Shown: positions 1 through 64,000 of the stretch, one piece after another | Numbering within the stretch: the stretch's first letter is position 1 | Layout of the letters: every line of letters begins with the position of its first letter | Source of the DNA: a virus | Taxonomy: Duplodnaviria > Caudoviricetes | Length of the DNA stretch: 64,000 nucleotides | IMG/VR virus record: IMGVR_UViG_2937884906_000001 | Location: 1-64,000 of that record | Reading direction: 5' to 3' (one strand) | The notes under the pieces: generated by a model | The model's input: only the letters and a program-made list of their open reading frames with translations | The model's database searches: none | What the model was told of the DNA's origin: nothing | Made by a program: the position numbers and the translations under genes

Positions 1-345
1 ATGAACGAAAATATTAGGCCAACGGTGGACGAGCTGCTCGCCGTCAAGGCGAAGCTCGAACCGCTGGAGGCGCGCTACGAGGTTCTCAAGGAACTCATCC
101 GCCCCGCCGGCGCCGACACCTACGACGTCCCAGGCGTCGGCAAGGTGATCGTCTCGGCCCCAGTCGAGCGCAGGGCCAAGGGCTCGGAGATCGTGATCGA
201 CCACGCCAAACTCGAGGCGGCCGACCGAAAATTCAAAGCCAAGCTGTTCGAGCTTGGAATTCTGAAGACCGAGACCACTTATACAAGGGCCTCGAAAGCC
301 AAGGTCGAAGTCCAGCTCGCAGAGGAGGTCAAGAAAGCAGCGTGA
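1..345 (+). CDS. hypothetical phage protein
   Basis: 114-aa ORF with genome-typical codon use; stop overlaps next start (GTGA). Confidence 0.7.
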   Translation: MNENIRPTVDELLAVKAKLEPLEARYEVLKELIRPAGADTYDVPGVGKVIVSAPVERRAKGSEIVIDHAKLEAADRKFKAKLFELGILKTETTYTRASKAKVEVQLAEEVKKAA

Positions 346-944
346 ACGGCATACACTGGGAAGGCGACATCGCCTTTCTGCTGCAAGGCGAGAAGACAAC
401 AAGCGCCTTCAATTTTGAGATCCCATGTCCGTTCGAACCGAGCAAGAACCCTTGCGATCATCGCATCGATCTCCGAGCTGAAGTCGACCCTTCACGCTTT
501 CCCGCCGACCCGCTGGTAGACGCCATGTCGCCGGTGCCCCAGGAGATGGGGAACCAAGCGGTGTTCATCCCACAACCAGAACTCCACCTCATCCTTGCGA
601 TCCTGTCCAGGATGAGCAGCCCTACCCGACTCCCGATCGCTCCTTTCTGGAGCGTCAGACCTGACAAGATCATCAGATCCCTCGGATACACCAACGTCCA
701 GCCCCTCGTCCTGACCGGCGTGCGGGCCAAGGACAAGCGTTTCGTTGACCAGGTCCTGGAGGCGGCTCCGTACCTGCCCCGCCGGCTCGTCCTTCAGGGT
801 GAACCAACCCTCGTCCTCCGTCCCGAGGCGAGACGATCAACCAGTACTCTAGGGCAAGTGAATTTGGCCGACCTGATCGCCCTCCCCTGGGAGGCGTACG
901 GCGCCCATTTGCTCAAACAGCACATGCTCAGCAAAGGAAACTGA
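342..944 (+). CDS. hypothetical protein
   Basis: 200-aa ORF, GTG start coupled to upstream stop. Confidence 0.65.
   Translation: MNGIHWEGDIAFLLQGEKTTSAFNFEIPCPFEPSKNPCDHRIDLRAEVDPSRFPADPLVDAMSPVPQEMGNQAVFIPQPELHLILAILSRMSSPTRLPIAPFWSVRPDKIIRSLGYTNVQPLVLTGVRAKDKRFVDQVLEAAPYLPRRLVLQGEPTLVLRPEARRSTSTLGQVNLADLIALPWEAYGAHLLKQHMLSKGN
844..858 (+). promoter_or_regulatory. conserved phage motif copy (GTACTCTAGGGCAAG)
   Basis: Match to recurrent CCTA(T/G)AGTA core (reverse orientation), about 90 nt before the gene at 946. Confidence 0.5.
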
Positions 945-945
945 A

Positions 946-1335
946 ATGTCTATCGAACGTCAATCCAATGTCATCGCCGCCGTCTTCCACAACTCGGAAT
1001 ATGGCCGCTCAAAGCGGTACCATTATTTCTGCCCTTACCCGGTCGCGGTGGACGACCACGTCATCGTTGACAGCCCGATCGGCGGCTACACCTGCGTCAA
1101 GGTGGTCGACATCCTTCCGAATGGCTCGATAAAGGCGACCAAGCGCGTCATCCAAGTCGTCGATGACAGCGACTACAAGGCCCAGGCCGAGCGCGAGAAG
1201 CGAGTGGCCGAAATCGAGGCCGCGCTCGAACGGCGCACCAAGGAGTACTCGAAGCTCCAGTTCTTCAAGAAGATGGCCGAGATCGATCCCATCTCGAAGA
1301 AGCTGGTCGAGGAACTCGAGGCCCTCGCGGCATGA
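946..1335 (+). CDS. hypothetical phage protein (beta-rich N-terminus plus coiled coil)
   Basis: 129 aa, SD AAAGGA; KRYHYF...VDDHVIV pattern common in phage early/middle proteins. Confidence 0.75.
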   Translation: MSIERQSNVIAAVFHNSEYGRSKRYHYFCPYPVAVDDHVIVDSPIGGYTCVKVVDILPNGSIKATKRVIQVVDDSDYKAQAEREKRVAEIEAALERRTKEYSKLQFFKKMAEIDPISKKLVEELEALAA

Positions 1336-1646
1336 TCGACCACGACTTGAAAGTCCTGCGATCCGTCGCAGGTGACGACGACGCGATTGACGGGTGGGGC
1401 GCCGCTGTCGGCGCCTCGCTCGGCTACCTCCAGGGCTCCGGCTACGTGACCAGGGGTATGTGGCCGGAACCCACCGAGAAGGGCTGGAACTATCTCCGCG
1501 ACCAGGGGATCGAGATCTTCGGGAAGCTGGAGTTGTTCGACGGCCAGCTCCGGCGGGTCGAGGACGCCACCCGCCACGGCTGGTTCCGCTTCAACAAGCA
1601 CTACGACCGCGGTGGTTACTGCGACAGTCCAGCACGAGGATACTGA
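1332..1646 (+). CDS. hypothetical protein
   Basis: ATGA-coupled 104-aa ORF. Confidence 0.65.
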   Translation: MIDHDLKVLRSVAGDDDAIDGWGAAVGASLGYLQGSGYVTRGMWPEPTEKGWNYLRDQGIEIFGKLELFDGQLRRVEDATRHGWFRFNKHYDRGGYCDSPARGY

Positions 1647-1647
1647 C

Positions 1648-1935
1648 ATGGGATTGGAAATCGAACAGCTCCTTCGCGCCAAGGCGGAGGAGACGACACG
1701 TGATGCTGATCGCTACGCCCTGATCAAACGAGCCCTGCACTGGCTCGAGGACACTGGCCGGGACATCGACATCTTCCCCGAGTTCCGCGGCCACTACGCG
1801 TCGTCCTGCATCGGGTACAAGGACGTGATCAAGCTGCTCGACGAACACGTTTCGATGAAGATGAGCGCTGTGATCCAGACCGTCAGGGAAAGCGCTGAGG
1901 CCGAACTCAAAGCGCTGGATCAGAAGTATGGCTGA
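1648..1935 (+). CDS. hypothetical protein
   Basis: ATG at 1648 after GAGGA SD. Confidence 0.65.
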   Translation: MGLEIEQLLRAKAEETTRDADRYALIKRALHWLEDTGRDIDIFPEFRGHYASSCIGYKDVIKLLDEHVSMKMSAVIQTVRESAEAELKALDQKYG

Positions 1936-2293
1936 CCTCCTGTTTCCCGAGGAGCAGAAAGCCTCGGCCGCCGACGTCGATCTCTATGAGAGCCGAGCCG
2001 ACGACGGCTGGTATCGATACGAGGACAGCGCTTCCAACCGCACCAGCATCCACCTCTCCCGCTATCGCGTCCTGCGCGAGACGCCGAAGGGCGTCTGGCT
2101 CGACGACTACGGTCAGGGGCGCTTCGTCCTGAACGGCGCCGGTAAGCGCTGGGCTTACCCCACCATCGAACAGGCGCGCGAGTCATTCCTGATCCGCAAG
2201 CGCCGCCAGGTCCAGCACCTGAAACATTACCTTGCGCACGCCGAGATCGTGCTCGCAGCAGCGGAGAAATTCTTCAATGCACCACAAGGGTAA
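1928..2293 (+). CDS. hypothetical phage protein
   Basis: 121 aa; RETPKGVWLD...KRWAYPT...A..SF motif familiar from phage hypothetical proteins. Confidence 0.7.
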   Translation: MADLLFPEEQKASAADVDLYESRADDGWYRYEDSASNRTSIHLSRYRVLRETPKGVWLDDYGQGRFVLNGAGKRWAYPTIEQARESFLIRKRRQVQHLKHYLAHAEIVLAAAEKFFNAPQG

Positions 2294-2672
2294 ATCTGAC
2301 AAGGAACTCCTCTGGGAGGTGATCCGGGAGCGCGATCGCGCGCTTGGCGAGCGTGACGCGTACAAGCTGGCCTGCAAGCGGGCCGGCGTCTGCATGAGTT
2401 GTGTGATCCAGCCTCCGGAGCCGTACGGCTGCTCGGATTGCATGAACACCGGCTGGCAGCAGGGTGATCCCTACGAGCGGATCAAGGAGTTGGCGGCGGT
2501 CGTCAAGATGACGCTGGATTGGGCTGAGAAGCGCTGCCCTTGCCACAACGAGGAGCCGAACCCATGCACCCTCTGTGGTGCTTCGGTCGAGAACCTCGAA
2601 GCCTGCAAATCGGCAGAGAACACGGTCCCTCCGATCATCCTTGACGAGCTTCGACATGTCCGAGCTCGCTGA
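2277..2672 (+). CDS. Cys-rich hypothetical protein (putative Zn-binding)
   Basis: CMSC, CSDC, CPC, CTLC pairs. Confidence 0.65.
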   Translation: MHHKGKSDKELLWEVIRERDRALGERDAYKLACKRAGVCMSCVIQPPEPYGCSDCMNTGWQQGDPYERIKELAAVVKMTLDWAEKRCPCHNEEPNPCTLCGASVENLEACKSAENTVPPIILDELRHVRAR

Positions 2673-2910
2673 CCAACTAGAAGCCGCCCGCGCCGAGGTC
2701 GCCCGCATAGAGCGCGAGATCGCCCAGGGGCCGTGCCGTGAGCACGGCCACCAGTGGCAGTCCTATGGTGGGTCCAACGCAGGATGCACCCCGGACTGCT
2801 GGTGCTCCGTCCCGGTCAACGTCTGCTCGAAGTGTGGCGACTGCGACTACGGCGACAATCAGGAAGCGGACGAGGTCCGCAGGAACTGCAAGGATTTGAT
2901 GAATGGATGA
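2656..2910 (+). CDS. Cys-rich hypothetical protein
   Basis: Short coiled coil then C..H.H.W, CSKCGDCD. Confidence 0.65.
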   Translation: MSELADQLEAARAEVARIEREIAQGPCREHGHQWQSYGGSNAGCTPDCWCSVPVNVCSKCGDCDYGDNQEADEVRRNCKDLMNG

Positions 2911-4528
2911 TGGTGTATCGCTCCGCGATTACCAGATCGCCGACCTCGCCTACTATATCCGCAATCCGAAGTGGCTGAACCTGTCCGACCCGGGCACGGG
3001 GAAGACCCCCTCGGTCTGCGTGTATCAGTGGTGGCTGTGGAAGGAGCATGGCGTAGGTTCTGCGTTCGTCATGCCCCTTTCCCTGCTCAAGAAGAACAGG
3101 GACGAGATCCTCCGCTTCACGAACTTCAAGCCCGATGAGGTGACGATCGTCACGGGGCTGCGGCCTCTGTCCCCCGCCCAGAAGAAGCTGGCCGAGACCC
3201 TGATGGAATGGGATCACAGCCGCAGCAAGTACAAGCTGATCGGCTCTCAGAATGCCAGCTTCAAGGCCCTCCGCGAGACCGGCGTGGCCCGTGCGGACAT
3301 GACCATCGACCGCCGAATGCTCCAGGCCCGCACCAAGCTGCCCTATGAGCTCGCCAACCCTGGCAACACCAAGGTGTTCCTGATGGGCTTCGATGCCTTC
3401 TCGACCCACTGGGAGGCGCTGCCTGACTTCGTCAAGGCGGTTCAGGTCGACGAGATCCACAAGGGATACAAAGGAGATGCCTCGCAGCGCACGCAGGGCT
3501 TCTACGACAGCTTCTTCCGCGGGCCGATGGAGTATTTCGGCGGCATGACCGGCACGCTCGTCTCCGGCCGCCTGGACAGCGCCTATCCGGCGATCCGCAT
3601 CATCGAGCCGCGCTACTATCCCTCCTACAAGGGCTTCTACTACTACCACTCGATCGAGGACCCGATCACCGGGAAGCTCAAGGCCTGGCGCAACCACGAA
3701 AAGCTGTCGGCGATCTTCGGCAAGCACGGCATCCGCCGGACGTTCGAGATGGTCTACGGCAAGGAAGCCAAGGTCATCATCCCCGAATACGTCCAGATGT
3801 CCGAGAAGCAACGCGAGATCTACGACAAGTTCAAGGACGACGCATTTGTCGAACTCGACAAGTTCTATCTCGACGGCACCCAGCCGGGTGTCGGCTTCAT
3901 CCGCGCCCGCCAGATCATGGAGCACCCGAACGCGTTCCCGGATCTCTCCGACCCTGAGAGCGGGAAGACGATCGACATCATGAAGGGTGCCCGCTGCGGG
4001 AAGGAGGAACGCCTCGATCTCCACTTCGAGGACCACGCCCGCACCGGCAAGCCAGTGATCGTCTACGCCGCCCTCAAGCCCCAGCAATATCGGATCCTGG
4101 AGCTGGCCCGCTCCTACGGACTGAAGGCAGACATCCTGAATGGCGACGTTACGCCTAAGCAGCGCGGTGAGATCGACCTGGCGTTCCGTGAGGGGCGCCT
4201 GAACTGCATCATCGCCTCGCCGGCCGTCGCCGACGTCGGCTTCAACTGGCAGTTCTGTGGGGATCAGGAGGTCGATCACATGATCTTCGCCTCGCTGGAC
4301 TTCCTCGACACCACGGTGTTGCAGGCCTACCGGCGTGCAATCCGCGGCAAGCGTGGCTCGCCGTTGCGCATCACGGTCCTGCTGTACGAGGACAGCCTGG
4401 ATAACCGGATCACGTTCATCATCTACCAGAAGAGCTTGGACGCTCACAAGGTGGATCCGACGCACGAGGTGCTCAAGCTTTACGAGCACAACATCGAAGG
4501 AGGAGAGGAACTAAAAGAGGCCGCATAG
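2903..4528 (+). CDS. superfamily 2 (SNF2-like) DNA helicase
   Basis: Walker A DPGTGKT, DEIH box, SPAVADVGFNW (motif V), RRAIRG (motif VI). Confidence 0.9.
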   Translation: MDDGVSLRDYQIADLAYYIRNPKWLNLSDPGTGKTPSVCVYQWWLWKEHGVGSAFVMPLSLLKKNRDEILRFTNFKPDEVTIVTGLRPLSPAQKKLAETLMEWDHSRSKYKLIGSQNASFKALRETGVARADMTIDRRMLQARTKLPYELANPGNTKVFLMGFDAFSTHWEALPDFVKAVQVDEIHKGYKGDASQRTQGFYDSFFRGPMEYFGGMTGTLVSGRLDSAYPAIRIIEPRYYPSYKGFYYYHSIEDPITGKLKAWRNHEKLSAIFGKHGIRRTFEMVYGKEAKVIIPEYVQMSEKQREIYDKFKDDAFVELDKFYLDGTQPGVGFIRARQIMEHPNAFPDLSDPESGKTIDIMKGARCGKEERLDLHFEDHARTGKPVIVYAALKPQQYRILELARSYGLKADILNGDVTPKQRGEIDLAFREGRLNCIIASPAVADVGFNWQFCGDQEVDHMIFASLDFLDTTVLQAYRRAIRGKRGSPLRITVLLYEDSLDNRITFIIYQKSLDAHKVDPTHEVLKLYEHNIEGGEELKEAA

Positions 4529-4543
4529 AAAACAATCACACCG

Positions 4544-4558
4544 GTACTCTAGGACAAG
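4544..4558 (+). promoter_or_regulatory. conserved phage motif copy (GTACTCTAGGACAAG)
   Basis: Intergenic; 14/15 identical to the copy at 51572-51586. Confidence 0.6.
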
Positions 4559-4562
4559 AAGA

Positions 4563-4591
4563 AAAGGCCCGTCGTAATTCGACGGGCCTTT
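4563..4591. terminator. intrinsic terminator (possibly bidirectional)
   Basis: AAAGGCCCGTCG-TAATT-CGACGGGCCTTT then T-rich tail. Confidence 0.8.
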
Positions 4592-4650
4592 CTTATTTCA
4601 AGTTCACCGCACGAAGCGGTGTTGAAAACGCAAACACGAAGGAACTGTTC

Positions 4651-5322
4651 ATGAACAATATCGACAATGCCATCGCTCAGGCTACCCAAGCCGCCGCTGC
4701 CATCCCCCAGGACAACGCTCAGCACAACGGCGCCAACGCCGTTACCACTGCTTCGCCGAGCCAGGGTGCGGTCGCGCAGGCTGGTCGCCCGATGGGCCTG
4801 GACGACGCGATGGCGGGTGCCGTCGTTGTCGACGAGTGGCTCAAGGTCAACGAGCATGGCCTGCAGATCGGCGCGAAGAAGCCGCTTCTGGAGGAAATGA
4901 AAGTCCGGATCGACCTGAGCGACGTCGCCTACAGCGAGTCGGTCAAGTACGGCAACCCGGCGACCTACCGCAAGACCTACGACCGCGTGATGACCACGGA
5001 CGGTTCGACCTGGGCTCAGGCCCTGTCGGAGGCCCGCGCGGTGGACCCGAAGGCCCGCCCGTACCGGTCGGCCGACATCCAGCTGGAACTGCTCGATGAC
5101 ATCAAGCTGAAGGACGAGACGGTCACCGCCGGCACGATCCTCGGCCACTCGTTCTCGACGACCGGCTTCAAGAGCTTCGCCAAGCTGGTGAAGCAGATGC
5201 AGAAGGACGGCAACGACCCGGCCGGCGACACGATCGACGTCACGGTGGGCTACCTGGAGCAGGCCTCCAACGGCAACACCTGGGGCATCCTCGACTTCCG
5301 CGACTACACGGTCGTTGGCTAA
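4651..5322 (+). CDS. putative single-stranded DNA-binding/replication protein
   Basis: 223 aa, low-complexity N-terminus, strongly biased codons, lies between helicase and exonuclease/polymerase; function inferred from position only. Confidence 0.45.
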   Translation: MNNIDNAIAQATQAAAAIPQDNAQHNGANAVTTASPSQGAVAQAGRPMGLDDAMAGAVVVDEWLKVNEHGLQIGAKKPLLEEMKVRIDLSDVAYSESVKYGNPATYRKTYDRVMTTDGSTWAQALSEARAVDPKARPYRSADIQLELLDDIKLKDETVTAGTILGHSFSTTGFKSFAKLVKQMQKDGNDPAGDTIDVTVGYLEQASNGNTWGILDFRDYTVVG

Positions 5323-5365
5323 CCGAGTTTAGCCGGGGCTTCTCATCCTTTCACCCGGCCAGCCT

Positions 5366-5392
5366 GGGCGGGACGCAAGTCCCGCCCTTTTT
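5366..5392 (+). terminator. intrinsic terminator
   Basis: GGGCGGGAC-GCAA-GTCCCGCCC-TTTTT. Confidence 0.85.
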
Positions 5393-5415
5393 GTTTCAAC
5401 TCCCGGAGAACAAAC

Positions 5416-5679
5416 ATGGATACCACCGAAGACAGCCAGACCGTGGCCGCTGGACAGCTGCGAGCTTTCATCGAGCGCATCGAGCGCCTCGAAGAGGAAA
5501 AGACCACGATCACCGACGACATCAAGGAGGTCTACGCCGAGGCGGGTTCCACCGGCTTTGACAAAAAGGCCATTCGCAAAATCATCGCCCGTCGCAAGCT
5601 GGACGCCGACGAGCGCCAGGAACAGGACTCGATCCTGGATCTGTACGAGGAAGCGCTCGGGATGGCGGCGGCCGACTGA
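5416..5679 (+). CDS. gapR: GapR / DUF2312 nucleoid-associated protein
   Basis: [19 protein letters not shown]...[10 protein letters not shown]...GFD.KAIRKII signature. Confidence 0.93.
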
Positions 5680-5906
5680 TGCAGCGCCGCTCCTTTCTCA
5701 AGGCGCTCGGGCTGGCTGCTGTCCTGCCCGCTTCGTCTGCGATCAAACCGGCGGCCAAGCCGCCGGTTCTGGTCACCGCCGACGAGGTCGCCGTCAAGCA
5801 GCTATCAGGGCTTGATCTGCAGCTAGGCACGATCACCGCCGGGACGCTCCGATACCCCGGCGGGGAGCTCAATCTCAACGCGCGTTACCTGGAGATTTTC
5901 GGGTGA
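5679..5906 (+). CDS. small Tat-signal protein with tail-fibre-like C-terminal segment
   Basis: MQRRSFLK twin-arginine motif plus hydrophobic stretch; VTADEVAVKQLSGLDLQLGTITAGTL. Confidence 0.7.
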   Translation: MQRRSFLKALGLAAVLPASSAIKPAAKPPVLVTADEVAVKQLSGLDLQLGTITAGTLRYPGGELNLNARYLEIFG

Positions 5907-6673
5907 TCCGCGTTTACGACATGAACTCGTACCTGCGTGTCGAGCTGGAAACGGATGTCTCCGGCTTGGCACCACGCAACTTCATGCAGGACGTGTTCGC
6001 CTGTCCCGATCCAGTCATCTGTGTTTGGGACGGACCCAAGGGAAGCCAGAAACGCCGCGAGATTTTCCCCGGCTACAAGGTCGGCCGTAAGGCACCGGAC
6101 ACCGGCATCTACAACGGCTTCCACCTCACTCAAAAGACACTGGAGCACTCGAAGGCGGTACAGATCAAGGTCCCCGGCTACGAGGCCGACGACGTGATCG
6201 CGCTACTTGCACGCCGCTACGCGGCCCGGGGTGCCCTGGTCGCGATCTACTCAAACGACAAGGACATGTGGCAGCTCGTCGGCGAGTTCCCCAAGAACGT
6301 CGTCTGTGGTGCCAACCCGCTGAAGGGCGTCGAACCCAAGGACACCCGCCTCTACAAAACCTGGGTCGGGGACAGCTCGGACAAGATCCCTGGCGTACCC
6401 CGTTTCGGCGAGAGCTTGTGGGAGGAGAACGGCCCACGGCGCCTCCAGCGCGCCACCGACATGATCTTCGCCGGCCAGGATGGCTGGCAGAAACAGATCA
6501 AGCTCCAGCCGAAGATGGTCAGCTGGCTCGAAGAGAACCCCGACCAGTTCAAGGCCTACTGGGACATCATCGGGTTCCTCGACGTGCCGGAAGACCTCGT
6601 CACTGAGCACACCATCATCGGTCAGCCCGATTTCTACAAGGCCGACCAAGCCCTCAAGGAGTTCATGCAATGA
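5903..6673 (+). CDS. 5'-3' exonuclease / flap endonuclease
   Basis: WDGPKG..RREIFPGYK, GYEADD, SNDKD, GDSSDKIPGV (PolI N-terminal/T5 D15-like acidic motifs). Confidence 0.92.
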   Translation: MIRVYDMNSYLRVELETDVSGLAPRNFMQDVFACPDPVICVWDGPKGSQKRREIFPGYKVGRKAPDTGIYNGFHLTQKTLEHSKAVQIKVPGYEADDVIALLARRYAARGALVAIYSNDKDMWQLVGEFPKNVVCGANPLKGVEPKDTRLYKTWVGDSSDKIPGVPRFGESLWEENGPRRLQRATDMIFAGQDGWQKQIKLQPKMVSWLEENPDQFKAYWDIIGFLDVPEDLVTEHTIIGQPDFYKADQALKEFMQ

Positions 6674-9384
6674 CGATCAAGACCGTGCTGGTCGACGCTC
6701 GCAACGTCGACCAGTTGATCCCGCACATCGTCAGCCAGGTGAAGGCCACCCCCTTCAACGGTCTGGACTGCGAAACCCAGGACGATGCGCGCCACGACGG
6801 CCTGAACCAGTTCATGAGCGTCGACCCGGTCAGCCGGAAGAAGTCCAAGGCGAAGAAGCTGGTCTTCGACATGCGCCGGACGGTGATGACCGGCTTCTCG
6901 GTCTACCCGGAGAATTCGGACACTGCCTACTATCTCAACCTGGCGCACGCCGACGTCGAGAACCGCGTCCCGTGGGACGCCGCCAAGGCCGTGCTCGACG
7001 CCAAGGCCGGCGATGCTTACTGGATCGCTCACAACGCGCCCTACGAGCTCAGCGCGTTCAAGTCCTGCTTCGGCTACGACCTGCCGGAGATCATCTGCAC
7101 CTTGCAGATGGCGGTGTCGGCTTATGGCCCCGACGAATACGATCCCAACAATTTCCGCTATGCCGGCCGCGGTGCGTTCGCCCCGCTGATCACTCAGATG
7201 ATGCAGCTCTGCTCGCAGGGCGGCTTCGACCCCGAGAAGGGAGAGTTCACCGACAGCCGGCTGGCCGAGATCGTCTATTCGATCATCGGCAAGCAATCGA
7301 AGGCGGCGCATAGCTACAACGGCTACGTCAACGACCTTGCCTACGGCTACGGCCTGAAAAAGGCGGTCAAGTCGTGGTTCGGCTACAACATGACCACGTT
7401 CGACGAAGTCCTCGGCGACAAGGCCCACATGGGCCAGTTGACGGGTGATGAGGTCGCCGCCTATGGCGCCGACGACGCCTACTGGGCTCTGCGTCTCTTC
7501 CGCCGCCTGCTCCAGTACATGGTCGACACCAACCGTGGCGTCACGCAGACGTTCTTCGAGCAGGAGAACCCGATGATCCACCTCTTTGCGCAGATGCGCG
7601 AGGTGGGCATGAAGGTCAACTTTGACAACATCCTGGCCCGCCGCGCCGAGGAGCGCGAGAACACCGCCGAGGTGCTCCGCAAGACCAAGTCCAGCGTCAA
7701 GGAGCTCCTGCCGTTCCCCGAGGAGAAACACCCCGGTCTCGAGAAACGCGACAGCTGGTATCAGAAGAGCGCCGACAAATACCGCAAGCAGATCGAGGAC
7801 TGGTGCAAGCTGCCTGATTGGCCGGATGCCTACAAGCAGTGCATCCAGGTTCGTGGTGCGGTGTCGAACGCTTGGGCCAACGAGAACGGCGACCCCGAGC
7901 CCAAGGGCGTCAACCTCTCGCATTACATGCCCATGCGGACGATCTTCTATGACCTGACGGGCACGAAGGTCATCGTCAACCAGAACAAGACCCAGTCGGA
8001 CGCTGAGGCGCGCGGCAAGCTGATCGACCGGTTCAAGGAGGACGGCCACGAGACGGCCAAGAACCTCCTCGTGTCGATGGGCGAGCTCGCCAGCATCGAA
8101 CAGCGCATGAAGCTGTACCTGACGCCCTACAGCCAGCTCACCGACCCGGAGACCGGCCGGATGTACCCGACCGTCACCTCCATGCTGGCGTCTCGGCGCA
8201 TGGCCTGTGAAGATCCGAACGCCATGCAGCTCGCCAAGCGTGGTGAGAGCACCTACGTCCGTGGCTTCTTCGAAGGCGACGACGACGAGCACCTTGTTCT
8301 CTCGCGCGACTGGTCGGCTATCGAGCTGGTCATCATCGGCGAGCTCAGCGAGGATCCGACGTTCATCGACGCTTATTGCCAGATCCCGCACAAGGATCTG
8401 CACACCGGCTCGGCGACGGCGGTGCTGGCGGCCGACTGCGAAGGCCTGACGGAGACGACCTTCAAGGCGCTTTCCAAATACGACAACGTCGAAACCTTCC
8501 TGGAGGAGTTTGGCGCCAAGTTTAACAACCACGATCGGCTCTTCACCAACCTGAAGGGCGAGCCGCTCCAGCCGGACAAGGCCTACAAATACTGGCGTAC
8601 CGAGGCTGGCAAGAACTCGAACTTCAACTACTGGTTCTCGGGCTGGCTGGCGACCATCGGCGAGCGGATGGGCTGGTCGCAGGAAAAGACCAAGATGGCG
8701 ACCGAAATGTATCGGGATCGCTTCTCGGTCGCCGAGCAGTGGCGCACTGGCCTGATCGAAGAGATCGCCCGTGAGGGTGTTGTCTACCTGCCTGACGGTC
8801 ACCGTCGCGTCCGTTACGAGGCCACCAACCAGTGGCTCATCTCGTTCAAGCAGAAGTTCGACATGGGCAACGGCGCCGAGATGGCGACCTACAACGCGCT
8901 CGTCCACTGGATCGCCAAGAAGATCCAGAAACGGGCGTTCAACCAGGGTGTCAACTCGGTCGTCCAGGGCACATGCGCCACGATCGCCAAACGTACGGCG
9001 ATCAGAGTCATGGCTCGGATGAAGGAGATGGGCTGGGACTTCCGCATCATGCGGCTCATGGTCCCGATCCACGACGAACTCGTGTTCTCGATCCACCACA
9101 AGCATGTGCTCGACGGCATCCAGATGCTCGGCGAGTGCATGAACAACCACCCGGACATCTTCAAGGCCTGCAAGCTCGACAGCTCGCCGGCACTGGGGGT
9201 CACCTTCGAGCCCTACGACCCGAAGAAGGCGCCGGCTGGCCAGATCGAGCTCTACGAGGCGCCCAAGCTCCCCGGCGTTCTGCCCGAGGACACCGCGGGC
9301 CAGCGCCTCGGCGACGACCACGTCCTGTCGGTCGTCGACTACCTGATGTTCCAGAAACGCAAGCTCATCAAGGAAGCAGCATGA
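6670..9384 (+). CDS. family A DNA polymerase with 3'-5' exonuclease
   Basis: ExoI DCE, AHNAPYE, YGADD; motif A DWSAIE, atypical motif B R..AGKNSNF, motif C IHDE. Confidence 0.93.
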   Translation: MTIKTVLVDARNVDQLIPHIVSQVKATPFNGLDCETQDDARHDGLNQFMSVDPVSRKKSKAKKLVFDMRRTVMTGFSVYPENSDTAYYLNLAHADVENRVPWDAAKAVLDAKAGDAYWIAHNAPYELSAFKSCFGYDLPEIICTLQMAVSAYGPDEYDPNNFRYAGRGAFAPLITQMMQLCSQGGFDPEKGEFTDSRLAEIVYSIIGKQSKAAHSYNGYVNDLAYGYGLKKAVKSWFGYNMTTFDEVLGDKAHMGQLTGDEVAAYGADDAYWALRLFRRLLQYMVDTNRGVTQTFFEQENPMIHLFAQMREVGMKVNFDNILARRAEERENTAEVLRKTKSSVKELLPFPEEKHPGLEKRDSWYQKSADKYRKQIEDWCKLPDWPDAYKQCIQVRGAVSNAWANENGDPEPKGVNLSHYMPMRTIFYDLTGTKVIVNQNKTQSDAEARGKLIDRFKEDGHETAKNLLVSMGELASIEQRMKLYLTPYSQLTDPETGRMYPTVTSMLASRRMACEDPNAMQLAKRGESTYVRGFFEGDDDEHLVLSRDWSAIELVIIGELSEDPTFIDAYCQIPHKDLHTGSATAVLAADCEGLTETTFKALSKYDNVETFLEEFGAKFNNHDRLFTNLKGEPLQPDKAYKYWRTEAGKNSNFNYWFSGWLATIGERMGWSQEKTKMATEMYRDRFSVAEQWRTGLIEEIAREGVVYLPDGHRRVRYEATNQWLISFKQKFDMGNGAEMATYNALVHWIAKKIQKRAFNQGVNSVVQGTCATIAKRTAIRVMARMKEMGWDFRIMRLMVPIHDELVFSIHHKHVLDGIQMLGECMNNHPDIFKACKLDSSPALGVTFEPYDPKKAPAGQIELYEAPKLPGVLPEDTAGQRLGDDHVLSVVDYLMFQKRKLIKEAA

Positions 9385-9851
9385 CATTTGAGGAGGAACT
9401 GGTGGGGCTGCGGCCCCACCTCTTCCGGCAGGCAATGAAACTCGCCCGCACGATCGATGGGGCCGAGGATCTTCTGCAGGATACCATGGTGAGAGCTCTC
9501 ACCAACCGGACCCAGTTCCGGCCAGGGACAAACCTCGCGGCGTGGACATTCACCATCCTGCGAAACCAGTTCATCAGCAGTAAGCGCCGTGATGGACGCA
9601 TCCTGGACGACCCGGACGACCATCACACCATGGCAATGGCCATGGACGCTCCACAGGAACCCCGGGAGGACTTTCGGGACTTCTTGGACGCCTTCATCAC
9701 CCTCCCACTGAAGATGCAACAAGCCCTCTACCTGGTGGGGCTGCTGGGTCACGAATACGGCGAGGCCGCAGAGATGCTCGACCTGCCCGAAGGGACCATC
9801 AAGAGCCGGGTCAGTCGAGCAAGAACGAAACTGGAGAAAGCACTGACATGA
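9381..9851 (+). CDS. ECF sigma factor, EcfG/SigT (ECF15)-like
   Basis: AEDLLQDT...F.PGTNLAAWTFTILRN.F (region 2), Y.EAAEML..PEGTIKSRVSRAR (region 4.2); ATG at 9381, 156 aa. Confidence 0.9.
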   Translation: MTFEEELVGLRPHLFRQAMKLARTIDGAEDLLQDTMVRALTNRTQFRPGTNLAAWTFTILRNQFISSKRRDGRILDDPDDHHTMAMAMDAPQEPREDFRDFLDAFITLPLKMQQALYLVGLLGHEYGEAAEMLDLPEGTIKSRVSRARTKLEKALT

Positions 9852-10021
9852 AACTGCAGCTGATCGCCCGTCACATCCGTGACGACCAAGACAACATTCT
9901 CGAGTTGGACGACGACGTCGTCGCCCTGCTCGAACGTATGAAACTGGAGATCGAGGAGAACAAGTCCGAAGGCTCCAACTGGCGCTTCGCCATTACACCA
10001 ACGAAGGAGGCTTACCAGTGA
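9848..10021 (+). CDS. small acidic hypothetical protein (57 aa; below ORF-track cutoff)
   Basis: ATGA/GTGA-coupled on both sides; MKLQLIARHIRDDQD...KEAYQ. Confidence 0.65.
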   Translation: MKLQLIARHIRDDQDNILELDDDVVALLERMKLEIEENKSEGSNWRFAITPTKEAYQ

Positions 10022-10314
10022 GCATCATCACCGCCAGGGCTAAACTCTTGGCGATTGCCGACCGCGCCCCAATCGAGCTTGGCGTCGAGATCATCGAAAT
10101 CATCGAGAACGAGATGTTTCGGGCCTCGCCCATCCGGAAAGCCCGTCGCACCTCGTCGGCCCTAACAGAGGGATTGCGCCGGCGGATCAAGCGCTACGCC
10201 CACGAGAACCCCGACGCGACGTTCCACGAGATCGCCACACACCACAACGTGTCGATCGGCCGCGTCTCCGAAACCCTTAACGACGTCTACCGCAACCGAA
10301 GGACTGCTCAGTGA
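10018..10314 (+). CDS. HTH DNA-binding protein
   Basis: C-terminal NPDATFHEIATHHNVSIGRVSETL helix-turn-helix. Confidence 0.75.
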   Translation: MSIITARAKLLAIADRAPIELGVEIIEIIENEMFRASPIRKARRTSSALTEGLRRRIKRYAHENPDATFHEIATHHNVSIGRVSETLNDVYRNRRTAQ

Positions 10315-11381
10315 TCTCATCCAACCCCATTTACAAGCTCGACACCCAGGGCCGCCTCCGCAGCTGGCGATACGAAGTCGACCGCAACAGCTGGCGCTCG
10401 ATCTCCGGCCTCGTGGACGGCGCCCAGACGCCCACCGACTGGACTGTCTGTTACGCAAAGAGCCAGGAGACCAACGAGGGCCAGGCTCGGTTCGAGGCCG
10501 AGGCCGAGGAACGCAAGAAGCTGGAGCGCCAATATCACCGGACGCCGGAGGCCTGCGCCACGCCGAATTTCTTCGAGCCGATGCTCGCCAAGGGCTACAA
10601 GGCCGGAAAGACCAAGTTCCCGATCGCCAGTCAGCCGAAGCTGGACGGCATCCGTTGCATCGCCCGGGCCGAGGGCTTGTTCTCCCGCCAGGGCAAGCCG
10701 ATCGTCTCCTGCCCGCATATCGAGGAGGAGCTGGCGCCGTTCTTCGCCGCCGACCCCGACCTGATACTGGACGGCGAGCTCTACAACCACGACCTGAAGG
10801 CCGACTTCGAGCAGATCGTCTCGCTGGTCCGCAAGCAGGAGCCGAACCCGGCGACCGCTGGTGTGGTCCAGTATCACGTCTATGACATCCCCTCGTTCGA
10901 CGGCACATTCTTCCAGCGCGCGCCGGTCTACAACGCCATGCTGCAGGGCTGCACCCACCTGTTCCCGGTCGAGACCCGCATCGCCTTCAACCAGGCGATG
11001 TTCGACAAGGACTACGAGGAGTTCCTCGGCGAGGGCTGGGAAGGCCAGATGGGGCGCGTGGACGGTGAATACGAGATCGGCAAGCGCTCGGCCCACCTCC
11101 TGAAGCGTAAGGAGTTCCAGGACGCCGAGTTCAAGATCGTCGAGGTCGTCGAAGGCCAGGGCAACTGGTCGGGCTACGCTAAGCGCCTCACGGTCGAGCT
11201 GCCGGACGGACGCACCTTCGGCGCCGGCATCGCCGGCACGCAGAACTTCTGCCGCCAGCTGCTGGAGGAGGCTGATGTCTGGGTTGGCCGCCAGGCGACG
11301 ATCAAGTTCTTCACCCCGACCGGCGATGGCATCCCGCGGTTCCCGGTCGCCATCAAATTCCATGAAGGAGCTCGTCTCTAA
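10311..11381 (+). CDS. ATP-dependent DNA ligase
   Basis: KLDGIR adenylation motif, LDGELY, EGQMGR, LLKRKEFQDAEF, OB-fold end RFPV. Confidence 0.93.
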   Translation: MISSNPIYKLDTQGRLRSWRYEVDRNSWRSISGLVDGAQTPTDWTVCYAKSQETNEGQARFEAEAEERKKLERQYHRTPEACATPNFFEPMLAKGYKAGKTKFPIASQPKLDGIRCIARAEGLFSRQGKPIVSCPHIEEELAPFFAADPDLILDGELYNHDLKADFEQIVSLVRKQEPNPATAGVVQYHVYDIPSFDGTFFQRAPVYNAMLQGCTHLFPVETRIAFNQAMFDKDYEEFLGEGWEGQMGRVDGEYEIGKRSAHLLKRKEFQDAEFKIVEVVEGQGNWSGYAKRLTVELPDGRTFGAGIAGTQNFCRQLLEEADVWVGRQATIKFFTPTGDGIPRFPVAIKFHEGARL

Positions 11382-11596
11382 TGGATACGATTAGCGTAGA
11401 GCAGCGGGAGGCCATGCGTCAGGCCTTCCGCGAGGAAAACCGCCGCTCATTCGAGCTGGAGCAAGTTCACTTGGCCGGTCGCCTCGAACGACAGGAGATC
11501 CAGCAGTTCTCCAAGGCCGCCACGAGCGGCCAAGGAAACCGCGCGCAGCGCCGCCGGATGCAGGCCGAGCTCAAGAAGATGATGAGGAAACGCTGA
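11381..11596 (+). CDS. hypothetical basic protein
   Basis: 71 aa, NRAQRRR C-terminal basic helix; coupled starts. Confidence 0.6.
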   Translation: MDTISVEQREAMRQAFREENRRSFELEQVHLAGRLERQEIQQFSKAATSGQGNRAQRRRMQAELKKMMRKR

Positions 11597-11886
11597 TGGG
11601 CTTCCCAGCACCTTTCGTCGGCTCCAAGCCGATCGCCGCCCCTCCAGGCCGGGACGATATCCTCCCCGGCCACTTCTTCACGAACGGGCGCTTCGTTGTA
11701 AGTGCTTGGCAGCTGACGCCCGAAGAGGTGGCCGTAATCAACCACAATGGCGGCAAGATCTTTGTCGCTGTGGGGACGGGTCGAGATTTCTATCCGACGC
11801 TCGTCGGTTCATCGGAGACGCTCAGGATGATGCTGCTCGACTATGGCGGCACCTTCCCGAGCCAGCCGCTGGAGGTGATCGCCTGA
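11596..11886 (+). CDS. hypothetical protein
   Basis: 96 aa; S.W.LTPEE...N.GG.I pattern; coupled. Confidence 0.65.
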
Positions 11887-12161
11887 TGTTCGACAACCTC
11901 ATCCTGAAACGCAAGCTCAGGAACTCGCTGATCATCTGCTTCCGGTGCGACGGGTGCATGGGAACCGACCACAATTTTCAATGGATCGGTACCGTCGTCG
12001 GGTTCGAGAAGACCAGGTTTGCCGGCGAGGCCGCCCAGGTCCGGATCATCAAACGCGACACACATGGCGACTGGCGAGACGGGAGCCAGGGCTTCGAGCT
12101 CGTCACCCTCGGCGAGAAGCCTCAGAAGCTCGCCCCCGCCCTCTACGCCGTCTATCGATAA
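11886..12161 (+). CDS. hypothetical protein
   Basis: ATG at 11886 in TGATG overlap. Confidence 0.6.
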
Positions 12162-12169
12162 GGAAAGAC

Positions 12170-12964
12170 ATGCAACAATACCACCACCTTCTCCGCAACG
12201 TCCTCACCAACGGCGTCGACCGCGGCGACCGCACTGGCACCGGCACGCGTTCGGTGTTCGGCTATCAAATGCGCTTCGACCTCGCCGCCGGCTTCCCCGT
12301 CCTGACGACGAAGAAGCTTCACCTCAAGTCGATCATCCACGAGCTGCTCTGGTTCCTGGCCGGCGACACCAACGTCAAATATCTCAACGACCATGGCGTC
12401 ACGATCTGGAACGAGTGGGCCGACAAAAATGGTGAACTCGGCCCGGTCTACGGCAAGCAATGGCGCTCATGGCCAGACCCGGCCGGCGGCCAGATCGACC
12501 AGATCCGGAACGTCGTCACTGATCTCATCGGGAACCCCAACGGGCGCCGGCATATTGTGACTGCCTGGAACCCAGCCGAGGTCGACGACATGGCCTTGCC
12601 ACCGTGTCACTGCCTGTTCCAGTTCTATGTCTCTGAAGGCCGGCTGTCCTGCCAGCTCTACCAGCGCTCGGCCGACATCTTCCTGGGCGTGCCGTTCAAC
12701 ATCGCGTCCTACGCCCTGCTGACGATGATGGTCGCCCAGGTGACCGGTTTGCAGCCTGGGGAGTTCATCCACACGTTGGGTGATGCCCACATCTACCTGA
12801 ACCACTTCCCGCAGGTTCATGAACAGCTCCGGCGCACGCCGAAGCCGTTGCCGACGATGTGGATCAACCCGGACGTCCAGGATATCTTCGCCTTTCGGTT
12901 CGAGGATTTCCGGCTGGACAACTACGTGGCCGACGCTAGCATCGCCGCGCCAATAGCGATTTAG
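12170..12964 (+). CDS. thyA: thymidylate synthase
   Basis: 264 aa; [51 protein letters not shown]. Confidence 0.98.
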
Positions 12965-12978
12965 CAAGGAGTCTGGGC

Positions 12979-13182
12979 ATGGCAGAATTTAAGGTCGGCA
13001 CCATTGTTCGCGTCCGCGGGGTCCGAGGACCGGACATGGTGATCGAGGAATTGCCAACCCTGGCAGTGGATAGCGGGGGTGTGGCAACATGTCTTTGGTT
13101 TGCCGAGGGCAAAGCGCAAACACGCAATTTTCGGATTAAACTTTTGGACATCGTGGAGAAGGTCGATCCAAAGGCCGTTTGA
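12979..13182 (+). CDS. YodC/DUF2158-like protein
   Basis: FKVG..V.....GP.M........C.WF pattern. Confidence 0.7.
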   Translation: MAEFKVGTIVRVRGVRGPDMVIEELPTLAVDSGGVATCLWFAEGKAQTRNFRIKLLDIVEKVDPKAV

Positions 13183-13215
13183 TGACAGCAGCCACTGCTG
13201 CGCGGGGAAACTAAT

Positions 13216-13230
13216 CTTCCCCTATAGTAC
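13216..13230 (+). promoter_or_regulatory. conserved phage motif copy (CTTCCCCTATAGTAC)
   Basis: Intergenic, before resolvase gene. Confidence 0.6.
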
Positions 13231-13282
13231 CAACAAGATCTAGCATTCTCGACAACATCAGGGGCGCCCATATGCGCCCCTG

Positions 13283-13705
13283 ATGGCTAAGAACACTGGA
13301 AAATCCTCCGAACAAGAATTTGAGCGTATCTGGAACAAGCTCGGCAAACGAGCCTGGGTCTGGAGAGTGGTCGACGCGGCTGAAGTCCGCGGTCGAACCG
13401 GCGTGATCGGGTTCACCCGATCGGCCCCGAGCGACTATGTTGTCGCCCACAACGGCGTCCATTTCGCCGAGGTGAAGTCCACCCAGGACGACACCGCGTT
13501 TCGCTTCTCTCTGCTCCGGAAAATCCCCTCTGCGATGGCCACCATGATCCTGGCGGCTCACGGCGATTACCTCGTCTACATCCACAGGATCCCCACCGAC
13601 GAATGGTTCTGCATCCCCTACTCGATGATCCGGGACCATTCGGCACGCTCCCTGACCTGGAAAGAACTCGAAAGGCACAAATGGAAACTCGCAATCTTGA
13701 CGTGA
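13283..13705 (+). CDS. Holliday junction resolvase-like PD-(D/E)XK nuclease
   Basis: N-terminal E..FE, PSDY, FAEVKST. Confidence 0.75.
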   Translation: MAKNTGKSSEQEFERIWNKLGKRAWVWRVVDAAEVRGRTGVIGFTRSAPSDYVVAHNGVHFAEVKSTQDDTAFRFSLLRKIPSAMATMILAAHGDYLVYIHRIPTDEWFCIPYSMIRDHSARSLTWKELERHKWKLAILT

Positions 13706-14253
13706 TGGTCGACATCGAAACGACCGGCACACATCCCGAGCACAACGCGATCATTCAGATCGCCGCGGTGCGCTTCAACGCCGTGACCATGACGGTCGAC
13801 GCTTCTGACATGTTCGATCGCGCGCTGATCGTCGCCCCCGGCCGCTTCTGGGAGGAGTCGACCCGCGCCTTCTGGCAGGGCAAGAACCTCAAGGTCTATC
13901 AGCAGATCTGCGCCCGCATGGAGGATCCCTTCCTCGTGCTCAAGGCCTTCCAGGAGTGGGCCAACAAGGGCCGTGCGCCATCGGATGCGCCGCTGCGCTT
14001 TTGGGGCAAGCCGACGAGCTTCGACTACTCGTTCATCCAGTCCTACTTCCGGCAGTTCAACCTCCACCTGCCGTTCCACTACCGCTACGCCCGCGACATG
14101 AACAGCTACATCGCCGGCCTGCGCGGGAACCCCGATCACCCGGAGATCAACGTGCCGTTCAACGGCGACGTCCACAACGCGCTGCACGACGTCCTCCACC
14201 AGATCAAGACGATCTTCGTCGCCCGCGAGGAACTGAGAAAGGAAGCCGCCTAA
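13681..14253 (+). CDS. DEDDh 3'-5' exonuclease
   Basis: VMVDIET, FDYSFI, RD, HNALHD. Confidence 0.88.
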   Translation: METRNLDVMVDIETTGTHPEHNAIIQIAAVRFNAVTMTVDASDMFDRALIVAPGRFWEESTRAFWQGKNLKVYQQICARMEDPFLVLKAFQEWANKGRAPSDAPLRFWGKPTSFDYSFIQSYFRQFNLHLPFHYRYARDMNSYIAGLRGNPDHPEINVPFNGDVHNALHDVLHQIKTIFVAREELRKEAA

Positions 14254-14254
14254 A

Positions 14255-15226
14255 ATGAACCGCATAACCGAGATTGAAATCGGCGCCGCCAGCGTCGGCA
14301 TTCTCGGAGACCCGCACCTCGGACGAGCCTTCGTCCGGGGTGTTTCGCTTGAAAAGCGTGGTCTCCGCGAGAAGATGGTCATGGAGGATTTCCGGCAGCG
14401 CCTGAAGGGGTCGGGCAAGTACGACGTCTTCATCTGCATGGGCGACCTCTTCGACAAGTGGGCCGTGCCCTACAGCGTCGTGTTCCAGGCTGCATGGGCC
14501 TATCTGGCCGCCGCCAGGACGAACCCGAACACGGAATACTTCGTCATCGCCGGCAACCACGACATCTCCAGAGACCTGGAGAAGAAGGGCGCGCTGGATC
14601 TGTTCGAGCTGATCGTCGGCCACCTGCCGAATGTCCACGTCATTCGCCACACCGGTGATGGCTACGTCACCAAGATCGGCGGCGACCGGGTCGGGTTCTT
14701 TCCTTTCCACCCTACCCTCCCAGCGAGCGAGCTCGTCACCGACAAGATCGACGTCGCTTTCGGCCACTGGGACACGCTGTTCGGCGAGGACAACATGATC
14801 CCGACAAAGAGGCTGGCCGAGGTCGGCTGCAAGACCGCCTACACCGGCCACGTCCACCTGCCGGACGAGTTCGAGCGAGACGGCGTCAAGGTCGTCCAGA
14901 TCGGCTCGATGCAGCCCTACGCCCACGGCGAGGACAACGGCGAGATCTACGTCACCCTCCCCCTCGACGAGCTGGGCGGCAAAGACCTCCGCGACAAGTG
15001 CGTTCGCGTCCTGCTCGCCCCCGGCGAGAGACTCGACGTGGAGGTGGACTGCCTGCAGCTCACCTTTCAGCGCGCCGGCACCAACGCCGAAGAAGCCGAG
15101 GAGGTCGTCATGGGCGACTTCAACCTGATGGGGCTGTTCAGCCAGGCGTTCGAGGAGGCCGGCGTGCCGGACGAAGTCCGCTCGCAAATCCTGACCCGAT
15201 ACGAGGAGAGCCGAGTTGCCGAATAG
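14255..15226 (+). CDS. SbcD/Mre11-like metallophosphoesterase nuclease
   Basis: GDPH, GDLFD, GNHD, GHW, GHVH motifs; upstream of SMC-like ATPase. Confidence 0.88.
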   Translation: MNRITEIEIGAASVGILGDPHLGRAFVRGVSLEKRGLREKMVMEDFRQRLKGSGKYDVFICMGDLFDKWAVPYSVVFQAAWAYLAAARTNPNTEYFVIAGNHDISRDLEKKGALDLFELIVGHLPNVHVIRHTGDGYVTKIGGDRVGFFPFHPTLPASELVTDKIDVAFGHWDTLFGEDNMIPTKRLAEVGCKTAYTGHVHLPDEFERDGVKVVQIGSMQPYAHGEDNGEIYVTLPLDELGGKDLRDKCVRVLLAPGERLDVEVDCLQLTFQRAGTNAEEAEEVVMGDFNLMGLFSQAFEEAGVPDEVRSQILTRYEESRVAE

Positions 15227-15446
15227 CCTCCAGATCACCAGGGCGATGGACGAGTGGCTCTCCACGGAGGGCCTCCATCCTGCCGAGGTGGGCATGATCG
15301 AGGAGATGAAGCGCGCCGGCGCGTTCGGACATGCCCCTCTCCTGCTCGCGGCGAGGACCTTCGCCGAGACCATGCCCGACATCGTCATCAGCGCCGTGAA
15401 CAAGGCGCGATCCCAAGGAAAATGCAAGGAGTGGCCTAGTGCTTAA
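15216..15446 (+). CDS. hypothetical protein
   Basis: TTG start after GAGGAG; fills the gap between SbcD- and SbcC-like genes. Confidence 0.55.
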   Translation: MPNSLQITRAMDEWLSTEGLHPAEVGMIEEMKRAGAFGHAPLLLAARTFAETMPDIVISAVNKARSQGKCKEWPSA

Positions 15447-17439
15447 CCACCTCACATACAGCGTCACCTTTCCCTCGACAGGCCGCACCCTGTCGGGGGA
15501 TTTCTCATTCCAGAAGGGTTTCGGCGCCATCACCGGTCCGAATGAAGCTGGCAAGTCCGTCATCCTGGAAATGATCCGGTACTGTCTCTTCGGCACCTCC
15601 GCGTTGCGGGGCAAGGCCGAAGACTACAAGAACCTGAAAGCCGCCCTGACCTTCACCACAAAGGGTGAGGCCTGGACCGTCGATCGGACGATCACCTCCG
15701 CCAAGCTGTTCCGCGGCGGCAACCCGGCCGCCACCGGCCAGAAGGGTGTCAATGCCAAGGTGACCGAGATCCTCGGCTTCGGCCTGAAGGTGTTCGATAC
15801 CGCTTGTGTCGCCAACCAGGGCGACATCGAGAAGCTCGGCGCCATGCAGCCAACCGAGCGCAAGGCCATGGTCGACAGCGTCATCGGCCTGTCGGCGATC
15901 GACGACTTGGCCAAGTGGTGCGGCCAGGAGGCCAACAGCCTGGCCTCTCTGATCTCTGGCATGGAGGACGGTCTGGTGAAGCCCACCAAGCCGGACCAGC
16001 CGGAAGGGTACGTCGAGAGCTCGGAGATCGCCGGCAATGTGGCGCAGCTCCGCGCCCTGAATGACGAGCTGAACCAGATCAAGGGCCGCCTTGCACAACC
16101 CCGGCAGGCGCAGCCCGTGGAACCGGTTGCGAATTGCAATCAGTCTGCGGGTGAGATCGAGCAGGAGCTGGATATGGCCCGCGCCTACGAGCAGGCCCAG
16201 GCCGAGCTCAAGCGCCTGCCGCCACCTCCCCCGGAGTTCTCCGAGGAGGGCATCGACGATTGGGAACTGCGCGAGAAGATCCGGCGGAACTACCCGACCA
16301 CGATGACGGCAGAGCAGATTGCGAAGGCCGATGCTGATGTGGAACTAATCCGTCAGTTCGAGAGGCGCGACCACCTTCGGAAGCAATACGACGACCTCCG
16401 TGCTGTCGGAATGCACAATTGCCCGTCTTGCTCGTTCGAGTGGCCGATCGAGGCCGCGCGTGTCAACGAGGTAGCCGAAAAGCTGTCCGTGGCGGAGGAA
16501 CTGTTGGAAGGCCTGGAGCGGCCGAGCAAGCCCGACATGGTCAACGTCGACGTGGCCCGTCGCCAGCTGCAGGCGTTCGACAAGGTCAGGGACGATTGGG
16601 AACGCGTAAAGGACGCTGTCCAGCCGGTGCATACGCGCCAGCAGGTGGCGGAGTTCAAGGCCGCTCTCCAAGCTCAGGGACGCCGTGCAGAGCTCGAAGC
16701 CGTAGAGCCGGCCTCGGCGACGTCCAAGGAGCTCAACGCTCTCTGGCGTGACCGCCTGGCCTACGAGCATGAGCTTTCCTCCTACCATGATCGTCGAAGG
16801 GCTTGGGAGGAGCTGGAGGTCAACCGCGTGATCGATGAGGAACGTGCCGCTCAACTGGCTTCGGTACCTCACGAACTCACCAAGCTGGAGAAGGCCTACG
16901 ACACGGCCAAGATCTACGAGGACCGGCTCGCCACCTACAAGCGCGAGCAGAAGGCCTACGCCGAGCGCCAGAAGGAGATCAAGGCGAGACGCGAGAAGGA
17001 ACAGGGCTACCGGAAGGGTCGCGAGGCGCTGACGATCCTGCGCAAGCTCGTCAAACAGCACCTGATCCCATCCCTGAACAAGGTGGCAAGCCACTACATT
17101 TCAAGGATGACCGGCGGGCAGCGCAATGTGATCGAGGTCGACGAGAACTTCGAGATCGTTGTCGACGGCCAGCCGCTGAACACATTGTCGGGCTCTGGCA
17201 AAGCCGTGGCAAACCTCTCGCTGCGTCTCGGTCTCGGTCAGGTCCTGACCAACAATGTGTTCTCGGTCTTCCTGGGCGACGAGATCGACGCTTCAATGGA
17301 CGCCGATCGCGCGCACAATACTGCTCTTACCCTAGAGTATCTCGCAAGTCGTATCTCGCAGATCCTGTTGGTCAGTCACAAATACCCTCAAGCCGATTAC
17401 TACATTGAGCTTGAGGCAAATGAAAAGAACACTGATTGA
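15439..17439 (+). CDS. SbcC/Rad50-like ATPase
   Basis: Walker A GPNEAGKS, coiled coil with CPSC hook, LSGSG signature, DEID Walker B/D-loop. Confidence 0.92.
   Translation: MLNHLTYSVTFPSTGRTLSGDFSFQKGFGAITGPNEAGKSVILEMIRYCLFGTSALRGKAEDYKNLKAALTFTTKGEAWTVDRTITSAKLFRGGNPAATGQKGVNAKVTEILGFGLKVFDTACVANQGDIEKLGAMQPTERKAMVDSVIGLSAIDDLAKWCGQEANSLASLISGMEDGLVKPTKPDQPEGYVESSEIAGNVAQLRALNDELNQIKGRLAQPRQAQPVEPVANCNQSAGEIEQELDMARAYEQAQAELKRLPPPPPEFSEEGIDDWELREKIRRNYPTTMTAEQIAKADADVELIRQFERRDHLRKQYDDLRAVGMHNCPSCSFEWPIEAARVNEVAEKLSVAEELLEGLERPSKPDMVNVDVARRQLQAFDKVRDDWERVKDAVQPVHTRQQVAEFKAALQAQGRRAELEAVEPASATSKELNALWRDRLAYEHELSSYHDRRRAWEELEVNRVIDEERAAQLASVPHELTKLEKAYDTAKIYEDRLATYKREQKAYAERQKEIKARREKEQGYRKGREALTILRKLVKQHLIPSLNKVASHYISRMTGGQRNVIEVDENFEIVVDGQPLNTLSGSGKAVANLSLRLGLGQVLTNNVFSVFLGDEIDASMDADRAHNTALTLEYLASRISQILLVSHKYPQADYYIELEANEKNTD
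17326..17340 (+). promoter_or_regulatory. conserved phage motif copy (CTTACCCTAGAGTAT)
   Basis: In 3' end of SbcC-like gene, 80 nt before HTH gene. Confidence 0.5.
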
Positions 17440-17809
17440 CGAACTAGTTGAAGAAGAAATCCGGAAGACGGGCGGCAATCTCTCGATGGTCGCCCGTCGT
17501 CTTTCCATCCCATACCACTCGCTGGTGGCCCGCTTCGGCCCAACAGCAGTCTCCACACTTCCCCCCGCATGCCCCCGGCCCGACGACATCAAGGAACTCG
17601 GCCGGCCACATGTTCGCCAGCACGTGATCGCAATCAAGCGTTGCGGTACCGAATGGACAGCGGAGTTCGACGCGGTGTTGAAGGACGCCCGTCACAAGTT
17701 CGATCAGGGCACTCACGAGATGGCCCAGTCGATCGACCAGGGCTGGGTCGTCCAGTACCTGATCCCCCGCCGGAAACCGACCGCACCGCGGAGGTTCTTC
17801 CATGGCTGA
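17420..17809 (+). CDS. Fis-like HTH protein
   Basis: GGNLSMVARRLSIPYHSL resembles the Fis-type HTH. Confidence 0.65.
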   Translation: MKRTLIDELVEEEIRKTGGNLSMVARRLSIPYHSLVARFGPTAVSTLPPACPRPDDIKELGRPHVRQHVIAIKRCGTEWTAEFDAVLKDARHKFDQGTHEMAQSIDQGWVVQYLIPRRKPTAPRRFFHG

Positions 17810-18329
17810 CTCCGACATCCTCCTCAGCAACATGAAACTGGTCAACCCGCTGGACTTCCAGATCAGCGACGTTGATTTCAACGTATCCATCAAGGCCGTG
17901 AGCCGTCTGCCCCGCTACTCGGGACACACGACCAAGACCTACCGCGTGGCCGAGCATCTAGTGAAGCTCTACCGCAGGGTGCCCAAGCACCTGCGCAAAG
18001 CTGCGCTGCTGCACGACCAGTCGGAAGGCTTCGGCCTGCTGGACCTGGCGCACCCGGTCAAGCGTGCGATCGACGGCTACAGCGCCCTGGAGAAGGCCAT
18101 GCTCCGCGTGATCTTCGCTGCGGTCAACGAGCCGTGGGAGCACATGGAGGAGCTCGAGCAATACGACCGTCGCATCTGCGCCGACGAGATGCTCCAGGTC
18201 TTCGCCTACCCCTGGTGCGCCAAGTTCTGGGAGCCGCTCGGCAACGTCAAAATCGAATTCTGGGGCGAGCGCCGGTGCGAGACTGAGCTGCGCAAGCTCT
18301 TCATCAAGGAGGGCCTGCTCAATGGCTAA
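17802..18329 (+). CDS. HD-domain 5'-deoxynucleotidase-like phosphohydrolase (YfdR/YfbR-like)
   Basis: RYSGH...Y.VAEH, ALLHD.SE, DL..PVK, D....DE. Confidence 0.82.
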   Translation: MADSDILLSNMKLVNPLDFQISDVDFNVSIKAVSRLPRYSGHTTKTYRVAEHLVKLYRRVPKHLRKAALLHDQSEGFGLLDLAHPVKRAIDGYSALEKAMLRVIFAAVNEPWEHMEELEQYDRRICADEMLQVFAYPWCAKFWEPLGNVKIEFWGERRCETELRKLFIKEGLLNG

Positions 18330-18918
18330 GCCCACCAACCCGAAGGCCGCCTTTGGCGACAAAAAGCCACCGCTCGCCTACATCCCGCTCTCCGCCCAGC
18401 TGGCGGAGCTGGAGGCCCTGTACGACGGGCTCCTGAAGTATGAGCCTCACAACTGGCGTGACACCAAGGTCGAGGCAATGACCTACGTGGAGGCCGCGAT
18501 GCGACACCTCCAACTCTGGAAGGTCGGTGAGGAGCTGACGCGCGACACGCTCGTCAAGAACCTCGGCGCGGTCAAGGCGTGTTGCACGATCCTGATCGAC
18601 GCCATGGCCCACGGCACTCTGATCGACAACCGCCGGAAGTCTCAGGTGGAAGCGGATCTTCTCCATCAAGGCGAGGAGTGGGTCGAGCGCCTGAAGGCCG
18701 TCCAGGCTGAGCGTGTTCGTCAGCGACAGCAGGCGGCGACCGCGAAGGCACCGCCGGTCATCACCCGTCTCGATGACGATGGCTACCCCCTGGATGAACC
18801 CGCGCCAGTAAACACCGCCGCTGAAGGCACGCCTGTCCCCGTCGTCGACGGCTTCCTCGTCGACGGCTTCCTCGACGCCAGCGTGTTCCCGCCCTGGCCA
18901 TACAGCCGCCCGCTGTGA
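18322..18918 (+). CDS. dATP/dGTP diphosphohydrolase-domain (DUF5664-like) protein
   Basis: G.KK.PL..IP...G..KY..HNWR...Y..AA.RHL..W..GE. Confidence 0.82.
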   Translation: MAKPTNPKAAFGDKKPPLAYIPLSAQLAELEALYDGLLKYEPHNWRDTKVEAMTYVEAAMRHLQLWKVGEELTRDTLVKNLGAVKACCTILIDAMAHGTLIDNRRKSQVEADLLHQGEEWVERLKAVQAERVRQRQQAATAKAPPVITRLDDDGYPLDEPAPVNTAAEGTPVPVVDGFLVDGFLDASVFPPWPYSRPL

Positions 18919-18980
18919 GCCCCTGCCCCTGGCCACGCGTCAGGGGCCACCCCTCCCCCACTTCAAAGACGAGTTTTCAA

Positions 18981-19535
18981 ATGATCACTGGAATGACCCT
19001 AAATCAACTCGCCGCCGAGTGCCACGCCAACAACGCGAAGTGGTGGCACGACCTGGAGACGGGCGCACGTCTCGACCGTGACAAGGGCGAGCTTATCATG
19101 CTCGTGCTCTCGGAGATCGCCGAGGCGATGGAAGGCGAACGCAAAGGCCTGATGGACGACAAGCTGCCACACCGCCCGATGCCGGAGGTGGAGTTGGTTG
19201 ATGCCATCATCCGGCTTGGGGATTTCGCCGGAGCGTTCAGCTACCCGCTGCCGGAAGACACAACCATCCCCTTCTACTCGCTGCCGAACAACAAGGGCGC
19301 AGCCCTTCTGAAGATCAGCAAGGCGATCACCAAAGTCCACGATCTCTGCAACAACAACTGCGCACCGGATATGATCGGCGAGCAGATCCGCAGGGCCCTC
19401 GACCTGATCAAGCAATATGCCCAGCACTGGGGCTACGACCTGAGTGGCGCCTACCACGAAAAGACGGCCTTCAACAAGGTCAGGAAAGATCACACCGCCG
19501 AACACCGCAAGGGAGTTGGCGGCAAAAAGTGGTGA
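18981..19535 (+). CDS. MazG-like all-alpha NTP pyrophosphohydrolase
   Basis: SEIAEAMEGERK..DD.LPHR...EVELVD.IIR; start may be 18993. Confidence 0.8.
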   Translation: MITGMTLNQLAAECHANNAKWWHDLETGARLDRDKGELIMLVLSEIAEAMEGERKGLMDDKLPHRPMPEVELVDAIIRLGDFAGAFSYPLPEDTTIPFYSLPNNKGAALLKISKAITKVHDLCNNNCAPDMIGEQIRRALDLIKQYAQHWGYDLSGAYHEKTAFNKVRKDHTAEHRKGVGGKKW

Positions 19536-19549
19536 TACTATAGGGTGAG
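19535..19549 (+). promoter_or_regulatory. conserved phage motif copy (ATACTATAGGGTGAG)
   Basis: Intergenic, before nrdJ leader. Confidence 0.6.
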
Positions 19550-19586
19550 CAGAATGCATCACTCACATACAAGATGCTGATTTCCT

Positions 19587-19620
19587 ACCTCTCAGTTCCT
19601 ACCGAACTGAGAGGTTTTTT
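19587..19620 (+). terminator. terminator/attenuator hairpin abutting nrdJ start
   Basis: ACCTCTCAGTTC-CTACC-GAACTGAGAGGT-TTTTT immediately followed by ATG. Confidence 0.75.
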
Positions 19621-22029
19621 ATGTCCCGAGATTTCTTTCCGGGGATGGGCCAAGGCGTTGCCGAGCGTACCGTTTCCCGCCTCATCCTCACCGACGAAGC
19701 CAAGGCCGACTGGGCTGGTAAACGCTTCGCCAAGCTCAACCCCAAAGACCCTGACTACAAGTCCTGGTGGTCCGCGTTGAGCCTCACCTTCCCCCTGATC
19801 AAGATCACCGACGACGACAACGCACCGTTCATGGGCCGCCAGCCGGACACCCGGCGCGAGCGATGGGCCGACGTTGCCCTACGCGTGGCCGAGGGCAACA
19901 CCTCGCTCGACCCGTACTGCCACGACCTGGAGCCGCTCAACTACCATATCGCGGAGGGCACCATCCTCCTCTCCGGCCGCCACCTGCAGCATGGTGACAT
20001 CCGCCAGAAAGACCGCCCGATGGAGGTCTTCACCAACTGCTCCACGGCGATGTTCCGCGCCATGACCTTCCAGCTGCTGCTCTCTGGCTCTGGCGTGGGC
20101 TCGAGCTACGACGACGCCCTGATGCTCGTCGACTGGACCAAGCAGCCCCGCGTGGTCTGCGTCATCGACAACACCCACCCTGACGTGCTCTCCGGCCTGA
20201 TCACAGGCTACATGACGCCCCGTGAGGCTCTGCACCTCTACGCCGGCGAGAAGACGATCTATCACATGGTCGGTGACAGCCGTGAAGGCTGGGCCGAGGG
20301 CGTCGAGCAGATCGAGGTCGCCACCTACAAGGGGCAGCACGATCACGTTCTGATCCTCGACTATACCGAGGTCCGCGGGTTCGGCGAGCCGATCAAGGGC
20401 ATGCAGAACCGGCCGGCCTCCGGCCCGGGCCCGCTCATGGGCGCGATCGCCAACGTCGCCCGCCTCCGCGACCTCAACATGCCCCGCTGGAAGGCCGCCA
20501 TCATCGCCGACCACTATCTCGCCGAGTGCGTCCTGGTCGGTGGCGCCCGCCGCGCTGCGCGCATTGCGACCAAGTATTGGAAAGACCCAGGCATATTCGA
20601 TTTCATCGACCTCAAGCGCCCGATCGAGTTCCTCGGCCGGAGCTGGGACGAGGTCGACGCCATGGCCGGCCTCCCGCAATACGGCTCGTTCCTCTGGTCC
20701 TCGAACAACTCGGTCGCGGTCGACGACGAGTTCTATGAATGCTTGCGCCAGGCGCGCAACCTCATCCGGAATGGGATTGCGCTCAACCATCAGCAGCGCT
20801 GGGCCTACATGCTCAACGAGGAGATGCAGCGCCGCCAGTACCACGACCTGACCGGCGAGACCGGCTTCCTCAACGTGTCGAAGCTGAGCGTCAACCTCAA
20901 GGGCACCGACGACTATCTGGTCTACCCGTTCGCCAAGTTCGGCGGCGAGGACTTCAGGGAGATGCAGATCGCTCTGGCCGAGCTGGTGATGGACCACCAC
21001 TACCAGTTCATCGTCAACCCGTGCGGCGAGATCGTGCTCTTCATCCTGGGCGCCTTCTGCGTGATCGGCGACCTGGCGCTCTTCCATGCCAACGACAGCT
21101 GGGAGGAGGAGCAGGCTGTGCGCCACATCACGCGCGCCCTGATCCGCACCAACCTCATGTCTTCGATCTACGACCGGGAGGTCAAGCGCACGAACCGCAT
21201 CGGCGTGTCCCTGACGGGCATCCTGGAATGGGCGATGCGCCGGTATGGGCTCAGCTTCAAGGATCTGATCGCGGTGGATGGTGACGGCGTCCAGATCCAG
21301 GACGCCAACCACAATCTGATGCTGGCGCCCAGCGTCCGCTCGATGCCCTTCTGGCTGCGCATGAGGGAGCTCGCCAATATCGTCGACGAAGAGGCTGGCA
21401 CCTATAGCCAGGATCTCGGCGTCGTGTTCCCGCACACCCGCAGGACAATCAAGCCTGCTGGCACGACCAGCAAGCTGTTCGGCCTCACCGAGGGCGCTCA
21501 CCTGCCGGCCATGCGGGAGTATCTCCGCTGGGTGCAGTTCCGCTCTGACGACCCGCTGGTGGCCGAGTATGCCGCCAAGGGCTACCCGACGAAAGAGCTG
21601 CAGAGCTACAAGGGCACGACGATCGTGGGCTTCCCCACGGCTCCGGTCATCTGCAACATGGGTGGCGAGGTCACCACCGCTGGCGAGGCCACGATGGAGG
21701 AGCAGTTCCGCTGGCTGCGCCTCCTGGAGACGTTCTGGATCGGCCGTGAGGGCGGCAACCAGGTCTCCTACACCCTGAAGTACGACCCCAAGAAGGTGAG
21801 CTACAAGGAATACTCGAAGGTCATGGACGCCAACATCAACCTGGTGCGCGCCGTGGCGGTCCTTCCCCAGGTCGAGACCCTATCCTACGAGTACCAGCCG
21901 GAAGAGCCGCTCACCAAGGCGCGCTATGAAGCGGTCGTCGCAGCCATCAACGAGCAGATGGCCGAGGACGTGGACAAGGTCCACATCGACTGCGCCGGCG
22001 GCGCATGCCCGGTCGACTTCGACAAGTGA
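19621..22029 (+). CDS. nrdJ: class II (adenosylcobalamin-dependent) ribonucleotide reductase
   Basis: TNCS, VGGARRAA, NPCGEI thiyl-radical loop, TIKPAGT, C-terminal CAGGAC; no class I beta subunit or NrdG seen. Confidence 0.9.
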   Translation: MSRDFFPGMGQGVAERTVSRLILTDEAKADWAGKRFAKLNPKDPDYKSWWSALSLTFPLIKITDDDNAPFMGRQPDTRRERWADVALRVAEGNTSLDPYCHDLEPLNYHIAEGTILLSGRHLQHGDIRQKDRPMEVFTNCSTAMFRAMTFQLLLSGSGVGSSYDDALMLVDWTKQPRVVCVIDNTHPDVLSGLITGYMTPREALHLYAGEKTIYHMVGDSREGWAEGVEQIEVATYKGQHDHVLILDYTEVRGFGEPIKGMQNRPASGPGPLMGAIANVARLRDLNMPRWKAAIIADHYLAECVLVGGARRAARIATKYWKDPGIFDFIDLKRPIEFLGRSWDEVDAMAGLPQYGSFLWSSNNSVAVDDEFYECLRQARNLIRNGIALNHQQRWAYMLNEEMQRRQYHDLTGETGFLNVSKLSVNLKGTDDYLVYPFAKFGGEDFREMQIALAELVMDHHYQFIVNPCGEIVLFILGAFCVIGDLALFHANDSWEEEQAVRHITRALIRTNLMSSIYDREVKRTNRIGVSLTGILEWAMRRYGLSFKDLIAVDGDGVQIQDANHNLMLAPSVRSMPFWLRMRELANIVDEEAGTYSQDLGVVFPHTRRTIKPAGTTSKLFGLTEGAHLPAMREYLRWVQFRSDDPLVAEYAAKGYPTKELQSYKGTTIVGFPTAPVICNMGGEVTTAGEATMEEQFRWLRLLETFWIGREGGNQVSYTLKYDPKKVSYKEYSKVMDANINLVRAVAVLPQVETLSYEYQPEEPLTKARYEAVVAAINEQMAEDVDKVHIDCAGGACPVDFDK

Positions 22030-22035
22030 TCAACG

Positions 22036-22060
22036 AAAGGGCCGCGTCAGCGGCCCTTTT
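22036..22060. terminator. bidirectional terminator between convergent blocks
   Basis: AAAGGGCCGC-GTCA-GCGGCCCTTTT. Confidence 0.9.
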
Positions 22061-22359
22061 CATTTGCACTGATATCGATGCTGTTCGCCCGCCTTATTGT
22101 CCCAATGGATGCTGCTGACCTGCGGGAAAAACAGACAGAGCTGTTCGGCCGCCGACTGGCCCTTCGTGAGGTCCTTCCAGGAGACGAGAACCATCAGCTT
22201 GTCGTGATCCCACGAGGATGAGACCACCTCCTGGACGTTCCCGGTGCCGGCGATGGCGTCTTCAACTTGTTGGTGGGTTGGCCCCGAGGGCATCAGGGCG
22301 TACGCCAAGCCTGTGCCCGCGGCGAGAATGACGACTGCACCGGCGATGAGCTTTTTCAT
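22060..22359 (-). CDS. hypothetical exported/membrane-anchored protein
   Basis: MKKLIAGAVVILAAG... signal-like N-terminus. Confidence 0.7.
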   Translation of the reverse strand: MKKLIAGAVVILAAGTGLAYALMPSGPTHQQVEDAIAGTGNVQEVVSSSWDHDKLMVLVSWKDLTKGQSAAEQLCLFFPQVSSIHWDNKAGEQHRYQCK

Positions 22360-22370
22360 AGGTCCCCCGA

Positions 22371-22385
22371 ATACTATAGGAAGAC
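22371..22385 (-). promoter_or_regulatory. conserved phage motif copy (GTCTTCCTATAGTAT on - strand)
   Basis: Fills the 26-nt gap between o-spanin and the 22359 start. Confidence 0.6.
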
Positions 22386-22697
22386 CTATTTAGTGCGCGC
22401 CCTGCTCTCACGCAACAGTTTAGCCAGAGCTTTGGGGTCACCGGCCGCGTCAATGATGGCGATAAGTCGCTTCCCGCAGCTGGACTTGGTCCTGTCCGAC
22501 CGGATGAACTGGTCGATCTTGTCGAAGACCATGAGGTCGTCGATCGGCTTCCCCTCTGGAAACGGACCGACCATTGTGTCGAAGCAGGTCCGGAGATCCT
22601 CTGGGATCGGGGGGAGTTCAACCTTTCCAGAGGTTGCGCACCCGGTCAGCATCATCACCGTCAAAACAGGTAGTGCGCTTCTTAGGCGTGATCGCAT
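22386..22697 (-). CDS. o-spanin (Rz1-like lipoprotein)
   Basis: Lipobox LTGC, Pro-rich after Cys; overlaps i-spanin. Confidence 0.8.
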   Translation of the reverse strand: MRSRLRSALPVLTVMMLTGCATSGKVELPPIPEDLRTCFDTMVGPFPEGKPIDDLMVFDKIDQFIRSDRTKSSCGKRLIAIIDAAGDPKALAKLLRESRARTK

Positions 22698-22932
22698 CAC
22701 GCTGCTCCTTTGCGTTCTTGTCGTATTGGGCGAGCTTCCCGGCATCGACGACAGCCTGGCTGGAGTCGGCTTCGAGGATCGCGACGTTGGTTTGCAGCTG
22801 CGTGACCTTGCTCTTGAGGGCGGCGATCTCGGCCGCCTTCTCGAACTTCATCCAGCCGGAGCCAAAGCCGGCCAGGAACACGCCGACACAGATGCCGGCG
22901 CGGAGCAGGAGCAGTTGCAACCAGGCAGGCAT
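22618..22932 (-). CDS. i-spanin (Rz-like)
   Basis: N-terminal TM, coiled coil, C-terminal Cys; follows endolysin. Confidence 0.8.
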   Translation of the reverse strand: MPAWLQLLLLRAGICVGVFLAGFGSGWMKFEKAAEIAALKSKVTQLQTNVAILEADSSQAVVDAGKLAQYDKNAKEQRDAITPKKRTTCFDGDDADRVRNLWKG

Positions 22933-23618
22933 CAGAGACCACTCACGCAGATTTCGGCCTCGCCCTTGCGGTTCTTGTCCCCGTTCTCACGCCGGTTGAC
23001 GAGACCGTCGAGACGCACACCCCCGGCCTTGTTGAAGGCGGTCAGAGCGGAACAGGCCCGGAGGTAGTTGTGTTTGCTGATCCAGTCCGCGCCGGTCGAG
23101 TTCTTCGCGGCCTTGACGCCGTAGTTGTAGGCGCCTGAGAGCAGTGAGGCCTGTACCGACACCGGAGCGACCGCGTAGTCCTTCACGCCGTCGACCAGCG
23201 GCAGATAGTAGTCGTGGGTGACGCGCTTGATCAGCATGGCCACGCACTGCTCGCGCGTGAACTTCATCCCCTTCTTGATGTTGAGGGTCTCGCCATGGCA
23301 GACGGTCCACACAGGCTTCTTCGGGAGGGTGTCCAGATACGCGGTCAGGCGCAGCCCTTCCCAGGGCATGATCATCTCCTCGACCGCCAGCTTGACGGCC
23401 GGAGGGACTTTGCCGGCCGCGACCTGTTGGTGGATCAGCTTCTCGGGCGTGAGTGCAGGCGCCACGACGGCCGGACGGACCATCTGGACAACGGCAGGCG
23501 GCGTGTACGCCGGCGTAGGCTGATCGACGGCCTGCCAGCCGGAGGCGCCTGCGAAAATGAGGGCAGCGAGGACGGCGGCTTTTCCACGCTTGGTCGCCAC
23601 GATTTTATTGATCGGCAT
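22932..23618 (-). CDS. endolysin, GH24 phage lysozyme with N-terminal signal/SAR-like segment
   Basis: WEGLRLTAYLD...WTVCHGET (E-D-T triad), YNYG, GLVNRR. Confidence 0.9.
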   Translation of the reverse strand: MPINKIVATKRGKAAVLAALIFAGASGWQAVDQPTPAYTPPAVVQMVRPAVVAPALTPEKLIHQQVAAGKVPPAVKLAVEEMIMPWEGLRLTAYLDTLPKKPVWTVCHGETLNIKKGMKFTREQCVAMLIKRVTHDYYLPLVDGVKDYAVAPVSVQASLLSGAYNYGVKAAKNSTGADWISKHNYLRACSALTAFNKAGGVRLDGLVNRRENGDKNRKGEAEICVSGL

Positions 23619-23838
23619 TGCGAAAAACCTTCTGGCTGACAAAAACACTGCTGATGAAGGCCCCGGCCACGACCAGACCCGTGAGAATGCCCATCACCTG
23701 CGGTGAGAGCGTCAGGAAGGCCGGCAGATACGGGAGCATGGCCTGCATGCCAGCGAGGATGCCGGCAACCGCAAGGAAGCGGTTGCTCCACGCGTGTCGC
23801 AGCTTCTTCTTCCAGTCAGGGTGTAGCCACTTCTTCAT
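23605..23838 (-). CDS. putative holin
   Basis: L.PDWKK.LR.AWS plus two TM segments, directly upstream of endolysin. Confidence 0.75.
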   Translation of the reverse strand: MKKWLHPDWKKKLRHAWSNRFLAVAGILAGMQAMLPYLPAFLTLSPQVMGILTGLVVAGAFISSVFVSQKVFRNADQ

Positions 23839-23895
23839 GGCCCCTATATGGGACCGAAGGCCGTCATTGTTCGGCCTGTTGTGCTGCGCTGTGCA

Positions 23896-24240
23896 TCACG
23901 GTTTCGAGGGCGTGTTGTCCTGCTTGTACTGGACGTTACCAACTGCGATCGTCAGCTTGGTCATCTCGCCGGTCATGGCCTCAACCTTGTCGAGGATCAT
24001 TTTGTAGTCCTGGCGAGTCTGCTGGTTGGAAGCTTCGAGCTGAGCCTGGAGCTTGGCCACCTGGGTGTCCACCTTCGCGTCCAGCTTGGCGATGTCTTCC
24101 TTGGCCTGGGTCAGCACGAAGCCCTGATAGGTCACGTAGCCGACAGCGCTGAAGAGCACGCCGATAATGGAGACACATCCGACAATGGCCGAGATGACCT
24201 TGCCGTTGATGACGACCCCTTTGAGCTCTTCTGTGGACAT
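23896..24240 (-). CDS. membrane protein (single TM plus coiled coil), possible holin/antiholin
   Basis: Hydrophobic segment aa 15-38 then heptads; in lysis cassette. Confidence 0.6.
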   Translation of the reverse strand: MSTEELKGVVINGKVISAIVGCVSIIGVLFSAVGYVTYQGFVLTQAKEDIAKLDAKVDTQVAKLQAQLEASNQQTRQDYKMILDKVEAMTGEMTKLTIAVGNVQYKQDNTPSKP

Positions 24241-24297
24241 GGTGTTCCCTTAAACGCTCCCGGCAATATAGGGCTGAAGGCAAGGGATTGTTTGTCG

Positions 24298-24477
24298 CTA
24301 CTGCTGCGCAATGATGCGTTCAGGAGGCGTGTCGGCGAAGGCCGCGGCGTACTGTCTCCGGACCTCCTGGATGATCCAGTCGGACGCGGTCTTGCCAGTC
24401 AGGCTGGAGAGCACCGCGAGCTTCGCACGGTCCTCGTCGGTGCCGTAGGCAATGATCCCTTTGTTGCGTTTAGGCAT
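24298..24477 (-). CDS. ribbon-helix-helix (CopG-like) DNA-binding protein
   Basis: 59 aa; strand GIIAYG, helix DEDRAKLAVLS, TGKTASDWI. Confidence 0.6.
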   Translation of the reverse strand: MPKRNKGIIAYGTDEDRAKLAVLSSLTGKTASDWIIQEVRRQYAAAFADTPPERIIAQQ

Positions 24478-24859
24478 AAAACGCCGACCAATCAACGTTC
24501 GACGCCTGTTCGATCGCAGCAGGATTGGTGGCCTGTGCGACTGCGGCCTTTGCTGCCAACCGCATGGTCTCGATCTGCGCCGAAATCGCCGTCCACTGCT
24601 CGGACATGGTCAGCACGATCACCGCCTGGTCATAAGGCGTGATGCCGTTCAGGGCCGCCTCGGCGGTTATGTGTGGGATCTCGGATGGGGAGATGTCGAG
24701 TTGCGCCATCAGCAGCTCGGCCTCGACGCGCTTCTGCTGATAGACCATCTCCTGGCCCGGTACCGATGTGATGAACAGTTTGCGCACCTCGCCGGCTGAG
24801 TTGTCGATCTTCTCCACGGCGGCGGCGCGCAGAGGCGTCAGGTTCTTACTCAGGAGCAT
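24470..24859 (-). CDS. tail fibre assembly/chaperone-like protein (DUF4376-like)
   Basis: PGQEMVYQQK..EA, IETMRL.AK pattern; position after tail tip genes. Confidence 0.6.
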   Translation of the reverse strand: MLLSKNLTPLRAAAVEKIDNSAGEVRKLFITSVPGQEMVYQQKRVEAELLMAQLDISPSEIPHITAEAALNGITPYDQAVIVLTMSEQWTAISAQIETMRLAAKAAVAQATNPAAIEQASNVDWSAFYA

Positions 24860-25352
24860 GGGCAGTCACCTTGATGGTTTTGGCAATGTAGGGCCACTGG
24901 AGGAGCTCCAGCGTGTATTCGGCCGGCATGTCGGAGGAGAGTTCGAGCGTGCCGCCGGTGAGCGTCATCGGCTCGCCGTCGAGACGGACGTCACAGGGAT
25001 CCGGAATGGAAAGCGTCTTGATGTCGACGCCATCGGCGATGATCGAGATCTCATCCGGCAGATCCAGAACCGGCCGGGGAGTGACATGGTCATCGCCGGG
25101 GTTCGCGACATAGTCCGTCAGGATGTCACAGTTCTGGCTGATCTTTCCGTTCGACACCATCTTCGGCGAGCCGTCTTCGTTATAACGAAGCTCACCGGTG
25201 TCCCAGTCCTTTTCATGCTCCAGAGGCGTTGGAAGGGGCGGCAGGTTCAGCACGCCACTCTCCTTGGCAAGCATCATCTCCAGAACGGTTTCATGAACCG
25301 GGTCGGAAATGATGTGGGTGATTTGACCCTTTTCGTCGTATTCAACAATCAT
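24846..25352 (-). CDS. tail-associated hypothetical protein
   Basis: 168-aa ORF in tail operon. Confidence 0.6.
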   Translation of the reverse strand: MIVEYDEKGQITHIISDPVHETVLEMMLAKESGVLNLPPLPTPLEHEKDWDTGELRYNEDGSPKMVSNGKISQNCDILTDYVANPGDDHVTPRPVLDLPDEISIIADGVDIKTLSIPDPCDVRLDGEPMTLTGGTLELSSDMPAEYTLELLQWPYIAKTIKVTAHAPE

Positions 25353-25738
25353 AGATCCAGATCCCAGATGATATATTTCATGACCATTCCCTGTTTAAGT
25401 GGGCCGGAGTATTGGAAATTGCTGGCGTTCACCCGAACCCATGCTGAAGCATTGGTTGGAGAGGCAGAAAGAACAAAATCGTTGATGTAGAGGCCGATAT
25501 AATCATTCGGCCCTGTCGTCTCCACGCACGAGAACATAATCATCGGCATGTTCACGAACGTTTTTCCGTAATTTATCTGATTGATATTTGATTGGAATAC
25601 AACCGACCCCTTTGAATGAACCGGACCCTGACCGAAATCGCTGTCGAACAGCAGATCCTTGCCGGTCACGGTCATCACGTTGAAACCGGGTTTCGATACC
25701 TTCAGGCCGCTTGCTGTGAGAAGAACCCTGTTAGCCAA
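25349..25738 (-). CDS. tail-tip accessory protein, paralog 3
   Basis: NRVLL..GLKVSKPG.NV.T...LLFDS; TTG start; low GC. Confidence 0.7.
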   Translation of the reverse strand: MANRVLLTASGLKVSKPGFNVMTVTGKDLLFDSDFGQGPVHSKGSVVFQSNINQINYGKTFVNMPMIMFSCVETTGPNDYIGLYINDFVLSASPTNASAWVRVNASNFQYSGPLKQGMVMKYIIWDLDL

Positions 25739-26099
25739 CTGGGATCCTTAATACCGCATAGGTCATCGTTCCGTCGTTCGAGATAGAGACGTCGCAGTGG
25801 AGCTTGATCGAGGTGAAGCTCAAATATTGAGCCCATATAATAGACGTATACTGAGCATTGAACCCCGTAACCTTTGGAAAAATCATAATCATTGGAAAAA
25901 AGCCGAGGTTCGGCGTCGTGATGGTTACCTCCTTGCCTGACGGGATTGTCAAGCGACCCGTCTGAACAAACTGGAACGCCTGAAAATTCGTCGAGAACAG
26001 CAAGTCGGAGTCGGCTGCGGTCATGACGTTGACCCCCGGCTTCGAGATGAATAGTCCAATGTCCGAGCCTCTGTTTCCCAGGCAAAGTCTGTTGCTCAA
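25731..26099 (-). CDS. tail-tip accessory protein, paralog 2
   Basis: SNRL.LG..GLFISKPG.NV.TA..LLFST; TTG start. Confidence 0.7.
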   Translation of the reverse strand: MSNRLCLGNRGSDIGLFISKPGVNVMTAADSDLLFSTNFQAFQFVQTGRLTIPSGKEVTITTPNLGFFPMIMIFPKVTGFNAQYTSIIWAQYLSFTSIKLHCDVSISNDGTMTYAVLRIPVG

Positions 26100-26497
26100 A
26101 ATTGGTTTCCCATGATCGCGTAATAAACGATGTCAGAAGCGCCACTATTCCCAAGGGAGAATGTCACCGACCCGTAGGAGCTCTGCAACACGACACTGTG
26201 GTTTGTTTCGTCCGTAAGCATGATGCACCGGAGAACATTCAGTGGATAAAATAGACCTCCCTTCTTAGCCATGGCTAGACAAGACAGGCTTGTGTTGTAG
26301 AACGGAAGAGGGAGGCGGACATAATTGGAGGCTGTCAGATTGATTTGACCGACTTGCAGAATGTTGCCCGCCTCGTTCCAATCACTGCTGAAAGCCAGCT
26401 GCTCGTTCTTGACAGCAGTGGTCACATCATAACTGGGTTTCGCGATCAGCAGCTTGTAGTTGGCGCCGATCTTGCCGAGAAGAACTCTGTTCGACAT
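26096..26497 (-). CDS. tail-tip accessory protein, paralog 1
   Basis: SNRVLLG..LLIAKP.YDV.TA..LAFSS. Confidence 0.7.
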   Translation of the reverse strand: MSNRVLLGKIGANYKLLIAKPSYDVTTAVKNEQLAFSSDWNEAGNILQVGQINLTASNYVRLPLPFYNTSLSCLAMAKKGGLFYPLNVLRCIMLTDETNHSVVLQSSYGSVTFSLGNSGASDIVYYAIMGNQF

Positions 26498-29400
26498 CAG
26501 GTGTTATCCGACATGAGAAGGCGCCCATTGGTCAGGCTCCAGCTTTGCTTGCCGTCTGACGAGCGGATCTCACCGACCGTCACAAGGCCGACGTTGGCGC
26601 TGATCGCGGACAACGAGTTGGTCTCAATGCTGCCGGGACCAATCAACGTGGCACCACCAACGCTCCATGGCGACGGCTGGGTCTGGTTGTCGGTCGCCTC
26701 ACCAAAGAAGGGGCGAGCGAGCCAACAATAACAGTCCGTGCCGGCAACTTTTGGCAAGGAGCCAAGAATTACAAGAGCTTTTACGGCGCCGGCTGGAGCC
26801 GTAGCAATAACAAATTCACGACGATATAGACCAAGGTTGTAGTTTGCCAGTCCATTGTCTGGACCACCGCTAGAGATATTGCTATCTAGAATAGCTACTC
26901 CGTCAGCATTGTAAAAACGTAAAATGCCAAAGTTCTTTGTTCGGATCGTATAGAAGTATGCTGAAAGTTGATACTTCTTTCCTGGAATGACCGGGAAATA
27001 TTTAGTCGCTCCAACTGCATCGGTCGCTACAAAATAACCATAGTCAGCCGCTGCTGACCCAACAGCCGTGTATATCTGAAGCGCTCCACCCGGAGGTGCA
27101 TAACCGTCAGTTCGTATGGCAGCACCGACAGTCGCCGAGGTGCGGCTTAGTGCCCAATTGGTCAATCCGGCACTGAGATCAGCATTGTCAAGCCAGTTTC
27201 CGCCCGTGCCTACCTGAAGATGCTGTGCCTGGATCCCGCCATCAACGATCAAGCTTCCGCCATATCGTTTTCTAAGAGACCCGTACTCACACACGTAAGC
27301 GGTGTCTGGTGCGGCGCCACCGTTGGTGTCAAAAACAAGACGAGCAAACGATGCACCTACAGGAGCATTCGCAGACACCGACCTCAACGTGTGACCAGTG
27401 TCTGCGATACTCCATACTGGAAGAATGGTATTGGTGATTATAGTCGTTTTATCTGCTTTAACCCACTGACAATACATACGCAGATTGCCAATAGTGCCGG
27501 CGGTGCCCATACGCATAACGCCGGATATTTCGTAATTTTCTCCTGGGTCAACAGATATCCACTGGCTAATCGCAATATTTCCCGACGTTTGCGCCGGCAT
27601 CAACAAATCAGTTCCACTGCTATTGTAGCCAATGTTGCCAACATTCAATCTAAAGCTGGCGCTGGGGTGTAGTATTGCCCAGGCATTTTGACTGGCAAAA
27701 TACGGATCAGAATTCAGATTGTCGAAATTGGTGATCAACATCTCGCGGGCTGTGACTGAGCCTGCCTGGATGTGCCGGGACTTGATGGCGTCGGTTTGGA
27801 TGGCATCGGAGTCGATCGCGTTGACCCGCGCCTGGTCGGCGATGACCGTGCCGGTCTTCAGCTGACCACCGTCGATGATCGTGCGCCCGTAGGTGCCATC
27901 CAGGGACTTTCCCCCTTTGTAGGTCGCAACCACGATCGCGTCGTGATCGAAGGCCGTCAGAGGGTCTGTGGTGGCCGTAAGCGTCGTGGCGCCCTTCATG
28001 AAGCAAATGAAGAGGGTGCTCGTCGCCCAGGTGGCGTTGCCGGCCGCGATATTGCGCGTGGCTGTGTTGCCGTCGTCGCCGGTGTAGCGCACGACGCCAG
28101 AGGTCCACGACACCATGTTGGTGCTCGGGCTGTTGTAGTCGAAGATGATGTCCTCGACCTGAAGACCACGCTGGCCGAAGATGCCCTTGTCAGCTGTGAC
28201 GGTTCCGGTCCCCAGCTTGTTGCCGTCGATCGTCGTCAGATCGCCAGGGTTGCGCCAGTCCGACAACATGGTGTCGCCCTGGACGCGGACCTTGCCGCCT
28301 TCGATCGAGACTGAGCCACCGTTGATCAGATCCGCGAGTTCAGGGCACTCGGGCGTGACCAAAGTCTCTTCCGCGGTGGTGCCGGAGCGGTTGCCGAACT
28401 GGTCGACCGCAGACGCACGAACCTTGTAGGTCTGGAGCGGAAGCACGGTCCACTCGAACGTGGGCGTACTGGAGGTGAAGCTCACCCAGTTGCCGGCGTT
28501 CTGCTTGATCTCGAAATCGAAGTAGGCGAAGTCCTGGTCGGCCGCCGCGTTCAGGCCAGCTGTCAGGATCATGCGCTGCACGACGCCCTCGACCGTCTCC
28601 AGGCGAGAGGACAGCGCAAGGCCAGTCGGGTCAGCCGGGGGTTCGATGTCCACCGTCTGATAGGATTGAGCTAAGACCTCCTGACTGTAATTCAGTTCGG
28701 TCTTGCCCATCGTGTCGTAGAGAGCGACCACGGCGTAGCAGACACTCATGCTCGGGACCGCCACCGACAGAGTGTTGCTGTTGATGTCCATGCTGGGAGC
28801 ATGAGAGGTCGGATCTATCCCCGGCGTGTTTGAGAGCCAGATCAGGGCGCCCACATAGTCGACCAGGCCGTCGATCGGCCAGGAGAAGGAAACCGATCCG
28901 AAACCACGGTCGGCCGCCACCAGGGGTGCTGCCGGAGCGGGGTTCTTGATCAGGAAAGAGACTGGGGCCGAGTTGTTGCCGAAGAGATCGTAGGCGGTGA
29001 CCGCCACGCGCAACTGGCGCGTGGCCGCGTCGGCGCGGATCATCGCGGTCGTGTACGAGAAGGCCGGAGCGCTGACGAACACCGTTCGCAGGAGCACTTC
29101 GCTGTCGTTGAAGATCTGCACACGGTAAGAGGCGAGCGCGGGGTCACTCTCCCCAGGCTCCCACTGCAGATCAGCATGGACATCGTCGAACAGATGCAGC
29201 GCGCCGTCGACCCCAGACTGGTTGGTGAGCGTCAGGTTCTTGATCGGGGCGACCGCACGGACCTCGCCACTGAGGTCGATGTCCGCATAGCCGATGACGG
29301 ATTTTTGACCGGTCAATGCCAGCGCTTGGATCGAGAAGAGGTAGCGGCCCTGCTTGACGTCGTAGAGCTCAAACCGGGGTGTCTTCACCTCGCCGTTGAA

Positions 29401-31941
29401 CTGCCACTGGTCGTCGTTGAAACGCGAGCTGATCGAATAGGTCCGCACGAATTTGTTGGGGTGTGGATCCCATTCGACACGCAGATTTTGGACAGGGCGA
29501 CCGTTGCGGACCTCCGAGAAGGGTGTCACACGCGCGTTGGTGACGGCCGAGAGATCGGTCGGGAACTCGGGAATATCGACGACGACTGAGCCTGGTGACT
29601 CGGCGGCGGTGGGATACTTCGTCCGGTTCACCTCGATCGCGCTGATGGTAACGCTCTCGCTGTCCCCTTCCCCCTCACCACCCTCACCGATCGTGAGAAC
29701 CCGGTAAGGCTTTGCGTTCAGGCCGATAGAAAAGACTGCCTGGGTAGGAATGCCGCTTGGCAGCTGCTCGGTGACCTTGAGCACCTTTGTCGCGTGGCCA
29801 ACCGACGCCACGTCGATCGGCAAGGTTGCGAGCTCAAACTGGTTCAGGTTGATGACGATCTCGTGGTCGAAGCCGTCTTCCAAGAAGACGTTGTCCCGCA
29901 AGAAAATAAGCTGACTGCCATCAGTGCCTGTGATGCGGCCGGTGATGACGTCATCCATGGTGTCGTCGGAGACAAGGATGATCTCGTAAGGCTCGAGATA
30001 GAGACCCTCGCGCGCCGTCTCGAACGTGACCGTTTCCACTTCGGTCTGATCAGTCAGCAGCTTGACCGTTGCCCGGAAGATGGCCTCGTCGGCGTTGTTA
30101 CAACCTACCGCGATGAAATCGTCGGGAGCACGCCCGTACGCGTCGATCGCCGGCTGGGACCTGACACGCCGCTGGTCTTGGGCGTAGAAGAGCGCCGGGT
30201 TTTTGAAGGCAACCGTGTAGTCGTTGATGCGGCTTTCGATTTCCGTATAGGAATACTTGAAGATGCCGTTTTTGACGTTCTCCTTGGCGAACAGATGGAC
30301 TGCCGGCGCTTGGCCGTTGTCCAGGCGCAGCCGGCCGTAGCCGTTGCCGTCGTCAAAGAAGCGACCACCGAACACACCGAAAATGTAGGTGGCCAGCTCG
30401 CGCGGCGATTGGGGGTCTTTGATCAGCTGGTTGAAGGTGAATTGGGGCTTGCCGTTGGGGAGCCGGATATCGCACCACTGGCCCGCCTCATAGACGTCGA
30501 AAGGATCGAGCGTGATCGGATAGGTGGAGCTCATGCCATAGACGTCGTTCTCGACCATGTCGTAGCCGACGAAGGCAGGGTTATTGCTGTAGGCCTGCTT
30601 CCAGGTGCCGTCCCAGATGCCTGCGTAGGTGCGAGCCACTGGGTCGTAGTTCGAGGGCACCTTGACGATCCGTCCTTCGTAGACGCCCTGAAACGTCGGC
30701 AGGCTGGAGAACTGATCGCTGGCCCTGCCCTTCAGACGGATGGTTGCCAGGTTCGGGAACAGCAGCGGCTCTGCCTTCACCTCCTGGAAGCTCTCCCAGG
30801 AGACGTCGGTGCGATCGTCTTCGAGATCGTCGCTGTCCGTCGTCAGCTTGGTGACGCGGATGTCGTACGGGACGCCGATACGGTCGACCTTGATCCGCAC
30901 TTCCTTGACGGCGTTCGAGGTGATCTTCTCGTTGACATGAAGAACGCCATTCTGGGAAATGATCTTGTTGCCGGCGGTGGGGTCATAAGTGCCCTTTGCC
31001 GGAAGCGACGTGACCCAGGCAGCGCCATTGAACCACAATAAGCGGGCGGAGGCCGGATTGTACCAAAGGTCACCGACCCGGGGGCTGGCGGGCGTGCCAG
31101 ACGTCCAGAAATAGATGGTGCGCTTGATGTCCGACCGGGTTGGGTCGATCAGGGCGATGTAGTTCGCATCCTCGAAGGTGGCGCTCTCCCGACCGACCGT
31201 GGCGTCAACGGTGAGACCGTCAGGAACATAGAACTCCTCATTCGAATAGAACTTCGGGTGGAACTCACCCGCGGCCGAATTGATCCACCACACGCGGTTG
31301 CCATAGGCGGGCGCCAGGGCACGCTCTTCGGAGGTCGGGTCCGGCTCGGCAGGTTGGTTGTAGATCACCTGAGTACGGCCGGCGGTCATGGCCGATACGA
31401 TGTCACCGCGGTGGACGACCTTCAGACTGTTCTCATACTGCTGGGTCGTCGTTCCGATCTCGGCATACAGGACTGGAAGCTGCCAAGTTGCTTCGTCGGA
31501 CGGCTTGATCTCGATCCTCACATCGAGATCTCGGGCGCTCGTCCCGTCCTCATTTGAACGCAGGAGTTGATTGATGACGAGACGGAGCTCCAGCCAGTCG
31601 ATGTCGACTTGCGAGCCCTGTCTGGTGACGCCAACATTCTGCGCGAGACTGCTACTGACGGTCGTGCTGGTGGCCTGGCCACCCAGCGACAAGACGATGA
31701 GCTCGCCCTGCGGTGACCCCACATTCACGTCGAGCTCAAAATCCTGAAAATTGGGGCTTCCGTTTGCGTTGAGCAGCGGGGTTTCGCCAATGTAGAAGTT
31801 CTTGGCGCTGTTGTCCTTCAGACCCTTGATCTTGCCTTCGGAGACGGCCAGAACCACTTCGACGATATCGTCGGTGAAATAGCTGTCGGGACTATTGCTC
31901 GCCCCACCGCCACCAAAGCCGCTGCCTGCAAACTTACGCAT
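26497..31941 (-). CDS. central tail fibre / host specificity protein (lambda J-like)
   Basis: 1814 aa; GRIVKVPSNYDP...YAGIWDG.WK.A..NNPA, FN3-like repeats, beta-helix repeats, two C-terminal CBM-like modules. Confidence 0.93.
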   Translation of the reverse strand: MRKFAGSGFGGGGASNSPDSYFTDDIVEVVLAVSEGKIKGLKDNSAKNFYIGETPLLNANGSPNFQDFELDVNVGSPQGELIVLSLGGQATSTTVSSSLAQNVGVTRQGSQVDIDWLELRLVINQLLRSNEDGTSARDLDVRIEIKPSDEATWQLPVLYAEIGTTTQQYENSLKVVHRGDIVSAMTAGRTQVIYNQPAEPDPTSEERALAPAYGNRVWWINSAAGEFHPKFYSNEEFYVPDGLTVDATVGRESATFEDANYIALIDPTRSDIKRTIYFWTSGTPASPRVGDLWYNPASARLLWFNGAAWVTSLPAKGTYDPTAGNKIISQNGVLHVNEKITSNAVKEVRIKVDRIGVPYDIRVTKLTTDSDDLEDDRTDVSWESFQEVKAEPLLFPNLATIRLKGRASDQFSSLPTFQGVYEGRIVKVPSNYDPVARTYAGIWDGTWKQAYSNNPAFVGYDMVENDVYGMSSTYPITLDPFDVYEAGQWCDIRLPNGKPQFTFNQLIKDPQSPRELATYIFGVFGGRFFDDGNGYGRLRLDNGQAPAVHLFAKENVKNGIFKYSYTEIESRINDYTVAFKNPALFYAQDQRRVRSQPAIDAYGRAPDDFIAVGCNNADEAIFRATVKLLTDQTEVETVTFETAREGLYLEPYEIILVSDDTMDDVITGRITGTDGSQLIFLRDNVFLEDGFDHEIVINLNQFELATLPIDVASVGHATKVLKVTEQLPSGIPTQAVFSIGLNAKPYRVLTIGEGGEGEGDSESVTISAIEVNRTKYPTAAESPGSVVVDIPEFPTDLSAVTNARVTPFSEVRNGRPVQNLRVEWDPHPNKFVRTYSISSRFNDDQWQFNGEVKTPRFELYDVKQGRYLFSIQALALTGQKSVIGYADIDLSGEVRAVAPIKNLTLTNQSGVDGALHLFDDVHADLQWEPGESDPALASYRVQIFNDSEVLLRTVFVSAPAFSYTTAMIRADAATRQLRVAVTAYDLFGNNSAPVSFLIKNPAPAAPLVAADRGFGSVSFSWPIDGLVDYVGALIWLSNTPGIDPTSHAPSMDINSNTLSVAVPSMSVCYAVVALYDTMGKTELNYSQEVLAQSYQTVDIEPPADPTGLALSSRLETVEGVVQRMILTAGLNAAADQDFAYFDFEIKQNAGNWVSFTSSTPTFEWTVLPLQTYKVRASAVDQFGNRSGTTAEETLVTPECPELADLINGGSVSIEGGKVRVQGDTMLSDWRNPGDLTTIDGNKLGTGTVTADKGIFGQRGLQVEDIIFDYNSPSTNMVSWTSGVVRYTGDDGNTATRNIAAGNATWATSTLFICFMKGATTLTATTDPLTAFDHDAIVVATYKGGKSLDGTYGRTIIDGGQLKTGTVIADQARVNAIDSDAIQTDAIKSRHIQAGSVTAREMLITNFDNLNSDPYFASQNAWAILHPSASFRLNVGNIGYNSSGTDLLMPAQTSGNIAISQWISVDPGENYEISGVMRMGTAGTIGNLRMYCQWVKADKTTIITNTILPVWSIADTGHTLRSVSANAPVGASFARLVFDTNGGAAPDTAYVCEYGSLRKRYGGSLIVDGGIQAQHLQVGTGGNWLDNADLSAGLTNWALSRTSATVGAAIRTDGYAPPGGALQIYTAVGSAAADYGYFVATDAVGATKYFPVIPGKKYQLSAYFYTIRTKNFGILRFYNADGVAILDSNISSGGPDNGLANYNLGLYRREFVIATAPAGAVKALVILGSLPKVAGTDCYCWLARPFFGEATDNQTQPSPWSVGGATLIGPGSIETNSLSAISANVGLVTVGEIRSSDGKQSWSLTNGRLLMSDNT

Positions 31942-32959
31942 TGGCCCACCGCTTACGCATCCACGCGAGACGATCGACCGCTTGCTCGGGGTCGAACTCC
32001 CAACGGATAAAGTTCAAGGGTGAAGTCGCGTACGGGTCGATCAGCGCCACCGGGCAGGTGTAGAGATTGAGGTTCTCCGCGCCGATCGCATCGCCGAAGC
32101 TGTCGATTTCCTTGTAGGTGCCGACCTGGACCGCGTGGAAAGCGCGCTCGGCGCCGGGATGAGCTCCCAGCGTGTAGCCGGCCGAGTGAATGTGACCAGA
32201 GACGTAGATGTCGTGCTGACCGTCGAACAGCGCCTTCTTCACGGCGCCGAAATTCTTCAGGTACATGGAATTGCCGGGGAAGCCGTGCGCGGCGTAGATG
32301 CCCAGCTTGCGACCGTTTGGGAAGCGCAGGCCGACACGGGCACGCCAGTCGCGGGCGGCGCCCGCATTGCCGGCCAGCATCTGGTCGAGGATCTTGGAGT
32401 GGCCAGACCACAGGTCGTGGTTGCCGTAGATCACGAACATCCAGTGGACGCGGTTCAGGAAATATTCGACCAGTGCGCGGGCCTCGGCCCCATCAGTGGT
32501 CTGCTCGGACCAGAGACGTGCGAGACGGCCGGACCAGTTGTTCCACATGTCGCCGAGGCAAGCACCGAACATGCCCTCGTTGCGACCGTCGAAGATTTCG
32601 GTGTGTCGAAGCAGGAGCTTGATGTTGCAGCCGTCGCTGTCGACGTGGGGGTCACCCATGAAGCCGAGACCGACCGGGCCGTCGATGTTGATCCTGACCG
32701 GGATCAGCTTGTCGTGCTCGCGCTGCTTGTTTTTCTTTTCGAAAACCCGGATCCGGCGCTCGAGCAGCTCTTCGATGTCGACAGCCGGACCATCATCCAC
32801 CGTGAACGGCTCATCGGCCGCTGTGGGCATGTTTGCCAGCGCGCGCCGGAGCGTCCGCTCGGAGATGTCGAAGCCCATGCTGCGAAGCATCCGCTCAGCC
32901 GGTCGGAAGCCTCCTGCCTTGCTGAACGCCTCGATCATCTTCTCGGGAGTTGGTTTCAT
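31934..32959 (-). CDS. HTH-fused calcineurin-like metallophosphoesterase
   Basis: N-terminal HTH (DISERTLRRAL); GDPH, GD..NN, GNHD, HG, GHIH. Confidence 0.85.
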   Translation of the reverse strand: MKPTPEKMIEAFSKAGGFRPAERMLRSMGFDISERTLRRALANMPTAADEPFTVDDGPAVDIEELLERRIRVFEKKNKQREHDKLIPVRINIDGPVGLGFMGDPHVDSDGCNIKLLLRHTEIFDGRNEGMFGACLGDMWNNWSGRLARLWSEQTTDGAEARALVEYFLNRVHWMFVIYGNHDLWSGHSKILDQMLAGNAGAARDWRARVGLRFPNGRKLGIYAAHGFPGNSMYLKNFGAVKKALFDGQHDIYVSGHIHSAGYTLGAHPGAERAFHAVQVGTYKEIDSFGDAIGAENLNLYTCPVALIDPYATSPLNFIRWEFDPEQAVDRLAWMRKRWANA

Positions 32960-32965
32960 GTGCTG

Positions 32966-33493
32966 TTATCCCGTTACAATTGCGTCGGTGTCGAAGGAGA
33001 GGTAATGGCCGCCGCACAGGTCCTCGCCGTACAGAAACGGGATGCGCGTCCCGATCGTGACCGTGTTCTCGGAGGCTCCGAGGTAGTGAGATTTTTTCTG
33101 GTCGTCTTCGCTGCTGGGGGTCGGCATCAGCATCTGCGCAACGCCACCGAGGAAGGCGAGCGCGCCCGCTTGAACCAGCCAGCCGACGCCCGCAAACCAA
33201 CCCACCGCCACGAGTGCGACACCGAGCAGGATCTGGAGAAACCCGCCCTTCTTGCCGCCTACGAACTGGGGAATGAGATGGATCTCCCCGTCCTTGGCCG
33301 GCCGGTACAAGTCTTCGACCTTGTCACAACCCACCACCGAGATACGGTGGCGGCCGTGGACGGCGTTTGGACGGAAGCCAGGGAGTTGGGGAGTAACGAG
33401 GGCGACAGCTTCGGCGACAGTGGCGGCTTCGACCTCGATCGGGCCCTCATGGAATTTGGCGAAGTATCCGTGGAGGAATACCTTAACCTTCAT
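32966..33493 (-). CDS. tail assembly protein I (ubiquitin-like)
   Basis: beta-grasp N-terminus, I.LIPQF.GGK.GG.LQILLG.AL, C-terminal IP.LYG. Confidence 0.88.
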   Translation of the reverse strand: MKVKVFLHGYFAKFHEGPIEVEAATVAEAVALVTPQLPGFRPNAVHGRHRISVVGCDKVEDLYRPAKDGEIHLIPQFVGGKKGGFLQILLGVALVAVGWFAGVGWLVQAGALAFLGGVAQMLMPTPSSEDDQKKSHYLGASENTVTIGTRIPFLYGEDLCGGHYLSFDTDAIVTG

Positions 33494-33833
33494 TTTCCCA
33501 TTTCTGATCGGTCAGGACGCGGCCCTTATCGACGCGATACGAAGTCACTCCGTCCGTACCGATGATGAGGTGAAGCCAGTCGCGATAGTTGCGGAAGCCG
33601 TACCAGTCGTTGGTCGAGAGGTTCGAGTTCTGGCCGGGGTGGGTGTGCCACGTTGCGGCGATCTTGTCGTGGTACTTGAGTAGGTCCTGACCCGACACTT
33701 CGAAGCCGTTGTCCGAATGGATACAGATGTTTTCAACCTCGACGATCTCGCCGGTCGTCAGGACGAAGCCGACGCGCTCAGGGCCGTCCGTCAGCTTCTG
33801 GTTGAGTTCCTGAATGGGCGGCTCGAAGTTCAT
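33483..33833 (-). CDS. JAB/MPN domain tail-tip protein (K N-terminal half)
   Basis: ERVGF...WHTHP....LS..D JAMM motif. Confidence 0.85.
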   Translation of the reverse strand: MNFEPPIQELNQKLTDGPERVGFVLTTGEIVEVENICIHSDNGFEVSGQDLLKYHDKIAATWHTHPGQNSNLSTNDWYGFRNYRDWLHLIIGTDGVTSYRVDKGRVLTDQKWENEG

Positions 33834-34293
33834 CCAACAGCTTCTGCTTGCTCGGCGAAAGGAAGTCCCGAAGATCTCGTGTCTCCGTCTCGGTGACGAC
33901 GACACTTGGAACATCCTGATGGCGATAGATCGCGATGCAGTTGTTCCTCATAATTCCCCGGAACGGGTCGACCTTTGAAAGGCCACCGTACAGGTGGTGG
34001 AGAATGCGTCCGTTTTCAACGAAAACACCGCAGTGATTTCCAAAAGTGGAGCCGACTGCGGCGACCGCAACATCCCCGAATTTGATCTCGGTCGGATGGA
34101 CCTGAACTTCCCGAAAGCCCATGCTCTTGTAGTTGTCGCCGAACAGGTTTAGACCTCTCTGATAGAAGTCTTCTGGACGGGCTATATTGGGCAATTCGAT
34201 GCCGAAAATGTCACGATAGAAGTCGCGCACCAAGCCGAAACAGTCACACGACGCCCATACGAATTGACGGCCAAGAAGGTGCTGATAGTTCAT
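33778..34293 (-). CDS. NlpC/P60 tail-tip peptidase (K C-terminal half)
   Basis: DCFGLVRDFY, NHCGVF, ILHH. Confidence 0.88.
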   Translation of the reverse strand: MNYQHLLGRQFVWASCDCFGLVRDFYRDIFGIELPNIARPEDFYQRGLNLFGDNYKSMGFREVQVHPTEIKFGDVAVAAVGSTFGNHCGVFVENGRILHHLYGGLSKVDPFRGIMRNNCIAIYRHQDVPSVVVTETETRDLRDFLSPSKQKLLDELRAAHSGTQPEADGRP

Positions 34294-34790
34294 CAGGCGA
34301 GCCTCACCATGGGGAACTCCGGAGGGATGAATTGGCGGGCCGGAACCTTGCTGTTTGGCCCCTCGGTCATAACCCGCAGCTCTGCGGTGATTGATTGGCC
34401 GGCGGTTACATCAGCGATCCGGGAAATGTACCACATGCGGCGCTGATAGATCTGCACGTCGCCTTCGTAGTGGTCACGCAGGAGCCGATAGCGAATGACT
34501 GTGGCACGATCGAGCAGACGCTGGCGCACGAGCGTGCTGAACACACCGTCCGGGTTGATCAGCTGCAGCCTCGGTCGGGTTTCCTCACCATCGGCCGATC
34601 GTTTCTCCCCCGAGATCTGGATGCCGAACATCTCCCAAGATTGTCCCTGCCAGGTGCGGGTGGTGCTGTCGCTCAGACGCAGAATAACCGGCTCTGTCCG
34701 GAGCTGGATCTCGTAGAGGTTCACGTATCCGTCCGCAGTCAGCTTCTGCGACTCGGTCATATGCTCGATTGGTTTGTTGATGTCGCTCAT
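34293..34790 (-). CDS. minor tail protein L-like
   Basis: G.V.LYEI, RPRLQL, C-terminal .P.RQF; position after M-like gene. Confidence 0.75.
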   Translation of the reverse strand: MSDINKPIEHMTESQKLTADGYVNLYEIQLRTEPVILRLSDSTTRTWQGQSWEMFGIQISGEKRSADGEETRPRLQLINPDGVFSTLVRQRLLDRATVIRYRLLRDHYEGDVQIYQRRMWYISRIADVTAGQSITAELRVMTEGPNSKVPARQFIPPEFPMVRLA

Positions 34791-35170
34791 GGCTGGAGGA
34801 TGAACTCGACGTTGACCTGCTCGGTTTGGCCGTTGCCCTTCTCGACGCCTTTGGGCACCTGGAGCGGCTTGGAGAAACGAACTTTGACCAAACCACGGCG
34901 CGGGTGTGGGTAGTTGAATGGCTCGTAGAGCCGATGGGCCTCGTAGAAGTCTTGCAAGCATTGCATGTTGCGTTGGGGCTCGCGGACGGCGTCCACAACA
35001 CCAGGACTGCTCTCGAAGAACCACATCGCTTTGAAGGCCAGCTTGAAGGTGATCTGGTCCGGCCCGTTGGGCTTGGTGGCGAACTGGTAGCCGCCGCCAA
35101 ACTGGATCACGGTCGAACTCTGCGGATATTCATCCGCCACGGTGTGAAAGGGAAAGTCGAAGGTCTGCAT
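34787..35170 (-). CDS. minor tail protein M-like (distal tail)
   Basis: IQFGGGYQ, FYEAH..Y.PF; immediately after tape measure. Confidence 0.75.
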   Translation of the reverse strand: MQTFDFPFHTVADEYPQSSTVIQFGGGYQFATKPNGPDQITFKLAFKAMWFFESSPGVVDAVREPQRNMQCLQDFYEAHRLYEPFNYPHPRRGLVKVRFSKPLQVPKGVEKGNGQTEQVNVEFILQP

Positions 35171-38100
35171 CATATCTTCCCAGAGTTGATCGCCTTGATC
35201 AGCGAGCGGGTCACGCCACGGCGGCGGATGTCGTCGCTGATGTACGCCACGACGTCGTCGGGCCCGAGCTGCGGCTTCTCTTCCGGCAGGACCGCCCACA
35301 CGTTCACCGGCCGCTGATCAGCCGGCTGTGGGGCCGGAAGGGTCGGCATCCCGGCGGAGATCCGGCGGTTACCCAGCGCGTTCACTTTCTCCAAGGAGTC
35401 ACGGCCGATCTGATTGACCGCCGAGGCACGCAGGATCATTTCTCCAGGCATCACTTTGCGGAGCTGGCTGTCGCGAAACGGCGTGGTGCCGCCGGGGATC
35501 ATCTCACCGTTGGCCGACCGCTTGACGCCCGCGATGTACTGGCCGGTGGCGGCGCCGCCAACGAGCATGCTGAAGAAGCTGCCGATGCCGGAGCTCGCAC
35601 CGCTGCCGCCCATCAGACCTTGCAGCATGTTAAAGACCAGCGCCTTGGCAATCATCTGCATGAGCATCTGGACGACGGACAGGCCGAACTTCTTGAAGGC
35701 CTCGCCGGCCGACATGGAGCCTGATGCAAGGTCAGTGAACAAGGTGCCCATCGAGTTGGCGATGCCGTCGAGCGCCTGGCCCCAAGCCGCACCGGCCTTT
35801 TGAGCCGACGAGATCATGTTGCCGTTCGCATCCATGATGCCGTTGCGCTGCATCCAGGCGCGGTTCGCTGCCTCGATCGCATCCTTCAGTGTCATCTCGC
35901 CCTGGGCAGCGGCCTGGGTGTCGGCGGTGGACTGCCGGCGTACGCCCGTCAGGCTCTGCTCGACCGAATACTGACGCTCCTTCAACGCTTGGACGATCTG
36001 GCTGTTGGCGCCATACTGCTGCTCGGCCGCGGCTACCTGCTGGAGGATGTAGGCGTGGAGCTGCTCAAGCTGGTTCAGACGCTCCTGCTGAGCGGCCTGC
36101 TGCTGGAGCTGCACATCGTGCTGCGCATCCTGGACCTGAGAGTCAGTGTACTTGCTCGCATAGAGCGGGTTCTGCATTGCCGAGAGCTTGGCCTGCGCCT
36201 CTTCGAGCGGTTTGAACTCCATGTTCTCAATGGATTGCTGGTAGCGATCGAGCAGCGTGACGATCTTGCCGCCCAGGCCGCTCTCCAGTTGCTCCTTCAG
36301 GGCGGCCAGACGTTCATCGAAACCATCGGTGCCCTCATTGGCTTTGGTGAAGGAGTCGATCTCCTTCGTCGCCATGTCGGCCCACTTGGTCTTGACCTGA
36401 TCGATGATCGACTGAAGGGCCTGCGGGTCCTGCGCCTTGGACGACTGGACCATCAATGTGTTGATCTGAGCCTCGATCGCCTTGGCCTGGCTGTCGAGAA
36501 GCTTGGTCGCCGCCTTGACTTGGTTCTTCTGGATCTTGTCGGTAGCCGAGCGCATCGCATCGCTCGCACCTTCGGTCAGGTTTTTGGTCTGCGTATCCAG
36601 GGCATCGTCGGCCGCGTCGACCGGCTTCTCCACCATGTCCTTGACCTTGGCCAGGTGCTGGCTGGCCTTGGCCATGATCATGTCGAGGAACTGCTGGGCG
36701 GTCTGCGTGATGTTGCCGCCGTTGCCCGCGACGACATCGGAACCCAAGACGGCCACTGCGTTGCCGTTCGGGTTCTGGACGGCTTTCTGGTAGCCAGATT
36801 GGCCGAGCAGGTGCGAGCCGTAATAGTCCTGGAAGGAGAGCTGGGTGGAGCCCATTTCCTTTTGGGTACGCAGCATGTCCTGGATGCCGGCGTAGATCTG
36901 CATGTCGACGCTGCTGCGGTCACCGGGCGCCAGGCCATGGCTCGCCCAGTTCGCATCCGTGTTCTGATAGATGCCTGCGGCGGTCGAGCCTGGGTTCTTG
37001 GCGTTTGGTTTGAAGCCACTCTCGAATGAGGCAATGGCGAGCGCGATTTGCGGCGGGATCCCGGCCTTGTTCGCGGCCTCAATGATCTTGCGCTGAATGT
37101 CGTTGGCGCTGGCCGAAGGCAGGCCGCCCACGGCGAACGAGCCATAGTCCTGCGAGACGCTGATCCCGGCGATCTGGCCGGCGAGCTCCTGAGCCTTCTT
37201 GTTCAGCTCGTCCAGCTTCTCCTTGACGGTCTTGATGTAATCCGCGGTGGAGTTGTTATCGATCGACTGGGCGAGATTTTTCATCTCGTCCTGAACGCGC
37301 TTCAGCTGGTCGTTGAGGTTGTCGTCGAACGTCTCGTTGGCGACTTTGGCGAGCTCGGCCCGCTTCTCGATCACCGACTGGACGAGATCATCACGGCGCG
37401 TCTTAGCCGCGTCACGGATCTGGCGCTTGGCCAACTCCAGATCGGCATCGTTGCCGCCGACATTCTTGTCGGGGTCGGCGTCAAAGGCATCCTGCTCCAG
37501 CTTGGCCAGTTTGCCGTCGAGGGCGTAGAGCTGGTTCTCAAGCAGATCGACCTGACGTTCGTTCTGAGCATCGCCCAACTGCTTCTTGACCGCAGCAACC
37601 TGGCGCTCGACGTTCTTCTGCTCCTGCTCGGCCATGTAGGCCTGGAACTTCTTGAAGGCCTTGACGGAGCCCTCGGCGCCTTTCTTGAACTCGCCCTGGA
37701 GACCAGCGATGTTGGTCTTTAGCTCGCTCCCATCGACGGCGTCCTTGATCTCCTTGTCCGAGAAGTCGCCGGACTTGCGCATCTCATCGGCCGCGGCCTT
37801 GAGACCCTCGTTGATCTTCTCGATACGCTTGTCGAGCTCGGCCTGAAGCTCGTCGTAGGCGGCCTTCGTCTGCTCGATCGGCAGATCCGATTTGATGATC
37901 TCGCCCAGCCTGCTCGACAGCCAGCCGGTGGTCTCGGTCTTGAGCCTGTCGGCCGTCTGGTAGCCGGGAGTGCTCTGGAGCGTTGCAGCGGACTGCTTCG
38001 AGACCTGGACGGTGCGGTCGGCTTTCTCCGCCTGGATCTGCACCAGATATTTGGAGATTGGATCAAAGCCTTCCCGCAATGACTTCAGGAAGTCGAGGTT

Positions 38101-40605
38101 CTTCTTCAGGGTGGCGAGCTGGGTGCTTTCACCTTCGGAGAGGTCGCCGCCGATACCCATGAAGCCATTGCGGGCATCGAGCGGCTTGATCTTTCGCTCG
38201 GTGGACAGGATCAGGCGCTCCAACATGACCCCCAAAGCCTGGGCCCGCTGCCCGTCGACTTTGTCCAGGTCCGTTACCTGGTTGGTGGATATCTTGAAGG
38301 CGTCGGCGATGTCCTTGCCAAACTCCTGGGCAACCTTGTCGTTGTAGGAAGGAATGTCCCGGGTCTCGACTGCGCCACCGACGCCGAAGCGCCGAGAAGC
38401 ACCCAAGGAGGCGGTCCAGTAGCTATTGCCACTCGCCTGATCACTGGCGGCTTCACGCAACAGTCCAGTCTTCTCATCGATCTTGTCGACCAGTAGGCCG
38501 AACTGTTCGGGCAGACCCTTGACCATCTCGGCTTTGAGGTTCTGCATGGCCTTGATGAGGTCAGCGACAGAGGACGAAGAGGCGTCGATCTCTCCGGTCA
38601 GTTCCTGGAAGGTGGACAGCACCTCCATGACCTTCGTCTTGCGCAGCATGTCGCTGCCCGCGTCCAGGCTCTTCTGCTTCTGCGAGAGGTCGTCCAGCGT
38701 CGTGGTGAGGCTGGTGAGCCGGTCGGTGGTGTTGTCGATGGACGCCTGATACTCGTTCTGTTCGGTTTTCAGCCGGTCGAGCGTGCTCGCCACCCGGCCA
38801 GCCGTGTCGCCATAGGCCGAAAGGGCCTGCACCACGCCGAGCACGATCGTGGCGCCCAGGAAGATCGGGTTGCCGAGAGTGGCAGCGCGCAAGACCGTGA
38901 AGGCACCTGCCGCGCCGGTCGCCGCCGTGCCGAGACCAATGAGGCCCGCTACCAGCCTGCCGAGCTTGACCAGGAGAGCGGCCGAGACCAGCGTTGCGAT
39001 CGCAGTGCCGACAATCTGCACGAGGGGCTGAAGTTCCCGGAGCCAGGCGATCACGCTTGACCCAGTTGAAACGGTGTTCTGCAGAGTGCGGATGAACGGC
39101 TGGAATGCGGTGTAGACCAGGGCGCCGAGGTTCGACCCGAAGTTCTTCGCCGTGTTGGCGAGCGACTCCATCTGGGTCTGGTTCGCCTCGGCCGCAGCGT
39201 TGGTCAGAAGGAAGGACTGCCGGAGCTCCGACATCGTGTCCAGGTTGTTTGCGAGTGCCGTGTAGGCGGCGGCGGCACGCACCTCGAGACCGTTGAACGC
39301 GCTCGACGTATCGAAGCCGGCGTTCTTGAGGTTCTCCAGGACGCCCGAGAGGCCGTGTGATTTGAGATCGATGTCCTCCAGCGACAGGCCGAGACGGGAG
39401 AGCTCGGCCTTGAGGTTCTTGGAAGGTGTGATCAGGTCCACCAGGAGCTGGCGCATGCCGGTGCCGATGGTCGAGCCGGATCTGATGCCGGCGTTGGCCA
39501 TCGCGCCAACGGCAGCAGTCAGTTCGTTGTAGCTGACACCCACGGTTGCCGCGGTGTTGCCAGCGTACTGAAGGGCGGCCGACAACTGGTCGAGCGTCAG
39601 CTTGCTCTCGTTCAGAGCAGCGGTGAAGACGTCGGCCAGGTGGCCCGCCTCGCCCGCCTGAAGACCGAAGATGTTCAGAGAGCTGGTGACGAGATCGACG
39701 GCGTCCTTCAACTCAGTGCCGGCAGCGGTCGCCAGCTTGGCCACCGGTTCGATGGCCTCAGAGACCTGCCCAGCCGACATGCCTGCTTGGCCCATCAGGG
39801 TCGCAGCTTCGGAGATCTCATTGGCAGTGAACTTGGTCTTCTCCGACACCGAAAGGAGCCGATCCTCCATCAGCCCCATCTCGGCGTTGGTGGAGGCAGT
39901 GATGGCCTGGAACTGCTTGAACTGCTCGTCGAGGTTGACGATGAAGTTTCCGAGGCTGAAGGCCGCGCTGTAAGCGCCACCCACCATGGCGTAATTGTTG
40001 AGGATGCCAGCCTGGGACAGAAACTGGTTGGCGCCGCCATTCAGGTTCCGGCGCTCGCTCTGCTTCTGGAAACCATACGCAGCGTCACCCAGCCGCGCGC
40101 GGTTGTTGCGGTCGGTCATCCGGTTCCGGAGCAGTGTCTCTTCGCTCTCCAGATTGGTGAGCGACCGCTTGACCGCCTTGAGGTAGGTGGAGTTGACTTC
40201 GTCGAGATACTTGCCCACCAGCTGGTTGGTGGTCGACTTCATCTCGGAAATTTCGCGCTGGAAGGCTGCACGGTTGGCCTGGGACTGCTCGGTGCCCAGG
40301 GCGTAGTCTCGAGCCACGGCGGCCGGCGCCGAACGCTGCCGATTGCGGATCTGGGAAAGGCGGGCCTCGTGGGCGGCTGTGTCCTGGCCCTGCTTGCGCA
40401 GCGAGGCCATCTCGCTCTCAAGCTTCTTGATGTACGAGACGTATTCCTGTGCCGCCTTGCGCATGTTCTGTTGAACCTGCGTGGAGTTGACGGCGAGGTC
40501 GTCACTGAACGTTTTCAGTTTGTTGCGGAGCTGATCGATTTCTCGAAGACTGTCCTGCAGGTCGATATCGACGTCATACAGGATGTCATTCTGCTCAAGC
40601 GCCAA
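35170..40605 (-). CDS. tape measure protein with lytic transglycosylase (SLT) domain
   Basis: 1811 aa; TP901-like core; ALAIASFESGF.PNA.N..S.AAG.YQ SLT motif. Confidence 0.93.
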   Translation of the reverse strand: MALEQNDILYDVDIDLQDSLREIDQLRNKLKTFSDDLAVNSTQVQQNMRKAAQEYVSYIKKLESEMASLRKQGQDTAAHEARLSQIRNRQRSAPAAVARDYALGTEQSQANRAAFQREISEMKSTTNQLVGKYLDEVNSTYLKAVKRSLTNLESEETLLRNRMTDRNNRARLGDAAYGFQKQSERRNLNGGANQFLSQAGILNNYAMVGGAYSAAFSLGNFIVNLDEQFKQFQAITASTNAEMGLMEDRLLSVSEKTKFTANEISEAATLMGQAGMSAGQVSEAIEPVAKLATAAGTELKDAVDLVTSSLNIFGLQAGEAGHLADVFTAALNESKLTLDQLSAALQYAGNTAATVGVSYNELTAAVGAMANAGIRSGSTIGTGMRQLLVDLITPSKNLKAELSRLGLSLEDIDLKSHGLSGVLENLKNAGFDTSSAFNGLEVRAAAAYTALANNLDTMSELRQSFLLTNAAAEANQTQMESLANTAKNFGSNLGALVYTAFQPFIRTLQNTVSTGSSVIAWLRELQPLVQIVGTAIATLVSAALLVKLGRLVAGLIGLGTAATGAAGAFTVLRAATLGNPIFLGATIVLGVVQALSAYGDTAGRVASTLDRLKTEQNEYQASIDNTTDRLTSLTTTLDDLSQKQKSLDAGSDMLRKTKVMEVLSTFQELTGEIDASSSSVADLIKAMQNLKAEMVKGLPEQFGLLVDKIDEKTGLLREAASDQASGNSYWTASLGASRRFGVGGAVETRDIPSYNDKVAQEFGKDIADAFKISTNQVTDLDKVDGQRAQALGVMLERLILSTERKIKPLDARNGFMGIGGDLSEGESTQLATLKKNLDFLKSLREGFDPISKYLVQIQAEKADRTVQVSKQSAATLQSTPGYQTADRLKTETTGWLSSRLGEIIKSDLPIEQTKAAYDELQAELDKRIEKINEGLKAAADEMRKSGDFSDKEIKDAVDGSELKTNIAGLQGEFKKGAEGSVKAFKKFQAYMAEQEQKNVERQVAAVKKQLGDAQNERQVDLLENQLYALDGKLAKLEQDAFDADPDKNVGGNDADLELAKRQIRDAAKTRRDDLVQSVIEKRAELAKVANETFDDNLNDQLKRVQDEMKNLAQSIDNNSTADYIKTVKEKLDELNKKAQELAGQIAGISVSQDYGSFAVGGLPSASANDIQRKIIEAANKAGIPPQIALAIASFESGFKPNAKNPGSTAAGIYQNTDANWASHGLAPGDRSSVDMQIYAGIQDMLRTQKEMGSTQLSFQDYYGSHLLGQSGYQKAVQNPNGNAVAVLGSDVVAGNGGNITQTAQQFLDMIMAKASQHLAKVKDMVEKPVDAADDALDTQTKNLTEGASDAMRSATDKIQKNQVKAATKLLDSQAKAIEAQINTLMVQSSKAQDPQALQSIIDQVKTKWADMATKEIDSFTKANEGTDGFDERLAALKEQLESGLGGKIVTLLDRYQQSIENMEFKPLEEAQAKLSAMQNPLYASKYTDSQVQDAQHDVQLQQQAAQQERLNQLEQLHAYILQQVAAAEQQYGANSQIVQALKERQYSVEQSLTGVRRQSTADTQAAAQGEMTLKDAIEAANRAWMQRNGIMDANGNMISSAQKAGAAWGQALDGIANSMGTLFTDLASGSMSAGEAFKKFGLSVVQMLMQMIAKALVFNMLQGLMGGSGASSGIGSFFSMLVGGAATGQYIAGVKRSANGEMIPGGTTPFRDSQLRKVMPGEMILRASAVNQIGRDSLEKVNALGNRRISAGMPTLPAPQPADQRPVNVWAVLPEEKPQLGPDDVVAYISDDIRRRGVTRSLIKAINSGKI

Positions 40606-40972
40606 CTTGACCCCCTAGCGTTTGGAACGCCGCCGCGAGTTGGTCCCAGCTTTCAATCACCTGGACTTCCTCGTCGTCAGTTTCATCATCGGAACCGCCG
40701 AGAGCCTTCGAGACGACCGTTGCCAGGTTGTCGAAGTGCTGCCCCAGTTCCGCTACCTTTCCTTCAGTGTTCAGCCGGACGATCGTGACGAGGTCTTTGT
40801 AGGTATGGCTCCAATAGACCTCGCGGAGATCGCTGGGTTTGATCTTCAGCGTCCAGACGATTGCTTCTTCGAAGGAGAGCCCTGTGACCCAGTCAGTGAA
40901 GACGCGCCCTGATGCAGACCGTCGAGAGCTCCCTTGAGCTTCACCACCCGATCCATAGATCGTGTGAAAAAA
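40595..40972 (-). CDS. tail assembly chaperone T segment (expressed as G-T fusion by -1 frameshift)
   Basis: Open frame -1 relative to G, no clear own start, ends at TMP start. Confidence 0.65.
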   Translation of the reverse strand, partial: FFHTIYGSGGEAQGSSRRSASGRVFTDWVTGLSFEEAIVWTLKIKPSDLREVYWSHTYKDLVTIVRLNTEGKVAELGQHFDNLATVVSKALGGSDDETDDEEVQVIESWDQLAAAFQTLGGQVGA

Positions 40973-41259
40973 CCGATGGCATGATCCACCTCCCATGCCA
41001 GGAGGCCTTCCATGTCCGAAGCCGAGATCTCGACATCGTCAAGAGAAGCCAGTCGCTCCTTGATCTTGCCGCTCGGTGCGCGGTCATGGAGCGCCGTCAG
41101 CAGCACTTGTTCACGAAGCTTGGGGGCGAAATAGACGCTGGCCGCGGTGGCCGGCTCGCCCATCAGGGCGGTGATCTCGTTGAGCAATCCGAAGGACATG
41201 AAAATCTCACGCGGTTCACCGTTCTGATTAAGCTCGAACCGGTCCTTTAGATCGGACAT
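40846..41259 (-). CDS. tail assembly chaperone G
   Basis: Between major tail and TMP genes; contains T TTT TTC heptamer. Confidence 0.75.
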   Translation of the reverse strand: MSDLKDRFELNQNGEPREIFMSFGLLNEITALMGEPATAASVYFAPKLREQVLLTALHDRAPSGKIKERLASLDDVEISASDMEGLLAWEVDHAIGFFTRSMDRVVKLKGALDGLHQGASSLTGSQGSPSKKQSSGR

Positions 41260-41277
41260 AAAGTGCTCCTAAAATGT

Positions 41278-41312
41278 GAAAAACCTCGCCCGTGATGTAG
41301 TCACGGGCGAGG
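41278..41312 (-). terminator. intrinsic terminator after major tail gene
   Basis: - strand CCTCGCCCGTGA-CTACA-TCACGGGCGAGG-TTTTT. Confidence 0.85.
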
Positions 41313-41336
41313 CTTTGTTCTACGGAGTTTTGGAAA

Positions 41337-42131
41337 TTAGCGAGCCAGGAGGATCGCCTGGCCGTCGCCGTACTCCCCATAGAAGGGATCGGTCGTGACC
41401 ATCTGGTAGGGCTGCATCTCGAACGGCATGTTCGAGAAGTTGTCCGACGCGAAGGAGATGCCCAGACCGCGCGTCACCTTCACCTTCGGCAGAAGGATGG
41501 TGAACGGCGAGTTGTCCTTCGGCAGGATGCCGGTGACCTTGCAGGCCAGGTCGGGCTGGGTCACGTTCACGCCGACATCGACACGCTTCAGGCGGCCGAC
41601 GCGCGAGCCCACCGGGAAGGTCATTCCAGTCGGGATCTCGAAGCCCGCGGCCAGCGTGGCCGTTTTGGTCGCCTCGGTCCATTCATCGACCTTCACGACG
41701 TGGACGTAGTCGTCCTGGCCCTTCTGGATGAAGAGGTAGTCACCGGCCACGATTGGTTTGGTCGGCGAGACCGCCAGCACGATGTCGGAGGCAGCGGCGG
41801 TCACCTCGGCGCTCAGGGCCGACAGTTCGTCCACGACGTCGAAGCTCGTGCCCGAGGCGTCGAGGCCGGCGGCGTACGCGATGTTCTTCGCGGTGAACTC
41901 GTAGACTTCGCACGAAGTCTTGAGGCCTTCGCCCGTGCGGACGGACATCACAACGGCGTTTCGGATGCCCTGCGTGAGTTCGGTGTATTGGGCTTCGCCG
42001 GTCAGCTGGAAGTTCTTCACGAGGCCGATCGAATGTTCCATCGGATTGAGCTGGTGAAGGTCAGCGAGGGGACCGAGCATGACGGTCGCCGTGGACAGCA
42101 TAAACTTGTTCGTTTTGGCGTTACCGGCCAT
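41337..42131 (-). CDS. major tail protein
   Basis: 264 aa, biased codons, followed by terminator and G/T chaperones. Confidence 0.8.
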   Translation of the reverse strand: MAGNAKTNKFMLSTATVMLGPLADLHQLNPMEHSIGLVKNFQLTGEAQYTELTQGIRNAVVMSVRTGEGLKTSCEVYEFTAKNIAYAAGLDASGTSFDVVDELSALSAEVTAAASDIVLAVSPTKPIVAGDYLFIQKGQDDYVHVVKVDEWTEATKTATLAAGFEIPTGMTFPVGSRVGRLKRVDVGVNVTQPDLACKVTGILPKDNSPFTILLPKVKVTRGLGISFASDNFSNMPFEMQPYQMVTTDPFYGEYGDGQAILLAR

Positions 42132-42218
42132 GGGGTGCTCCTTTTGGAAATCGGCGCAGAATGATCTTTCAATCGCGCTTGTTAGGTGGGCACCCGCACC
42201 TACATGAGCAATCAACCT

Positions 42219-42237
42219 GTGCAGCATAATGGTGTAA
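42219..42237 (+). promoter_or_regulatory. -10 element (CATAAT) overlapped by operator-like site
   Basis: GTGCAGCA-TAA-TGGTGTAA directly before ATG 42239; resembles palindrome at 48311. Confidence 0.5.
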
Positions 42238-42238
42238 A

Positions 42239-42430
42239 ATGAAGCGCATTACCGTGAATGTCGACGACGAGTTGAAGGAGATCCTGGAGCGCCGTGCTAC
42301 CTTTCTTCGGCGTTCCTTGTCTGCTGAGATCGTCACGCTTGTTGAGACGGCTCTCGCTCAGGAAGACGAGACCAATCGGGCCATCCTCCAGGCTCACTAT
42401 GCCATCGGATCGACCAGCGCCTCGGCCTGA
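42239..42430 (+). CDS. Arc/Mnt-like ribbon-helix-helix regulator, antisense within late operon
   Basis: MKRITVNVDDELKEILERRA....RSLSAEIV.LVE.AL classic RHH pattern. Confidence 0.8.
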   Translation: MKRITVNVDDELKEILERRATFLRRSLSAEIVTLVETALAQEDETNRAILQAHYAIGSTSASA

Positions 42431-42852
42431 ATGAACTGCAGCGCTCTTGTATTGGCCTTGGTCATCGGGGCGACTGATGTTCCATCAACGATCTTGAGCC
42501 AGCTGTATGGCTGCTCCGTTTTGCTGTCGAAGACCGACAGCCGCGTTCCGCTCTTCAGAGACTTGAAGAGGAAGTCCACCATCGCGCGGTGGACAAACAA
42601 TCCATCGTCCTTGAACGAACCGACGCCGATCACAAACGTTGCGCTGTAGATCCCATTGGACAACTCGTCGATCGCCAACGAGGCTGGACCGATCAGGTGG
42701 AGAGCCGGCGCTTCTTCGATGTTGGCGTGCGCCTCCCAGTCGAACATCTGCATGCTTTCGAGCGGCGTGATGTCGTTGGCGGCTATCATCTGGATCTGCT
42801 GGTTGACGTAGGCCGCGACCGACGTCCAAACATTCATGTAGGCCATTCTCAA
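42397..42852 (-). CDS. putative tail terminator/completion protein
   Basis: 151 aa, immediately upstream of major tail gene; positional. Confidence 0.6.
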   Translation of the reverse strand: MRMAYMNVWTSVAAYVNQQIQMIAANDITPLESMQMFDWEAHANIEEAPALHLIGPASLAIDELSNGIYSATFVIGVGSFKDDGLFVHRAMVDFLFKSLKSGTRLSVFDSKTEQPYSWLKIVDGTSVAPMTKANTRALQFIQAEALVDPMA

Positions 42853-43823
42853 TCTCCGTATTTGCGGCTCTTGCCGATCGAGTATCGGTTCAAAGCCTTC
42901 GCAACCGCGGCCGGTACCCTCTTCTGGAAGAAGTACGCCAAGGACGGCTCGAGCATCGGCCTGTAGAAATTCATGCTCTGGCTGGTGCTTGGGTTGTGGA
43001 CCGAGCCGATCTTGAAGCCGCTCTTGTTCCTCTTGAGGATGCGGTGACGATCGATGACGCCGCCCTCTAGCTTCTTGATTGCGCTCTCACTGAGGCCCAT
43101 CAGGCGGGCCAGCACCGGCATGTTGCCGGAGGTGCTGATATCCTGGTTGAATGTCTTCTGGTTGAGGACGGCGTGCGCGACGTTGACGGGCGCCCCCGCC
43201 AACAGGTTGATGCTGATGTCGGCAATCTTGTAGACGCGCTTGCCGGTGTCGCTCTCATAGTAATAGGGGCGGATCGTGACGCACCCATAACTGACCGTTC
43301 CGGTGCCGCCCGCAGCCTTGAAGCCCTTGTTCAATCCCACCACGCCGGGGCCTGCCTTGGCTCGGATCTCGGAACGCAGCGCGGAAGTGTGTAGGAAGAA
43401 CTTGTCCTTGTTGGCTGTCTTCTTCCGCCGGGTGATGTTGGCCAGGTTGCGCCAGTCCAGCAGAATGCCGGCCTCGTCGAATTCATCAATTTCAAGGGTT
43501 GTCTTGCCCCCATACTCACTCTCAGAGCGTTGACCGATCAGCTCCGTGCCAATGAACTGCCCGATCTTGCGCAGCTCCTGGTCGATGCCATCAGAGATCC
43601 GCTTCGCCAAAGTCTCAGCTTTGGTGCTGAAGAAGTTGGCCCTGTTTGACCTCTCTATCGTCCTGGCCAGCTCGTTGGCGATGAAGCTCGGGATCTGCCC
43701 CATATCCGAGGTAGAAAACTGGTTCACCGACCGACCGATCGAGGCTGAAGCTAAACCACCCGGTACCCCGGAGCCGTGCTTGGTGATGGTGGCGGTGATT
43801 TTGGCCTTAGCGGATCTCGGCAT
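42849..43823 (-). CDS. putative neck/tail-completion protein
   Basis: 324 aa basic protein in head-tail joining position; C-terminal YRPMLEP. Confidence 0.5.
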   Translation of the reverse strand: MPRSAKAKITATITKHGSGVPGGLASASIGRSVNQFSTSDMGQIPSFIANELARTIERSNRANFFSTKAETLAKRISDGIDQELRKIGQFIGTELIGQRSESEYGGKTTLEIDEFDEAGILLDWRNLANITRRKKTANKDKFFLHTSALRSEIRAKAGPGVVGLNKGFKAAGGTGTVSYGCVTIRPYYYESDTGKRVYKIADISINLLAGAPVNVAHAVLNQKTFNQDISTSGNMPVLARLMGLSESAIKKLEGGVIDRHRILKRNKSGFKIGSVHNPSTSQSMNFYRPMLEPSLAYFFQKRVPAAVAKALNRYSIGKSRKYGD

Positions 43824-44343
43824 AAGTCACCCCGAGGGCCGTATCGAGTCTTCGGACAATGGCGTCGTCGACCTGGTCCCCGAGCTGGATATGAGCACCG
43901 GTGACGATCCGGCGCGTTTCCTCCGAGAGGTTGGTCGCCGGCTCGGGATATTCCCTGCCCGTCATCTCAACCGTGCATGCGATCAAGCCGAGATCCTCGG
44001 CCGCCTGGCCGCGCTTCAGGCCCGTGAGAGTGTCCGTCTGGCTCGCGTGTCGCTTCCAGACCAGGTCGGCCAGCACCTGGAATAGCCTGAAGGTGAATTG
44101 TTCGCCGTATGGCGAGTAGCCGTTGTTGGCGACGATGAAGCGCCGGTTCTGCTCATCCAGGATGATGTCGCGCGGCTTGACGACGCCCGCGGTGATCGTG
44201 CGGAGCATCAGCCGTGGCGATGAGAAGTCGTAGGTCGGGACCTTGCCCTCGTCGACCGGCATGATGGTGCCATTGAAGGGCTGACCGTTTTCCTTGTAGA
44301 TCAGCGTCTGGAAACGGCGAGCGGCTGTGTGGAGGCTGGCCAT
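43807..44343 (-). CDS. putative head-tail stopper
   Basis: 178 aa beta-rich; positional. Confidence 0.55.
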   Translation of the reverse strand: MASLHTAARRFQTLIYKENGQPFNGTIMPVDEGKVPTYDFSSPRLMLRTITAGVVKPRDIILDEQNRRFIVANNGYSPYGEQFTFRLFQVLADLVWKRHASQTDTLTGLKRGQAAEDLGLIACTVEMTGREYPEPATNLSEETRRIVTGAHIQLGDQVDDAIVRRLDTALGVTYAEIR

Positions 44344-44346
44344 ATC

Positions 44347-45054
44347 TCACCCCGTGATCGGATCGGCGTCGGTCGTGGTGATCAGGATGGCGTAACCCGG
44401 GTCGATCACCGGGTTGATGATCGCCAGGGCGGCCGATAGACGGCCCTCGGCGGCCTTCTTCAGTTCGGAGAAGTCCTTGCGGGCATTCCGCTTGAAGCTG
44501 AGCGCCCCGTCCGTCTCTTCCTGGGCCACGCGGTTGGAGAGCGAAGGAATGATGTCCAGCACGGCCCGGTACAGGACCGCCTCGTTCGCGCGCACCTCGG
44601 CCTCTTCGCCGGAGGTCAGGGCAGCAGCCAAGGTTGTGCGGGTGACCTGAAATTCAAGGTTCAGGAGCGCGGCCGAGAGATCGACGTCTTCGTCCGGCAG
44701 CTCGCTTTCGTTCACGCCCAAAAATGAGCGCACGTCCTTTGGCTGGACGGAGTAAAGGATTTTCGGCACCAGCCGATACGTCGTCACGGAGTCAAATGGG
44801 ATGCCGCCCCGCTGGGCACTCACGCGCACAACGCGCCGGGAGAACGACGTGGAGATCTCGTTGTGCTCGGCGGGAACCGTCACGACCAGCACGGCGTCGG
44901 TCGGGCCGGTGGTGAGATCCTGCGTGAAGAGGACAGCCCCATCCGGACCTGTCACCGACAGCACTGCCGTCCCGGTATCCGGGACGGCAGGCTGGCCGTT
45001 GTAGGTCAGGTTGACAGGAAGGGTTACATCCCCGCCGGCCTCAAAGGTACGCAT
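44347..45054 (-). CDS. putative head-tail adaptor
   Basis: DVRSFLGV...ELPDED helical domain after Ig-like N-terminus; positional. Confidence 0.6.
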   Translation of the reverse strand: MRTFEAGGDVTLPVNLTYNGQPAVPDTGTAVLSVTGPDGAVLFTQDLTTGPTDAVLVVTVPAEHNEISTSFSRRVVRVSAQRGGIPFDSVTTYRLVPKILYSVQPKDVRSFLGVNESELPDEDVDLSAALLNLEFQVTRTTLAAALTSGEEAEVRANEAVLYRAVLDIIPSLSNRVAQEETDGALSFKRNARKDFSELKKAAEGRLSAALAIINPVIDPGYAILITTTDADPITG

Positions 45055-45398
45055 CAGGCTTCGTCTTCCGGGCTGGGGATTTCGTCTTCCTTGGCCTTCC
45101 GACCTCCGCGCTTCTTCTTGACCGGCTGGTCGACCGCCTCGGTGCCGAACTCGGCCATGAAGGCGTCGATCGCGAACTGCATGTCGCCTTCGGCCTCCTT
45201 CACGTAGGCGACGAAGTCTTCGTCGGTCGCCTCGGGCTTGAGCTCGGCAATGATCCGAACCTGGCCGCGGCCAATACGGTCCTGGATGAAATGGGAGTTC
45301 TCGACGACGCTGGGCCGGCGGGCATGAATGCGCTGGCCCTTGTGGGCCAGGTCGTGGAGCTGGAAAGAGCCCTTGGTTTCAGCAAGCAATTTGATCAT
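45054..45398 (-). CDS. hypothetical virion-associated protein
   Basis: Follows capsid gene; basic/acidic C-terminal tail. Confidence 0.6.
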   Translation of the reverse strand: MIKLLAETKGSFQLHDLAHKGQRIHARRPSVVENSHFIQDRIGRGQVRIIAELKPEATDEDFVAYVKEAEGDMQFAIDAFMAEFGTEAVDQPVKKKRGGRKAKEDEIPSPEDEA

Positions 45399-45412
45399 GA
45401 TTTTCCTCACAC

Positions 45413-45445
45413 CGAAAAGAGCCCGCCGCCTCTAGGGCGGCGGGC
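45413..45445 (-). terminator. intrinsic terminator after major capsid gene
   Basis: - strand GCCCGCCGCC-CTAGA-GGCGGCGGGC-TCTTTT. Confidence 0.85.
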
Positions 45446-45453
45446 CTGGGTTC

Positions 45454-46653
45454 TTAGTCGTCGGTGCTGTCGTAGTCGAAGATCGACCGGGTGTCGGAGA
45501 AGGCCAGCTTGTAGCCGGTGTTCTCGGACTTGGTGAACGTGATCGACTGGTTGGTGATCGCGCGTTCGGTCTCCTCGATCTGCGAGCCGCCCTCGTTCAG
45601 CTCTTCCAGCGTGTCGCCGCGCGACATGCCCAGGAGCTGCTTGGCCGGAGCCGAGGACGACAGGGCGAAGTTGACCGTGCCACGCAGGATCGGCACGCCA
45701 CCGATCTGGAAGCCCGAGGCCGCCAGGTTCTCTGCGTCGGTGCGGTTCGCATTCGACGTCGGGATGGCGAACAGCAGCAGCCAGTCGATGTAGGTGTCCC
45801 AGTTGCCGATGACGGTGTCGACCGGGATGCCAGCCTGAGCGCGAGCCACGAGCCAGCGGAGCAGCGCCTCGTAGTTCAGCTTCTTGTCGGCAGCGGTGGA
45901 CACGAAGTCCTTCTGCTTAACGACAGGAGCGGCCGGGTTGACGCCGTCGCCATTGATCAGGATGTGGGTCGCCGAACGAACCTTCGACAGCTCCTTCTCA
46001 CGGTCCATACGGTTGACATAGGGCACCAGCGTCTCGATGCTGGCGCGACGATCGAACTCGTACGAGAAGCGGTAGCCGCCGCCGTGCTTGTAGAACTTGA
46101 CGCTCTGTTCGGACAGACGGATCGTCTTGACCGGGAAGCGGCCGAGTTCGGCGACAGCCGACACGACCTGGTAATCGTCGGCCTTGTCGTCGACGACGGT
46201 CGAGATCAGCTCGACGCCGGACATCGTGCGGCTCGAACCCACGATAGCAGCGGTCGTCTCCAGCGTGTCCTGGCGGAACTTCCAACGGACGACGTCGTCG
46301 ACGACTTCCGGGAAGATGGCGCGGACGCCGGGGAACGTCTGGAACGTGTCCGACGCAGCTTCCAGCACGATGCCGCGCTCGAAGTCGTTCTGGATCGGCA
46401 GGTTCAGGTAGGCCAGCGAGGCCTCGTAGCCCGAGAGATAGCCGCGGTCGTCGCGGTAGCGCTTGTCGGCTTCCTCGGAACCGCGCACGTCGATCGCGAG
46501 GTTGAGGTAGTCGCGCATGCCGAGGCCAAAGGACTTGGCTTCCGACAGGATTTTCTGGCCGGCGCCCTTCGACGCCTGGGCGTCTTCGTGCTTCAGCGAG
46601 GCGAGAGCTTCCACACCCCGACGCTTGACCTGAGAGAGAGGCTTGAATTGCAT
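45454..46653 (-). CDS. major capsid protein (HK97 fold)
   Basis: 399 aa, strongest codon bias, after protease/scaffold and decoration genes, followed by terminator. Confidence 0.85.
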   Translation of the reverse strand: MQFKPLSQVKRRGVEALASLKHEDAQASKGAGQKILSEAKSFGLGMRDYLNLAIDVRGSEEADKRYRDDRGYLSGYEASLAYLNLPIQNDFERGIVLEAASDTFQTFPGVRAIFPEVVDDVVRWKFRQDTLETTAAIVGSSRTMSGVELISTVVDDKADDYQVVSAVAELGRFPVKTIRLSEQSVKFYKHGGGYRFSYEFDRRASIETLVPYVNRMDREKELSKVRSATHILINGDGVNPAAPVVKQKDFVSTAADKKLNYEALLRWLVARAQAGIPVDTVIGNWDTYIDWLLLFAIPTSNANRTDAENLAASGFQIGGVPILRGTVNFALSSSAPAKQLLGMSRGDTLEELNEGGSQIEETERAITNQSITFTKSENTGYKLAFSDTRSIFDYDSTDD

Positions 46654-46685
46654 TGCAGTGTTTCCTCGTTTCGTTCGGGGTTTGA

Positions 46686-47102
46686 TTAGACCTTGACCAC
46701 CACGGCGTAGCTGCCGATGACCTCAGCGACGAAGTTGATGCTGTGGTTCGGAGCGGACGCGCCGGCGTTCTTCAGCGCCTTGACTTCGCCGTTGCCGGCG
46801 CCGACGACGGTGTCGGCAACGGCGACGACCTCGCCCGCCTTGATCGGAAGCAGGTTGGCAAACTGAAGCTCGACGGCACCGATCAGCGAGCCTTCGACGG
46901 AGCGGTTTTCGATGGTCGAGAGGCGGCCGATAATGGTGTCGCCGTCACCGGCCAGCTTGACCTTGTTCGCGCCCGAGGCGTCGAGGGACACAGCCTTGCC
47001 GACGTCAGCGTCGACAATGCCGGTGGCGAGGTTGAAGGTGAGCGACGAGACTTCCCAGTGAAACCCGCGCAGCGTGACGTTCTGATGAGAATAAGTGGCC
47101 AT
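46686..47102 (-). CDS. capsid decoration/cement protein
   Basis: 138 aa Gly/Ala/Val-rich beta protein, GKAV.L...VKLAGDG. Confidence 0.7.
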   Translation of the reverse strand: MATYSHQNVTLRGFHWEVSSLTFNLATGIVDADVGKAVSLDASGANKVKLAGDGDTIIGRLSTIENRSVEGSLIGAVELQFANLLPIKAGEVVAVADTVVGAGNGEVKALKNAGASAPNHSINFVAEVIGSYAVVVKV

Positions 47103-47134
47103 TGGTTCGTTTTCCTGTTGGCTTGCGGTTGCGA

Positions 47135-48277
47135 TTAGCGGCGGGTGCGGAACGACGTGACCACAGGGGATCCCGAGGCTCCGAGGTCACCCTCGGCGCC
47201 CTTGGCGCGACCACCGGCGGTCAGATTGATCTTGGTCTCGTTGATCTTGGCGACGACGTCTTCGATCTTCGCCGGGACCTCGGCGTCGACCTGGCCAGCC
47301 GCCGTCAGGACCTTTTTGCAGATCTCGCGGAGAGCCGCGTCGGCCGCCGTCAGGCTTGCCTCGGTGGCCGTGTGCTTGGTCTTCAGCTCGTCGAGCTCCG
47401 TCTGGATCGCAGGCGCTCCCTGCTTGGCGGTGTCGAGAGCAGCCTTGAGCGTGTCGCGCTCCGAGGTGAGTGCCGTGTTCGTGGCCTTCAGCTGTTCGTT
47501 TTCGATGGCTACCTTCATGCTCTCCTTCTCGGTGGAGCGCAGTTCGGCGAGGAGTTCCTTGACGTCCATGATGGGCTTTTCCCTGATGGTTGCAGTTGCG
47601 GTGAGTGCGAGACGATCGAGAGAGGTCTTCGCGGCCAGCGCCTTCATGTGAGGCGAGAACCGGCTTTGATCGCTGTTCACGATGCGCGCGTTTTGGGCGC
47701 CGCCTTGTCCGACGAGCGAGATCTCGAAGAACGCTTCGAGCCCAACCATCTTGCAGTAGACGCCGTTCTCACCGACCGTGTGCCCGTCAGGCGTGGTGCC
47801 GGTGAAGATGTTTTCGAAGCTGGCATCGGGGCCGAAGAAATCGAAGCCGTCTGCCGAGCAGATCATCTGCTTGGGCAGGATGCCGACTGAGACCTGGTCC
47901 ACGGTGCCGTTGTCGACTTGTTTGATTTTATCCTGATGGGTTTTGTCGATCCACAAAAGGACGCGCAGCTCGGTGTCCTGGCCGTCGAATACCTGGCCGC
48001 GGAAGACGCGGCCAATCGGAAGGTCTGACCCTTCGTGCATGATCTGGACAGGCCGGCTCTCGGTCTCGAGCGCCAGGGCCATTTCCAGGAGAATTGATCG
48101 CTGCGCGACTGCGCCGTTGTAGATCGGGCTGCGCTTGCGCAAAGGGCGGTTATTCAGAGCAATCGCCTCAAAAATCGCGACTTCATCAACCTCCGCGCCG
48201 GCCTCTTTGAGGCGCGCGATGATCTCCGGTGTTTTCGCAATTTGTTTCACGACATACCCTGCGTTGCTGGGTGGCAT
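47135..48277 (-). CDS. head maturation protease / scaffold
   Basis: IMH...PIGR, VSVG, CS.DG, EISLVGQG (herpes-like prohead protease S) then coiled-coil scaffold. Confidence 0.8.
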   Translation of the reverse strand: MPPSNAGYVVKQIAKTPEIIARLKEAGAEVDEVAIFEAIALNNRPLRKRSPIYNGAVAQRSILLEMALALETESRPVQIMHEGSDLPIGRVFRGQVFDGQDTELRVLLWIDKTHQDKIKQVDNGTVDQVSVGILPKQMICSADGFDFFGPDASFENIFTGTTPDGHTVGENGVYCKMVGLEAFFEISLVGQGGAQNARIVNSDQSRFSPHMKALAAKTSLDRLALTATATIREKPIMDVKELLAELRSTEKESMKVAIENEQLKATNTALTSERDTLKAALDTAKQGAPAIQTELDELKTKHTATEASLTAADAALREICKKVLTAAGQVDAEVPAKIEDVVAKINETKINLTAGGRAKGAEGDLGASGSPVVTSFRTRR

Positions 48278-48310
48278 GTCGTGATTTGTTAGTCAGGTCG
48301 CAAACTTCGA

Positions 48311-48329
48311 GTGCAGCACATTGCTGCAC
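48311..48329. promoter_or_regulatory. palindromic operator-like site upstream of protease/capsid genes
   Basis: GTGCAGCA-CAT-TGCTGCAC perfect 8-bp inverted repeat in intergenic gap. Confidence 0.55.
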
Positions 48330-48334
48330 ATTGA

Positions 48335-49780
48335 CTAGTTGCTTCGCGCCGCTTTGCTGCCCTCGGGTGAGAGCGACCGGCCGAGCGGGTCGGAGTTCGG
48401 GCTGACCTCTTCGGCCTTGGTCTTGACGGGTGTCATGAAGCCGGTGCCAGCCATCTCCGGCGCGCTGTCGGGGCGGAGCCGGCCATACATCCACAGGTGA
48501 TATTCATCGTCGGTGATGAGGCCGTCCGACAGGTCCTGACGGAGCCGGCTGGCCTTGAGGGTCAACTGCGGCTCGAGTTCGGTATCTGGGCGCAGCTCGG
48601 CCTTGCGGAACAGGACTTCGACGAAGCCCTGGAAACCCTGCTGGTGCAGGATGAAGGAGAAGGCATTCTGCAGGAGCTCGGCGACGGGTTCGTTGAGCTC
48701 GTCGGCGTTCATGGCGGCGATGCGCGCTTCGACCGAACCTGTGTTGACGCCGGAGGCGCCGCGGCCGATCACGGTCGCCATGGTCTTCAGCGCAGCCTGG
48801 TTCTGGGCATTGAGCGTCTCGATCACAGCCGTGATGTCAACACCGGCGCCAGGCTTGGCGTCATTCATGATGGATGGCTGCACGCTGTCGAAGTGGATCA
48901 GCGGTTGGTCGGAGCGCAGACCTTCGATCACGGCTCGGATCTCGCCCAGGCGGTTCGCCTTCCACTCCCGGAGCTTGACGTCATCGGACTTGATGTTTTC
49001 GGGCGCGTTCTTGGTCAGAACCTCCTCGACCACCTCGACCTGCATGCGCGGGAAGCCCGTCAGGCGCATGATGCGGTAAAGGTCGTTGATTACCTGCTGG
49101 CGGGCGGCGATCGTGTTGATGGACGACACGAAGGTCGAATGCCCATAGATCGAGGTCGGATCCTTGCGGTAGTGCGACACGAAGAAGGTTGGGATGTCGA
49201 GATTGATCTCGTCGTTGGAACCCGAGATCTTCTGGATCGGCTTGTACTCGCCAGGCTTCTTTTCGTACCACTGGACCGTCGACAGGTCGACGTTGCGGAT
49301 GCGATCGGGAAGCAGCTGCTTATCGACGATCAGCTCGGCGGCGATGCCACCGCGGAGCAGGCACATGTAGCGCAGCTCCTCGGCGATCGAGCGCATGGAT
49401 TTCTTCAGCTGGAAGCCCAGCGTGTAATCGGTCGGTCGGCCGATCTTCTCGATGGCCAGCATCAGGCTCTTGGTGGCGTCCCGGTCGATGTTCTGCTCCA
49501 GGTCGCGCGCAAGCACGATCCAGTCGGTGTTCGCCATCGTCAGGTATGCGTTGAGCGCCGCCGAGACGTCGGGATCGAACTTGAACAGGGATTGGAGAAG
49601 GGTTCGGCTGTCGTCCGATTGCCGCGTTGTGAAAAGATCCGTGAGGTGGTCCCGGTATTGCGGAACCGTGAGGACGCGATCCACCTGCTGTGGATTGTAG
49701 GTAGGCGTGGAGGCGGTGCCGCCAACCTTGGCTTTCTTCTTCGCAGGGATGATTGCGCTGAGAAAATCGAAAGCCGCCAC
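48335..49780 (-). CDS. portal protein
   Basis: 481 aa directly after terL; DPDVSAAL; positional. Confidence 0.85.
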   Translation of the reverse strand: MAAFDFLSAIIPAKKKAKVGGTASTPTYNPQQVDRVLTVPQYRDHLTDLFTTRQSDDSRTLLQSLFKFDPDVSAALNAYLTMANTDWIVLARDLEQNIDRDATKSLMLAIEKIGRPTDYTLGFQLKKSMRSIAEELRYMCLLRGGIAAELIVDKQLLPDRIRNVDLSTVQWYEKKPGEYKPIQKISGSNDEINLDIPTFFVSHYRKDPTSIYGHSTFVSSINTIAARQQVINDLYRIMRLTGFPRMQVEVVEEVLTKNAPENIKSDDVKLREWKANRLGEIRAVIEGLRSDQPLIHFDSVQPSIMNDAKPGAGVDITAVIETLNAQNQAALKTMATVIGRGASGVNTGSVEARIAAMNADELNEPVAELLQNAFSFILHQQGFQGFVEVLFRKAELRPDTELEPQLTLKASRLRQDLSDGLITDDEYHLWMYGRLRPDSAPEMAGTGFMTPVKTKAEEVSPNSDPLGRSLSPEGSKAARSN

Positions 49781-49789
49781 AGTATGTCC

Positions 49790-51532
49790 TTATGAAAGTC
49801 CAAGGACAGATGGGGTCTTGAGGCGACTTCTGTAATTCAGTCCTGCATCACTCTGCTGCACCGCTTGAACGAGGCCCAGGATCATCGACATTTGGCGCTC
49901 TTCCTGCTCGTCCTGGCTGGCGATGTAGTCATGGACCCGCAGCGAATGCAGAAGATAGCCAAGCGCGTGGAAGAAGTGGTCATCGCCGGTGAGCTTGACC
50001 CATTTGGCCGGTTGTTCCGGCAACTCGACGCGCACCATGTCCTGAAGGTGTGTCTGGATGATCAGCTTCTTGTTGCCGTAGCCGGCGAAGACGATCTTCT
50101 GGCCGCGGATCATACCGACCGTCTTGTCGATGATCCCGGTGCGGTTGGACGAGACGTGGGTGATGTTGTCCATCTCGTCCTTGATCAAGGTCACCGGGGC
50201 GGCCTTGAGGCTCGTCGAGTATTCGATGGGTATGATGATGCCCTTGGACTCATCCCTGATCTCGCGGGCGAGCGGTGCGTAGGGGTTAAGGTCCATGCCC
50301 CCGGCGACGACGCGATATTGCTGACGGATGTCGGCCAGTGTCTCCTTCAGGTCGTCTGAGGGAACCTGCAGCCATTTAAAAACAACCGGTACCGATAGTC
50401 CCAGATGAGCCACGACAACATGACAGGTCTGACCAACGTCCACACCCACAGCCACTGGAGATCCCAAGGGTACATCTATGGCTCCTTCGCCTTTCATGAC
50501 GGCCTCGATCTCCGGGATGGAGAGGCGGGCATTCGCGTCGTTGTAGGGTTCCCCGAGCACGGTGTTGTACCAACGCCGGATCGAGTTCTTCCGCTTGTAG
50601 TCGAGCAGCTGCTCGACGATGTATTGGACGGACAGACGGGGCGTAGCGAAGGGTCGGACCCAGTATCCGCGGCCGAGCCGGCCGGGGTGGCGGGGCACCC
50701 ACTCACGCTTATCGGGGTCGCCCAGTTCCAGGCGCCGGCCGCAGTGCTCGCACATCATGAAGGCGTTCGAGAAATCGAACTTGGCCGCCATGTCATTGTC
50801 GATTTCGGAGAGATCGTTGAGATCCGACGACAGGCCGGGGATGTGGACGAAACGTGGGCTGAAGACCGGCAGGTTCCAGTGGCCGCAGCCGCACCGGCAG
50901 AGGAACTCATGCTGGTCGGACGCCTTGTAGGAGGAGTCGATGCCGTAGCCCTCGAACGTTGGGGTCGAGAAACCCTGACGCATCTTGATGTCGGAGCCCT
51001 GTAGGCGCGAGCCGTAGAGCGCCAGGATCTCCTGGTCTGTCAGGTCGACCTCGTCGTTGAACATGATGTCGGCGTTGATGGAGGTCGCGTCACCTTCCTT
51101 GCCGCCCGTGATGAAGCCGAAGCTGTCATCGATCTGGTACAGGTCCATCGAGCGCGCTGGTTTCTTCGAAGAGTCTTGCTGATTAAAGACCAGCTCGTCG
51201 TCGACCAGAGGCTTGATGCGTGTTTTTGACACGCGCTTGTACATTTCGTCGTTCGGCAGGCTGAAGATGCCGTTGATGCCGTTCGTTCGCTTGAGAAACG
51301 ACAGAAATTTGCGGATCTGGACCTCTGTCAGGCCCACCTGCGAGCACTTGATCACCGACAGATTGAGGTGCATATCGTCCACGATCTGGCGCTGGAACTC
51401 GTATCCCTTGAACGAAAATGGCTTCTTTCGGAGGCTCGTGTTCGCGCAGATGAACTCCGACATGGACATTTCTGCCCCGTCTTCGGGGAATTTTTGTTGA
51501 AGGCGGGTTAGAAAATCCGCGTAAAGGCTCAT
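49790..51532 (-). CDS. terL: terminase large subunit (lambda GpA-like)
   Basis: IKCSQVGLTE Walker A, FNDEVD Walker B, STPT motif III, Cys clusters, nuclease GVDVG, DDH. Confidence 0.92.
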   Translation of the reverse strand: MSLYADFLTRLQQKFPEDGAEMSMSEFICANTSLRKKPFSFKGYEFQRQIVDDMHLNLSVIKCSQVGLTEVQIRKFLSFLKRTNGINGIFSLPNDEMYKRVSKTRIKPLVDDELVFNQQDSSKKPARSMDLYQIDDSFGFITGGKEGDATSINADIMFNDEVDLTDQEILALYGSRLQGSDIKMRQGFSTPTFEGYGIDSSYKASDQHEFLCRCGCGHWNLPVFSPRFVHIPGLSSDLNDLSEIDNDMAAKFDFSNAFMMCEHCGRRLELGDPDKREWVPRHPGRLGRGYWVRPFATPRLSVQYIVEQLLDYKRKNSIRRWYNTVLGEPYNDANARLSIPEIEAVMKGEGAIDVPLGSPVAVGVDVGQTCHVVVAHLGLSVPVVFKWLQVPSDDLKETLADIRQQYRVVAGGMDLNPYAPLAREIRDESKGIIIPIEYSTSLKAAPVTLIKDEMDNITHVSSNRTGIIDKTVGMIRGQKIVFAGYGNKKLIIQTHLQDMVRVELPEQPAKWVKLTGDDHFFHALGYLLHSLRVHDYIASQDEQEERQMSMILGLVQAVQQSDAGLNYRSRLKTPSVLGLS

Positions 51533-51571
51533 GCGCCTTATATCGGGCTGTTGTTTGCGGAAATCTTCATT

Positions 51572-51586
51572 CTTGTCCTAGAGTAG
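51572..51586. promoter_or_regulatory. conserved phage motif copy between divergent operons (CTTGTCCTAGAGTAG)
   Basis: In the 84-nt gap between terL (-) and 51617 (+); TTGCGG-N18-TAGAGT on +. Confidence 0.65.
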
Positions 51587-51616
51587 TGCGGTCGATGTTC
51601 AAAAAATCGACCCCAC

Positions 51617-52102
51617 ATGAGATACCCCAAACCGGAGTACCTCATGTCCAACTTCTACCCGACCCTGCCGGAGGCGACTGTCCTCCAGTTCAGGGTGGCG
51701 CTGAACCAGTTGCGCGAAAAGCCCGACTATCTGGATCAGTCGCCCTATTCGACCGAAATTCGTGACTTCCTGAAGGAGCTCAATGGCCGCGGTGGTGCGG
51801 CCGAAGCTGTCACCTTCGACGGCGAAGCAGACCGGCTTGATTACGTCGAGCAGGAGATCACCACCGTCCTGGCCGATCTCAAGACGCTCGTCGCCAGCCT
51901 CGGGAACGCCGACCATTCCGAGAAGCTGCAGGTGGCCAAGGCCCGCGCCGGCCTCATCGAGAAGCTGGTCGCGGCCCGCGAGAAGGTCTGGACCATGAAG
52001 GAAATGGCCGATTTCCAGGCCAAGATCGTCGGTTTTCTCGACGAAATCTGCACGCCGGATCAGATCCAGGCGCTGAAAGAGCGCGTGAAAGGGGCCGAAT
52101 GA
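51617..52102 (+). CDS. helical protein, candidate terminase small subunit
   Basis: 161 aa all-alpha, adjacent but divergent to terL; no other TerS candidate seen. Confidence 0.4.
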   Translation: MRYPKPEYLMSNFYPTLPEATVLQFRVALNQLREKPDYLDQSPYSTEIRDFLKELNGRGGAAEAVTFDGEADRLDYVEQEITTVLADLKTLVASLGNADHSEKLQVAKARAGLIEKLVAAREKVWTMKEMADFQAKIVGFLDEICTPDQIQALKERVKGAE

Positions 52103-54543
52103 TGGGTATTTTTGCCTCCGAAGCGCCGAAATACTGGGCTCTCGGCAAGCCCGCGATCCCGCTGCGGATCGGTTTCAAGAACCCGTGGATCGATGCGTGG
52201 CAGGTTTTCGCCGATCGCATGCCCACCGAACGCGAGCAGCACATCTGGTTGCAGCAAAAGGGCAACGGCAACATCGGCATGCCGATGGGCGCCGCCTCTG
52301 GCATCGTCGCGATCGACGTCGACAGCGATGATCCGCGCGTCCAGCGCATCATCGAACAGCTCCTCCCGAAGTCGCCCTGGCGCCGTGTCGGTCGCAAGGG
52401 TGCCGTCTACGCTTACCGGTTCGAGGGCGAGCGCACTTTCCGCATCAAGGACTCGAAAGGTGAAATGCTGCTGGAATGCCTGTCCAAAGGCACCCAGATC
52501 GTGCTCCCGCCGTCAATCCACCCGGACACGGGCAAGGCCTACGCGGCCAACTGCGAGCTGACCGAGGTCATCGGTGCCCTCCCGGCCCTCCCGAAGGGTG
52601 TCGAGGGCATGCTGCGCGAGGCTCTGAAGGTCGAGGGCTTCGAGCTTTCGAGCTCGGGTAACACCAAAATCACTTCTTTCGTGCCGGCTGGTGCGCGTGA
52701 CAACGCTCTGGTCTACAATGCCGGCCTGCTCGCTCGAGCAGTTACGAGGGGTGAACGCACACTGGTTGAAGCCATGGGCGAGATGAAGGCCTGGGTCGAG
52801 GGCTACACCGAGAAGGTGGCCGGCGATGAGGTCGACATCGGCAAGGCGCAGACCAAGGTCGTCGACTTCCTCATGCGCGACGTCACCGGCGAGAAGCGCA
52901 AGGCCCTCCCCCTCGGCTGGGACGACGGCCTGACCGAGGATGATAAGACCAAGCTCGGCCTCTCTATCACCGACGAGAATGAGCGCTGGGACGCTGAAAG
53001 GATCACGGCCCACCTGGTCTCCGAGTTCGAGCGTCATGTCACGCCGGACACAGCCGGCTGGACGCGCGCCGTGGAAGTCGTGCTCGATCGCATGGCGCGC
53101 AATCCCGACATCAGCTCGCTCGATGAAGAGCGCATTCTGAAGTTCATCGTCTCGGCGTCGAGAGGTGCCTTCTCGCTCACCACACTGCGCGGCGAGCTCA
53201 AGAAGCTGCGCATGGGCGAGATCTCCGGCACCGACCACACCGAGGTCGCCCTGGCGGCGATCAAGGACATGGAGGAGTTCGGCAAGCTGAAGTTCCACCA
53301 GGGCCAGTTCTGGCAGTGGAAGGGCGCGTCCTGGGAGACGGTCGACCAGAACGAGTTCATCAAACACCTGTCCCAGGAATACGGCAAGCTGCCGGTCTGC
53401 AAGCGGTACTCCGACCTGGCGCAGATCGTGAAGCTGATGGGCAGCAAGCTGACGGCCGAGCTCAAGTCGGTCCAGCTGACCGGCGTGAACTTCGCCAACG
53501 GCTTCCTGACCGAGGAGCTGGATCTGCGCAAGCACTCACCAGAGTTCGGCTGCACCTACGTGCTGCCCTATCGGTACCAGCAGGACAGCCGCTGCCCGCT
53601 TTTTCTTCAGATGCTGGACGATTGCTGGGGAGAAGATCCTGACTACGGCGACAAGGTGATGGCGCTGCAGGAGGCACTTGCGGTAACGCTCATGGGTATT
53701 GCACCGCAATATCAGCGAGCGTTCTGTCTGATCGGCCAAGCACACAGCGGCAAGTCACGTATCCTGGAGATCCTCCGGGGCCTGATCCCGCAGGGCAGCT
53801 TCTCCGCTATCCCGCCGACCGATTGGCATGACAAGTTCCTGCCGGCCCAGATGGCCGACAAGCTGGTCAACTTCGCCGGTGAGATCTCCGAGAAGCGTGA
53901 CATCGACGGCGAAATCTTCAAGCAGATCGTGTGCGGCGAAAACATCACGGCTCAGCACAAGAACCAGTCGCCGTTCGGCTTCAACGCGCGGGCCGCCCAG
54001 TGGTTCGCCTCGAACCACACGCCCAAGACCAAGGACACGTCGGACGGCTTCAACCGTCGCTGGCTCTTCATCAAGTTTCCGCGGCGTATCCCGGACGAGA
54101 AGAAGATCATCGACATCGACCAGATCATCCTGGCGGCCGAGCGCGAGCAGATCGTCGCCTGGGCGCTCCAGGGGCTCTCGCGACTGAAGCAGAACAAGGA
54201 CTACACCATCCCCTCAAGCCATAGGGTGGTGATCGACGACATGGCTAACCAGAACAATTCGGTGCGATATTTTTTGTCACAGAGCCCTCGTCTCAGAGTG
54301 GGGAAGCGCGAGCACGAGGGCATGAATTCTTCCAAGACCCGCACTATGGGGGATCTCCTTTTCGACGAATACTGGGTTTTCTGCGCTCAGGCGGGGGGTG
54401 TCCAGCGTGTGCCACGTCAGAGATTTCACGGATTGATGGAGGAGCTGGCGCCCGCCTTCAGGTTCGAGCAGCTGAGAGAGATCCGGAATGGGGGCACCGA
54501 CATCGTCTACAACTACGTCACCTTTGCGGGGACGATGAAGTAA
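52099..54543 (+). CDS. primase-polymerase / D5-like SF3 helicase
   Basis: Prim-Pol GNIG...AIDVD, GTQIVLPPS.HP; GARDNAL (PriCT); GQAHSGKS Walker A, KNQSPF, SNH.P. Confidence 0.92.
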   Translation: MMGIFASEAPKYWALGKPAIPLRIGFKNPWIDAWQVFADRMPTEREQHIWLQQKGNGNIGMPMGAASGIVAIDVDSDDPRVQRIIEQLLPKSPWRRVGRKGAVYAYRFEGERTFRIKDSKGEMLLECLSKGTQIVLPPSIHPDTGKAYAANCELTEVIGALPALPKGVEGMLREALKVEGFELSSSGNTKITSFVPAGARDNALVYNAGLLARAVTRGERTLVEAMGEMKAWVEGYTEKVAGDEVDIGKAQTKVVDFLMRDVTGEKRKALPLGWDDGLTEDDKTKLGLSITDENERWDAERITAHLVSEFERHVTPDTAGWTRAVEVVLDRMARNPDISSLDEERILKFIVSASRGAFSLTTLRGELKKLRMGEISGTDHTEVALAAIKDMEEFGKLKFHQGQFWQWKGASWETVDQNEFIKHLSQEYGKLPVCKRYSDLAQIVKLMGSKLTAELKSVQLTGVNFANGFLTEELDLRKHSPEFGCTYVLPYRYQQDSRCPLFLQMLDDCWGEDPDYGDKVMALQEALAVTLMGIAPQYQRAFCLIGQAHSGKSRILEILRGLIPQGSFSAIPPTDWHDKFLPAQMADKLVNFAGEISEKRDIDGEIFKQIVCGENITAQHKNQSPFGFNARAAQWFASNHTPKTKDTSDGFNRRWLFIKFPRRIPDEKKIIDIDQIILAAEREQIVAWALQGLSRLKQNKDYTIPSSHRVVIDDMANQNNSVRYFLSQSPRLRVGKREHEGMNSSKTRTMGDLLFDEYWVFCAQAGGVQRVPRQRFHGLMEELAPAFRFEQLREIRNGGTDIVYNYVTFAGTMK

Positions 54544-54591
54544 TCACCGTCGATGCTGATGAGTGGTGGGAATACGAGAAGTGGATCAGTT

Positions 54592-54828
54592 ATGAGCCAG
54601 AATGAAGACCTCGACCTGCTGCTCGACGCCGTGTCCGACCACCTGGACATCGCGTTCCAGGCTGGTTGCTCAGTGCCGGAGATCGTCAGTTGCCTGGAGC
54701 AGGCGGTCGCTCTGTTCCTGCTCGACAAGATGTCGGTGGAGGAGGCGCTGGGGGTGGTGCGGACCTCCTGCGCTGACATGATGGCTCGGATCCCCAGGAT
54801 CGCCGGAGATCCGGACGCAAAACACTAA
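54592..54828 (+). CDS. hypothetical protein
   Basis: 78-aa helical ORF after primase. Confidence 0.55.
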   Translation: MSQNEDLDLLLDAVSDHLDIAFQAGCSVPEIVSCLEQAVALFLLDKMSVEEALGVVRTSCADMMARIPRIAGDPDAKH

Positions 54829-54834
54829 AAATCA

Positions 54835-54849
54835 CTCTTCCTATAGTAT
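54835..54849 (+). promoter_or_regulatory. conserved phage motif copy (CTCTTCCTATAGTAT)
   Basis: Intergenic, 55 nt before a terminator. Confidence 0.6.
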
Positions 54850-54904
54850 CGCGTTTGACCATCTCCCGGTTTGGGATTAGGGATTTGGTCAAGAGACGCG
54901 GAAG

Positions 54905-54932
54905 AAAGGGCGCTCTTCGGGGCGCCCTTTTT
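54905..54932. terminator. intrinsic terminator
   Basis: AAAGGGCGCTC-TTCG-GGGCGCCCTTTTT. Confidence 0.88.
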
Positions 54933-55172
54933 CGTTCTTGCTAAGTATTAGAGTGCTATTACTTGGTTTTCCAAAAATTTTTGTAGAGTATGTGTGGGTC
55001 CATTCCCGGCGTCGAGGCAGGAAAAGCCTAGGAAAATGGTGTACTCCTTCTCTTGTTCCTGCGAACTGGTGGGTTATTCTTAGTTATCGGCAATGAGTTG
55101 TTGCTGGTGGCGGGGCTCCCCCGCGAGGTCTCCCTCGGGAGGCAAGGGCGGAGCCATGTCTGAACCGGAAGT

Positions 55173-55253
55173 TGCTCAATCGAGCAGCGCCAAGCCCCGA
55201 AGGGGGCGAGGACGGGGAAGGTGCGCCTGATCCACAACCTGCTCAATTGAGCA
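55173..55253. repeat. pair of 14-bp palindromes (operator-like)
   Basis: TGCTCAATCGAGCA (55173-55186) and TGCTCAATTGAGCA (55240-55253) before first early gene. Confidence 0.6.
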
Positions 55254-55268
55254 AAACGGAGAGTGAAA

Positions 55269-55901
55269 ATGGCTACGGGTTACACGCTGGCGGGCGTCGC
55301 TGGACGCATCCGCGATCTCGAGAACAAGACAAATGGCGCTTACTACGTGGGCGTTTGCTGGCTGGCGATGTGCCGCGATAGCGGCAAGGGTGCGAAAAAG
55401 CGCCTCGCCGACAAGGTGTTCGGCGTCGACAAGGGCGCGAAGGAAACCAGCACGTTCCGCAATGCATGGCGGATTGCCGAAAAGGCCTTTTCGGAAGGCT
55501 TCCCGGCGGCGCACCGCAAGGCGGTTGTGGAGCTGGCGCTGGATGAGGCGATTGACTTCGCAGTCAAGGCGCTGGAGGCGCACAAGACCGCGCTCAAGGT
55601 CACGAACATGAAGGATTACGAGGACGTATGCAAATACGCCTCTGTCGAGACCATGCCGCCCAAGGCGGAGGCCGAACCGGACCCTGAAGCGGAGGCGAAG
55701 GCCAAAGCGGAGGCGGAGGAACAGGCCGAAGCGGAGGCGAAGGCCAAACGTGAGGCCGAACTCAACCCGGTCGACCCGCTGATCGGTCTGCGACATGCCG
55801 CCAGCGAGTTGACGCTGGAACAGGCGATCGAATTCGCCGGATGGCTGAACGAGCACATCCAGCGGGCGATGCAGCCCACGGAAGAGAGGAAGGCGGCCTA
55901 A
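55269..55901 (+). CDS. early hypothetical protein with EAK-rich repeat
   Basis: SD GGAGAG; 21-bp direct repeat encoding EAEAKAK twice. Confidence 0.75.
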   Translation: MATGYTLAGVAGRIRDLENKTNGAYYVGVCWLAMCRDSGKGAKKRLADKVFGVDKGAKETSTFRNAWRIAEKAFSEGFPAAHRKAVVELALDEAIDFAVKALEAHKTALKVTNMKDYEDVCKYASVETMPPKAEAEPDPEAEAKAKAEAEEQAEAEAKAKREAELNPVDPLIGLRHAASELTLEQAIEFAGWLNEHIQRAMQPTEERKAA

Positions 55902-56021
55902 GCCGCCCTCCCCGGGCCGCCCCCACGGGCGGCCCACCCCCTCCTGCGTCCGCGCATAGGGTGCGCGTGGACGCTCATTTAGCGCACCCGCTACAGCCCA
56001 AAAATCGCAAGGAGAGTGAGA

Positions 56022-56453
56022 ATGCGTGTCCTTCCGGACCTGTCGCAAAAACCCCGTCGCGGCCAGCGTCTGGCGCATACCGTGCTGGTGCGCGAGGACG
56101 GCTTTTCGCAGTCTCATTCCCTTGCCGACATGGTGCATCGCGTCTGGAATGGCTTCAGCCTTCCCAAGGTCGCCTGCACCGCACCCGAGCGTGAGGCGCT
56201 TGAGCGTGTCTCCGCTCGGCCGTCGCGCCAGCACCAGGCCCCCGTCCGACGCAATGCCCGCCGGCTGTACTCGCCGCAGGATCAGCGTGGGGTCGAGACC
56301 GTCTTCGTGATCATGGATCGCCAAGAGGGCCAGGTGCTGGCGCGGGTGAAGGGCGGTGCCCTTCACGCTGAAGTTGAAGCCGAGAAGCTCGCCCGATCGC
56401 AGGGGTTCGAGCTCTCCGATCTCAAAGTCATTTTCGAGGGAGAACTCTCATGA
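56022..56453 (+). CDS. early hypothetical basic protein
   Basis: SD AAGGAG. Confidence 0.6.
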   Translation: MRVLPDLSQKPRRGQRLAHTVLVREDGFSQSHSLADMVHRVWNGFSLPKVACTAPEREALERVSARPSRQHQAPVRRNARRLYSPQDQRGVETVFVIMDRQEGQVLARVKGGALHAEVEAEKLARSQGFELSDLKVIFEGELS

Positions 56454-56659
56454 TCCGCATCACACTCGCCGCCAGCGGGCTGGCCGCGCTCGTCGGCTGG
56501 ATGTCACCACAGCTACAGGACGGCCAGCAGCACCTCTACACGCTGGAGGTGGACGGCAAGCAGATCTCGGCCGGCCCGAGCTGCGTGGCCGCGTGGCGCG
56601 CGGCGGACGGCGCCATCCCAGCCGGGTGGCGCGAGATCATCTGCTACCAGATCAGGTGA
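56450..56659 (+). CDS. small exported/membrane protein
   Basis: Hydrophobic N-terminus; two Cys. Confidence 0.6.
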   Translation: MIRITLAASGLAALVGWMSPQLQDGQQHLYTLEVDGKQISAGPSCVAAWRAADGAIPAGWREIICYQIR

Positions 56660-56669
56660 CATTTCTAGG

Positions 56670-56900
56670 CCGCTCCACGGTCGTGTGGGGGAGCGGGACG
56701 CGCCGGAAGCTCGGGAGAGCGCTTGGCTGCACTTCGGGTGCGGGAGACGGGTCAACGCGGACGGAGGGACGACGACCACATCCCGAGAGAGAGCGCCTGC
56801 GCCACATCCTAACCGAGCGGTTGGGGCTGTGTCTGCAACTTATTGTTGTGGAATTCAGCCTCGGTTCGGGCTCTGGACGTGGCGCAGGCGGTGGCGGGGG
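56670..56900. ncRNA. candidate structured non-coding RNA / RNase III processing site
   Basis: Perfect 12-bp stem 56794-56805/56879-56890 with nested stems; extra hairpin 56670-56696; no credible ORF. Confidence 0.45.
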
Positions 56901-56988
56901 CCAAATCAGCGCTCCACCAAGTTTTTCTGTCACGCGTCCACATGAGTTTTCCAGTTGTCTTTTGCAACCAGTTTCGCGGAGAAATCAG

Positions 56989-57141
56989 ATGATGCAACAC
57001 CCTTACTGGACCCCGGCTAAGGTCGAACAGCGGCTCGAAGCGATCGAGAAGAACCGGCTGGAGGCCATTCGCTATCTCGATGAGGCCAGGCTTCGCCGAC
57101 CGGCCGGTAGGGTGCTCGAGGCACTCGAAATCAAACATTAG
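56989..57141 (+). CDS. small hypothetical protein (50 aa)
   Basis: SD GGAG; MMQHPYWTPAKVEQRLEAIE... Confidence 0.6.
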   Translation: MMQHPYWTPAKVEQRLEAIEKNRLEAIRYLDEARLRRPAGRVLEALEIKH

Positions 57142-57282
57142 TTTAAGAAACCGGAATAAGCTATTCTAATTGCGTGGCTTTTTCCCTATTATAAGATCTT
57201 TTATTTCTCTCCCAATTCCCCAACGCGGGGAAAATAATAAGGAGTACAGAACGATACCTAAAATCACAAAGGGGCTAAGAAA

Positions 57283-57297
57283 ATTTGACTATAGTAC
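57283..57297 (+). promoter_or_regulatory. conserved phage motif copy, degenerate (TTGACTATAGTAC)
   Basis: In AT-rich intergenic region before 57370. Confidence 0.5.
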
Positions 57298-57369
57298 ATA
57301 TAAAATAATGGTCTTAGGAATTGGCCCCTCACACTGTTCTCCTTATTCCGCGATACTATGTGAGCACCC

Positions 57370-57804
57370 ATGGCCAGACCGAAAACCCCTCTGAAAGACC
57401 GAGTACTCCGGCAATCCCACATTGAGGGCAACCACCTGATCTGGAACGGTCCAATGCGTGGTCGTCGCCCTGTCATGCGCCACTACGGAAACCCGGCCCG
57501 TGTGCTGCTCAATTTGGTGGATTTCCCACGGATTTCAATCCGTCCCACCTGCCTTGAGCCGCGATGCATCGAGCCCACCCACTGGCGCGTGGTGAAAGAG
57601 CGCGACTTCAAATACCTCGACCTCCCACCGGTGACATGGCGCGATCCCCGCGACACCTCGACGGCCGATTTCACCGACCAAGAGGTCGAGGAAATCCAGA
57701 TGATCGTCGAGGACGGAAACGTCGACGAGGAAGAGCTTGCGAAGTGGTATCGGCCCGAAGTCGTGGCCGAGATCCTGCGCCGCGCCAGCGCCACCTCCAC
57801 CTAA
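57370..57804 (+). CDS. degenerate HNH/His-Me finger-like protein
   Basis: HLIWNG...TC.EPRCIEPTHW resembles HxC...C.NP.H of phage HNH proteins. Confidence 0.55.
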   Translation: MARPKTPLKDRVLRQSHIEGNHLIWNGPMRGRRPVMRHYGNPARVLLNLVDFPRISIRPTCLEPRCIEPTHWRVVKERDFKYLDLPPVTWRDPRDTSTADFTDQEVEEIQMIVEDGNVDEEELAKWYRPEVVAEILRRASATST

Positions 57805-57862
57805 GAACCACCAAAAGCAACAGCAACAGCAACGCGCCCTGAGCGCCACGGAGAAGCACGTC

Positions 57863-57967
57863 ATGGCGCAAGCGGCCAACCCTTTCCGTCGCAAGAGACG
57901 ACGGAACCAGTCAACCCGCTTCCTTTCGAAGCGCGAAACCGCAACTCACCCGTCCTTGGTGAAGTGA
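57863..57967 (+). CDS. Arg-rich micropeptide (34 aa)
   Basis: SD GGAG; MAQAANPFRRKRRRNQSTRF...; stop abuts next ATG. Confidence 0.45.
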   Translation: MAQAANPFRRKRRRNQSTRFLSKRETATHPSLVK

Positions 57968-57968
57968 C

Positions 57969-58157
57969 ATGTCCCAGCCCCTCTATCGCATCGTCGCGAC
58001 CAGACGATGCAAGACGCACAGACCAGGCACCACACTCGACTTCACCGGCCCTCGCAGCTCCCTGACCAAAGGCTGGCGTGTCGTCGGCCGATACCAGGGC
58101 AAGAACTACGTCACCAACCTGTCGGGCATGCAGTTCGACATCGTGGAGTACCGATGA
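57969..58157 (+). CDS. hypothetical protein
   Basis: 62 aa, coupled to next gene. Confidence 0.6.
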   Translation: MSQPLYRIVATRRCKTHRPGTTLDFTGPRSSLTKGWRVVGRYQGKNYVTNLSGMQFDIVEYR

Positions 58158-58570
58158 TGCTGACCCATTCCCAAGCCCGCTCGATCGCGGAAGCCCTCTG
58201 GGGCACAGGCGGCACCCATTCCGCCCGCACCAACAGGCCCGGTGCCTTCTACTTCTCCTGTTCGGGCCACGGCGGCTTCGTGATCGACGCCCGCTGCCTT
58301 GCCCATGACGAGTATGCTCGCTTCATCAAGCACATCACCCCCGAGCAGGCCCAGGACTACGGCAAGGCGATCCAACACCCCTACCGCCGCCGCTCGTTCA
58401 AGGTCACCCAGACCCAACTCGCCAACATGCAGGAGTTCGAGTTCTTCGTGCTCGAGGAAGACTGCGATTGGTGCATCGCGCCACTCATGGCCGGCATCCG
58501 CGTTGAGGGCATGACCGACGAGGCCGCCCAATCCACGTTCGACCACTGGCTGAAGGACAAAGCCGCATGA
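58154..58570 (+). CDS. hypothetical protein (DUF7007-like)
   Basis: CSGHGGF...LEEDCDW pattern (family name from memory). Confidence 0.6.
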   Translation: MMLTHSQARSIAEALWGTGGTHSARTNRPGAFYFSCSGHGGFVIDARCLAHDEYARFIKHITPEQAQDYGKAIQHPYRRRSFKVTQTQLANMQEFEFFVLEEDCDWCIAPLMAGIRVEGMTDEAAQSTFDHWLKDKAA

Positions 58571-58779
58571 ACCGCCACCTTTTCCACCCCGATGGCCGCC
58601 ACGTCCAAATAGGCGACGAGGTCACCTCATTCCGCGACGAGAAAGCCACCATCACCGGCTGGGACAAGACCGGCCGCAATCGGGTCTACGTGAAGTGGGC
58701 TGATGGTGGCATCGGGTCTGAGTACTTCGTCTCTGTCTTCGACCTCACATGGGACAAGCCAAATGCAGCAACTGACTAG
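58567..58779 (+). CDS. small SH3-like hypothetical protein
   Basis: VQIGDEV...RVYVKW. Confidence 0.6.
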   Translation: MNRHLFHPDGRHVQIGDEVTSFRDEKATITGWDKTGRNRVYVKWADGGIGSEYFVSVFDLTWDKPNAATD

Positions 58780-59077
58780 CGCCCAGGGCGATAGCGACCA
58801 GCATTACCGGAACCTCAATCTTTACCAGCGCCTGGGAAAGCCCGCCGAGTCCATGCTCGGCTGCTACTGGCAGATCGACGAGAAGGCCTACCACTTCTTC
58901 GAGGCCCTACTGCCACCTCGCTACTGCGCCGGTGGCTTCCGCCTCAGCGAGCGCCTGACCGGCGACATCGCCGCGACCTATCTAAAGGTCGGCGCCCACT
59001 ACTGGTGCGGGTTCACGGATCTGGGCGACACGCCGGCCACCGCTCTGGTGGCGCACATCGCGTTGGAGCTCGCATGA
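58763..59077 (+). CDS. DUF1419-like protein
   Basis: IDEKAY.FFE.LLPP...F...E.LTG (family name from memory). Confidence 0.6.
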   Translation: MQQLTSAQGDSDQHYRNLNLYQRLGKPAESMLGCYWQIDEKAYHFFEALLPPRYCAGGFRLSERLTGDIAATYLKVGAHYWCGFTDLGDTPATALVAHIALELA

Positions 59078-59260
59078 GGCTACGCCGCCGCAAAGGCAGG
59101 CGAACCGGGCCCGCCGTTCCCAACGCCGGACAGCTCATGGGCTGACCGTCTCTACAACCGCGGCTGGTGTGACGGTCGCGCTACCATAGCTGATCCGAGA
59201 GTTGTTCCCGAATGCGTGGTCGACGATCAGCCAACACAGGAGGCCATCATGAAGAAGTAA
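59078..59260 (+). pseudogene. start-less Rmf-like reading frame (broken gene, readthrough or frameshift product)
   Basis: 60 open codons after TGA 59075-59077: GYAAAKAG...P...RLYNRGWCDG. Confidence 0.35.
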
Positions 59261-59437
59261 CCGCACCACCTCCGCCGGACTAATATAGCGCCCCCATCAA
59301 CCACCGCTCCTTCCGAGCACCTACGGCGCATCGGACTTCAACCAAATCTCTCAATTGGCACTCAACTAGAGCTCATGGGATCAAAATCGATTTAGTTCGA
59401 TCGGGTCATGAGACGAACGGCTTGCCATAATACCCCC

Positions 59438-59560
59438 TCGCTGAATGCGGGTCTGCAACGACCTAAACTTGTGACCCGTCCACCGCATGAGCGTGGACCG
59501 AGCCGCTCCTTCGAGAATGGAGCACCTCAAGGCCCTCGCCACCAGCGAGGGCCTTTTTCT
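59438..59560 (+). ncRNA. candidate sRNA/leader (three hairpins plus terminator) upstream of kinases
   Basis: TGcCATAAT extended -10 at 59423-59431; stems 59447-59479, 59478-59498, 59505-59523; terminator 59530-59558. Confidence 0.5.
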
Positions 59561-59579
59561 TTGCCCACGGAGAGCGACC

Positions 59580-60074
59580 ATGAGCAGGACCACCATCACC
59601 ACGGCATCTGATCCCAACACCAAATACCACGACGTCTGTAGCCAGCTCGAATTCAGCGGTTGGGCCAAAATCAGCTGCGGAGAATATGCGTCGATCTGGG
59701 CTCACCCCGATTGCCCCGACTCCGTCTTGAAGGTCGGCCACGACCTCAGCGACGGCTGGCTGGACTACGCCAAGTCCTGCACCAAGACCCGCTCGCCCCA
59801 CGCGCCCCGTATCCACGCGATCGAGCTCTACGAGAACTTCTTCTACGCCGAGATCGAGCGCCTCGCGCCTCTCTCACCCGATCGCTACTACGAGGAAAGC
59901 CTCAGCCGGCATCCTTATCCCGAGGACGTTCCGACCCACTCGCTGGCATGCTTCCTGCGCCGTACGGAGCGCGTCCGCCGCAAGTTCACGGACCATCTCG
60001 CCGACTACCATGAGAACAACTTCATGGTCCGGCCCTCCACCAACGAAATCGTCTGCACGGACCCATGGTGCTAA
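59580..60074 (+). CDS. T7 gp0.7-like protein kinase domain, copy 1
   Basis: CGEYASIW.HP, VLKVG, DYHENNFM, TDP. Confidence 0.8.
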   Translation: MSRTTITTASDPNTKYHDVCSQLEFSGWAKISCGEYASIWAHPDCPDSVLKVGHDLSDGWLDYAKSCTKTRSPHAPRIHAIELYENFFYAEIERLAPLSPDRYYEESLSRHPYPEDVPTHSLACFLRRTERVRRKFTDHLADYHENNFMVRPSTNEIVCTDPWC

Positions 60075-60075
60075 C

Positions 60076-60618
60076 ATGAGAGCCCAGATCAATCACGCCC
60101 GCCGCAACGCCTGCTTCAGCGAAGCCGCACTGCGCCAAAAGGGATACCGTCAGATCGGCCGCGGAGCCTTCTCCAAGGCGTTCGTCCATCCCGACGCCCC
60201 CGAAGTCGTCATCAAGGTCGGCAAGCTCTACAGCAAGCGCTGCGGTCTCACCGATGGCTTCCCGCACTTCGCCCAGCAACTGCTTGAGGGCGAGATCCAT
60301 TCCAAGTTCTTCCCCAAGGTCTACGGGCTCGTGATCGACCCCGTCAAACAGCTCTTCTGGTGCATCATGAAGCGCTACCGGAAGGTGCGGGGCGCCAAGA
60401 AAACGGCCGAGCAGATCAGCACCACACACAAGGCCATCACCGGCTCCATCAGCGGCACCAAGCCGGTCGGCCGCTTCCGCAAGGCGATGGAACAGCTGAT
60501 CGACCATCGGTTCATCTCGGACATTCACGCTGGCAACGTCCTCTGGAACGGCGCCACTCCCATCGTCATCGACCCAATCTGCATCCGGCCGCGTTACCAA
60601 ACGGAGTTCTACGCATGA
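60076..60618 (+). CDS. T7 gp0.7-like protein kinase domain, copy 2
   Basis: IGRGAFS.AF.HP, VIKVG, DIHAGNV, IDP. Confidence 0.88.
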   Translation: MRAQINHARRNACFSEAALRQKGYRQIGRGAFSKAFVHPDAPEVVIKVGKLYSKRCGLTDGFPHFAQQLLEGEIHSKFFPKVYGLVIDPVKQLFWCIMKRYRKVRGAKKTAEQISTTHKAITGSISGTKPVGRFRKAMEQLIDHRFISDIHAGNVLWNGATPIVIDPICIRPRYQTEFYA

Positions 60619-60971
60619 TCACCCAGACCCAATTCGACACCATCTACCGCGGCCTGGCCGCCCAGGGCTGGGAGCGGTCATACGACGAGGAGCACACCAT
60701 GTGCCTGTACCGCGACCGACCCAACGGCCGGAAGTGTGCGATCGGCCACCTCATCGCCGACGAGGACTACACCGTCGACATGGATGCATTCGACACCAGC
60801 AGCGGCTGCTTCACACTGGTCAACTTTCACCAGCGCGATCTGCTGATGGACATGACGTCGGACGAGTTCCAGCTCCTTCAGCAGGCCCATGACAACAACG
60901 AGTACCCGGCCGAAATGAAGGCTGCTTTCGAGGACATCGCCCTCGACCTCGGCCTGGTGATCCCGTCATGA
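60615..60971 (+). CDS. hypothetical phage protein
   Basis: C.YR...G.KCAIG.LI motif, frequent in phage early genes. Confidence 0.7.
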   Translation: MITQTQFDTIYRGLAAQGWERSYDEEHTMCLYRDRPNGRKCAIGHLIADEDYTVDMDAFDTSSGCFTLVNFHQRDLLMDMTSDEFQLLQQAHDNNEYPAEMKAAFEDIALDLGLVIPS

Positions 60972-61138
60972 AGAACTGGCGGAACTCCGTCCACGACGTC
61001 GGCCCTCCCCTCCACCACGACGACCCGCGCCACCGGTTCACCAAGATCGGCTTCGGTGGGGTCGCCATCGTCATCGGCCCAGGCCCGTTCGCGGTGCCTG
61101 CGCCGTCCGTCTATGTCAAGGAGACACCCAGTGAATGA
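60968..61138 (+). CDS. small hypothetical protein (56 aa)
   Basis: ATGA-coupled; fills gap. Confidence 0.45.
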   Translation: MKNWRNSVHDVGPPLHHDDPRHRFTKIGFGGVAIVIGPGPFAVPAPSVYVKETPSE

Positions 61139-61406
61139 CCGAGTTCGCTTCACCCTCAGCGACGTCGACAAGAACCACGCCGCCAACGCCAGGGCAGCGC
61201 AGAAGGCCTTCGGCCTGACCTGCACCCAGGCCTACAACGCTGTCCGCACCGAGCAGACGATCATCTGCCGGCCAAGCCAGTTCGCCCGGTTCCTGATCTT
61301 TCGGTCGCAGGAAGTCGACGGCAACCGCTTCAAGCAGCTCAACGCCGAGCTGCTTCCGCCCGAGCACCTCGACTACATGCTCGACGTCACAAGGAACGCA
61401 GCATGA
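61131..61406 (+). CDS. hypothetical protein
   Basis: GTG start after AAGGAG. Confidence 0.65.
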   Translation: MNDRVRFTLSDVDKNHAANARAAQKAFGLTCTQAYNAVRTEQTIICRPSQFARFLIFRSQEVDGNRFKQLNAELLPPEHLDYMLDVTRNAA

Positions 61407-61618
61407 CCACCATCACCTCTAACTTCGCCATCCTCGACGTCAAGGCCGGCCGCCACCGGCTCGCCCGTCATTTCTCGAACCGCCCGCGTCTCGGCGAGTG
61501 CCCCGAGAAGCTGCGTATCCCTATCGTGATCCACGGATACATCGACGACATCCATGGTCACGATGATGGGGTCAGTCAGGAGTTCCAGATCACGGTCTCG
61601 AAACTGGAGACGTCATGA
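61403..61618 (+). CDS. hypothetical protein
   Basis: ATGA-coupled. Confidence 0.65.
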   Translation: MTTITSNFAILDVKAGRHRLARHFSNRPRLGECPEKLRIPIVIHGYIDDIHGHDDGVSQEFQITVSKLETS

Positions 61619-61851
61619 ACCGCAAGATCGACTTCCCCCAGCTCCTGGAGCCAATCTATGCCCACGGCAGGAATGGCTTCTTTCAGGCCGCGGCGCTCAA
61701 CGTGCTCGAGATCACCAACTCCTGTCTCGTCCTGGAGAACTGGACGAGCAAGGGCACGATTGGCCGCGGCCGAGTGGTTCTGCCGGTGGACCGCAACGTG
61801 GTTCGTGATCTCGCGAACCACCTCAACAGGATAGCCGACCGGCTCCCCTGA
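61615..61851 (+). CDS. hypothetical protein
   Basis: ATGA-coupled. Confidence 0.65.
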   Translation: MNRKIDFPQLLEPIYAHGRNGFFQAAALNVLEITNSCLVLENWTSKGTIGRGRVVLPVDRNVVRDLANHLNRIADRLP

Positions 61852-61987
61852 CCCACAAGTTTCAGGTGCATCGCTCTCCTCCTGCGGGTCCACCAACCAT
61901 CCACTTAACGGCAACGCATGTTGGCTCGATCTGGCACCTGGATCGGGGCGTGGATGGTTGGCACCTACGCCATCATTGGAGACCATC

Positions 61988-62260
61988 GTGAACGTCAACG
62001 ACCTCACCTTCAACACCGGCCGCCTCTACACCAAGGACGGCCAGGTCATCCGCGCCGTCTTCGATGCCAACGCCGGCGTCGTGCGCTTCAACGACTTCTC
62101 ACGCATGGTGTCGGGAGAGTTCCCCTACCAGCGCCACAACAACACGCCCCAGGATCTCGCCCTCGCGGTGATGCTTGCCTACGACCACGGCATCTACACC
62201 TACACCCGCGAGGCCCCGCGCCGTGACCCGGACGCCGAGATCAGGAGCATCCGGCTATGA
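61988..62260 (+). CDS. hypothetical protein
   Basis: GTG start after GGAG; FNTGR.YT..GQ.I motif seen in phage early proteins. Confidence 0.65.
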   Translation: MNVNDLTFNTGRLYTKDGQVIRAVFDANAGVVRFNDFSRMVSGEFPYQRHNNTPQDLALAVMLAYDHGIYTYTREAPRRDPDAEIRSIRL

Positions 62261-62427
62261 GGCTGACCGCCCTGCTCCTCACCCTGACGCTGCTCACCGG
62301 CTGTCAAACGGTCGACAACTGCTCCTTCTGGAAAGGCAAGCCCTACGACGGGAGCCAGGAACTCTGGCGGCAATTCGACTGCCCGCTGACCGGGCAGCGC
62401 AGCACGTTTCTCAAATATCAGGAGTAG
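62257..62427 (+). CDS. small early lipoprotein (56 aa; below ORF-track cutoff)
   Basis: MRLTALLLTLTLLTGC lipobox; SD GGAG, ATGA overlap. Confidence 0.7.
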   Translation: MRLTALLLTLTLLTGCQTVDNCSFWKGKPYDGSQELWRQFDCPLTGQRSTFLKYQE

Positions 62428-62429
62428 TC

Positions 62430-62759
62430 GTGACCACCGAATGGAACCCCGGTCAGCAGACCGATGCCCAAGCAGAGGGCTGGGACATCTTCGAAGCGAG
62501 CGGCTCCCAGCTCAATGAGAACGGCGACCGCCCCTTCCAGCTGCAGGCCTGTGACCAAGCCCAGATATTCACCGGCTTCCTCTGCGACCTGAAGGCCTGG
62601 ACCCACGTTTACACCAAGGCGATGACCGGCTCGCTGCTCCACCAACAGGCACTGAACTTCCTCAAGGAACACAGCGCGCCGGAGTTCGAGGCCATCATCA
62701 GCGAGAACAGCCCTGACGGGCGCGAACTGAACGAGGAGTTCCAATGGCCGATGCTCTGA
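62430..62759 (+). CDS. hypothetical protein
   Basis: GTG start; A.AEGW.IF motif. Confidence 0.65.
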   Translation: MTTEWNPGQQTDAQAEGWDIFEASGSQLNENGDRPFQLQACDQAQIFTGFLCDLKAWTHVYTKAMTGSLLHQQALNFLKEHSAPEFEAIISENSPDGRELNEEFQWPML

Positions 62760-63070
62760 AATGCCTCTGGCAGATCCTCGTGCCGTGCAACTACAACAAC
62801 GGCAAGCCCGTCCGCACCCGCCACCACCGTGAGTGGGACAAGCGCATCAGGGCGATCACCGGCGGCCTCACGATCCTGTCCCCGGGCAAGGGCCAGTGGG
62901 TCGATCCCGCCACCGACACGCTCTACCAGGACCGCGTGATCCCGGTGCAGCTCATCGCGACCGCCGAAGAAATGGAGCGGATCGCCGACATCACCAACCA
63001 ACACTACCGCCAGCTCGCCGTCATGTATTTCAAGATGAGCGAGACGGCGATCATCAGGGAGGCAGCATGA
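62744..63070 (+). CDS. hypothetical protein
   Basis: 108 aa, GGLT....GQW.D...D..IPV. Confidence 0.7.
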   Translation: MADALKCLWQILVPCNYNNGKPVRTRHHREWDKRIRAITGGLTILSPGKGQWVDPATDTLYQDRVIPVQLIATAEEMERIADITNQHYRQLAVMYFKMSETAIIREAA

Positions 63071-64000
63071 ACGCCTTGTGCTTCCAGGTCCACGGCGACC
63101 ACATAACGGAAATCTCCCGAACCCGCGTGATCGAGGGCCGCTTCGATCACGGCTACCGCATCCTCTATGAGGGCCTGCACGGGATCAGCGCGGACCAGGT
63201 GCTCTCAATCCTGCGAGGTGACAGCAAGCTCGAAGGCATCAACGATCTTGACCTGATCGAGGACAACGACACTGAGTGGAAGGCCAAGCTCGAATACCAC
63301 TTCGCCGGTGTCTGGGTCACGTCGGCCGGCCGGCATCTGCGCCCCTACGCCATTGTCACGTCGTGGGGACCTGACGACATGAAGCACGCCGCTCGGATCA
63401 CCCCCGACAGCGACAGCGTGAAGACATCCAGTCTGATGCAGCCGATCGGCCAGGAAATGTCCGGGCGCAACCTGTATTACGCCGACGACCCCGACCGCGA
63501 CGTGGTGAAGAGCCTGCGGTTCAAATCGAATGACCCGGACATCGCGACCGCAAAGGACGGCACGGTGTCGATCCTCTTTAAGGAGATCAGAGGGTTCCCG
63601 ATGACTCTCATGTCGGCACACCACGACCCGCAGAAGGCGCTGGATGCCTTCATCAACGCCGACCGCAATCTGGAGCGGCGCGGCTACTGCGACCTGTATC
63701 CGCGTGAATATTTCAAGGTGCGGTACGAATGCGAGAAGGTCACCGACCCGGCGCCCGACGCCCAGACCCACATGACGATCAACGAGAACAGCCAGACCGA
63801 CTTCAACACGATCGGCCGGTTCCGCAACAAAGTGATCGACGCCAAGCAGCGCGGCATGGAGCTGGAGGAATACGAGCACTACCAGAGCATCATGCTGAAC
63901 AGGGACAGTCCCTTCCAGCAGCGGCTCGATGCACTCGATAACGTCATGAAGCTCCAGAAGACGCTTGATCGAAGCATTCCCGACTGGCGGGAGGCGATCA
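63067..64000 (+). CDS. hypothetical protein, truncated by window end
   Basis: Frame open from ATG 63067 to the window edge (my translation). Confidence 0.7.
   Translation, partial: MNALCFQVHGDHITEISRTRVIEGRFDHGYRILYEGLHGISADQVLSILRGDSKLEGINDLDLIEDNDTEWKAKLEYHFAGVWVTSAGRHLRPYAIVTSWGPDDMKHAARITPDSDSVKTSSLMQPIGQEMSGRNLYYADDPDRDVVKSLRFKSNDPDIATAKDGTVSILFKEIRGFPMTLMSAHHDPQKALDAFINADRNLERRGYCDLYPREYFKVRYECEKVTDPAPDAQTHMTINENSQTDFNTIGRFRNKVIDAKQRGMELEEYEHYQSIMLNRDSPFQQRLDALDNVMKLQKTLDRSIPDWREAI

What the first reader, a model, noticed from the sequence alone, without database searches (positions are those of the whole stretch)
5679..5906. Tat-signal micro-protein whose mature part resembles the C-terminal beta-helix of a central tail fibre
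Seen: N-terminus [18 protein letters not shown] is a textbook twin-arginine signal. The C-terminal part, VTADEVAVKQLSGLDLQLGTITAGTLRYPGGELNLNARYLEIFG, aligns by eye with the end of this phage's own J protein (NSLSAISANVGLVTVGEIRSSDGKQSWSLTNGRLLM; L,S,G,T,G,R identical over 17 residues, several others conservative). It also matches the generic tail-fibre repeat TADK...LSAI.ANLG.ITAG. Yet the gene lies in the replication operon between gapR and the exonuclease. Established: Tat exports folded, often oligomeric proteins. Inference: an exported trimeric mimic of the tail tip acting as a superinfection-exclusion or receptor-blocking decoy, or a decoy against defences that sense or modify tail fibres. 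I do not know of a described system like this.
Basis: partly seen in the sequence, partly recalled or inferred. Interest (0 to 1): 0.72.

Follow-up and report, generated by a model that had tools for sequence, protein, structure and literature searches.

The report
Exported mini-protein built from tail-tip end
A Mesorhizobium prophage carries a real 75-residue gene that joins a twin-arginine export signal to a diverged copy of the last 44 residues of a phage central tail fibre (J). It belongs to a small, undescribed family whose members resemble their own phage's J end, so the phage probably sends a piece of its tail tip into the cell envelope; what it does there is untested.

Summary
ORF 5679-5906 (+) is the best-coding frame and is start/stop-coupled to gapR and the 5'-3' exonuclease. 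It begins with the canonical RRSFLK twin-arginine motif.

- **Tail-fibre similarity.** Residues 32-75 align, up to the stop codon, with the C-terminal "end module" of J-type tail proteins. Against an Agrobacterium-type J, BLASTP gives E 1e-7. hhalign against 22 J ends gives 91.7%, E 8e-7. The match to this phage's own J is weaker (Smith-Waterman 43; 1 of 2000 shuffles).
- **Accessory cassette.** Of 12 related prophages, 8 have an empty gapR-exo junction, 2 carry this gene and 2 carry a NUDIX gene.
- **Selection.** Between the two copies, the signal plus linker is under purifying selection (dN/dS 0.11, p 3e-4). The mature part changes at a neutral-like rate (1.2).
- **More members.** Three further members lie in other rhizobial prophages, in tail or terminase regions. 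One ends with the same 12 residues as the J gene just upstream of it. Cognate mini-J pairing is the best of 24 permutations.

My best guess is an envelope-located tail-tip mimic of the superinfection-exclusion type.

Earlier notes of this scan report Tat-leader/virion-fragment genes in other, unrelated phages.

The parts
5366..5387 (+). Terminator-like hairpin with T tail upstream of gapR. It marks the start of the gapR-ORF75-exo-polA run.
   Evidence: conserved in the relatives aligned.
5416..5679 (+). gapR (GapR-like DNA-binding protein, 87 aa). Its TGA stop overlaps the ORF75 ATG (TGATG).
   Evidence: Pfam PF10073, E 3e-32; sequence.
5679..5906 (+). ORF75, the whole gene (75 codons plus stop).
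   Evidence: An identical protein is called in NCBI Mesorhizobium assemblies.
5679..5741 (+). Twin-arginine-type signal peptide, residues 1-21: RRSFLK, a hydrophobic stretch, and SSA before the likely cleavage site.
   Evidence: HMM scores just under cut-offs. dN/dS 0.11 for signal plus linker against the L004 copy. The same leader type occurs on TRAP binding proteins. The cleavage site is read by eye.
5742..5771 (+). Pro/Ala/Lys-rich linker, residues 22-31. KPAAKP is identical in the L004 copy.
5772..5903 (+). Diverged copy of the J-type tail-fibre end module, residues 32-75.
5891..5905 (+). GGAG (5891-5894), which lies in the Leu-Glu codons of ORF75, followed 8 nt later by the exonuclease GTG start (5903-5905). 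The insert supplies the exonuclease's translation start.
   Evidence: Relatives without the insert start the exonuclease at the ATG that ORF75 uses here.
5903..6673 (+). 5'-3' exonuclease (256 aa).
   Evidence: Pfam PF02739, E 1e-21.
26497..31941 (-). J-type central tail fibre / host-specificity protein (1814 aa).
   Evidence: Pfam FNIII-A_GpJ and Phage-tail_3.
26500..26640 (-). End module of this phage's own J (last 47 residues). It is a relative of the mature part of ORF75.

Best explanation
SHOWN. ORF75 is a translated, optional accessory gene of a Mesorhizobium prophage. It is a chimera of three parts:
- a twin-arginine-type signal peptide;
- a short Pro/Lys linker;
- one diverged copy of the roughly 45-residue module that ends many J-type central tail fibres.

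It belongs to a small family with five distinct members found. All share the leader. Their mature parts are patched from, and most resemble, the J protein of their own phage.

INFERRED. The leader takes the peptide across the inner membrane, probably through Tat, and signal peptidase releases a mature peptide of about 54 residues into the periplasm.

MOST LIKELY ROLE (inference, about 40%). It acts as an envelope-located stand-in for the phage's own tail-tip end. It would interfere with a step that depends on the J end, such as adsorption, triggering or envelope passage by phages with the same tip type. That would mean exclusion of homotypic superinfection, or protection of progeny from dead-end adsorption, in the manner of T5 Llp or T4 Spackle but by mimicry. 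Fast change of the mature part and matching to the resident J would then reflect tracking of a fast-changing tail tip.
For: Gene reality:
- It is the best coding frame of six.
- It is an exact ORF-sized indel with coupling kept on both sides.
- A second copy in L004 has 13 synonymous against 6 non-synonymous changes in signal plus linker (dN/dS 0.11, binomial p 3e-4).

Leader:
- It has the RRSFLK consensus.
- Near-threshold Tat HMM scores.
- The profile's N-terminal third hits Tat leaders of TRAP binding proteins.

Tail origin:
- all point to J ends. The alignment runs to the stop codon in both.

Family and cognate matching:
- G282 mini (L137): it lies about 400 nt downstream of a J-like gene. 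Its last 12 residues are identical to those of that J, with DNA identity 36 of 37.
- G089 mini (L138): it lies among tail genes and carries two patches of its own J in swapped order.
- L144 mini: it is hit by a profile built from J ends only.
- The cognate diagonal of the mini-by-J score matrix is the best of 24 permutations.

Precedents for small periplasmic phage proteins that block receptor or tail-tip function: T5 Llp (PMC9586334) and T4 Spackle (PMC7677548, abstract).
Against: - The mature part evolves at a neutral-like rate between the two close copies (dN/dS 1.2).
- Positions identical between these copies do not coincide with family-conserved positions (p 0.76).
- The most conserved core of the module (LSAIxAN) is degraded in both copies.
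- The C-terminal Leu-Glu codons double as the exonuclease ribosome-binding site, which explains some of the conservation.
- The window's ORF75 is not most similar to its own J: 43 against 48 for a relative's J and 84 for an Agrobacterium-type J.
- Cognate similarity could be a by-product of gene conversion between similar sequences in one genome.
- The periplasm gives no direct access to the outer face of a receptor.
- The genes sit in early, late and terminase-proximal positions, so there is no common timing.
- The Tat HMM scores are below the curated cut-offs.
- There are no expression or export data.
Confidence: 0.42

Rival explanations
1. Exported, but the function is unrelated to tail-tip mimicry. 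The conserved leader and linker carry the function, for example by occupying or modulating the Tat translocon or signal peptidase, or by acting as a membrane-active peptide. Alternatively the mature peptide acts on a host periplasmic target, and the J-derived piece is only a convenient filler.
For: Only the leader and linker are under clear purifying selection. The leader is the part shared by all five members. The mature parts differ in length and make-up (72-95 aa).
Against: All five members keep a J-derived patch despite their different contexts. Two of them carry near-identical stretches of their own J. That is hard to explain if the mature part were arbitrary.
Confidence: 0.22
2. A translated but effectively neutral chimera: a moron-like by-product of illegitimate recombination between a signal-peptide-coding piece and the 3' end of a tail gene. 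It is carried along because it preserves translational coupling of the exonuclease.
For: It is rare: 2 of 12 close relatives, and 2 of about 825 sampled genomes. The mature part evolves at a neutral-like rate with a degraded module core. The same junction also takes unrelated cargo, a NUDIX gene.
Against: Purifying selection on the leader is unexpected for a neutral ORF (p 3e-4). The same leader-plus-J-patch design recurs in four genomic contexts, each with a good ribosome-binding site or coupling. There is cognate matching to J.
Confidence: 0.2
3. Tat 'hitch-hiker' adaptor. The J-like module co-assembles in the cytoplasm with a signal-less partner that carries the same module (J itself or a fibre protein) and carries it across the membrane, or it poisons its trimerisation.
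For: Tat is known to export folded hetero-oligomers on a single leader (established knowledge of hydrogenase and DMSO reductase export). The G282 mini shares an identical C-terminal 12-mer with the adjacent J. Earlier scan notes report exported fibre proteins in other phages (unchecked).
Against: J is 843-1814 residues per chain and is needed in the cytoplasm for virion assembly. No partner has been identified.
Confidence: 0.06
4. Not a gene: a chance open frame in GC-rich DNA.
For: It is short. Its GC3 (0.78) is lower than that of its neighbours (0.83-0.89), and its codon score is 0.15 against 0.5-0.7 for them.
Against: It is the best of six frames. It forms a precise cassette with coupling at both ends. 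It has a conserved homologue with a synonymous excess in the leader, and further family members with their own ribosome-binding sites.
Confidence: 0.03

Closest known systems
C-terminal end module of J-type central tail fibres / host-specificity proteins. There is no Pfam family for it. PHROG tail families 1101, 32822, 1330 and 5616 cover it.
   Same: The mature part of ORF75 aligns with it over 44 columns up to the stop codon. The module is widespread, occurring in rhizobia, Firmicutes, gamma- and beta-proteobacteria. It lies at the extreme C-terminus in 31 of 107 loci.
   Different: In tail proteins the module ends a chain of 800-1800 residues and follows a carbohydrate-binding-module-like beta-sandwich. 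Here it stands alone behind an export signal. Its conserved core is degraded, and ORF75 itself hits no PHROG.
Bacterial twin-arginine signal peptides (PF10518 / TIGR01409), for example on TRAP solute-binding proteins.
   Same: It has the RRSFLK consensus, a moderately hydrophobic h-region, an A-x-A site and basic residues after the site. The profile's first third hits such leaders in cellular proteins.
   Different: HMM scores are just below the curated cut-offs. The leader is short (21-24 residues). The cargo is a 50-70-residue phage peptide, not a cofactor enzyme or binding protein.
T5 Llp and Cor-type superinfection-exclusion lipoproteins.
   Same: They are small, phage-encoded, envelope-located proteins that stop homotypic adsorption and dead-end adsorption to debris. 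Llp is periplasmic and acts on the receptor from inside (PMC9586334). The G282 family member lies next to the J gene; from my own knowledge, llp likewise lies next to the T5 receptor-binding protein gene.
   Different: ORF75 has no lipobox cysteine, no sequence similarity and a Tat-type rather than a lipoprotein signal. It is derived from the tail protein itself rather than being a receptor binder of independent origin. In this window it sits in the replication operon.
T4 Spackle (and, from my own knowledge, Ltp of Streptococcus phage TP-J34).
   Same: These are small exported phage proteins that act on a tail-tip component of the incoming phage (Spackle-gp5 lysozyme: PMC7677548, abstract).
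   Different: They bind the tail component and are not fragments of it. They have Sec or lipoprotein signals. No similarity was found in any library.
Earlier notes of this scan on other phages (e1-5781446, e1-5704117, e1-5767177, e1-3543575, e1-3417090).
   Same: They describe a Tat-type leader fused to pieces or copies of virion proteins. The genes are often small and lie among early or replication genes. One note describes permuted fibre fragments, as in the G089 member here.
   Different: These are unrelated phages, and a look-up by sequence found no match. They are AI notes that I did not check.

Membership tests
Twin-arginine (Tat) signal peptides (PF10518, TIGR01409) | Consensus S/T-R-R-x-F-L-K at the end of the n-region | tested here: met
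   Q-R-R-S-F-L-K at residues 2-8. RR-[ST]-F-L is invariant in all five family members.
Twin-arginine (Tat) signal peptides (PF10518, TIGR01409) | HMM score at or above the curated cut-off | tested here: not met
   PF10518 scores 18.4 against 22.7. TIGR01409 scores 15.9 against 16.7. Two of five members reach E <= 0.1.
Twin-arginine (Tat) signal peptides (PF10518, TIGR01409) | Hydrophobic h-region followed by a signal-peptidase I site (small residues at -3 and -1) | tested here: met
   ALGLAAVLPA followed by S-S-A|I. Equivalent A-x-A-type sites are present in the other members. Read by eye; no SignalP was available.
Twin-arginine (Tat) signal peptides (PF10518, TIGR01409) | Export depends on TatABC and on the RR pair | not testable with these tools
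   Needs fractionation in the wild type against tatC and RR-to-KK variants.
J-type tail-fibre end module | Significant sequence or profile similarity over the whole module | tested here: met
   BLASTP E 1e-7. hhalign 91.7%, E 7.7e-7, over 44 columns. Smith-Waterman 84 with 0 of 2000 shuffles reaching it.
J-type tail-fibre end module | Module ends at the protein's C-terminus | tested here: met
   The alignment runs to within one residue of both stop codons.
J-type tail-fibre end module | Conserved core L-S-A-I-x-A-N-L-G | tested here: not met
   ORF75 has L-S-G-L-D-L-Q-L-G and the L004 copy has V-L-L-R-D-L-Q-I-G. The family-invariant A, I, A and N are replaced.
J-type tail-fibre end module | Part of a large virion tail protein | tested here: not met
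   It is a stand-alone 75-aa ORF behind a signal peptide in the replication operon.
J-type tail-fibre end module | Trimeric fold (the claimed beta-helix) | tested here: inconclusive
   The AF2 monomer has mean pLDDT 64 and shows only a hairpin at residues 56-65. The module in J context has pLDDT 45-68.
Llp/Cor-type superinfection-exclusion lipoproteins | Lipobox with an invariant cysteine | tested here: not met
   There is no cysteine in ORF75 or in any family member.
Llp/Cor-type superinfection-exclusion lipoproteins | Gene adjacent to the receptor-binding / tail-fibre gene | tested here: not met
   In the window it lies between gapR and the exonuclease, about 20 kb from J. The feature is met only for the G282 relative.
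Llp/Cor-type superinfection-exclusion lipoproteins | Blocks adsorption or infection by the cognate phage | not testable with these tools
   Needs adsorption and plating assays.
Known anti-phage defence proteins (PADLOC) | Match to any defence-system model | tested here: not met
   No hit at E <= 1.

The most novel reading that the evidence does not exclude
Rhizobial prophages, and possibly many unrelated phages noted earlier by this scan, carry a mobile 'leader cassette' that exports a piece of the phage's own tail tip into the envelope. Recombination keeps that piece matched to the resident J gene. The exported tip fragment would compete with, cap or pre-occupy whatever the J end contacts during infection. 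That would be a mimicry-based, self-specific superinfection-exclusion or progeny-protection system whose specificity updates automatically when the tail tip changes.
Probability: 0.3. Interest if true: 0.8.

Novelty: new variant of a known kind. Interest (0 to 1): 0.6.

Why it matters
Known exclusion proteins bind the receptor or an incoming tail part, and their origins are unrelated to the virion. A protein made from the phage's own tail tip, exported by a folded-protein pathway and kept matched to the resident tail gene, would differ in two ways. It would be a new way to build self-specific exclusion. It would also point to which part of the large J proteins meets the envelope.

The end module is widespread and has no Pfam family or solved structure, so a 50-residue stand-alone version is a handy object for structural and binding work. 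The recurrence of Tat-leader/virion-fragment genes in other phages (earlier scan notes) suggests a general but undescribed strategy.

If the gene proves neutral, it is still a clear example of how phages create new exported proteins at gene junctions.

Tried and rejected
- **Expression:** no RNA holder was listed, so nothing is known on expression.
- **Word-based protein search and pattern scans with ORF75 or A1:** these returned only ORF75 itself or the L004 copy. The metagenome hits were Tat leaders of TRAP binding proteins only.
- **Search for other short signal-peptide forms:** none among the 107 loci that carry the J end module. None in an order-level sample of 401 genomes.
- **Structure:** the AF2 monomer models were too weak to name a fold for the module. 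ESM Atlas results were at chance level. PDB sequence and profile searches found nothing significant. A weak match (E 0.7) to the 8von/8vol 'Spike protein' was not followed up.
- **Family libraries:** PHROGs and PADLOC gave no hit for ORF75.
- **Structural constraint test:** I asked whether positions kept between the two close copies coincide with family-conserved positions. They do not.
- **Recent capture from a J gene:** rejected for the window copy. It shares only 30-39-nt patches at 82-87% identity with Agrobacterium-type J 3' ends.
- **P0006 (cadherin-repeat protein):** rejected as a repeat-inflated false hit.
- **Sigma-70-like site inside gapR (5558-5585):** rejected as a private promoter, because near-identical sequence is present in relatives without the gene.
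- **Literature:** searches for Tat-exported phage proteins, tail-fibre decoys and the motif itself found no description.
- **Look-up failures:** three encoding-contig runs failed on the server, and P0036 is not on record.

Full report
**1. The observation**

The window is the first 64 kb of a 79.8-kb IMG/VR provirus. The same DNA lies in Mesorhizobium assemblies next to cobalamin genes.

ORF 5679-5906 (+) encodes 75 residues. Its ATG overlaps the gapR stop (TGATG). Its stop overlaps the GTG start of the 5'-3' exonuclease (GTGA). gapR and the exonuclease are confirmed by Pfam. DNA polymerase A, a sigma factor, a ligase and thymidylate synthase follow.

Of the six frames over this stretch only the ORF75 frame has a positive codon-usage score. 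Its GC3 is 0.78, somewhat lower than in its neighbours.

**2. The leader**

Residues 2-8 are Q-R-R-S-F-L-K, the twin-arginine consensus. They are followed by ALGLAAVLPA and then S-S-A before I22.

- Pfam TAT_signal and TIGR01409 both match but stay just under their curated cut-offs (18.4/22.7 and 15.9/16.7 bits).
- Scans with the family profile repeatedly pull out the leaders of TRAP solute-binding proteins with the same M-x-RRSFLK start.
- No other ORF in the window has an RR leader.

Tat dependence itself cannot be tested here.

**3. The mature part**

An exhaustive phmmer search of 1.8 billion representatives found, besides ORF75 itself, four large proteins. One of them has a Prophage_tail domain. 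Each carries 3-7 copies of a repeat of the type ITADKLSV-QLSAIS-NLGTLTAG, which matches ORF75 residues 28-58 (E 6e-12 to 3e-5). A fifth hit, a cadherin-repeat protein, is an artefact of repeats.

A search with the last 80 residues of this phage's J protein (26497-31941, -) retrieved Mesorhizobium and Agrobacterium vitis J proteins. Their last 46 residues align with ORF75 residues 32-75 without rearrangement and end at the same point.

| Comparison | Result |
|---|---|
| BLASTP, ORF75 vs Agrobacterium-type J | 35 bits, E 1e-7, 46% identity |
| Smith-Waterman vs Agrobacterium-type J | 84; 0 of 2000 shuffles reach it |
| Smith-Waterman vs a relative's J (G003) | 48; 1 of 2000 |
| Smith-Waterman vs this phage's own J | 43; 1 of 2000 |
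| hhalign, two ORF75-type proteins vs 22 J ends | 91.7%, E 7.7e-7, 44 columns to the C-terminus |

The module is widespread, occurring in rhizobia, Firmicutes, gamma- and beta-proteobacteria. In 31 of 107 loci it lies at the very end of the protein. It has no Pfam family and no solved relative by sequence. In J it follows a beta-sandwich that resembles carbohydrate-binding modules and tailspike domains.

Its own fold remains unknown. AF2 monomer models give only a hairpin at ORF75 residues 56-65 (pLDDT about 85). In the J context the module has low confidence.

**4. An optional cassette**

I examined twelve prophages whose exonuclease is 71-100% identical. Their gapR-exo junction is:
- empty in eight, with the gapR stop overlapping the exonuclease ATG;
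- occupied by an ORF75-type gene in two, the window and L004;
- occupied by a NUDIX gene in two, once together with an unrelated acidic 86-aa ORF.

The DNA alignment shows an exact ORF-sized insert. The insert takes over the old exonuclease ATG for itself. It gives the exonuclease a new GGAG (5891-5894) and a new GTG start.

**5. Selection**

The window and L004 proteins are 61% identical.

| Region or gene | dN/dS | Detail |
|---|---|---|
| ORF75 signal plus linker | 0.11 | 13 synonymous, 6 non-synonymous; binomial p 3e-4 |
| ORF75 mature part | 1.2 | 11 synonymous, 35 non-synonymous |
| gapR | 0.21 | |
| exonuclease | 0.18 | |

The frame is thus translated and the leader matters. The mature part is either free to drift or under diversifying selection. 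Positions identical between the two copies do not coincide with family-conserved positions, and the L-S-A-I-x-A-N core is lost.

**6. A wider family**

A six-frame profile search of 401 genomes of the same GTDB family found two more full-length members. An IMG/VR scan found a third.

- **G282 (72 aa).** It lies about 400 nt downstream of an 843-aa J-like gene and is TGATG-coupled to the next tail gene. Its mature part is colinear with the last 45 residues of that J. Its last 12 residues are identical to those of J, with DNA identity 36 of 37.
- **G089 (86 aa).** It lies between two tail genes upstream of an 883-aa J-like gene (I read the flanking pair as gpM- and gpL-like by position only). 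It carries an ANIGSVTA patch that is 87% identical over 30 nt to its own J. This is followed by a VFEADQF patch, which in J lies upstream of the end module, so the order is swapped.
- **L144 (95 aa).** It lies just upstream of genes I read as terminase genes. A profile built from J ends alone hits it at E 0.0025.

All five members share M-x-RR-[ST]-FL and an A-x-A-type site. L137 and L138 have their own ribosome-binding sites, as does L144.

In the 4 x 4 matrix of minis against the J proteins of their own genomes, the cognate assignment has the highest total of all 24 permutations (p = 1/24).

No further mini was found in 23 genomes of one genus or in 401 of the order. In those searches the profile split cleanly into Tat leaders of cellular proteins and ends of tail proteins. 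The family is rare.

**7. Interpretation**

Three things are shown:
- the gene is chimeric and translated;
- it is optional;
- it belongs to a family with a constrained Tat-type leader and a J-derived, J-matched mature part.

Two things are inferred: export to the periplasm, and an action connected with the J tip. I favour an exclusion or progeny-protection role by mimicry, at about 40%. The reasons are that the mature part tracks the resident J, that one member lies beside J, and that small periplasmic phage proteins are known to block receptors or tail-tip parts (T5 Llp, PMC9586334; T4 Spackle, abstract).

Several points count against it:
- the neutral-like rate and the degraded core of the mature part;
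- the lack of a route from the periplasm to the outer face of a receptor;
- the varied genomic positions;
- the possibility that cognate similarity is only gene conversion.

The rivals are a leader-centred or unrelated envelope function, a neutral chimera, a Tat hitch-hiker adaptor, and a non-gene.

**8. Comparison and novelty**

It is not a member of any Pfam, PHROG, NCBIfam or PADLOC family. It fails the lipobox test for Llp/Cor. No searched paper describes Tat-exported tail-fibre fragments.

Earlier notes of this scan describe Tat leaders joined to virion-protein fragments in several unrelated phages. I did not check those notes. A look-up by sequence found no relative among them.

I rate this a new variant of the small exported phage accessory or exclusion proteins, with a more novel reading not excluded.

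Noticed in passing
window 5679-5906; L127:1064-1501; L131:795-1500: The gapR-exonuclease junction is a hot spot for cargo. Relatives carry a 145-147-aa NUDIX hydrolase there, once preceded by an unrelated acidic 86-aa ORF.
   Followed up: partly
window 26096-26497, 25731-26099, 25349-25738 (all -); L140:13840-14996 (+): Three small paralogous genes (133, 122 and 129 aa, starting MSNRV/MANRV...) lie directly downstream of J. The same trio follows the J-like gene of the G089 prophage, which also carries a Tat mini-protein. Their function is unknown.
   Followed up: no
L016:6916-7605 (model m766fa87ebd1d); window 26500-27189 (-): The domain just before the J end module is a beta-sandwich that matches carbohydrate-binding modules (CBM16/4/22/6), phage tailspike domains and the mycobacteriophage Douge central fibre (Foldseek E 5e-7 to 1e-5). 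It is probably a sugar-binding receptor domain.
   Followed up: partly
window 5558-5585 (+): A sigma-70-like site (TTGACA-16-AATCAT, 10 of 12) lies inside gapR, about 95 nt upstream of ORF75. Near-identical sequence occurs in relatives without ORF75, so it is probably chance.
   Followed up: partly
L145:3001-3267: A low-GC (46%) viral contig encodes an 88-aa protein with the same MKRRSFLKAL leader but an unrelated, cysteine-containing mature part. It is another small Tat-leader phage protein.
   Followed up: no
window 35170-40605 (-): The tape-measure protein (1811 aa) carries an SLT lytic transglycosylase domain, so this phage digests peptidoglycan during entry.
   Followed up: no
L144:2699-2989: In the G814 provirus the mini gene is preceded by a 96-aa ORF with a hydrophobic N-terminal segment. 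The two overlap and lie just upstream of the genes I read as terminase genes, so they may form a pair of envelope proteins.
   Followed up: no
L013:1501-1968; L015:1501-1980: J ends differ sharply among close relatives of this prophage. G002 and G001 have extended or duplicated end modules, as expected for a fast-changing host-range determinant.
   Followed up: partly
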